Shown here piece after piece: positions 1 to 15,547 of a stretch of DNA of 15,547 nucleotides. Numbering within the stretch: the stretch's first letter is position 1; each line of letters opens with the position of its first letter. The position numbers and the translations under genes are program-made. This stretch comes from Methanosarcinales archaeon (lineage in GTDB: Archaea > Halobacteriota > Methanosarcinia > Methanosarcinales > Methanocomedenaceae): assembly GCA_030610815.1 (NCBI GenBank), contig JAUWRA010000044.1, positions 1 through 15,547 on the forward strand, read 5' to 3'. Under the pieces are notes generated by a model. The model did not search any database. It was not told where the DNA came from and saw only the letters and a list, made by a program, of their open reading frames with translations.

Positions 1-1532
1 GATACATACTTGCCGCCCGATGGGGTTACCACTACATCGCCATCAGGCACATCACCCACGATCTCAGTGGTATAGCACAGGTTGTGCGCCATCATGATGG
101 TGGGATAGAGCGACTTATAGTCCAGTATGACCACATCTTCCATCAGGCCCTTTTTTGGTTCCAGCACCTCGCCGCCTTTGAGTTCTTCACTTTTTACCCG
201 GCGCTGGTGGGCCAGGTCGCCATCGGGCCTGGGCGCCATGACCCTGTTGTGGGAACGGTACTCCCTGAGCAGGATGTTCTCGACCATATTTGTCTGGCCA
301 CCGTCCAGGATGTCCTGGATCAGGGTGCCGCTGACCCTGGATAATGCCATGAACCTGTCCAGCAGGCTTAACTGCTGCAAAAGGTCCATTGCCAGTTCAG
401 CATCCCGCCTGGCATAATCGATAAATTTCCTGAACTTCTCACCTGTATCGTTCCAGTATTCTTCCATATCTGCCGGATTAACATCCAGCTTCTCTTTATC
501 CAGCAGTTCCCTGGCAGTGTTCTTCAGTGTATACTGTTTCAGGCTGAAATCCCGCCTGAGGATGGGCAGTACGTCCACGGCGAGACGACCTGCCATATAT
601 ATCTTTGTCACATATCCGATCTTGCGGTAGAACACTGACCTGCCGTCACGGCCCATTGCCGATTTTATCTTGATCTTGCGATCTGCTTCCAGGGTCTTTA
701 TTCTGTCCACGATGTAGGGAATATCGAACCCGTTGGAATTGTATCCGACGAACACGTCAGGGTCATATTCCCTGATAATTCTAAAGAAGCGCTCAAGCAT
801 TTCCACTTCATCATTGAAGGTTTCGTTATCGCTGTCAAGCCCGCCTGTTTTTTTTGACAACAGGACACTGGTTCTGCTGCCATTGAATTCCGGCTCGAAT
901 GTGCAGCTTATCATGACAATAGGGGCTTTTTCAGGTACAGGCATGCCGCCGTCGATTGGCAGGCATTCGATATCGAATGCCATGTACTTTAACTGGGAAT
1001 TTGGGATAATATCTACAGGCGTTATAGTGTCAGCTACTATCTTGACCTGTGATTCCACCTCGAACAGGCTGATACCATTGAACTTATCCTCCCCCAGCGG
1101 TTCCGAATCGGTCTCGACCCAGGACATGCCGCCGATACCCGAATCTATCATGAACCGGTTCCGAAACAGTATATCGGTCTCATATATCCCTGAGACGCCC
1201 CTGGTATTCAGGATGTCATCCCTTATGGCAGGTACGCCTTTTGGGTCCTTGAGGATGAGTTTTAGCATGGTGGTAGGTTTATTAAAATATCCTACTGGTT
1301 CATAGCGTTCTGTTAGCTGTACGTCGGTGACGTGTTCTGTGAACGTTGCTTTGATATTTTCTGCCAGTTCACCTGCCTTCCCAGGGTTATCTGGTTTTAA
1401 AAAGAAGTACGGTTTGAAGCCAGGTACAAAACAGCAAATGCTCTGCCCGGCTTCGTTCTTACCGTACAGGCGTATGACCGGGTTGCCCAGATCATCATAG
1501 GTATAGTCGGCATCCAGGATCTGGAATTTCAT
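1..1532 (-). CDS. polB: Family B DNA polymerase (archaeal PolB), N-terminal ~510 codons; the 3' end runs off the left window edge
   Basis: Not in the supplied ORF track because there is no stop in the window. Hand translation of the minus strand from ATG at 1532-1530 gives MKFQILDADYTYDDLGNPVIRLYGKNEAGQSICCFVPGFKPYFFL. Exo I FDIE lies at 966-977, followed by Exo II-like YNSNGFDIPY and Exo III-like YARRDA. Polymerase motif A ILDYKSLYPTIMMAHNLCYTT lies at about 60-125. The frame stays open to position 3. Confidence 0.9.
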   Translation of the reverse strand, partial: MKFQILDADYTYDDLGNPVIRLYGKNEAGQSICCFVPGFKPYFFLKPDNPGKAGELAENIKATFTEHVTDVQLTERYEPVGYFNKPTTMLKLILKDPKGVPAIRDDILNTRGVSGIYETDILFRNRFMIDSGIGGMSWVETDSEPLGEDKFNGISLFEVESQVKIVADTITPVDIIPNSQLKYMAFDIECLPIDGGMPVPEKAPIVMISCTFEPEFNGSRTSVLLSKKTGGLDSDNETFNDEVEMLERFFRIIREYDPDVFVGYNSNGFDIPYIVDRIKTLEADRKIKIKSAMGRDGRSVFYRKIGYVTKIYMAGRLAVDVLPILRRDFSLKQYTLKNTARELLDKEKLDVNPADMEEYWNDTGEKFRKFIDYARRDAELAMDLLQQLSLLDRFMALSRVSGTLIQDILDGGQTNMVENILLREYRSHNRVMAPRPDGDLAHQRRVKSEELKGGEVLEPKKGLMEDVVILDYKSLYPTIMMAHNLCYTTEIVGDVPDGDVVVTPSGGKYV

Positions 1533-1694
1533 CTGGTCATATAGTTAATTTGGAATTGACTTAAGAGTTTCCAAAACTATTCCACCGTTTCCTTTCGTTT
1601 ACAGATATAAAGATTAACTTGGTCCACCTTTCATGCTGGCATCGAAGTGTTTACTATCATTCAGTACTATTAGAATGTGAGGAATGAAAGTAGA

Positions 1695-2417
1695 ATGGTA
1701 CATGAGATTATTCAGGCACAGTGTCCTAATTGTTCACCACATGAACCTGTGCCCCACGATATACTGAAAGAAAAACCTGACATATTGATAAAATGTACAT
1801 TATGTAGTACAATCCATCCTTATTACTCTGAAAAAAAGAAGAAAACAAATATCAGGGTTGTTATCAGTGCAGGCGATAACTCCACCAAAAGCACAATTGT
1901 CCAGGATTGTGATGAGATCATATCCGTGGATGATGAGTTCATAGTGGAAAGCGAACCCGAAGGCGATGCCAGTTTTGTGCTTGTCACATCGATCGAATCA
2001 GGCGACAAACGGGTAAATAGTGCCAGGGCCGATGAGATCGACACAATATGGACCCGGTATACGGATACAGTCACGACCAAGATATCCATCACACGGGGCT
2101 GGCAGACAGAATCCATTGAAATGGAAGTGCCTGGTGAACGGGAGTTCACAGTCGGGGAAATGTTGTCGTCGGGGTCTAACAGGTTCGTAATAAAAAAGAT
2201 AAAAGTGCGGGATGGGCAATTCCTTAAAAGGAACGGGGAGTGCATCATGGCAAAATACATCAAACGTATCTTTGCCGACTCCTCTGAACGGATGGAATGG
2301 TTAAGGGATTATAAAAAGACAGGTAAAAAAAGACCTGGCAAATCCTACTCCGGCGGACCTGTGATCAAACCACGGGGGCCTTCAACATGGACCTTGAAAA
2401 GGAAAGAAGGCAACTAA
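1695..2417 (+). CDS. Conserved archaeal Zn-ribbon protein of unknown function with a basic C-terminal tail (COG1326-like)
   Basis: The ORF track gives 1677..2417 from a GTG; the first ATG is at 1695 ([41 protein letters not shown]). It has a CxxC...CxxC zinc-ribbon signature and a Lys/Arg/Gly-rich C-terminus. Its end overlaps the pcm start by 31 nt, suggesting co-transcription. Confidence 0.65.
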
Positions 2418-3025
2418 TAAATGGATTAAGATCAAGATATCCGGAAATCCGGGATAGGGTTCTTGATGCAATGGTATGTGTGCCCAGGCACAGTTTCATG
2501 CATGAAAGTGAGCAGAGGTTCGCATATGCGGACAATCCGCTTTCGATCGGGGAGGGACAGACCATATCTGCACCACATATGGTGGCCATAATGTGTAACC
2601 TGCTGGAGCTTGAGCCCGGGCAGAAAGTGCTGGAAGTGGGAGGGGGTTGCGGATATCATGCTGCTGTCATGGCCGAACTGGTCCGCCCGGGCGGACATGT
2701 ATATACAATTGAACGCATCCCATCACTGGCTGAGTTTGCACGTAAAAACCTGGTCAATACGGGATATGAAGATGTAACTGTCATAATCGAGGACGGCAGC
2801 CAGGGATTGCCCGCACTTGCTCCTTTTGACAGGATATCTGTGGCATGTTCTGCGCCTGAAGTGCCTGAGGTCCTGGTCGAACAACTGGCAGCAGGTGGAA
2901 AGATGGTGATACCTGTGGGCCGTTACATGCAGGAACTGTACCTGGTCACGAAGTCGAACGGCGTAAAAAAAGAAGCAAAGGGTGGGGTCGTGTTTGTACC
3001 CCTGGTTGGGAAATACGGATTCTGA
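2387..3025 (+). CDS. pcm: Protein-L-isoaspartate O-methyltransferase
   Basis: The 212 aa ORF carries family hallmarks: [25 protein letters not shown], the SAM-binding [18 protein letters not shown], and MVIPVG near the C-terminus. Confidence 0.93.
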
Positions 3026-3148
3026 TTTCAATAATTAATTTGAAGACTTTTAGAATAAATTGAAAAATATCTGAATTTATTGCCACAGACCAATCATATC
3101 CTTTACAGTCATATCCTTTAATGTAGCCGCCCTCCAATATATCCAGAC

Positions 3149-4357
3149 ATGCCTTCGCTATGTGTATCCTGTAAGGGGAAGGGGCTGTGCGGCCGTCCTG
3201 CCTGCCCCATACTTGAGAGGTTCAAGTCACTTGGCACAACTCCCAAGCTTTCTGATAACATTTTTGGTGCATCTCCTCCCTCGGTCTTTGTAGGACGGTA
3301 CGGGTATCCGCAGGTATCTGCGGGACCACTGGTCCCGCCGGAGGTCACGGGCAGTGATGCTGCAGTCTATGACAGTCCGGGCTCATGGAACAACTTAAGT
3401 ATCAGGGATATCGTGGGACTCAGGTCCGGCCTGGTCAGGTCAAATATAAAATTCCATGTGAAGGATGCCTCAAATCCCGATGCCATGCTGCAAAAGACCC
3501 AGGAACTGGCATTATCTGAAAAACCTGTAGATACAGAGGTGTGGTTCAGCAAGGTGCCCCGTGTGGGACTGCGTTTCGATGGCGTACTTTCGCCCATGGG
3601 CCCTGCCGGAGAGGTTACAAAGCTGGATATAGCCCAGAACCCGGTAGTCCCCAGGCAGGTGGATAAAGCAGTAAGTGATACCGATGCCAGGGCTGTGGAT
3701 GAGATAGGGGAACTCTATAACGCAGATATCACTGTGGACCACATTAACAGGTTACTTTCTATCGGACTGCTGGGAAAACAGCGCAAGATCGTGCCCACCC
3801 GCTGGTCCATCACCGCCACAGATGATATGGTTGGGAAGATGTTGATCGATGATATCCGGTATTTCCCTGAGGTCAATGATGTCCTGCTGTATAGCGGAGG
3901 ATTACACGGGAACCACTTCGAGATACTGGTGTTTCCCGGGGCCTTTGCGTACGAATTAATAGAGATATGGATGCCAAAGGCTGTATGGTCAACCGGGGCA
4001 ACTTCAGTAGGATCGGATTGGGAAGACTATGGCGGCAAGAAAGGATACTCGAACCTGGGCGGCGGGTATTATGCGGCACGCCTGCCTGTGCTTGAGCACC
4101 TGCACCGGATGCACCGCAGTGCCAATGTGTTCGCGATCAGGGAAATTACACCCGATTACTGGGCACCCCTGGGGGTATGGGTGGTCAGGGAAGCTGCCCG
4201 GGAAGCTGTGTCATCGGTCCCGGTGAGTTTTGATTCCGTTAACGATGCACTGGATGATATGTCTTTGCGGATAAATACCGTTAGCGAGATGTGGCGACCC
4301 GAATCAAAACTGCTGGATAGGAAGATGAACCAGAAGAGGCTAATGGATTTTCTTTAG
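3149..4357 (+). CDS. nreA: Nre-family DNA repair protein (NreA-like, DUF650/DUF651 architecture) with a C-terminal PIP box
   Basis: The 402 aa ORF has an N-terminal Cys cluster (LCVSCKGKGLCGRPACPIL) typical of archaeal Nre proteins. The last eight residues, QKRLMDFL (4331-4354), fit the PCNA-interacting consensus QxxLxxF(F/L/Y). Confidence 0.78.
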   Translation: MPSLCVSCKGKGLCGRPACPILERFKSLGTTPKLSDNIFGASPPSVFVGRYGYPQVSAGPLVPPEVTGSDAAVYDSPGSWNNLSIRDIVGLRSGLVRSNIKFHVKDASNPDAMLQKTQELALSEKPVDTEVWFSKVPRVGLRFDGVLSPMGPAGEVTKLDIAQNPVVPRQVDKAVSDTDARAVDEIGELYNADITVDHINRLLSIGLLGKQRKIVPTRWSITATDDMVGKMLIDDIRYFPEVNDVLLYSGGLHGNHFEILVFPGAFAYELIEIWMPKAVWSTGATSVGSDWEDYGGKKGYSNLGGGYYAARLPVLEHLHRMHRSANVFAIREITPDYWAPLGVWVVREAAREAVSSVPVSFDSVNDALDDMSLRINTVSEMWRPESKLLDRKMNQKRLMDFL

Positions 4358-4408
4358 GATTGTGCAAATGAAGACTTAACTAAAGATACAAATGAAGATA
4401 GAAAGTCA

Positions 4409-4437
4409 AGAAAATGCACACTTCGTTCGCATTTTCT
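4409..4437 (+). terminator. Perfect 9-bp-stem hairpin (agaaaatgc / gcattttct, 11-nt loop) about 50 nt downstream of nreA
   Basis: Inverted repeat read directly from the sequence. No oligo-T tract follows, so a terminator role is only tentative. Confidence 0.3.
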
Positions 4438-4511
4438 AAGCCTACTGGAAAGTATATACTTTCCTATACGTTGAATAACATTAAATCATAGTATCCTCAT
4501 AGGTTCCTTCT

Positions 4512-5228
4512 ATGCCTGAAATTGAACAGTCCCGGGTGGCCGGCCTTGAACAAGTACATTTCCAGACCGTTCGCCCGAAAAAGATGGCCATGTTCAATAC
4601 GAGCAGTACTGAATTGAAACATCTGTTCATTTCCTGGGTGGCAATATCCTATGCATTCGCCATTATGCTCGCATGGATTGAACTTGGCAACAATAAACCC
4701 ACGAGCTCTCAGATATTTGGGTCTTCTCAAATATTGGGATCGAATATCACTGACTTGTTTATAATCTCCCTGGTCACGGTGGGTATAGCCTTTATTTTCC
4801 ATGAGATGGGGCACAAGTTCGTTGCTCAGCAGTACGGTGCATGGGCCGAGTTCAGGATGAGTTTCGGGATGTTACTGCTGGCCATTTACATGGCATGGCA
4901 GATCGGTATCCTGTTTGCAGCACCCGGGGCCGTGCGGATATTCGGACCACTCATAACCAATAAACAATACGGTAAGATCGCTGCCGCAGGACCTGTGATG
5001 AACCTCTTTTTGGCTTTTGCTTTCATGCCGCTGTTAAATGGTACCGGGTTTTTAAACGATATAGGTCGCCTGGGTGTGATCATCAATATGATGCTGGCAG
5101 GATTCAATATGCTGCCGATCAGCATACTGGACGGGCGCAAGGTGCTGGCATGGAGTCCGATTGTATATATCGGGTTGTTCATGACAATAATTGTTGTAGG
5201 TATGTTCTTTGTTGCCATATTGATATAA
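4512..5228 (+). CDS. Peptidase M50 / site-2 protease family membrane metalloprotease
   Basis: It has HEMGH (HExxH) in a hydrophobic segment, plus the second family motif NMLPISILDG, and multiple predicted TM segments. An alternative start is ATG 4584 (MAMFNTSS). Confidence 0.85.
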   Translation: MPEIEQSRVAGLEQVHFQTVRPKKMAMFNTSSTELKHLFISWVAISYAFAIMLAWIELGNNKPTSSQIFGSSQILGSNITDLFIISLVTVGIAFIFHEMGHKFVAQQYGAWAEFRMSFGMLLLAIYMAWQIGILFAAPGAVRIFGPLITNKQYGKIAAAGPVMNLFLAFAFMPLLNGTGFLNDIGRLGVIINMMLAGFNMLPISILDGRKVLAWSPIVYIGLFMTIIVVGMFFVAILI

Positions 5229-5384
5229 GAATGGAAAAGACATCACTCCTGCAATAATTAACAAATAATCACTTATATTTTCGATTTGCTGTTCGATTCC
5301 AGTAAGACTTTTATAGTTTAAACAATCTGGAAGATTCCTGAAAAAATTCGAATTACCATTCACATTGCCTGTGAGGAAGCACAA

Positions 5385-6521
5385 TTGAACACAGAACTGA
5401 TTGAACCATTCGATCTTAAGATCGGATATCTTACTCCAAAAAACCCCATTGCTCTTGCCCCTATGGCAGGTATTACCAACAGCAATTTTGCACAACAGTT
5501 CACTGACCATGCAGGACTGGTGGTACTGGGCGGTTATAACCTGGATGAAAGTACAAACGATGCTGCAAAAAGAATTGCCCAGCGCGGGCGCAGTGAGTTC
5601 GTAACAGATTCACCAATGGAATTCCTGACATCTGAACTGGAAACAATCACTGAAAACTCTGATGATTGTGCCGTACTTGTTAATGTCAGGGCGGCAGATA
5701 TCGATGTATATGTCGAAGCTGCCCGGATCGCTAAAAAATACGGGGCGGGTATTGAAATAAATGCACACTGCCGCCAGCCCGAGATAATGGAACTGGGCGC
5801 AGGTCAATCCCTGCTTGAGCATCCTGATACACTGCGCGAGATCATTGAAGCGGTCAAGGGCACGGGAGTTGTAGTCTCAGTCAAGATCAGGGCCAATGTG
5901 GTTGACGACCTGATGACTGCCTATATGATTGAAAAGGCTGGTGCCCATATCATCCATATCGATGCCGTGGGCAGGCATGGGGCTGACGTCAATCTCATAA
6001 AAAGGATACGCAACATTACATCCATGTTTATTATTGGTAACAATTCGATCGTTGATTATTCTGCAGCCAAGTCCATGTTCTCCAGGGGCGCTGATATGGT
6101 CTCTGCTGCCAGGGCAGTATTAAAAGAACCCAACACCCTGCGGTTCCTTGTGGACCAGATCACCTCATACCAGATGACCACGGGCTGGTATAATTCGCCA
6201 AAACACATATGCGGCGGCGGGGACCTGCGGGCACTGGCTTTTTGCTGCCTGCCAGTAAAACCCTGTGCAGTTCACAATGCCCTTAACCAGATCGGTATGT
6301 CAGCCGAGGAGTTTACAAAGCTGAAACTGCAAATGGTAAAGGGAACACTCCTGGAATACGGGGATAGTACCTGTTTCGGGAGCATGGCATGGTGCTGCAA
6401 GATCACCAAACCATGTTTCTTAAGGGACGGCGTGCTGGAAGTGGTGGGTCTTTCTGATATCGAATTTATGCGTCTTAAAAAGCAGATGTCTGAAGAAATA
6501 CTGGCACACCGAAAGCGATAA
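5385..6521 (+). CDS. DUS/FMN-oxidoreductase-like TIM-barrel protein with a duplicated Cys-rich C-terminal module (resembles methanogenesis marker 9 proteins)
   Basis: TTG start. The N-terminus PIALAPMAGITN resembles the dihydrouridine-synthase-like LAPMAG motif. The C-terminal 100 aa holds two copies of a CC-x4-KPC ... G(M/L)S-x-xEF-x-(K/R)LK-x-QM module. The marker-9 assignment is from memory of the family, not from a search. Confidence 0.6.
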   Translation: MNTELIEPFDLKIGYLTPKNPIALAPMAGITNSNFAQQFTDHAGLVVLGGYNLDESTNDAAKRIAQRGRSEFVTDSPMEFLTSELETITENSDDCAVLVNVRAADIDVYVEAARIAKKYGAGIEINAHCRQPEIMELGAGQSLLEHPDTLREIIEAVKGTGVVVSVKIRANVVDDLMTAYMIEKAGAHIIHIDAVGRHGADVNLIKRIRNITSMFIIGNNSIVDYSAAKSMFSRGADMVSAARAVLKEPNTLRFLVDQITSYQMTTGWYNSPKHICGGGDLRALAFCCLPVKPCAVHNALNQIGMSAEEFTKLKLQMVKGTLLEYGDSTCFGSMAWCCKITKPCFLRDGVLEVVGLSDIEFMRLKKQMSEEILAHRKR

Positions 6522-6715
6522 ATAGTAATTTTTAATCTGGAAACATCCTGATCCTGATCAACGATGGGGGTGAAAAGCAGTTGTACTTTTAGCCGTACTT
6601 TTTCAAAACTTTGATGATTCAATACATTGTTAAAGAAACTGAGCAATTCACCCGATTATTGGATCGATCTAAATTATGGTGGTATAGTATTAAAAAAGAA
6701 GAAAAATTCTCACTA

Positions 6716-8452
6716 ATGGAAAAACATGAAAAAAAAGTAATTTTCACAATCGTAGTTATTAGTATCCTTTTTTTACTTTTAATTGTCTTTATGGGAATAA
6801 AAACCCACAATGATCTGGATGAAGTTGTAAAGCAGGAATTCAATAAACAACAATTGCTCCTTGTCAAGCAGTTTTCAACTGGTGTAGAGGAATTCCTGAA
6901 TGAAAAAGTTGAATTGACAGAATCAATAGCCCGAAACCATGCAAATGATTCTCCTGAGGAATTCCAGGCATTATTTATAGATATCTACGAAGGTAGCACA
7001 GGTTATTATGCCCTGGAGTACATCAATGCCAGTGGTGTGGTTGTTGCAGGTTATCCGGAAGAAAATGTTCCTATTGGATATAACCTGTATGAAAATAACA
7101 GGGAATATCCAATTGAACATGCCAGGGACACCAGGGATGCATATTGTACGAATCCGGTTGATCTTTTTGAAGGGGGTCTTGGTTCGTTTATCTGGGTCCC
7201 GATCTTTGATGGAGAGGAGCATAAAGGAACCATACTTGGGATAATACGAATCTCCACCCTGGTAGAAAAATATCTCGAACATAACGATTCTTTCTGTTAT
7301 GTATATCTTGTTGACAGGAACACACAGGTATTGTATGATGGGTCCGGGCAATATACTGCAGGAGATAATTATTTTGATATGCTTAATGAATCAAATCCGG
7401 AATGGATGCACATCATAGAAGAACAGTTGAACGGGGCAGAAGGAACTGCAGAATTTACTCTAAATGGAAAATACAATACATCAGAAAACCAGATGATAGC
7501 ATTCTCACCTATAGAGTGGCGGCGGCGGTTATGGTCAGTGGCGATTGTATGCCCTTCTGAAAAAGTTGAAGAAATTGTAAACCCAATATTAGTGAAACAT
7601 ACACTCCTCGTATTATTCTCTGCCAGTATCACCTTGCTGGGTGGATTCTCCCTTATCCTGCTGCTTACAAGCTGGAACAGATCCCTGAAACTTGAAGTTC
7701 ACAATAAAACCTATGAACTCAAGCAGTCCAATGAATTCCTGGAAAAGGCAAACCAGAAGCTAAAGGAACTGGATGGATTGAAATCCGATTTTGTTTCCAT
7801 GGTTTCGCATGAACTCAAAATGCCCCTTACCGCTATAAAGACTTCAACCGAACTGTTAAAAGATGCTGACGAGAACGAATTGATCGATAAAGATGAATTG
7901 ATCGAGAAGATACTGCGAAATGTTGACCGCCAGACACGTATGGTCAATGACCTGCTGAATCTTTCCCGGATCGAATCAGGCATGATGAACTTCAATAAAG
8001 AAGAAGTAGATCTACACGAAGTTATCAGTACATCTATCGAGACTATTGAGAAAACCGCCTATGACCTGGGAATAGGTATTTACACATCCGTTCCCGAACA
8101 CCTGCCCGGCATTACTGGAAATAAGGATGCCCTTGTATCCGTATTTGTAAACCTGTTGAATAATTCCCTGAAATTCACTCCATGGGGGGGCAGGATCGAT
8201 ATTGACATCGTGGAACTTGACCAGTATATACAGGCCACTGTAAAAGATAATGGAATTGGACTGGGAACTGACGATATTGGAAAAATATTTGAAAAATTCT
8301 ATCGGGTGGGTAATGATATATACAATGATACCATCGGGACGGGTCTGGGTCTTGCCATCGCAAAAGGGATTGTTGAAGGGCATGGAGGTTCGATTGAGGT
8401 AGAAAGCAAGGAAGGCAAAGGTATAACATTTACCTTCACAGTAAAAAAGTAG
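6716..8452 (+). CDS. Sensor histidine kinase with an extracytoplasmic Cache-like domain, HisKA and HATPase_c
   Basis: The ORF is open from TTG 6611 / ATG 6614, but ATG 6716 (MEKHEKKVIFTIVVISILFLLLIVFMGI) places a TM helix at the N-terminus as expected. A second TM (LLVLFSASITLLGGFSLILLL) follows. Other motifs: H-box SHELKMPLTAI, N-box NLLNNSLKF, G1 DNGIGL, G2 GTGLGLAIAKGIVEGHGG. Confidence 0.9.
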   Translation: MEKHEKKVIFTIVVISILFLLLIVFMGIKTHNDLDEVVKQEFNKQQLLLVKQFSTGVEEFLNEKVELTESIARNHANDSPEEFQALFIDIYEGSTGYYALEYINASGVVVAGYPEENVPIGYNLYENNREYPIEHARDTRDAYCTNPVDLFEGGLGSFIWVPIFDGEEHKGTILGIIRISTLVEKYLEHNDSFCYVYLVDRNTQVLYDGSGQYTAGDNYFDMLNESNPEWMHIIEEQLNGAEGTAEFTLNGKYNTSENQMIAFSPIEWRRRLWSVAIVCPSEKVEEIVNPILVKHTLLVLFSASITLLGGFSLILLLTSWNRSLKLEVHNKTYELKQSNEFLEKANQKLKELDGLKSDFVSMVSHELKMPLTAIKTSTELLKDADENELIDKDELIEKILRNVDRQTRMVNDLLNLSRIESGMMNFNKEEVDLHEVISTSIETIEKTAYDLGIGIYTSVPEHLPGITGNKDALVSVFVNLLNNSLKFTPWGGRIDIDIVELDQYIQATVKDNGIGLGTDDIGKIFEKFYRVGNDIYNDTIGTGLGLAIAKGIVEGHGGSIEVESKEGKGITFTFTVKK

Positions 8453-8456
8453 CATT

Positions 8457-8666
8457 ATGATCGTACAGGAAGATGCTGAGGATTTCAATGAACTTGACAG
8501 GAAGATCAAGGAGGAAGCCGGGAAGAGGACTGATTCTGTCCTTGTCTGCCCCCAGTGCAATTCGACAAACGTCACGTATTACATGGGTCTCAAGACCGGT
8601 GTCCAGTACCAGTGCAAGGAATGCGACTACGTGGGTGCATTTATTATTGAAAGGGACAAAGAATAG
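8457..8666 (+). CDS. Small (69 aa) Zn-ribbon protein, unknown function
   Basis: It starts 4 nt after the kinase stop. Two CxxC pairs are present (CPQCNS ... CKECDY). The gene is short, so coding status is moderately supported. Confidence 0.5.
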   Translation: MIVQEDAEDFNELDRKIKEEAGKRTDSVLVCPQCNSTNVTYYMGLKTGVQYQCKECDYVGAFIIERDKE

Positions 8667-8821
8667 AACCGACAAGAAAATCCTCTGTTCGGTCGGATCA
8701 ACTTGACCAGATGATCTTATAGATCATTTACTACGAGAAAGGTATAACAAGTCATACAAAATAAATACAAAAGTTTTTTTACATAAAAGCCTTCAATGGA
8801 AGGATGAGGAGATAAAACAAA

Positions 8822-9133
8822 ATGAATGCAGAAATCGAAAAATGGGCTTCACAACAGGACTTACTTGCACTGCTATACTCACTGATCCTGGCAATAGTAT
8901 CCACTGCTGTTATCTGGATACTTGATAAGTTCATGTTCAAGCATACGGATTTCAATCCGCTGACCGAGGTCCAGTTCTATGGTGTTCTTTTTATCGTGGT
9001 TTTTGGCTTAATTGCGGGTCTTATGTTTTATAGGGAAACGAAAGAGACTACAGAAAAAGTGAGTGAGTTCAGGACCAAGATGGACAAGAAAAAGCTGAAA
9101 AAATCCAAAAAGGCAAAGGCCCGGTCCCGATAA
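8822..9133 (+). CDS. Small membrane protein (2 predicted TM helices, Lys-rich C-terminal tail)
   Basis: A purine-rich ggatgaggag lies upstream of the ATG. Hydrophobic segments are LLALLYSLILAIVSTAVIWIL and FYGVLFIVVFGLIAGLMFY. The tail is KKKLKKSKKAKARSR. Confidence 0.55.
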   Translation: MNAEIEKWASQQDLLALLYSLILAIVSTAVIWILDKFMFKHTDFNPLTEVQFYGVLFIVVFGLIAGLMFYRETKETTEKVSEFRTKMDKKKLKKSKKAKARSR

Positions 9134-9138
9134 ATCTT

Positions 9139-10266
9139 TTATTTTTCAAGTATTGTTATTGTACTTCTCTCACCCACACTCAATTCCACTTCGTCATTCC
9201 ATCCTGACTTAGCATAGCAGTCGGTCACCTGCAGTTTAGTCCCGATGTCTATCTCATCTATGATCCCGGTCTGCTTATCCCAGAGTGCAGTCTTTATCCT
9301 GCCTGAATCATCTGATAAGTGGATGTTCACTACCCTGCCACTTGAGCCGTCCTTGCGCTGGAATTCCCTCAGTTCATCAAGCCCTGTAACATATCCTATA
9401 ATGCTGTATGACTCATTGATCTCGATATCACCAATGAGGGTGATCATCTCACTGAACTCCACCTGCTTACTGGTCTTTTTTATTGAGCTGTTATTTCCCA
9501 GGTTGACCTCCACCTGGTTGTTGAAGGAATTCTCTTTTGAATAGCCTCCGGTTATTTCTATGGTGTCACCCAGGTTCAACTGATCGACTTGTTCCACATT
9601 TTCATCCCATAACGTGAGCCTGATCTTACCTGTGGGGTCGCCCAGTGTCAGGTTCCTGACCTTGCCAGTAGAATTATCCTTTCGCTGGAATGTCCGGGTA
9701 TCTGCCATGTCCAGTATCTTTCCTATCAGGTGTATATCGCTCATACCCGCTTTTATCTCCTCGATACGGTAGGGTTCTGTCCTTACCCTGATCTCTTCAC
9801 TCATGGCCACTTTATCCACACTGCCGCCCCTGCCAACACTGACCTCAAGACCATTACGCCCCTCCCTGACAAGACCGGATACCTGGACTGCATCCCCAAA
9901 TACGATCTCTCCTACCTGTACCAGGTCGGCAGCACTTTCCCATAGCACGACCCTGATAGAACCAGTTTCATCCGCAACTGTCAGGTTGGCAACACTGCCT
10001 GTGGAACCGTCCTCACGATTGAATTCCCTGGCATCTGAACATGCCGTGATCTTGCCCACTATCGTAACATTAGAATTATCAAGTGTTACTTGTCCTATCT
10101 TTACCTTATCATCGTACTCGCCCATATCATAGATCACAAGGGTTGCAAGAGTTTTATCATCCGGAAGTCCGCCCAGGAGTTGTTTCTTCTCTTCCATCCG
10201 GGCAAGGAAATCTTCCATGCTCATGCGGTCTTTTACTTTCTCATATATTTCGGTTATTTCATCCAT
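9139..10266 (-). CDS. rpa: RPA-like single-stranded DNA-binding protein with three tandem OB folds
   Basis: Three internal repeats share the pattern (R/T)xF(N/Q)R(E/K)DGS(T/S)G-V-N(L/I)-(L/V)-D-(T/S)G-IR/K--LW(D/E). The ORF is open to 10338, but ATG 10266 (MDEITEIYEKVKDRMSMEDFLARMEEK) leaves a sensible divergent promoter gap to the FKBP gene. Confidence 0.85.
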   Translation of the reverse strand: MDEITEIYEKVKDRMSMEDFLARMEEKKQLLGGLPDDKTLATLVIYDMGEYDDKVKIGQVTLDNSNVTIVGKITACSDAREFNREDGSTGSVANLTVADETGSIRVVLWESAADLVQVGEIVFGDAVQVSGLVREGRNGLEVSVGRGGSVDKVAMSEEIRVRTEPYRIEEIKAGMSDIHLIGKILDMADTRTFQRKDNSTGKVRNLTLGDPTGKIRLTLWDENVEQVDQLNLGDTIEITGGYSKENSFNNQVEVNLGNNSSIKKTSKQVEFSEMITLIGDIEINESYSIIGYVTGLDELREFQRKDGSSGRVVNIHLSDDSGRIKTALWDKQTGIIDEIDIGTKLQVTDCYAKSGWNDEVELSVGERSTITILEK

Positions 10267-10415
10267 AGCTATCCCCGTTGAAAGATTGATTGGAATGAAT
10301 TGATTTAAGACTTTTCTATCGGTCATACATGTCATCAATTGTTGTAAGCTTGTAATGATCTGGCATGGAAATGTTTTTTACCAATCCCGTTATCTTAGAC
10401 CCCGGTGTAATTATC

Positions 10416-11162
10416 ATGACGATCAATGAAGGAGATTTTATTAAAATATCATACACAGGTAAATTAGAGGACGGTACTATCTTCGATACTACAAATGAAG
10501 AGGTGGCAAAGGTCCATAATATATATAATTCCAATGGCAGGTACGGTGGCGATGTGATCATTATTGGTGTGAACCAGATGATCGCCGGTCTTGAGGAAGA
10601 TATAAAAGAACATGAAGCAGGCTATGAAGGGACTGTCACAATTCCACCTGAAAAAGCTTTTGGTGACCGTGATCCCAAATTGCTGAGGGATCTTCCCCTC
10701 AGACGTTTAGAACAGAAACCACATGAAGGGATGATGGTTCAATTCGAAGGCAAACAGGCTAAGGTACTCAAGGTCATGGGACGCCATGCCAGATTGGATT
10801 TCAACAGCCCTATGGCAGGCCAGATGATAACATATGATTACAAGATCGAAGCCGTGCTTGAGGAACTGAAGGAAAAAGCAGTTGGTCTTAGTGCACTTTA
10901 TATGGCCAAGGAAATGGACATCGAGATCGATGGTACTGTTGCCAGGGTCAACGTGCCCCTGGAGTTTAATTATTCACAGCATTGGTTGAACACTAAATCA
11001 CAGCTGGCACTGGATATGTTGAAATATACTGAACTGACAGAAGTGTTATATGTTGAAACTTATACAGAAGAACTGGTAAAGCCTGATTCTGAAGAAGAGG
11101 AGCAATTAGAAGCTGAAGAGTCTGATGAATCCGAATCAGATGAACCGGAAGACTCAGAATAA
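10416..11162 (+). CDS. FKBP-type peptidyl-prolyl cis-trans isomerase, archaeal long type with an acidic C-terminal tail
   Basis: The ORF is open from 10365; the likely start is ATG 10416 (MTINEGDFIKISYTGKLEDGTIFDTT). Later motifs are GVNQMIAGLEEDI and PPEKAFGDRDPKL. The C-terminus is Glu/Asp/Ser-rich. Confidence 0.87.
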   Translation: MTINEGDFIKISYTGKLEDGTIFDTTNEEVAKVHNIYNSNGRYGGDVIIIGVNQMIAGLEEDIKEHEAGYEGTVTIPPEKAFGDRDPKLLRDLPLRRLEQKPHEGMMVQFEGKQAKVLKVMGRHARLDFNSPMAGQMITYDYKIEAVLEELKEKAVGLSALYMAKEMDIEIDGTVARVNVPLEFNYSQHWLNTKSQLALDMLKYTELTEVLYVETYTEELVKPDSEEEEQLEAEESDESESDEPEDSE

Positions 11163-11174
11163 TTAGAAGAACCT

Positions 11175-11195
11175 GGAGAGGAGAAAACCCTCTCC
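11175..11195 (+). terminator. Hairpin ggagagg-agaaaac-cctctcc just after the FKBP stop
   Basis: Perfect 7-bp inverted repeat read from the sequence, followed by T/A-rich sequence. Confidence 0.35.
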
Positions 11196-11200
11196 TTCAA

Positions 11201-11208
11201 TTATATTT
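11201..11208 (+). promoter_or_regulatory. TATA-box-like element (ttatattt) about 22-29 nt upstream of the tRNA-Ser 5' end
   Basis: Sequence and spacing are consistent with an archaeal TATA box at about -26 relative to a transcript starting near 11230. Confidence 0.4.
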
Positions 11209-11229
11209 GATCCAACCTGAAACAACCTT

Positions 11230-11314
11230 GCTGAGGTAGCCAAGCGGACCACGGCGCCGGTCTTGAAAACCGGTGGTGCACTGCGCCACGGGAGTTCGAA
11301 TCTCTCCCTCAGCG
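11230..11314 (+). tRNA. tRNA-Ser (anticodon UGA), class II with a long variable arm, no encoded CCA
   Basis: Hand fold: acceptor gctgagg/cctcagc plus discriminator g. D arm gcc...ggc. Anticodon stem ccggt/accgg with loop cttgaaa (anticodon tga). Variable arm tggtgc-act-gcgcca. T arm gggag-ttcgaat-ctctc. Confidence 0.9.
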
Positions 11315-11316
11315 TA

Positions 11317-11327
11317 TTTCTTTTTTT
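11317..11327 (+). terminator. Oligo-T tract (tttcttttttt) immediately after the tRNA-Ser
   Basis: Archaeal RNA polymerase terminates at oligo-T runs, and this one sits 3 nt after the discriminator base. Confidence 0.5.
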
Positions 11328-11428
11328 AAGACTATTGTTCTGGTTATTTGTCTTATTCTTTTATGCTTCAAGGCACGTTTGTCACGAACCCCTAACACCG
11401 CTATTATGGTTTGTGCAAGGACAAAACA

Positions 11429-12715
11429 CTAATCAAGAAGCCACTTACAAAGAGAAACATATCTGATGTTCTTCCCGGAAACAATTTCAACCGCCTCATA
11501 ATCCCATGTAATGATCAGCAGATTATCGCATCGAAGTTCCTCTGAACCTTGCAGGAGAGCTTTTACTTCACGCTCTTTCGTCACAAAATCATCAAGCATG
11601 TAACATACCTGTATAAGTTCAGAGACCTTTTTCCCCTCCTTAATGATAAAATCAATTTCCCTGCCAGATGTGGACTTATAGTAAAACAAATCTCCTTTGC
11701 TTCTTCTTTTCAGTTCAATATAAACAATGTTTTCAATAAGCCTCCCATAGTCCTGTATGCCTTGCAGGGACAGTAGTCCATTATCGACAAGATATATCTT
11801 TGATATACTTGATTCTATATTTTTGTAAGAATAAGAGAACCTCTTGAGTGGAAAAACAATAAATGAATCTTCAAAATAACCGAAATATGTATACAACGTA
11901 TTTTTGCTTATCTTATAGCCTTGCGATTTGAGAAAATTATAAAACTTATGGATTGAAAATTCCTTTGAATTGAATATAGCATTAAGAAAGAGTTTCAGCA
12001 TCTTTATGTTTTTCACATCATACCTTTCCACAATATCCCTGAATATTGTCACATCTACTATCTCACTCAATATCCGGTCCCACTCTTCCCTGTAACGCAC
12101 TGTTTCAGGAAACCCGCCGTATCTGACATAATCTTCCAGTTTTTGGATTATTTCCCCCATCTGCGCTGATGAAAGATATTCTTCATACTCGAGTTTGCCT
12201 GCTTTAAGGACTTCGGCAAAAGAGAAGGGATATACATTGTATGTCAGGCTTCTTCCCCTCATGCTCGTGGCGATCTCTTTACTCATAAGCCTGGATGATG
12301 AACCAGTGACAAACACATTGACATTTTCCATATCAACAAGTGTCCTTACAAATCGTTCCCAATCAGGGATTACCTGTATCTCATCAAGGAATACCCAGGT
12401 TTTTTTATTCCTGTCAGGATAAATCTCAAAAAATACTTCAAGAAGTGTGTTCAGGTCTTGTGACACTGCACCCACCAGTCTTGAATCTTCAAAGTTCACA
12501 TACAATATACTGTTTTTATTTTCTTTACGCGCTAAAAGCTCTTTGATTCCCAGATACATGAGATATGTCTTACCTGACCTTCTGGGACCTGAAAGAACAA
12601 CAGCTCTGTCCAATGGGATGTCAAGAGGATAGTGTATATCCCTCTGTACAATGTCGGGATATCGCCTTTTCTGGAAATCTTTAATTATGTTTCCCCAGAG
12701 TGTCTTTGAGATCAT
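11429..12715 (-). CDS. AAA+ superfamily ATPase of the COG1373 type (AAA_14 N-domain plus DUF4143-like C-domain with a PD-(D/E)xK-like signature)
   Basis: The 428 aa ORF has Walker A GPRRSGKT and Walker B VFLDEIQ. The C-terminal region ENIVYIELKR ... GREIDFIIKEGKKVSELIQV resembles the nuclease-like DUF4143 core. Confidence 0.85.
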   Translation of the reverse strand: MISKTLWGNIIKDFQKRRYPDIVQRDIHYPLDIPLDRAVVLSGPRRSGKTYLMYLGIKELLARKENKNSILYVNFEDSRLVGAVSQDLNTLLEVFFEIYPDRNKKTWVFLDEIQVIPDWERFVRTLVDMENVNVFVTGSSSRLMSKEIATSMRGRSLTYNVYPFSFAEVLKAGKLEYEEYLSSAQMGEIIQKLEDYVRYGGFPETVRYREEWDRILSEIVDVTIFRDIVERYDVKNIKMLKLFLNAIFNSKEFSIHKFYNFLKSQGYKISKNTLYTYFGYFEDSFIVFPLKRFSYSYKNIESSISKIYLVDNGLLSLQGIQDYGRLIENIVYIELKRRSKGDLFYYKSTSGREIDFIIKEGKKVSELIQVCYMLDDFVTKEREVKALLQGSEELRCDNLLIITWDYEAVEIVSGKNIRYVSLCKWLLD

Positions 12716-12766
12716 AGTATTGTATAAGGGGAAATAATTAATAAAAGTTTCCCCTTATAGAATACT
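12716..12766. promoter_or_regulatory. 19-bp imperfect inverted repeat (18/19) with an AT-rich 13-nt loop, directly abutting the ATPase start codon
   Basis: The left arm agtattgtataaggggaaa (12716-12734) pairs with the right arm tttccccttatagaatact (12748-12766). The loop is taattaataaaag. Confidence 0.45.
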
Positions 12767-12788
12767 ATTGTACCTGGCCACCAGCAGA

Positions 12789-13034
12789 TTATATCAATAT
12801 CTGCACTGAACTGCCGCCGCTATCGGCGCAGCCTACTCCCGGCATTGCCGGGATAAGGATTTCTGTAGCTTCAGCCAGCAATTCTTCCCCGTATTCCCTG
12901 TACTGCCATTCCCTTGCCTGTGGTTGTAGCCCCACACCCACCAGCGGCCCATAGACATGGAGTTCCCGCACCAGGGCCTCACCCTCAGGCTCAGGACTGT
13001 GCGGGGCATCGGGATACCTCAACCAGGAACCACG
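12789..13034 (-). pseudogene. 5'-truncated remnant of an Elp3-like (radical SAM/GNAT tRNA modification enzyme) gene, C-terminal GNAT portion only
   Basis: The ORF-track peptide GSWLRYPDAPHSPEPEGEALVRELHVYGPLVGVGLQPQAREWQYREYGEELLAEATEI matches the conserved Elp3 C-terminal block RELHVYG...QHxGxGxxLLxEAExIA. Only about 80 codons are present, so most of the gene, including the radical SAM domain, is missing. This stretch is noticeably more GC-rich than its surroundings. Confidence 0.6.
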
Positions 13035-13170
13035 TTGCTGAGGTGGCCAAGCAGACCACGGCGCCACGAGAGTTCAAATCTCTCCCTCAGCGTCTTTCCT
13101 TTTTACGACTATTGTTCTGGTTATTTGTCTTTTTCTATTATGCTTTGAGGCACGTTTATCACAGACACCG
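13035..13170 (+). repeat. Copy B of the duplicated tRNA-Ser segment (pseudo-tRNA plus about 78 bp of downstream flank)
   Basis: Roughly 85-90% identity by eye to copy A outside the 29-nt deletion. Homology ends at 13170, one base before the stop codon of the first AT-rich cassette gene. Confidence 0.85.
13037..13092 (+). pseudogene. Degenerate tRNA-Ser copy lacking the anticodon arm and variable arm (29-nt internal deletion)
   Basis: The sequence is gctgaggtggccaagcagaccacggcgcc|acgagagttcaaatctctccctcagcg. The acceptor, D and T arms align to 11230-11314 with a few substitutions. The missing 29 nt are bounded in the intact copy by a direct gcgcc repeat. Confidence 0.8.
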
Positions 13171-14202
13171 TTACACTCTGTCATTATCTTTCCCATGTTT
13201 TTTTTGGTGTATGGATAATTTATTATACAATTTAAATGAAAATATCAATGAAAATATCAATGAAAATATCAAAGGTATTAATAGTTCCAATAGTGTTCCA
13301 AACTTCCTGTCTATAACTTCTTCAACTGGATCTATAAATTCGGATGAAATAGTAAATATTACATCAAATATTACAAACAGTGTTAATAATAAAATCCCAG
13401 TTTCTACTTCATGTATTTTAGTAAGAATATCACTTTGAGTTTCAACTGCTTTGATTTGTGCAGATGATAATTTGTTTTGAATTTCGATTAAATCCATATG
13501 TCTATGATCTAAAAGATTATTTATTGCTAACATTTTCATTTTAAATAATCTAGGGAATATTTTCGACGCTGGACAATCAAGTAGATGAAATTTATAACCC
13601 CAGAAGACTTTTATGACATCTTGTTGGTTAATTTGTTTGCTTTCATTTCTCAAGAACTCATGTTCCATTGAGTGGGCTAGTAAAGATAAGGTAAGTAATG
13701 CAATAATATTATCCTTTATTTTTTTAGTTAATTCATCATCATAGGTGATTATTAAATTAAAACATAAATCTTTCACGATATGAAATTCATTTTTTTCATT
13801 AATTTCAGAGTAAAGATAATTAAAGTCATCCAATACTTCATTATTTTCAACAATTCTTAATAAATATTTTTGAGTATCTTTTGAACCAAACACACCACAT
13901 TCATTTTTGTATTTGAAATAAATTTCATTGCTATCGATAAAATCTTTATATATGTATTCTATATCTAAACATTCAAACACAAAAATTGCAGAATTTAATT
14001 TTTGGTGTTTTCGACAAGTAATGAGCCATTTATTTCCATTTAAATTAATTGTTTTACTATATTTATCGTAATGTGTATAAGGATTGGATGGAATCGGACC
14101 TTTTTTTTCTGCAACTTCCCAACCATTTTCCTCTGGATTAATATCAAAATCTTTTTTTTGAGGTAAAAGTGGAATAATATATAAAAATATATTTTTAGTC
14201 AT
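13171..14202 (-). CDS. Unknown protein: soluble N-terminal domain (~265 aa) plus two C-terminal TM helices and a basic tail (CorA-like topology, no GMN motif)
   Basis: 343 aa, very Asn/Lys/Ile-rich. TM1 is GILLLTLFVIFDVIFTISSEF (about 13336-13404), followed by the acidic loop DPVEEVIDRK. TM2 is LLELLIPLIFSLIFSLIFSF (about 13225-13302), with tail HQKKHGKDNDRV. Its ATG overlaps the upstream gene's stop (ATGACTAA, 14195-14202). Confidence 0.75.
   Translation of the reverse strand: MTKNIFLYIIPLLPQKKDFDINPEENGWEVAEKKGPIPSNPYTHYDKYSKTINLNGNKWLITCRKHQKLNSAIFVFECLDIEYIYKDFIDSNEIYFKYKNECGVFGSKDTQKYLLRIVENNEVLDDFNYLYSEINEKNEFHIVKDLCFNLIITYDDELTKKIKDNIIALLTLSLLAHSMEHEFLRNESKQINQQDVIKVFWGYKFHLLDCPASKIFPRLFKMKMLAINNLLDHRHMDLIEIQNKLSSAQIKAVETQSDILTKIHEVETGILLLTLFVIFDVIFTISSEFIDPVEEVIDRKFGTLLELLIPLIFSLIFSLIFSFKLYNKLSIHQKKHGKDNDRV
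13235..13270. repeat. Perfect 12-bp tandem repeat x3 (aatgaaaatatc) inside TM2 of the 343-aa ORF
   Basis: Read directly from the sequence. On the minus strand it encodes the reiterated LIFS units of LIFSLIFSLIFS. Confidence 0.95.
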
Positions 14203-15304
14203 TTGAAAATTCCATTAATTTTATTTCAGGCATTGAACTCGTGAACCAATCGTTTATTGCTGATTTTAAATTTTGATTATTTTTTATTTCAAATGAAATT
14301 GTTTGGCTCTTGACAATATTCAACACTTCCTTAAATAGACTCTTATTGCAATTGAGATGTGAACACGTTAAACAAACATTCATAGTTTTACTGACCCCCA
14401 GAGAACAGATAGGAAGAAACTCAGATAGGTCAAATTCTTCATAACTATTTTCAGATTTTTCAGATTTTAAACATTGTTTTGGTGGATAAAACATATTATT
14501 AGTTGTTATTAATTCAACAAAATTACCATCGTGCATTTTTGTTATTTTGACACAAAAATTACTTGCGCCGTTTACTATTAAATTCTTTTTAATCGGATAG
14601 AATTTTTCCATTTCGTCTTTAAAATGGCCCAGATTGAACAAGTTATCTACTTTAAAAAAAATACTCATTTTATATCCATTAATTTCCTCGCTTTGCACAT
14701 CTAATTCTTTCTTGCTATGAGGTATATGCCAAGGCATAACAAAGACTTTGTAACCCACTGGAAATTCTCTTATTGTTGAAATAGGTAAAAATGAATTATG
14801 GTGTACATATGCAAGCGTTTTGAAGGATTTTACGCAACTACTACTCATTTTCATCAATTCATCCTCAAGAAAATGTACACGTGTTGCACCAGTTAGGTTA
14901 TCATCCATTATTAAAACATTAAGTGGATTATCTCGACTCTCAGATAATTCTTTTAAATCGTTCATTAAAATTTGTCTAATGTCTGTCATTTCATGAAGTG
15001 ATGTTGGATGATCCATTACAAAACAAGGATTGTTTTTTTTACAGGTAAATCCTTTTGGAATTGGACGAACACAAGCTTTATCTATGTTTGAATACTCAAG
15101 GATTGTATCTTTTAACAGACACGCAAATGAATATGCAAGAATTGTACCTCCTCTAGAAAAGCCTAAGATTACATCGTAAGAATCTTTTACCAATTCTTCT
15201 TTATTAGATTCTATATAAGATTCTAGATTTTTTCCAAAATCTATCCACTTTTCATAAAATATATCTCCATCAGTTTTTCGATAGTTACCACTCAAATTAT
15301 TCAA
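14195..15304 (-). CDS. Phosphoribosyltransferase (type I PRTase fold)-like N-domain fused to an unknown ~170-aa Cys-containing C-terminal domain
   Basis: 369 aa with a TTG start. DVILGFSRGGTILAYSFA resembles the PRTase flexible-loop region. NVLIMDDNLTGATR (14879-14920) resembles the PRPP-binding loop VLIVDDxxDTGxT. VFVMPWH resembles the FPWE-type end of COG2236-like PRTases. The C-terminal domain contains C-x10-C-x2-C-x4-C (14348-14407). Confidence 0.7.
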   Translation of the reverse strand: MNNLSGNYRKTDGDIFYEKWIDFGKNLESYIESNKEELVKDSYDVILGFSRGGTILAYSFACLLKDTILEYSNIDKACVRPIPKGFTCKKNNPCFVMDHPTSLHEMTDIRQILMNDLKELSESRDNPLNVLIMDDNLTGATRVHFLEDELMKMSSSCVKSFKTLAYVHHNSFLPISTIREFPVGYKVFVMPWHIPHSKKELDVQSEEINGYKMSIFFKVDNLFNLGHFKDEMEKFYPIKKNLIVNGASNFCVKITKMHDGNFVELITTNNMFYPPKQCLKSEKSENSYEEFDLSEFLPICSLGVSKTMNVCLTCSHLNCNKSLFKEVLNIVKSQTISFEIKNNQNLKSAINDWFTSSMPEIKLMEFSND

Positions 15305-15328
15305 CTCTAGTAATAATTTTATAGCAGA

Positions 15329-15547
15329 TCAAGAAGCTTTCCGAGAGTATTTGGATAGATAAATTGCTCCACCATCTTCTCTATAAATTTTTTCGAAATT
15401 GTTCAAAATTGCATCCCCTGAGTACTCCAATTCGGCTATTATTGACATCATAATATATTCGTCTGAAACGTCAAACTCCTTACACAGTTCATAGATTGTT
15501 TTTCCCTCGGTGGTAAGTCCTTGTTTGACCTGTTCTTTCAAATCCAT
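15329..15547 (-). CDS. Small (72 aa) probable winged-helix DNA-binding protein
   Basis: KTIYELCKEFDVSDEYIMMSIIAELEYSGDAIL has the helix-turn-helix plus wing pattern of small wHTH proteins (FeoC/MarR-like). The ATG is the last codon of the window, so the true N-terminus could lie further upstream. It is co-directional with, and in the same frame as, the PRTase-like ORF. Confidence 0.55.
   Translation of the reverse strand: MDLKEQVKQGLTTEGKTIYELCKEFDVSDEYIMMSIIAELEYSGDAILNNFEKIYREDGGAIYLSKYSRKAS

Follow-up and report, generated by a model that had tools for sequence, protein, structure and literature searches.

Does a tRNA gene that is followed by a degenerate copy of itself always mark the site at which an element has integrated? 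We addressed this question at a tRNA-Ser(UGA) locus from an uncultured cold-seep genus of Methanosarcinales, in a window of 15,547 nt (the whole stretch of DNA analysed) on contig C97 of the source genome, G000. In archaea, tRNA genes are the usual targets of integration, which leaves one complete and one partial tRNA copy, and published scars are ~44-bp repeats of the 3′ part that bound elements of 9–23 kb (PMC9897764). The original prediction, made from the sequence of the window, took the locus to be a footprint of integration or recombination at a tRNA hotspot. A recombination footprint is indeed present, but it is not an att-type scar. We consider it probable that a chromosomal segment was duplicated in tandem, giving the two units present at the locus, and later became a cargo-filled array. 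The genomes compared are fragmented MAGs throughout, including G000 (220 contigs). The features of the locus are as follows.

10365–11162 (+): FKBP-type peptidyl-prolyl isomerase gene (Pfam FKBP_C, E=1e-11), the conserved left flank of the hotspot
11201–11208 (+): TATA-like AT-rich box, ~−29 to −22 of copy A, read from the sequence
11213–11220 (+): microhomology CAACCTGA, left breakpoint of the unit, common to the real Elp3 antisense strand (three-way comparison)
11229–11315 (+): intact tRNA-Ser(UGA), copy A (ARAGORN; Rfam RF00005, 55.4 bits)
11259–11287 (+): 29-nt block missing from copy B, anticodon arm and part of the variable arm (alignment)
11316–11392 (+): T-run and dispersed-repeat fragment downstream of copy A, core TTATGCTTCAAGGCACG at 11361–11377
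11427–12860 (−): cargo of unit 1, AAA_14/DUF4143 ATPase cassette (ORF 11429–12715) with its upstream region (Pfam, PADLOC)
12860–13024 (−): Elp3 3′-region fragment, ~codons 445–499, distal end of duplicated unit 1
13020–13027 (+): duplication junction CAACCAGG, switch from Elp3-derived to tRNA 5′-flank sequence
13037–13092 (+): copy B, a 56-nt pseudo-tRNA-Ser that retains just the acceptor, D and T arms (alignment)
13093–13169 (+): dispersed-repeat fragment of copy B, 87% identical to 11323–11392 (nhmmer E=2e-17)
13171–15547 (−): cargo of unit 2, AT-rich three-gene cassette (GC 24–31%), continuing to ~15681 on the contig

An intact tRNA-Ser(UGA) gene and its degenerate direct copy

Copy A of the repeat (11213–11392) and copy B (13020–13169) lie in direct orientation and are ~88% identical. 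MAFFT, a repeat search and BLAST concurred on three blocks, pairing 11213–11258 with 13020–13065 (87% identity), 11279–11326 with 13057–13104 (90%) and 11323–11392 with 13100–13169 (87%). This bears out the predicted direct duplication of the tRNA-Ser locus and the predicted difference of roughly 10–15% between its copies (~12% divergence measured). The repeat takes in the entire tRNA, together with 16 nt of its 5′ flank and ~77 nt on the 3′ side; the original prediction was right about the downstream flank but not about the start, as the homology begins 16 nt 5′ of the tRNA. An identical 25-mer, also pointed out beforehand, is found at 11330–11354 in copy A and 13107–13131 in copy B, and mismatches are scattered along the alignment without an identical core. 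The 3′ block of the repeat gave E=5e-33 in BLAST against the whole genome. Similarity is significant outside the tRNA arms, since the downstream 63 nt by itself gave E=6e-16.

ARAGORN and Rfam agreed on a single tRNA call in the window, the tRNA-Ser(UGA) of copy A, which confirms that this copy is intact; by ARAGORN it is also the sole tRNA-Ser(UGA) in the genome. Copy B is not only diverged, as had been claimed, but has a clean 29-nt deletion equivalent to 11259–11287. It received no ARAGORN call and no match to the Rfam tRNA model even at E≤1. With its anticodon arm deleted and unrecognised by tRNA models, copy B does not qualify as a functional tRNA. In copy A, GCGCC at 11254–11258 and 11283–11287 brackets the block absent from copy B, and the anticodon arm would have been lost through a deletion mediated by this motif.

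The TATA-like box upstream of copy A is its putative promoter. Because the duplicated segment begins at 11213, with the box outside, B-type tRNA copies do not have a TATA box. A copies scored 55 bits with the tRNA model, the B copy of G002 scored 43 and the third copy in G005 scored 37, while the other B copies were uncalled. The extra tRNA copies are redundant and decay independently, and promoter loss would be part of this reading.

The downstream flank is a fragment of a dispersed repeat

One question raised with the original prediction was whether the downstream 25–80 bp might be a conserved att site or sRNA. The segment is instead a fragment of a dispersed repeat, present in six copies in this genome (pattern and nhmmer searches) and with 1–15 matches each in 12 of the 18 other genomes searched, all but one of these 12 within the family. 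The repeat is missing from the short tRNA–Elp3 spacer of sister genera, and Rfam holds no matching family. We rejected a private att site or an sRNA of the tRNA locus as candidates, given that the segment is a dispersed-repeat fragment with no Rfam family; an sRNA is not demonstrated.

The usual partner of the dispersed repeat is a conserved 150–330-nt block on the opposite strand. ORF lengths within the partner block differ between copies, which we read as frame shifts and a sign that the block is non-coding. One of its copies runs into a sub-threshold match to group II intron domain V/VI.

The repeat unit extends into Elp3 and is joined at a microhomology

FKBP followed by tRNA-Ser(UGA) is a gene order maintained across the family and the order. 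In sister genera, leftward RPA is followed by rightward FKBP, rightward tRNA-Ser(UGA) and leftward Elp3, with a few tens of bp from the tRNA to the Elp3 stop codon. Four genomes from two sister genera (G008, G014, G009 and G012) have this unduplicated site, and the search for an empty site by synteny was thus successful, revealing an undivided FKBP/tRNA-Ser/Elp3 locus. Since tRNA-Ser and Elp3 are convergent in sister genera, the repeat unit can be defined as [tRNA-Ser ... Elp3 3′ part], arranged head to tail.

The Elp3 fragment in the window is 92% identical over 165 bp to the real Elp3 gene (G000:C160:15488–15652), the link from the window contig to C160 being inferred, not assembled. The ORF spanning the fragment had zero Pfam matches, and the end of the fragment is within 4 nt of the start of copy B. 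As predicted, only an ATPase gene and an Elp3 fragment lie between the two tRNA copies, but Elp3 is not part of the insert: the unit runs from −16 of the tRNA into convergent Elp3, so the fragment belongs to the repeat and is not cargo.

The junction was examined by a three-way comparison of the copy A flank, the real Elp3 antisense strand and the copy B junction, in both G000 and G005. At 13020–13027, Elp3 antisense sequence (to ~position 1331) is joined head to tail to tRNA position −16, and the parental sequences share a short identity at the breakpoint. In G000, the 8-bp CAACCTGA is present in both the real Elp3 antisense strand and the tRNA 5′ flank; in G005, the tRNA flank has CAACCTGA and the Elp3 strand has CAACCTTA, a 7/8 match. 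The location of the junction in the CAACCTGA microhomology points to illegitimate rather than site-specific recombination. A second, independent junction connects Elp3 position 1291 to the FKBP 3′ end with a shared 3-nt GAA (G006:C19 and G002:C213) and is further evidence for illegitimate recombination.

We propose that, in the ancestor of the genus, DNA was inserted in the tRNA–Elp3 gap, including a copy of the dispersed repeat. Afterwards, the segment from −16 of the tRNA to ~codon 445 of Elp3 would have been duplicated head to tail, with the join formed by illegitimate recombination at the 8-bp CAACCTGA found upstream of the tRNA and inside the Elp3 antisense strand. This single event would have created a boundary module, [Elp3 3′ fragment / tRNA-Ser + downstream repeat].

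The junction recurs in related genomes

At least four further assemblies from the genus share this junction, with as many as three occurrences per assembly; it was found at G002:C288, G005:C66 (9087 and 10093), G006:C305 (twice), G006:C246 and the JGI metagenome contig L075. Four genomes of the genus (G007, G002, G005 and G006) have the same ATPase/Elp3-fragment arrangement with 94–97% identity, so the duplication was inherited and not made in this genome. The tRNA copy after the Elp3 fragment is present in G002 and G006. In G005 the Elp3 fragment next to the ATPase is truncated and no tRNA copy follows, and the G007 contig stops within the fragment. G004 has a single unit only. The original prediction was to fall if related genomes had the two copies and intervening genes as ancestral conserved synteny; half of this is true, in that the arrangement is common within the genus, but sister genera are unduplicated.

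A whole array is contained within one 99-kb contig of G005. In order, it consists of FKBP, tRNA, HicA, ATPase, Elp3 fragment, ATPase_2/DUF234, Elp3 fragment / pseudo-tRNA, HicAB, Elp3 fragment / tRNA, Fic and the real Elp3.

Could the locus be a chimera of strain variants, with copy B and the Elp3 fragment derived from a co-assembled relative? The source MAG is in 220 contigs, C160 breaks just beyond the repeated Elp3 segment, the copies are 88–92% identical (the range between co-occurring species) and one related contig was mis-binned as Anaerolineales. However, this junction also occurs, carrying its own substitutions, in independent MAGs from different projects and in the JGI contig, and the complete G005 array lies inside a single contig. 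Furthermore, a chimera would not yield a 29-nt internal deletion or an Elp3-antisense/tRNA-flank join at a microhomology. An assembly artefact is extremely unlikely on this evidence. In G002:C288, a B-type tRNA precedes the tRNA-Arg/TiaS/DapF locus, which G004 and G005 have at another position; this adjacency reflects a rearrangement or else a chimeric contig.

Each unit carries different cargo

The ATPase ORF of unit 1 matched AAA_14 (9e-39) and DUF4143 (2e-18) in Pfam and PDC-S01 (3e-104) in PADLOC. Its upstream region has a 21-bp inverted repeat (arms 12714–12734 and 12748–12768), and inspection by eye showed neither terminal repeats nor target duplications at the cassette boundaries. The exact 1434-bp ATPase block is present in another genus (G010:C13), 94% identical and in a different context, whereas the FKBP genes of those genera are only ~68–70% identical in DNA. 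Judged by these identities, the ATPase block has been transferred horizontally between genera. Since the G010 block lacks the module, cargo can move independently of it.

The AT-rich cassette of unit 2 begins at 13171, immediately after copy B (which ends at 13169), as originally described. Three proteins are encoded: one of 343 aa, one of 369 aa with a PRTase fold and a Cys cluster, and one of 72 aa. Hydrophobic C-terminal stretches of the 343-aa protein are read as two putative membrane helices. The cassette proteins had no Pfam, PADLOC or PHROG match, and profile searches with two of them against PDB sequences gave nothing significant. The AlphaFold2 model of the PRTase-fold protein (pLDDT 86) matched purine PRTases in Foldseek (E=8e-6). 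The 369-aa gene is missing from 19 other family genomes (1 of 20 has it). Cassettes with 75–79% identity were found on metagenome contigs, two of which adjoin tRNA-Leu, and Methanothrix chromosomes have diverged homologues of all three genes in the same order. Because many homologues are on ~3 kb contigs, a small circular replicon was suspected; this was rejected, as the ends of these contigs do not overlap and some of them are chromosomal.

Across the genus, the cargo of other units includes HicA, HicB, ParE, Fic, DUF234-Mrr, UDG-like and DUF4145 proteins (Pfam assignments, including Mrr_cat), in units of 0.7–2.7 kb. The cargo differs in G000, G003, G004, G005, G006 and JGI contig L075, as in a variable hotspot, and in G002 it is a 129-aa ORF without matches, after which the contig enters the tRNA-Arg/TiaS locus. 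By family assignment, the cargo represents candidate defence and toxin–antitoxin systems, and any defence function would be deduced from these assignments.

As the cargo is horizontally mobile (the ATPase block across genera, the PRTase gene in a single family genome), entire units might also be mobile. Mini-islands consisting of circularised [tRNA-Ser, cargo, Elp3 fragment] would be imported from other lineages and enter by a single homologous crossover in tRNA or Elp3 homology, such that the array was built by import. In favour of this, boundary modules within one genome differ by 8–13%, about the same as between species, and the order of units varies among genomes, with the ATPase unit located after the Elp3-fragment/tRNA boundary in G006:C246 and after FKBP in G000, G005 and G007. 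In contrast, searches for the module turned up neither a circular contig nor an extrachromosomal copy: IMG/VR gave no matches to the junction on viral contigs, and the sole match in the JGI metagenome is a chromosomal contig that ends in the real Elp3. In phylogenies, all Elp3 fragments and real Elp3 genes from the genus group together in a single clade, separate from the outgroups (support 97/98), and the tree of the 165-bp fragments is a star that leaves positional orthology unresolved. Because of this star, in situ duplication with unequal crossing-over is inseparable from repeated import, but the shape is equally compatible with an old in situ burst, and the G010 block indicates that cargo is movable without the module. 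We regard the building of the array by import as unlikely. We also considered, as a quite improbable idea, that the permuted [Elp3 fragment / tRNA-Ser] module is a portable homology cassette, with circles that re-insert by homologous recombination. If true, these circles would carry both target-site flanks and could enter the tRNA-Ser/Elp3 locus of any relative, and the array would be an integrase-free, integron-like platform for gathering and exchanging defence and toxin–antitoxin genes within the genus.

Under tandem duplication, which we favour, homologous recombination between the ~400-bp modules would have led to expansion, contraction and reordering of the array. The gaps between modules would have taken up small, horizontally moving cargo, such as toxin–antitoxin pairs and candidate defence genes; we infer both the recombination enzymes and this entry route. 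In this genome, unit 1 would be copy A with the PDC-S01 ATPase cassette and the Elp3 fragment, and unit 2 would be copy B followed by the AT-rich PRTase cassette, with the real Elp3 on C160.

Integrases and att sites are unlikely to account for the array

Integrase-type islands have a tyrosine or serine integrase inside the element, usually next to the tRNA-proximal end, and their att duplications are near-identical direct repeats, typically tens of bp long, that cover only a portion of the tRNA, usually its 3′ part. In agreement with the original prediction, no integrase was detected in the window by Pfam scanning of the 15 main ORFs (three of which were without any Pfam match). Pfam likewise detected none among the ORFs scanned in the G005 array or among 20 ORFs from cargo regions in G002, G003, G004 and G006. 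The genome has two PF00589 tyrosine recombinase genes, located only on contigs C152 and C125, and a trans-acting recombinase may operate at the array. Past the end of the window the contig continues for only 327 nt, and a check of this remainder for a third copy of the repeat found none.

Under site-specific integration, one or more elements would have entered tRNA-Ser via a tyrosine integrase, and copy B would be a displaced or duplicated att site. The habitual use of tRNA genes by archaeal elements, with complete and partial copies left behind (PMC9897764), would fit, as would the AT-rich foreign DNA after copy B and the two recombinase genes elsewhere in the genome. The anatomy of the locus does not, and neither do the Pfam scans of the window, the complete G005 array and the cargo ORFs of other arrays. 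The repeat covers the entire tRNA and its surroundings from −16 to +77 with ~88% identity, and this segment of 5′ flank, full tRNA and 77 nt downstream is fused to the Elp3 fragment in permuted order. The differences between copies are scattered with no identical core, the units are merely 0.7–2.7 kb and the junction microhomology is outside the tRNA. Based on the Pfam scans and the junction anatomy, we rejected the integrase/att reading, which is very unlikely. The suggestion that the second copy was older or foreign, and no fresh att duplication, holds in that copy B is old (~12% diverged) and not a fresh att site.

Discussion

These results illustrate that a tRNA with a degenerate copy is not always an integrase scar; the telltale feature here is the fusion of the repeat with part of the gene on the opposite flank. 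For annotation, copy B and the Elp3 piece should be treated as pseudogenes, from which no prophage or island boundary should be predicted. The locus is a variable hotspot split by copies of its own flanks, and each compartment has a different toxin–antitoxin or candidate defence gene. This architecture is moderately interesting and not a new mechanism, and it provides a locus for studying the turnover of defence genes in archaea without obvious mobile-element machinery. The flank-copy repeats also help explain why this region breaks MAG assemblies.

Archaeal attL/attR tRNA duplications, such as PYG1 of Pyrococcus yayanosii with its 44-bp repeats (PMC9897764, PMC5126054), served as the reference system. 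As in those islands, complete and defective tRNA copies in direct orientation bracket accessory genes, DNA of foreign composition is adjacent and relatives have the empty site. Unlike them, the repeat here is ~180 bp and part of a ~400-bp module; it takes in the complete tRNA together with the 5′ flank and is joined to a piece of Elp3, the gene on the opposite flank. Identity is 88% compared with near-100%, there is no core and no integrase, the cargo is 0.7–2.7 kb and the microhomology junction is outside the tRNA.

Microhomology-mediated tandem duplication, by illegitimate recombination or template switching and then unequal crossing-over, shares with this locus the head-to-tail junction, the 8-bp parental identity at the breakpoint, copy number that varies among relatives and a second independent junction nearby. 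It differs in that each unit here holds different inserted genes, and the array therefore resembles a cassette array and not plain gene amplification. Defence islands and hotspots in E. coli (PMC10121019) and in ANME-1 with hicAB (PMC13385816) likewise have conserved flanks and variable content, and the content here is mostly toxin–antitoxin or defence-like (HicAB, ParE, Fic, PDC-S01 and DUF234-Mrr). In contrast to those hotspots, this one is divided internally by copies of its own flanks that recur along it, an arrangement for which a shallow literature check found no description. Finally, as in integron cassette arrays, small single-function cassettes are arranged linearly with a recurring boundary element and strain-variable content. 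The resemblance is one of layout only: there is no IntI and there are no attC hairpin sites, the boundaries are 400-bp modules derived from host genes and the cassettes bring their own upstream regions.

A probable tandem duplication joins tRNA-Ser to part of Elp3

The only tRNA called in the window by ARAGORN and Rfam was a tRNA-Ser(UGA), which is also the sole tRNA-Ser(UGA) in the genome (2.37 Mb, 220 contigs). Alignment and a repeat finder showed that its locus is repeated in direct orientation, in three gap-free blocks of 87-90% identity, so the duplication of the tRNA and its downstream flank described in the original prediction is real and was correctly spotted. The locus is organised as follows.

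11213-11392: copy A, with the intact tRNA-Ser(UGA) at 11229-11315
11427-12860: ATPase block, an ORF and the 144 bp upstream of it, which contain a 21-bp inverted repeat
12860-13024 (-): Elp3 fragment
13020-13169: copy B, with a pseudo-tRNA-Ser
13171-15547, continuing to about 15681 on the contig: AT-rich three-gene cassette (24-31% GC) encoding proteins of 72, 369 and 343 aa

In whole-genome searches, the 3' block of the repeat gave E=5e-33 and the 63 nt 3' of the tRNA alone gave E=6e-16; therefore, as proposed, the similarity is significant far outside the tRNA arms. The predicted downstream reach was also correct (77 nt, including the identical 25-mer), but the start was not, since homology begins 16 nt 5' of the tRNA. 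A clean deletion of 29 nt (11259-11287 of copy A) has cost copy B its anticodon arm along with part of the variable arm; in copy A, the block has direct GCGCC repeats at its edges. Copy B goes unrecognised by ARAGORN, and by the tRNA model of Rfam even at E<=1.

The Elp3 fragment, previously read as plain insert content between the copies, instead belongs to the repeat. It is 92% identical across 165 bp to the real Elp3 gene (G000:C160:15488-15652, on another contig of this genome), and its N-terminal-side end (13024) adjoins the start of copy B homology (13020), i.e. an internal piece of Elp3 is joined antisense to the 5' flank of the tRNA copy. The real Elp3 ORF (523 codons) leaves the contig end 76 nt past the matching segment (G000:C160:15652-15728). 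All genomes compared were MAGs, and the repeat probably helps explain assembly breaks here, in this genome and its relatives; we infer that C160 is linked to the contig of the window (C97).

The suggested search for an empty site by synteny found the unduplicated locus in four genomes from two sister genera (G008 with G014, G009 with G012), with the gene order RPA<-, FKBP->, tRNA-Ser(UGA)->, <-Elp3. There, the tRNA and the Elp3 stop lie just a few tens of bp apart, and the spacer between them lacks the downstream repeat. Head-to-tail duplication of the interval from the tRNA to the 3' part of Elp3 predicts the junction observed, internal Elp3 followed by the tRNA 5' flank. The breakpoint was located by three-way alignment of the real Elp3 antisense strand (...CTCAACCTGATAAACC...), the copy A flank (...TCCAACCTGAAACAACC...) and the junction (...CTCAACCAGGAACCAC...), which placed the exchange within an 8-bp identity, CAACCTGA. 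Judged from the sequence, such an identity marks illegitimate (microhomology-mediated) rather than site-specific recombination. All three features of microhomology-mediated tandem duplication are found at the locus. We propose that the copies represent an old head-to-tail tandem duplication of the interval from the tRNA-Ser 5' flank into the 3' part of Elp3.

A second, independent junction type was present in two congeners (L022, G006:C19, 3340-3530; L023, G002:C213, 330-660), where Elp3 position 1291 is joined to the final 52 nt of FKBP, with GAA shared, and the tRNA is precisely deleted from the units. Therefore, illegitimate recombination has struck this locus repeatedly.

Age and spread of the junction

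The junction also occurs in congeners (G002:C288, G005:C66 twice, G006:C305 twice and G006:C246) and in one JGI metagenome contig; these copies have lineage-specific substitutions, yet share a CGG/AGG change. The closest relative, G007, is 95% identical from FKBP until partway through the Elp3 fragment, where its contig ends. In a maximum likelihood tree of the 165-bp Elp3 segment, the fragments and real Elp3 genes of the genus formed a single clade against the outgroups (support 97/98), within which branching was unresolved. Taken together, the shared junction and single clade indicate that the junction arose once, in the genus lineage, at about the time of its radiation. In agreement with the original prediction, this points to an old event rather than a fresh att duplication, as the same junction recurs within the genus and its Elp3 fragments are 87-95% identical to one another. 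The alternative that both copies and the intervening gene are shared by relatives as conserved synteny holds within the genus, but across genera the arrangement is derived.

By the deposited records of two relatives' contigs, the organism is a cold-seep Methanosarcinales archaeon. L030 (JAIWAT010000062.1), deposited under an Anaerolineales bacterium MAG, holds the archaeal FKBP and tRNA-Ser locus at ~95% identity and so appears to be mis-binned.

The downstream flank is a dispersed repeat

The 77 nt 3' of each tRNA copy (11316-11392 and 13093-13169) are part of a dispersed repeat with the core TTATGCTTCAAGGCACG; in full-length copies, a second part follows (GTCAAC-GACCCC ... GCATC-N6-GATGC hairpin). 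This genome has six copies, those outside the window being:

G000:C7:25967-26096
G000:C20:8589-8724 (-)
G000:C34:1294-1426 (-)
G000:C92:31-161

Matches were found in 12 of 18 other genomes searched (1-15 each), 11 of the 12 in the family. Given this dispersed occurrence, the downstream sequence is not an att site private to tRNA-Ser. Elsewhere, the repeat usually adjoins a conserved block of 150-330 nt that lies on the other strand and is read as non-coding because its ORFs differ in length among copies. One copy (L039) leads into a match to group II intron domain V/VI that falls below threshold (E=1e-3). Six of ten sampled genes neighbouring other copies were toxin-antitoxin or restriction-type (Fic twice, PIN, ParE, MvaI/BcnI and SprT-like), a raw, uncontrolled count. 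The repeat may be a mobile non-coding element, an intron homing site or a promoter. A fragment of it would have entered the short tRNA-Elp3 spacer before the duplication, then been copied along with the unit.

Arrays with variable cargo

The best-assembled array, G005:C66 of a congener, lies within a 99-kb contig and reads in order:

Part 1: FKBP, tRNA-Ser (55 bits), HicA, ATPase, truncated Elp3 fragment
Part 2: ATPase_2/DUF234 protein, Elp3 fragment joined to pseudo-tRNA
Part 3: HicA/HicB, Elp3 fragment joined to tRNA-Ser (37 bits)
Part 4: Fic protein, real Elp3

Among other congeners, G004 has one unit only, with a UDG-like gene, G003 has a DUF4145 gene, and G006 units carry HicA, HicB, ParE and a DUF234-Mrr ATPase. 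The ATPase unit of G006:C246 lies behind a B-type (downstream copy) boundary and not behind FKBP; the order of units is therefore not fixed. Arrays may have grown either by in-situ amplification or by import of units via homologous recombination. In L020 (G002:C288, 2500-6000; compared with L073 and L074), a B-type tRNA-Ser is followed by tRNA-Arg(GCG), TiaS and DapF, a locus that G004 and G005 carry on different contigs and without the module. The tRNA-Ser/tRNA-Arg join reflects either rearrangement of the chromosome through the array or chimerism of the contig.

The cargo of the first unit in the window is an AAA_14/DUF4143 ATPase that matches the PADLOC candidate defence family PDC-S01 (3e-104). 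The block is 94% identical to G010:C13:6019-7452 (L064), in a different genus and an unrelated context, whereas FKBP genes of the two genera share about 68-70% DNA identity, arguing that it moved horizontally and recently. By this comparison, the ATPase gene and its upstream region were transferred recently, as a single-gene cassette; inspection of its boundaries by eye showed no terminal repeats. The inverted repeat (12714-12768; 21 bp, 95% complementary, 13-nt AT-rich loop) adjoins the ATPase start codon, is kept with the cassette in G002, G007 and G010, and may be an operator or promoter element.

The proteins of the second unit had no matches in sequence libraries (Pfam, PADLOC, PHROG). 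An AlphaFold2 model of the 369-aa protein (pLDDT 86) predicts an N-terminal type I phosphoribosyltransferase fold and resembles archaeal purine PRTases (Foldseek E=8e-6); the protein also has a Cys cluster. C-terminal hydrophobic stretches of the 343-aa protein are read as two putative membrane helices; within this region of the ORF, a 12-nt unit, AATGAAAATATC, occurs three times in tandem (13229-13272). A search of 19 other family genomes did not recover the 369-aa gene, so the cassette is presumably absent from them too. Cassettes with 75-79% DNA identity occur on AT-rich metagenome contigs, two adjoining tRNA-Leu, and Methanothrix chromosomes carry more diverged homologues with the gene order kept (for the 369-aa gene, ~46% identity at the protein level). 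This cassette is a candidate for an undescribed conflict system.

Decay of the spare tRNA copies

The duplicated unit begins at position -17, counted from the tRNA, and leaves out the AT-rich TATA-like box found at about -29 to -22 (11201-11208) in copy A, and B-type copies have GC-rich Elp3 sequence at this position; on these grounds we infer that they are promoterless and redundant. Consistent with this, their lesions are independent: copy B has lost 29 nt, G005 copy 2 lacks 1 nt of the T stem, the acceptor 3' strand of G006 copy a is destroyed, and G006 copy b lacks 1 nt of the anticodon loop. Across copies, tRNA-model scores drop from 55 bits to 43, 37 and no call.

How the locus compares with described systems

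Where an integrase has inserted an island into an archaeal tRNA gene, a complete tRNA copy and a partial one remain, with repeats of about 44 bp bounding 9-23-kb elements (PMC9897764). The tRNA-Ser/Elp3 repeat lacks these described features. As originally noted, no integrase is present: none of the 15 main window ORFs had an integrase match in Pfam (Pfam placed 12 in other families and returned nothing for the Elp3-spanning ORF or the three AT-rich cassette proteins), nor did any array unit scanned contain one. A third repeat copy, for which a search beyond 15547 had been suggested, was not found in the 327 nt by which the contig continues. Given the 8-bp microhomology junction, the fusion of the repeat to Elp3 and the lack of integrase in the units scanned, the integration scar originally proposed is not preferred, and the feature is better explained by an old event of tandem duplication within a hotspot of defence and toxin-antitoxin genes. 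In gene content, the locus resembles defence islands and the variable hotspots with hicAB recently described in ANME-1 (PMC13385816). Its layout is like that of an integron, but without integron machinery; what is unusual is that copies of both its flanks subdivide the hotspot.

Follow-up and report, generated by a model that had tools for sequence, protein, structure and literature searches.

A candidate conflict module built around a PRTase-fold protein in a tandem tRNA-Ser array of an ANME-2 archaeon

In type III retrons (III-A1 to III-A5), a PRTase-like effector is accompanied by a winged-helix protein, either encoded separately or fused to it (PMC7736814), and the effector of Retron-Eco11 lowers PRPP when it is activated (PMC12746101). 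In ShosTA, the PRTase domain of the toxin is non-canonical, and toxicity requires PRPP binding (PMC12961424). We analyzed a stretch of DNA of 15,547 nucleotides (the window) from an ANME-2 archaeon, a methane oxidizer, in which positions 13171-15547 are taken up by three co-directional genes on the minus strand, g1, g2, and g3 (the cassette). The features discussed below are as follows.

11229-11315, plus strand: intact tRNA-Ser(UGA), called by ARAGORN (Rfam, 55.4 bits); first unit of a tandem tRNA-Ser hot spot
About 13036-13170, plus strand: degenerate second copy of tRNA-Ser(UGA) with about 85 nt of 3' flank, from alignment with the first copy; left border of the AT-rich insert
13171-14202, minus strand: g3, 343 aa, from the ORF list
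13222-13296, minus strand: g3 transmembrane helix 2, about residues 303-327 (hydropathy peak 2.40)
13333-13401, minus strand: g3 transmembrane helix 1, about residues 268-290 (Kyte-Doolittle peak 2.27)
14195-14202, minus strand: 8-nt overlap of the g2 stop and the g3 start, ATGACTAA
14195-15304, minus strand: g2, 369 aa, TTG start
14195-14692, minus strand: C-terminal half of g2, a new alpha/beta domain, about residues 205-369 (alignment, motif census, AF2)
14705-15304, minus strand: N-terminal half of g2, a divergent type I PRTase domain, about residues 1-200 (AF2, Foldseek, motifs)
15329-15547, minus strand: g1, 72 aa, from the ORF list

Like type III retrons, the cassette couples a PRTase-fold protein that has a PRPP loop to a small protein, putatively of the winged-helix type, in a mobile context associated with defense; the initial annotation had pointed to such a pairing in some retron classes, and it does hold for type III retrons (PMC7736814). 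Unlike in those retrons, the PRPP loop of g2 is one residue shorter (DDNLTGAT), a Cys-rich domain and a two-helix membrane partner are added, and the hosts are archaea. No reverse transcriptase is encoded in the window, the AT-rich segment having only three ORFs, and no RVT family is listed for the genes of the syntenic loci. The only RNA family detected by an Rfam scan of positions 11000-15547 (E ≤ 1) was tRNA, in line with the initial failure to see retron parts, although this is a weak test for msr/msd RNA, since Rfam covers few retron RNAs. The retron-specific motif Gx14PNNxP (PMC12746101) was present in none of the 35 members of the g2 family. With no reverse transcriptase, no msr/msd RNA found by Rfam, neither this motif nor a retron match in PADLOC, g1 and g2 were rejected as a type III retron effector pair.

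ShosTA and PsyrTA (RqlHI) share with the cassette a PRTase-domain component. They differ from it in having a DprA-like antitoxin, and the cassette is a three-component unit with a membrane protein and a Cys-rich domain. Membership in this group was ruled out, as no PADLOC model of ShosT or PsyrT was matched and the window has no DprA-like ORF. Searches of PADLOC, Pfam, NCBIfam, and PHROGs all ended without a significant match, and the trio, as initially annotated, fits no named system.

Composition and borders of the cassette

The GC content of the cassette is 28.3%, compared to 44.7% across the rest of the window, and none of the windows of the same size outside the cassette falls below 39.5%, which confirms the atypical composition noted at the outset. 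The cassette genes have a GC3 of 18-36%, the neighboring genes one of 39-58%. A bias toward Asn, Lys, and Ile, initially described as strong, is indeed present but modest, these residues making up 22-29% of the cassette proteins versus 14-22%. The ORF coordinates also bear out the reported organization, with g2 and g3 overlapping by 8 nt and g1 separated from g2 by 24 nt; this gap is 33 nt if the database start of g2 is used. The sequence GGAGGT is found 8 nt ahead of the g1 ATG.

On its left side, the cassette abuts the second tRNA-Ser copy. According to the alignment, this copy is without 29 nt that comprise the anticodon arm and keeps about 85 nt of downstream flank; ARAGORN did not call it in the window, and its equivalent in relatives is an intact tRNA-Ser. 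The homology between the repeats runs out no more than a few bases from the stop codon of g3 (13171-13173). The cassette had been described as starting where the tRNA-Ser homology ends, at a classic site for accessory DNA. The first part of this description stands to within a few bases; as to the second, the boundary is a slot within a tandem tRNA-Ser array and not a simple att site. In close relatives with 95% identical flanks, the cassette is missing from the tRNA-Ser locus, and the slot after the second tRNA-Ser copy is occupied by a STAND-type ATPase. The cassette is, thus, accessory rather than core.

We also considered whether the cassette truncates an ELP3 gene. This was ruled out, since relatives with an intact ELP3 further along carry the ELP3-like fragment at 12860-13024 as well. 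On the other side, the contig ends 327 nt past g1, and the far border of the insert lies outside the contig, where more partner genes may be located. No further gene was found in 216 nt upstream of g1 (L001), a stretch that is non-coding, and no integrase is encoded in the window.

The three proteins

The database gene call of g2 starts at the next TTG and yields a protein of 366 aa (P0001). An exact look-up placed this version on a 1.6-kb Logan contig; g2 read from the first TTG and g3 were not on record. The AF2 model of g2 (pLDDT 84.5) had 68 Foldseek matches in the PDB at E ≤ 1e-3, the best 50 of which were all of the type I PRTase fold and comprised purine PRTases, PyrR, and one ppGpp-binding protein. 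The best structural matches, covering approximately residues 1-200, were archaeal purine PRTases, namely, the P. horikoshii enzyme (1vdm) and the S. solfataricus HGXPRT (4zfn), at E 5e-6 and a TM(target) of 0.6-0.7. Structure matches in BFVD were likewise PRTases. The two archaeal enzymes share with g2 a D-V-I-x-G-x-x-R-G-G loop and an acidic-pair PRPP loop. In contrast to them, g2 has an extra domain of about 165 residues and is accessory and mobile, and the identity between them is only 18-22%. In profile searches, the g2 of the window stayed below Pfam significance, and one member of its family, P0076, exceeded the gathering score of PF00156 (27.1 versus 26.3 bits). Judged from its predicted structure, with a Rossmann-like core, a PPi loop, and an acidic-pair 5-phosphoribosyl (PRPP) loop, g2 belongs to the type I PRTase superfamily at the fold level.

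The loops that define the predicted PRTase pocket of g2 are F-S-R-G-G (residues 49-53) and V-L-I-M-D-D-N-L-T-G-A-T-R (130-142); the same domain has the motif M-P-W-H (190-193). Alignment and a motif census showed that the loops FSRGG and VLIMDDNLTGATR are conserved across the g2 family. The putative pocket appears to be under selection, because the motifs RGG, DDNLTG[AS]T, and MPWH are near-invariant. The C-terminal half, whose secondary structure is predicted with confidence by AF2, has five conserved cysteines (C278, C300, C311, C314, and C319) within the motifs YPPKxC and CxxCxxLNCN. The domain is likely to bind a metal, probably zinc. No match covering this domain was found in Pfam, among PDB sequences, or with Foldseek, and g2 as a whole gave nothing significant in Pfam, NCBIfam, PADLOC (E ≤ 1), or PHROGs. 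Searches of PDB sequences with profiles of g1, g2, and g3 and with P0076 returned only marginal or chance matches. The early description of g2 as a PRTase-like protein with a Cys-rich domain agrees with the model confidence, the Foldseek matches to archaeal purine PRTases, and the five cysteines of the C-terminal half.

Of the trio, g1 is the most conserved. Its identity to its partners in the loci L002 and L010 is 55-63%, compared to 42-46% for g2 and 27-33% for g3. The motif YREDGGAI near its C terminus is invariant across 8-9 divergent homologues. Matches to winged-helix proteins were all marginal: a transcriptional repressor in PHROGs (E 0.011), the winged-helix region of UFL1 in the PDB sequence search (E 0.17), and, for a single family member each, MCM4_WHD (0.009) and HTH_24 (0.12). 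Nothing significant was found for g1 in Pfam, NCBIfam, PADLOC, or PHROGs, a PADLOC match to DndC being at chance level. These matches give no statistical support to the winged helix of the initial annotation, and g1 is best described as a conserved partner of g2 and possibly a small winged helix-turn-helix protein.

The third protein, g3, consists of a soluble N-terminal part of about 260 residues and two C-terminal transmembrane helices, which were called from Kyte-Doolittle hydropathy in 19-residue windows with a threshold of at least 1.6. The first helix was present in every g3 homologue tested. Both were found in g3, as the initial annotation had led us to expect, and in all but one of the seven homologues from the loci that were tested; in the exception, L031, only one segment exceeded the threshold. 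With only these two helices and no family or structural match, g3 is not recognizable as a transporter. A perfect tandem repeat (3.2 copies of 12 nt, found with TRF) occupies 13235-13272 inside helix 2, and the homologues carry one LIFS unit fewer than g3 of the window. Pfam, NCBIfam, PADLOC, PHROGs, PDB sequences, and Foldseek contained no match to g3. Its AF2 model is poor (pLDDT 60) because few homologues were found: the word-indexed search, which is swamped by low-complexity words, yielded at least 8-9 proteins, even when a profile was used. Foldseek matches of this model were noise (E > 0.01), with no effector or ligand-binding fold recognized among them. We propose that g3 is a membrane effector whose translation is coupled to that of g2.

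Distribution, neighbors, and the exchangeable part

When 1.84 billion proteins were searched exhaustively with a profile of the g2 family, the search returned only 34 cluster representatives and, at E ≤ 1e-3, no ordinary PRTases. In almost every locus, g1 and g2 occur together. The order g1-g2-g3 with overlapping g2 and g3 frames was found in more than 10 distinct contigs, the overlap at this junction being 4-11 nt in L002, L010, L028, L029, and L031, and homology across the syntenic loci holds for all three proteins. The trio is, therefore, co-located in many unrelated contigs, as would be expected of the functional unit initially proposed.

In three host backgrounds, the module forms sharp AT-rich islets; in Methanothrix, it is an islet of 31-35% GC in DNA of 60-64% GC. 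In L009, it lies inside an element that opens with a tRNA-Leu, an integrase, and Prim-Pol; a second att repeat was not found within the contig, and the other end of the element is off it. In L029, the module is located about 570 nt downstream of a tRNA-Leu. GTDB species genomes contained three loci; two of these sit on short contigs that were assigned to bacterial bins, probably through mis-binning. No relative of the module was found in IMG/VR, among INPHARED phages, or among PLSDB plasmids. Overall, the module is very rare, mobile, and horizontally acquired, and it occurs among methanogenic and methanotrophic archaea.

Genes next to the module at the loci of relatives encode a type III methyltransferase (E 5e-166), a ResIII enzyme, an HNH protein, a GajB-like UvrD/PD-(D/E)xK protein (E 8e-83), a BrxP-like protein (E 2e-87), and a protein that resembles type III restriction enzymes and has a TnsA-like endonuclease domain; CARF and STAND-type genes are among the neighbors as well. 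A PDC-S01-like ATPase is encoded in the window itself. Defense-type neighbors are found in approximately 7 of 11 contexts, an anecdotal count rather than an enrichment statistic. The Methanothrix locus has none, being flanked by MutS/MutL on one side and an MFS transporter on the other.

The third component of the module varies: it is usually g3, in some relatives either of two kinds of domain attached to g2, and in one relative a TIR domain joined to the N terminus of g2. In L026, g1 is accompanied by a g2 that is extended at its C terminus by a fused domain, and g3 is absent. L025 also encodes g1 and a C-terminally extended g2; no g3 was seen in the 16 nt between g2 and the contig end. For the extensions carried by P0078, P0083, and P0085 at the C terminus, no homology to Pfam families, PDB entries, or g3 was found. 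In L018, which has neither g1 nor g3, a TIR_2 domain (E 1e-28) stands at the front of a g2 homologue that has lost PRTase residues that are otherwise invariant. This fusion was seen in one MAG contig. In a more distant relative (L041), the start of g2 is overlapped by 4 nt by the gene of a CARF and winged-helix protein; no CRISPR arrays were found near it. TIR is a nucleotide-processing enzyme or metabolite-depleting toxin domain, and CARF is a sensor of cyclic oligonucleotides. Such exchange of parts is typical of immune systems, and the pattern seen here, TIR fusion included, supports a role of the module in immunity.

The exchangeable part invites comparison with other immune proteins. The TIR domain of L018 matches the PADLOC models Aga_TIR (2e-22) and ThsB (4e-6), which likens it to TIR-APAZ of short Argonaute systems and to ThsB; however, the likeness is limited to L018 and does not extend to the window, and L018 is without Argonaute or ThsA. 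As with the 2TM effectors of type IV (Ec48) retrons, CBASS, and Pycsar, the last gene of the operon encodes a small two-helix membrane protein, whose place can be taken by enzymes such as TIR. Unlike in these effectors, the helices of g3 are C-terminal, behind the soluble part of about 260 residues; g3 matches none of them by sequence or model, and it has no cyclase or reverse transcriptase partner. In the PADLOC scan, no models of CD-NTase, cyclase, SAVED, SLOG, or STING were matched. A system of the CBASS, Pycsar, or Thoeris type was rejected, since no model of a signal-producing enzyme was matched and TIR and CARF are confined to L018 and to the neighbor of L041, respectively.

Proposed function and alternatives

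With moderate confidence, and on the strength of features read from the sequence, we regard the cassette as a self-contained conflict module that was acquired horizontally. It most probably serves against viruses or mobile elements, as a system of the abortive-infection type. The initial proposal of a conflict or defense system not yet described is supported by the swap pattern, the defense-type neighbors, and the retron precedent. In the proposed mechanism, g1 and g2 would be the core, a sensing and switching unit. Upon infection, the PRTase pocket of g2 would bind or convert a phosphoribosyl compound (PRPP or a nucleotide), and this event would release or activate g3, which would damage the membrane, so that the infected cell would stop growing. 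From the membrane helices and the swap pattern, we infer that g3 is the killing part; g1 may be a DNA-binding regulator or an inhibitory partner. By analogy with Retron-Eco11 and ShosT, the roles could also be reversed, with a toxic PRTase and g3 as an anchor or second effector.

Less probably, the module may be an addiction cassette that stabilizes mobile elements and has only a secondary antiviral effect. In that case, g2 would be a toxin that drains PRPP or perturbs nucleotide pools, g1 its antitoxin or repressor, and g3 an anchor or second toxin. Carriage of the module on an integrated element would fit, as would a small upstream g1 that is paired with g2 in almost every locus, the loss of PRTase residues exactly where TIR is present, and the precedents of PRTase toxins that need PRPP binding (PMC12961424) or lower PRPP (PMC12746101). 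However, g1 is the most conserved of the trio, an uncommon trait for an antitoxin; the variation of g3 and of the fused extensions is of the kind usual in effectors; and g2 resembles neither the retron, ShosT, nor PsyrT models and lacks the retron motif.

It is rather doubtful that g2 makes a phosphoribosyl messenger from PRPP, or phosphoribosylates the YREDGGAI loop of g1, and that g3 senses the product and opens a pore. Such signaling would be formally analogous to that of CBASS, Pycsar, and Thoeris with two-helix effectors, and it is read purely from conservation patterns. The catalytic-type loops of g2 show strict conservation in all versions that retain g1 together with an output domain, be it separate or fused, and they decay only in the TIR fusion, which lacks g1 and g3. 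Translation of the CARF protein is coupled to that of a distant g2, and the cytosolic part of g3 ahead of its helices could be a receptor. Yet the fused output domains (P0078 and P0083) need no diffusible signal, g3 has no recognized ligand-binding fold, and, to our knowledge, there is no case of a PRTase making an immune messenger.

Ordinary metabolism, in which a PRTase for the salvage of purines or pyrimidines would be AT-rich by chance along with a regulator and a membrane protein, is highly improbable: the best structural matches of g2 are housekeeping archaeal enzymes (HGXPRT and purine PRTases) and a nucleoside phosphorylase lies 1.2 kb from the module at one distant locus, but g2 of the window matches no NCBIfam (Hpt, Gpt, and Apt equivalogs included) or Pfam family, the family of 34 representatives draws in no ordinary PRTases, g2 has an extra Cys-rich domain, one relative shows a TIR fusion, the cassette is missing from close relatives and forms sharp islets in three hosts, and g3 is not a permease because it has two helices only.

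Archaeal immunity beyond CRISPR and restriction-modification is poorly charted, and the ANME and Methanothrix archaea have key roles in the cycling of methane. As a conflict module, the cassette would represent a third independent PRTase-based lineage, after type III retrons and ShosTA/PsyrTA. Unlike these, it is paired with neither a reverse transcriptase nor a DprA protein, and its new elements are the Cys-rich domain, the membrane protein, and the strictly conserved small partner. The swap between membrane protein, fused domain, and TIR offers a natural handle to separate sensor from effector, and it helps to ask whether the immune role of the PRTase pocket is PRPP depletion, ligand sensing, or signal synthesis. 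If the signaling reading were true, the module would be an archaeal branch of PRPP-based immune signaling, and the variants with TIR and CARF would be signs of its kinship to nucleotide-signaling systems.

Gene content and composition of the cassette

Three minus-strand ORFs fill the final 2.4 kb of the window:

15329-15547, minus strand: g1, ORF for a small protein of 72 aa
14195-15304, minus strand: g2, ORF for a PRTase-like protein with a Cys-rich domain, 369 aa from a TTG start; the public gene call, P0001, begins three codons downstream
13171-14202, minus strand: g3, ORF for a two-helix membrane protein of 343 aa

The end of g2 and the beginning of g3 share 8 nt (ATGACTAA), and g1 is separated from g2 by 24 nt. 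The GC content of the cassette is 28.3%, as opposed to 44.7% for the remaining window, where windows of equal size reach a minimum of 39.5%. Similarly, GC3 is 18-36% in the cassette genes but 39-58% in the neighbouring genes. Homology to a second, duplicated tRNA-Ser copy runs up to the g3 stop codon, which is where the cassette starts. Thus, the initial annotation, which had described three co-directional AT-rich genes of odd composition, the same overlap and gap, and a start where the tRNA-Ser homology stops, was accurate.

The view of the far side of the cassette is limited by the end of the contig, 327 nt past g1. The 216 nt located 5' of g1, readable in an overlapping contig (L001), are AT-rich and non-coding, and GGAGGT precedes the g1 ATG. 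A perfect tandem repeat of 3.2 12-nt units (AATGAAAATATC) at 13235-13272 falls within the second transmembrane helix of g3, where it adds one LIFS unit relative to homologues of 85-88% identity. The repeat could have arisen by slippage and could alter the length of the helix.

A tandem tRNA-Ser array with variable cargo

The neighbouring FKBP and Nre proteins cluster with those of ANME-2, Candidatus Methanocomedens and other Methanosarcinales MAGs. Contigs of close relatives are collinear with 6629-13065 of the window at 95% identity, and all of these collinear contigs lack the three cassette genes. ANME-2 relatives have two to three intact tRNA-Ser(UGA) genes in tandem, and a conserved 3' flank of about 85 nt accompanies every copy. 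The window contains an intact copy and a second one that lacks 29 nt (the anticodon arm) and retains the flank.

11229-13170, window: tandem tRNA-Ser(UGA) array
11229-11315, window: intact tRNA-Ser(UGA)
13036-13170 (approximate start), window: second tRNA-Ser copy
10859-12755, host relative L019: tandem tRNA-Ser(UGA) array
5997-9897, host relative L021: tandem tRNA-Ser(UGA) array
11429-12715, window, minus strand: AAA_14/DUF4143 ATPase beside tRNA-Ser, PADLOC candidate defence family PDC-S01 (E 3e-104)
12789-13067, window, minus strand: ORF containing a 165-nt ELP3 fragment at 12860-13024

What follows differs from one tRNA-Ser copy to the next: one of two AAA_14/DUF4143 ATPases, or an ATPase of the AAA_16/nSTAND3-like type. 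The cassette begins in the slot behind copy 2, which in L019 is occupied by a STAND-type ATPase. Since the relatives carry tandem tRNA-Ser copies with differing cargoes, none of which includes the trio, the cassette is accessory DNA within a variable hot spot. The tandem array, with its variable cargo, does not fit a simple attL/attR insertion, and no integrase is in view at the arrays of the window and its relatives. The locus looks like a cargo-exchange hot spot made of repeated tRNA units.

The PDC-S01-like ATPase is kept at the tRNA-Ser site in all relatives examined. The ELP3 fragment, 91.5% identical to an internal segment of this radical SAM/acetyltransferase gene, lies directly before tRNA-Ser copy 2; the full gene is found 2 kb further along in relatives. 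Truncation of ELP3 by the cassette is ruled out, because relatives have the same fragment at the same spot, which marks it as an old duplicated scrap.

A conserved g1-g2 pair and its third component

None of the three proteins has a meaningful match to Pfam, NCBIfam, PADLOC or PHROG models. For g2, a word-indexed search returned 36 full-length relatives, and when 1.84 billion cluster representatives were searched exhaustively with an HMMER profile, only 34 matched at E ≤ 1e-3, with no ordinary PRTases among them. The AlphaFold2 model of g2, built from 35 sequences, is confident (pLDDT 84.5, pTM 0.78). Its residues ~1-200 resemble the archaeal purine PRTases 4zfn and 1vdm (E 5e-6, target-normalised TM 0.6-0.7) and also match viral PRTases. 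Three motifs are nearly exceptionless in the family: F-[ST]-R-G-G, at the position of the PPi loop; DDNLTG[AS]T, a PRPP loop one residue shorter than the canonical one; and MPWH. A distant member, P0076, scores above the threshold of Pfam PF00156. The family belongs to the PRTase superfamily at the level of fold only. A distinct alpha/beta domain follows at residues ~205-369. It carries five conserved cysteines (in YPPKxC, LCS and CxxCxxLNCN), and sequence and structure searches detected no relative of it. Given the CxxC at a helix start, this domain is predicted to bind metal.

The most conserved protein of the trio is g1, with 55-63% identity across loci as opposed to 42-46% for g2 and 27-33% for g3. 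Its YREDGGAI motif is invariant even where g2 identity falls to 32%; its winged-helix matches are marginal. In g3, a soluble part of ~260 residues precedes two hydrophobic helices at the C-terminus; both helices exceed the hydropathy threshold in six of seven locus-derived homologues (L031 shows one). The g3 model is poor (pLDDT 60); structure and sequence searches gave no match.

The initial annotation had tied its reading to co-location of the three genes elsewhere. Their order and the overlapping g2/g3 frames recur in Methanothrix contigs (L002-L008, L033-L035), where the trio is an islet of 31-35% GC in 60-64% GC DNA, in anaerobic-digester contigs (L009-L015, L037), and in L028, L029/L030, L031, L036, L038, L039 and L040. 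In L040 (1647-2793), the otherwise intact trio has g2 split into two overlapping ORFs of 210 and 183 aa, which probably reflects a frameshift or a pseudogene, or else an error in sequencing. Two GTDB contigs with the trio, L016 (CAYQSO010000086, 3.0 kb) and L017 (CAYMAX010000096, 3.8 kb), are assigned to Saccharibacteria and Muribaculaceae MAGs, respectively. L017 and the digester element L009/L010 share an identical g1, and mis-binning is more likely than a bacterial host.

Other loci depart from this arrangement:

L026 and L025: g1 and g2, the latter with a fused C-terminal extension of ~185 or ~270 residues
L018 (Methanothrix MAG), 1275-2936: single 553-aa gene with TIR_2 (E 1e-28) N-terminal to the g2 homologue
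L041, 7598-10025 and 11201-11833: CARF, g2-like and g1-like region

No g3 was found in L026 or in L025, whose contig stops 16 nt past g2, and the extensions show no homology to g3 or any known family. The ~270-residue extension of the g2-family members P0083/P0085 (L025 174-1982) has a conserved F-x-A-D-F-D-T-G-N-P and, later, A-F-V-G-R-Q, motifs reminiscent of retropepsin-like aspartic proteases; Pfam and PDB sequence searches with it gave nothing. The L018 gene, a 31-38% GC islet in 62-66% GC DNA between deaminase and methyltransferase genes, is accompanied by neither g1 nor g3, and its g2 part has lost one cysteine and several PRTase residues that are invariant elsewhere (R51E, R80I, T141I/R142C, H193A). 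The distant relatives L041 and L042 carry a longer g1 on the opposite strand and lack g3. In L041, this g1-like gene is divergent (122 aa), and the g2-like gene shares 4 nt at its start with the gene for a CARF plus winged-helix protein (PADLOC CARF3 5e-19, CasR 5e-10). Further genes here are a PNP_UDP_1 nucleoside phosphorylase, 1.2 kb downstream, and a ThiF/E1-like gene, 5 kb upstream; the contig has no CRISPR array. Based on these variants, g1 and g2 make up the core, with an exchangeable third part, a pattern typical of immune systems.

Neighbouring genes and relation to known systems

In L009, the trio lies inside an element that opens with tRNA-Leu, an integrase and Prim-Pol; a type III methyltransferase (5e-166) comes directly after the trio, together with ResIII and HNH proteins. 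Other neighbours are a GajB-like UvrD/PD-(D/E)xK protein in L031 (8e-83), a BrxP-like PAPS-reductase protein in L026 (2e-87), a protein in L038 that resembles type III restriction enzymes and carries a TnsA-like endonuclease domain, and the PDC-S01-like ATPase in the window (3e-104). The Methanothrix locus has no defence neighbours. As individual contexts rather than statistical enrichment, these neighbourhoods are suggestive of a defence role.

PRTase-like proteins are paired with winged-helix proteins in type III retrons (PMC7736814), Retron-Eco11 lowers PRPP (PMC12746101), and PRTase domains are present in ShosT and PsyrT (PMC12961424). Unlike type III retrons, the cassette has no reverse transcriptase and, in an Rfam scan of 11000-15547, no ncRNA other than tRNA, and the retron motif is found in 0 of 35 g2-family members; unlike ShosTA and PsyrTA, it is not accompanied by a DprA-like gene. 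PADLOC models gave no match. The g2 family is therefore placed outside retrons, ShosTA and PsyrTA.

The module combines a PRTase fold, whose pocket is conserved, with a membrane protein of two helices; g2 and g3 are translationally coupled, and the module is mobile and swaps its parts. We infer that g1 and g2 would form a sensing or switching unit built on a phosphoribosyl-ligand pocket, with g3 as a membrane effector. Alternatively, g2 may produce a signal for g3 or, by analogy with Retron-Eco11 and ShosT, may act as the toxin in its own right. Only the TIR fusion has lost PRTase residues, which is compatible with the remaining versions using the domain for catalysis or for signalling.

The feature is real and coherent, the initial proposal of a candidate defence or conflict system is supported, and the cassette is best classed as a putative PRTase-based conflict module in archaea. 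The g2 family is very rare and the parts are new; the natural effector swaps open the module to experiment.

Follow-up and report, generated by a model that had tools for sequence, protein, structure and literature searches.

The locus and its three genes

The 369-aa protein described here, which we call PRTase-CTD for its N-terminal PRTase-fold domain and its C-terminal domain (CTD), is encoded near one end of the window, that is, the whole stretch of 15,547 nucleotides that was analyzed. It belongs to a cassette that combines a 72-aa probable winged-helix (wHTH) protein, PRTase-CTD, and a translationally coupled protein with two transmembrane (TM) helices. PRTase-CTD is the constant core of this cassette, which is rare, horizontally mobile, and found in methanogen-type archaea. 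The genes and their flank are laid out as follows:

13020–13169 (+): degenerate tRNA-Ser copy with the flank downstream of it, immediately next to the low-GC cassette
13171–14202 (−): partner gene, 343 aa, two-TM protein; overlaps the PRTase-CTD stop by 8 nt
14195–15304 (−): PRTase-CTD gene, 369 aa; TTG start, stop codon at 14195–14197
15329–15547 (−): upstream gene, 72 aa, probable winged-helix protein with an invariant YREDGGxI motif; weak HTH/winged-helix matches only

The original prediction had considered the open reading frame at 14198–15304 by itself. This is a real gene and its coding part coincides with that span, but its stop codon lies outside it; more importantly, the isolated gene proved less informative than its setting, a mobile unit of three genes that is conserved across loci and has variants with a fused TIR domain or a linked CARF-like gene. 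All three genes are kept in nearly all loci. An ATG preceded by a GGAGGT Shine-Dalgarno-like site begins the 72-aa gene. A read-through fusion of the wHTH protein with PRTase-CTD, the two lying in one frame with a single TGA between them, was considered and rejected: start-coordinate arithmetic on the gene calls shows a common frame in only about half of 10 loci, and the shared frame is therefore not a conserved feature. At the other end, the PRTase-CTD stop and the partner start overlap by 4–14 nt in nine of 11 loci.

The two-TM partner comprises a soluble part of about 255 aa, a Gln-rich helical stretch of variable length, and two C-terminal TM helices, and it has neither a Pfam nor a PDB sequence match. 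It resembles CorA in topology only (N-in, two TM helices, and a basic C-terminal tail). A CorA/ZntB-type identity was rejected at the sequence level, as the protein is without the GMN motif and hhalign against a CorA alignment from related genomes gave a probability of 0.7%. The CTD and the partner diverge equally fast (mean identity of 37.5%), with the PRTase domain at 55%. The pairwise identities of the CTD and the partner also covary (partial r of 0.65 versus 0.19 for the N-terminal domain and the partner, computed over nonindependent pairs from 11 loci), a pattern that is only suggestive.

The PRTase fold and the Cys-rich C-terminal domain

Retranslation of the gene recovered every motif quoted in the original prediction, and these fall on two domains:

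14198–14716 (−): C-terminal domain, residues 197–369 (173 aa), alpha/beta; model pLDDT 86.5, pTM 0.84
14348–14473 (−): Cys cluster, residues 278–319, delineated by conservation (YPPKxC278, variable loop, C300, C311-x2-C314, C319)
14717–15304 (−): N-terminal domain, residues 1–196, type I PRTase fold (Foldseek, BFVD, and PDB sequence match)
14726–14746 (−): VFVMPWH, residues 187–193, closing the PRTase domain
14879–14920 (−): NVLIMDDNLTGATR, residues 129–142, noncanonical PRPP loop
14990–15058 (−): residues 83–105, conserved loop after strand 2, at the PRTase flexible-loop position
15146–15175 (−): DVILGFSRGG, residues 44–53, PPi-loop equivalent, aligning to DVIIGVARGG of 1vdm

The remaining quoted motifs are KTLAYVHH (residues 162–169) and ICSLGVSKTMNVCLTCSHLNC (residues 299–319), the latter with the spacing C300-x10-C311-x2-C314-x4-C319. 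The motifs are not due to chance, because they are kept by 36 homologs (39–83% identity) and by 34 representatives, nearly all unnamed, recovered at E≤1e-3 from 1.84 billion proteins. Residues D134, D135, N136, T138, R142, G52, G53, M190, P191, C278, C311, and C314 are invariant down to 18–24% identity; R51, next to the invariant glycines, and H193 of VFVMPWH are near-invariant. Within residues 83–105, which may act as the flexible loop, P83 is invariant and K89 and F95 are near-invariant.

For the N-terminal domain, an AlphaFold model (pLDDT 85.9) matches purine PRTases in the PDB (Foldseek E of 1.5e-5, probability 1.0), including an archaeal HGXPRT (4zfn) and a Pyrococcus purine PRTase (1vdm). 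There are 41 matches at E≤1e-3, and all 50 matches listed are PRTases or PyrR. The top matches in the BFVD library are phage PRTases, and the best PDB sequence match of the family profile is again 1vdm, over DVILGFSRGG. These results support the type I PRTase assignment that had been made for residues 1–195, here for residues 1–196; in one metagenome homolog, a frame change splits the protein at residues 193/196. The original prediction had looked to both profile and structure searches for this fold: the structure search returned it, but the Pfam PF00156 profile missed the window protein. Direct searches of Pfam, NCBIfam, PADLOC, and PHROGs gave no match; in Pfam nothing appeared even at E≤1, and a PF00156 scan of the whole genome likewise passed over PRTase-CTD. 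One relative (P0050) scores 27.1 bits against PF00156, above the gathering cutoff of 26.3 bits, and the copy at another locus (L022) scores 14.4 bits. Because the relative passes and the window protein does not, the link of the latter to PF00156 is only transitive.

The PPi loop characteristic of type I PRTases is present (FSRGG, residues 49–53, aligning to VARGG of 1vdm). The PRPP motif departs from the canonical pattern of a hydrophobic strand, two acidic residues, and xxx-(T/S)-G-x-(T/S): after D134-D135 the window protein reads N-L-T-G-A-T-R, and the family-wide form is DDN(L/I)Txxx-R. All six housekeeping PRTases of the host genome read DDxxx[T/S/R]Gx[T/S], and against these the loop is noncanonical, as had been proposed; it may be one residue shorter or carry substitutions. 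The segment NVLIMDDNLTGATR aligns locally and without gaps to the host PRTase loop CIIVDDVVTTGST, an alignment that is not significant by itself, and profile comparison with the host's own PRTases, including an HTH-PRTase, gave only a local PRPP-loop match, with no homology shown. Since SRGG, DD, and DDNxT...R are conserved family-wide (R51 being near-invariant), the site appears to be altered but under selection; the invariance of these elements points to a ligand site that still works, not to one in decay. Catalysis may still be altered or lost, as first proposed, and the domain may serve as either a sensor or an enzyme.

Relative to the XGPRT/HGXPRT purine PRTases (1vdm, 4zfn, 4jls, and 1nul; PF00156), the core fold is the same (Foldseek E between 1.5e-5 and 1e-3, with TM reaching 0.67 on the target), as are the xRGG PPi loop and the acidic DD pair after a hydrophobic strand. 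However, where the purine enzymes have DDxxx(T/S)Gx(T/S), PRTase-CTD has DDNLTGATR with an invariant Asn and Arg. It also differs in a long helix (residues 103–124), which in the model lies ahead of the PRPP strand, and in the appended 173-aa Cys-rich domain. Moreover, the purine PRTases are housekeeping enzymes, whereas the PRTase-CTD gene is mobile, low in GC, and rare.

The C-terminal domain, searched alone, has no significant match in the PDB (best Foldseek E of 0.11, probability ≤0.38) and no match in Pfam, in agreement with the view that this half belongs to no recognized family. It is a candidate new fold, as modeled, with a putative Cys4 site. A faint resemblance of residues 271–360 to the RyR SPRY2 domain (E of about 1.5) was ruled out by the alpha/beta model, and there is no SPRY or RyR entry among the Foldseek matches listed for the domain. 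Across the family, C278, C311, and C314 are invariant and C300 is near-invariant; C319 is variable and has been lost in the TIR-fused homolog and in distant members. Of the four cysteines first proposed as a cluster, C300, C311, and C314 are thus conserved but C319 is not, and C278, part of an invariant YPPKxC motif, had been left out. Between C278 and C300 lies a loop of variable length that is modeled at low confidence, with a dip in pLDDT at residues 281–290. To judge from these conservation patterns, C278, C300, C311, and C314 probably constitute a metal site. The fusion of a PRTase with such a Cys domain had been regarded as undescribed, and we found no description of it in PADLOC, papers, or source names.

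Distribution, mobility, and module swaps

A search of about 185,000 species genomes yielded the cassette in 3. In the host's order, it is present in two and absent from 282 of the 284 genomes surveyed, and none of the seven congeners of the host carries it. Two short contigs bear the labels Saccharibacteria and Muribaculaceae, bin labels that we treated as unreliable; one of these contigs gave BLAST figures equal to those of the integrase/Prim-Pol element described below (JGI metagenome contigs).

The GC content of the cassette is 27–35%, against flanks of up to 62%. In the window, where it adjoins the degenerate tRNA-Ser copy, an intact tRNA-Ser(UGA) lies at 11229–11315. One locus is situated inside an integrase/Prim-Pol element, and in a Methanoperedens MAG the cassette adjoins a D5-type primase-helicase and PolA. 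The many contigs of 3–4 kb raised the prospect of a small circular element, which was rejected, as terminal repeats occur in none of 12 loci checked; on longer contigs the cassette is integrated in chromosomes or elements. It was not found in IMG/VR or in deposited phage records or plasmids, and its carriage by mobile elements consequently rests on a few metagenome contigs. Neighbors of a defense type include type III R-M and EVE-HNH, a GajB-like UvrD-PD(D/E)xK helicase-nuclease, and PDC-S01 within the window, an enrichment that is anecdotal because long contigs are few. One locus, between MutS/MutL and an MFS transporter, has no defense genes, which counts against a role in conflict.

The modules around the core are exchanged. 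In a Methanothrix MAG, a TIR_2 domain (E of 1e-28) is fused to the N terminus of PRTase-CTD, with neither the wHTH nor the two-TM partner gene nearby. This gene sits in a 62% GC chromosome and represents a single lineage, and its TIR domain is closest to the SPARTA TIR-APAZ models in PADLOC (2e-22). At two loci of a distant clade (L022 and L048), a CARF-like gene overlaps the PRTase-CTD start (HFX_2341_N E of 2.6e-14; PADLOC CARF3 5e-19); the two are close relatives (66–84% identity), and the linkage therefore counts as one event. Distant clade members are without the downstream two-TM gene, and further members bear C-terminal extensions of no assigned family, those of P0052, P0057, and P0059 having no Pfam or PADLOC match.

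Readings of the cassette's function

The explanation that we favor, with confidence no better than even, is that this is an undescribed archaeal conflict or abortive-infection cassette, in which PRTase-CTD would be a nucleotide- or PRPP-binding core coupled to swappable effectors. The PRTase-fold domain would still bind PRPP or a ribose-5-phosphate nucleotide, at a site formed by SRGG (the PPi loop), D134-D135, and the remodeled DDNxT...R phosphate loop. The Cys4 metal site (C278, C300, C311, and C314) would hold together the C-terminal domain, and this domain would couple PRTase-CTD to its effector, conceivably by direct contact with the partner. In the window the effector would be the translationally coupled two-TM protein, through which the membrane might be damaged or gated on a trigger; in the Methanothrix homolog, it would be the TIR (NADase-type) domain in cis. 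The 72-aa winged-helix protein may regulate the operon or its activity. Against such a role in conflict, no PADLOC model matches any of the three cassette proteins significantly. More tentatively, the cassette could represent a new archaeal immune core, whose PRTase fold would sense a virus-induced ribose-phosphate metabolite or make a PRPP-derived signal, whose metal-bound new fold would dock a two-TM pore, a TIR NADase, or unassigned domains, and which in one clade would include a CARF-like reader.

PRTase-domain proteins work in retron type III, ShosTA, and Ophion defense, where the effector acts by binding or depleting PRPP (PMC12746101, PMC12961424, 10.1101/2025.09.30.679545). The PRTase of Retron-Eco11, which is fused to a wHTH, depletes PRPP (PMC12746101); PRPP binding is required for the toxicity of ShosT (PMC12961424); and with the K98A mutant of Ophion OpnC, phage infection ran normally (10.1101/2025.09.30.679545). 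With Retron-Eco11, ShosT/PsyrT, and OpnC, the cassette has in common the PRTase fold, a noncanonical PRPP motif, and the form of a small mobile multigene system. A winged helix is associated with both Retron-Eco11 (fused) and the cassette (as a separate gene). However, PADLOC models reveal no sequence relationship of PRTase-CTD to these proteins (E≤1), and the loci have no RT or ncRNA, DprA-like ShosA antitoxin, or radical-SAM or PHP partner. The cassette further differs from these defense systems in its archaeal hosts, its C-terminal domain, and its membrane partner.

These precedents invite the reading, to which we assign a rather low likelihood, that toxicity resides in the PRTase domain, which as the effector would, on activation, consume PRPP or otherwise perturb nucleotide pools. 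The wHTH and/or two-TM protein would then be a regulator, an antitoxin, or a second effector, and the CTD would be regulatory or sensing. The three PRPP-contacting elements are indeed strictly conserved, K89 lies within the flexible-loop region, and conservation peaks in the PRTase domain (55% mean identity), as it would in a catalytic effector. Yet the phosphate loop is off the canonical pattern, no PADLOC model of a retron, ShosT, or PsyrT PRTase matches, and the 50 Foldseek matches listed are exclusively housekeeping-type or regulatory (PyrR) proteins, with no defense PRTase among them. This reading also leaves unexplained the swaps of the two-TM protein, TIR domain, and extensions around a constant PRTase-CTD, as in systems with such a pattern the effector is usually the part that varies.

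A purely selfish role is improbable in our view: the cassette would be an addiction, toxin-antitoxin, or exclusion module that stabilizes its carrier elements, with no dedicated antiviral function, and the two-TM protein would be a holin-like toxin, counteracted or regulated by the wHTH protein and/or PRTase-CTD. The cassette is indeed compact, low in GC, patchy, often the sole content of 3–4 kb contigs, translationally coupled between PRTase-CTD and partner, and carried on elements with integrase/Prim-Pol or D5 primase-helicase and PolA. Nevertheless, typical antitoxins are far simpler than a 369-aa two-domain protein with a conserved predicted nucleotide site, the TIR-fused gene occurs by itself in a chromosome of 62% GC where there is no partner for it to neutralize, and the linkage to a CARF-like gene points to signaling.

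It is very unlikely that the cassette is an accessory metabolic or regulatory module, whether a PurR/GfcR-like pair of HTH and PRTase-like sensor controlling a small membrane channel via PRPP or nucleotides or an enzyme of nucleobase salvage paired with an uptake protein in the membrane. The host does encode a 209-aa protein in which an HTH-like N terminus (judged from its sequence) is fused to a PRTase domain, and purine salvage enzymes, including the ppGpp-bound 5vog, are the nearest matches in structure. However, profile comparison with that host protein gives only the local PRPP-loop match, six canonical PRTases are already present in the host, the cassette is compositionally foreign and missing from all but two of the order's 284 genomes, the two-TM protein is not of a known nucleobase transporter type, and the TIR fusion and defense-type neighbors would go unexplained. 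PRTase folds have nonetheless been adapted to regulation elsewhere: Bacillus PurR and haloarchaeal GfcR are HTH-linked PRTase-like regulators, and in PurR the fold senses a ligand instead of catalyzing. ComFC joins a Zn finger to a PRTase, and PurF is a [4Fe-4S] PRTase. Together with these proteins, the cassette has a PRTase fold and a winged helix and/or a Cys-ligated metal site (putative here); however, the HTH is fused in PurR and GfcR but encoded separately in the cassette, and the Cys domain of PRTase-CTD is C-terminal and unlike a zinc ribbon.

The conflict cassette that we favor has parallels in systems that join a sensor core to swappable TM or TIR effectors, namely SPARTA, CBASS, and the ancillary effectors of type III CRISPR; in the cassette, too, the partner of a constant core is either a membrane protein in trans or, by fusion, a TIR domain. 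The TIR domain of the fused homolog scores best against the TIR-APAZ models of SPARTA, and a CARF-like neighbor in one clade is a further point of resemblance. However, no Argonaute, CD-NTase, cyclase, or Cas10 is present in the loci examined, and, to our knowledge, a PRTase fold does not serve as a sensor in any of these systems.

Few antiviral systems of methanogens and anaerobic methane oxidizers are known, and the discovery of defense systems has been almost wholly bacterial. If the favored reading is true, the cassette would extend this short list with a compact system built around an unvarying PRTase fold that has a remodeled, strictly conserved loop and is joined to a domain with no counterpart among solved structures. 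The emerging theme of PRPP- and nucleotide-based immunity, known from retron type III, ShosTA, and Ophion, would then reach the archaea in a different architecture, in which the effector is either a separate membrane protein or a fused TIR domain. In the TIR-fused single-gene variant, NAD+ cleavage would offer a simple readout for what PRTase-CTD senses. Even with no antiviral role, the family would provide a candidate new fold with a putative Cys4 site, and its loop variant would offer a defined test of how a PRTase site may be repurposed.

Gene, family, and PRTase-like fold

PRTase-CTD, a 369-aa protein with a PRTase-like N-terminal half and a cysteine-bearing C-terminal domain (CTD, residues 197-369), is encoded within the final 2.4 kb of the window, where the local GC content is 26-31%, against 37-51% across the first 12.5 kb. 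The window comprises the first 15,547 of the 15,874 bases of its contig, in a 2.37-Mb assembly of 220 contigs. The interval originally predicted is the coding portion of the ORF, and all the motif strings named for it are present on re-translation from the coordinates.

PRTase-CTD and its motifs (motifs re-translated from coordinates)
14195-15304, minus strand: PRTase-CTD ORF, 369 codons, TTG start, stop at 14195-14197
Residues 44-53: DVILGFSRGG
Residues 129-142: NVLIMDDNLTGATR
Residues 162-169: KTLAYVHH
Residues 187-193: VFVMPWH
C300-x10-C311-x2-C314-x4-C319: Cys cluster

The chromosomal genes of the window are of archaeal, methanogen type:

Replication factor A, scoring above the curated cut-off
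Gene with a methanogenesis marker 9 domain
NreA
Family B DNA polymerase

A word-indexed search of 5.8 billion proteins recovered 36 homologues at 39-83% identity, almost wholly without names; one, a 225-aa fragment, carries the JGI label hypoxanthine phosphoribosyltransferase, and one originates in a Methanothrix MAG. When 1.84 billion cluster representatives were searched exhaustively with a profile, only 34 proteins came up at E<=1e-3, with no ordinary PRTases among them. The gene is real, conserved, and rare. In members down to 18-24% identity, F49, G52, G53, P83, D134, D135, N136, T138, R142, M190, and P191 are invariant in the N-terminal half and P275, C278, C311, and C314 in the C-terminal half, with R51, K89, D108, H193, K276, and C300 near-invariant.

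The window protein is unrecognized by Pfam, NCBIfam, PADLOC, and PHROGs. An AlphaFold2 model built from 33 homologues is confident (mean pLDDT 85.9, pTM 0.82), and the 50 PDB matches listed by Foldseek are exclusively PRTases and PyrR, with probability 1.0 throughout and coverage confined to roughly the first 190-200 columns. Among them are HGXPRT of Sulfolobus (4zfn, E 1.5e-5), a purine PRTase of Pyrococcus (1vdm, TM reaching 0.67 on the target), XGPRT of E. coli, and a Neisseria protein with bound ppGpp; in the viral structure library, the matches are phage PRTases. The best PDB sequence match of the family profile is again 1vdm (E 0.25 and 0.042), with DVILGFSRGG aligned to DVIIGVARGG, and one family member (P0050) narrowly clears the Pfam PF00156 threshold (27.1 vs 26.3 bits). 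As modeled, the N-terminal half is a PRTase fold; the fold match on which the original prediction had staked its case was thus found, since the structure-based and transitive evidence (Foldseek, 1vdm, P0050) supports it. The window protein belongs with PRTases at the fold level, but its PRPP motif departs from the canonical one and it falls short of the Pfam threshold; hence, we file it as PRTase-like rather than as belonging to any named PRTase family.

The PRPP loop is non-canonical, as had been read from the sequence: all six housekeeping PRTases of the host genome have DDxxx(T/S/R)Gx(T/S), whereas the family has DDN(L/I)Txxx-R, with Asn136, Thr138, and Arg142 invariant. The loop is placed without a gap against a host PRTase in a local profile alignment that is not itself significant. 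Because the PPi loop, the acidic pair, and the PRPP loop are all invariant in the family, the ligand site looks to be in use rather than decayed, and this conservation is compatible with catalysis and pure ligand sensing alike.

The host also encodes a 209-aa protein (contig C139, L039:1270-1881) with a canonical PRTase domain (CIIVDDVVTTGST) and a putative HTH-like N-terminus, read by eye; it is a candidate chromosomal example of the HTH + PRTase regulator architecture.

The C-terminal domain and its cysteines

Modeled alone on the basis of 19 sequences translated from fetched loci, the CTD yields a confident mixed alpha/beta structure (pLDDT 86.5, pTM 0.84) with no significant Foldseek match in the PDB (best E 0.11, probability <=0.38, TM <=0.39), and Pfam scans of all 19 members returned nothing consistent. 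The C-terminal half is therefore without an assigned family, as predicted, and a weak lead toward SPRY was rejected in view of the model and the Foldseek result. A frame change in a metagenome homologue splits the protein at residues 193/196, and we accordingly mark the domain boundary there.

The cysteine cluster needs revision. C300, C311, and C314 are conserved; C319 is replaced by Arg in a TIR-fused homologue and is absent from distant members, and C278, inside an invariant YPPKxC, belongs to the conserved set instead. The C278-C300 stretch has variable length and low model confidence, as a loop anchored at its two ends would. From this pattern, a Cys4 site holding Zn or Fe-S can reasonably be proposed, and the CTD is probably metal-bound.

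The cassette, its variants, and its mobility

In nearly all recovered loci, PRTase-CTD follows a ~70-100 aa gene and precedes a ~330-355 aa gene, and the three form the cassette. In the window, the two neighbors are:

15329-15547: small, probable winged-helix protein with an invariant YREDGGxI hairpin
13171-14202: two-TM partner, with a soluble region of ~255 aa, a Gln-rich helical stretch, two TM helices, and a basic tail

The small protein has only weak winged-helix or HTH matches. The partner gene begins inside the end of PRTase-CTD in 9 of 11 loci, with 4-14 nt shared (8 nt in the window); its Gln-rich stretch differs in length among homologues, and it has no Pfam match or PDB sequence match. 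A CorA-like identity was discarded, there being no profile similarity to CorA. Within the partner gene, three tandem 12-nt units (13229-13272) encode LIFS-LIFS-LIFS inside the second TM helix, and homologues vary in length at this repeat. A copy from a Ca. Methanoperedens MAG (L032:3-1505, minus strand; L046:8590-9915) adds a META domain (E 2.7e-14) C-terminally, past the membrane segment, which suggests an extracytoplasmic extension.

Solitary winged-helix homologues also occur. A 77-aa version at L045:7001-7234 (JGI contig Ga0598270_0000029, 128.9 kb) retains IYREDGGAIYLAKY with no PRTase-CTD gene nearby, on a virus-like-looking contig with numerous short genes that run in one direction (radical SAM/SPASM, metallophosphatase, RNA ligase); either a shared regulator or viral mimicry of the cassette component could explain it. 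A more distant one (L047:7001-7240, VYREDGGEVHL) stands alone among bacterial-type DnaB, RecR, RecO, and L21 genes. This, and the 113 clusters of the small-protein family, indicate that it is wider than the PRTase-CTD family.

The modules around the PRTase-CTD core are interchangeable: a membrane protein in trans, TIR in cis, or extensions of no recognized kind. In a Methanothrix MAG (L012), a 553-aa ORF has a TIR_2 domain (residues 9-132, E 1e-28; closest PADLOC models, SPARTA TIR-APAZ, 2e-22) fused N-terminal to PRTase-CTD, with no wHTH or two-TM gene nearby, as a single-gene island of 35% GC within 62% GC DNA. In a distant clade at 30-35% identity (L022 and L048, close relatives counted as one event), a CARF-like gene (HFX_2341_N, E 2.6e-14; PADLOC CARF3, 5e-19) overlaps the PRTase-CTD start, the winged-helix gene, here longer, has a divergent orientation, and there is no two-TM gene downstream. 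About 1 kb from the L048 pair, a ThiF/E1-like gene (8270-9538, minus strand) with a faint BilD_N match is possibly part of another defense system. Other members carry 185-280 additional C-terminal residues without family assignment. Two distant ones among them (P0057, 602 aa; P0059, 570 aa) share a ~270 aa extension with no Pfam or PADLOC match, in which DFDTGNP(Y/F)IH(L/M)D resembles aspartic-protease DTG motifs.

In pairwise comparisons over 11 loci, the PRTase domain averages 55% identity and the winged-helix protein 53%; the CTD and the two-TM partner each average 37.5%. CTD-partner co-variation exceeds what the N-domain explains (partial r 0.65 vs 0.19; 11 loci, non-independent pairs), which is a hint only.

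The cassette keeps a GC content of 27-35% irrespective of flanks that reach 62%. Within the host's order, it occurs in 2 of 284 genomes, and seven congeners all lack it. Searches located it in 3 of ~185,000 species genomes and on 12 JGI metagenome contigs, and gave no match in IMG/VR, deposited phages, or plasmids. Most homologous contigs are only 3-4 kb, so context statistics are weak. In the order's second cassette genome, the locus matches a Candidatus Methanoperedens MAG contig at 100% identity, and there the cassette adjoins a D5-type primase-helicase along with a family A polymerase. One copy lies inside an integrase/Prim-Pol element, with a type III R-M system and an EVE-HNH protein immediately downstream, and another adjoins a GajB-like UvrD-PD(D/E)xK protein. 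In the window, the cassette directly borders a degenerate copy of tRNA-Ser and an AAA_14/DUF4143 ATPase of the PDC-S01 type.

The tRNA-Ser(UGA) at 11229-11315 occurs twice, together with ~75 nt of downstream sequence (11213-11392 and 13020-13169, 87-90% identity), the second copy lacking 29 nt, apparently the anticodon arm. Only the ATPase gene (11429-12715) lies between the copies, and the low-GC cassette begins immediately past the second. The arrangement looks like what repeated integration at a tRNA hotspot would leave behind.

A candidate conflict system

The constant core, interchangeable modules, and foreign, patchy islands beside restriction- and defense-type genes lead us to read the locus as a conflict-system cassette. 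Bacterial defense proteins with the PRTase fold are known from type III retrons, ShosTA/PsyrTA, and Ophion (PMC12746101, PMC12961424, 10.1101/2025.09.30.679545). In contrast to these, the PRTase-CTD family is archaeal, has a different loop and a different C-terminal domain, and is accompanied by a membrane or TIR partner; it has no sequence relation to them detectable with PADLOC models, and its loci lack their partners. We found no paper describing the cassette in the literature, in line with the original reading, which did not recognize the fusion of PRTase and C-terminal domain as a described one.

By analogy with Retron-Eco11 and ShosT, for which toxins depleting PRPP or nucleotides have been shown (PMC12746101, PMC12961424), the PRTase domain might itself be such a toxin, which we consider unlikely. 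The patchy distribution would also suit a selfish addiction module, a reading that we regard as improbable. A PurR/GfcR-like metabolite-responsive regulator of the membrane protein, or a salvage function, is very improbable.

We give an even chance to PRTase-CTD being the nucleotide- or PRPP-binding core of an archaeal cassette of abortive-infection type that has not been described before. In the window's version of such a cassette, the two-TM protein would be the effector, the CTD the coupling or sensing part of PRTase-CTD, and the winged-helix protein the regulator.
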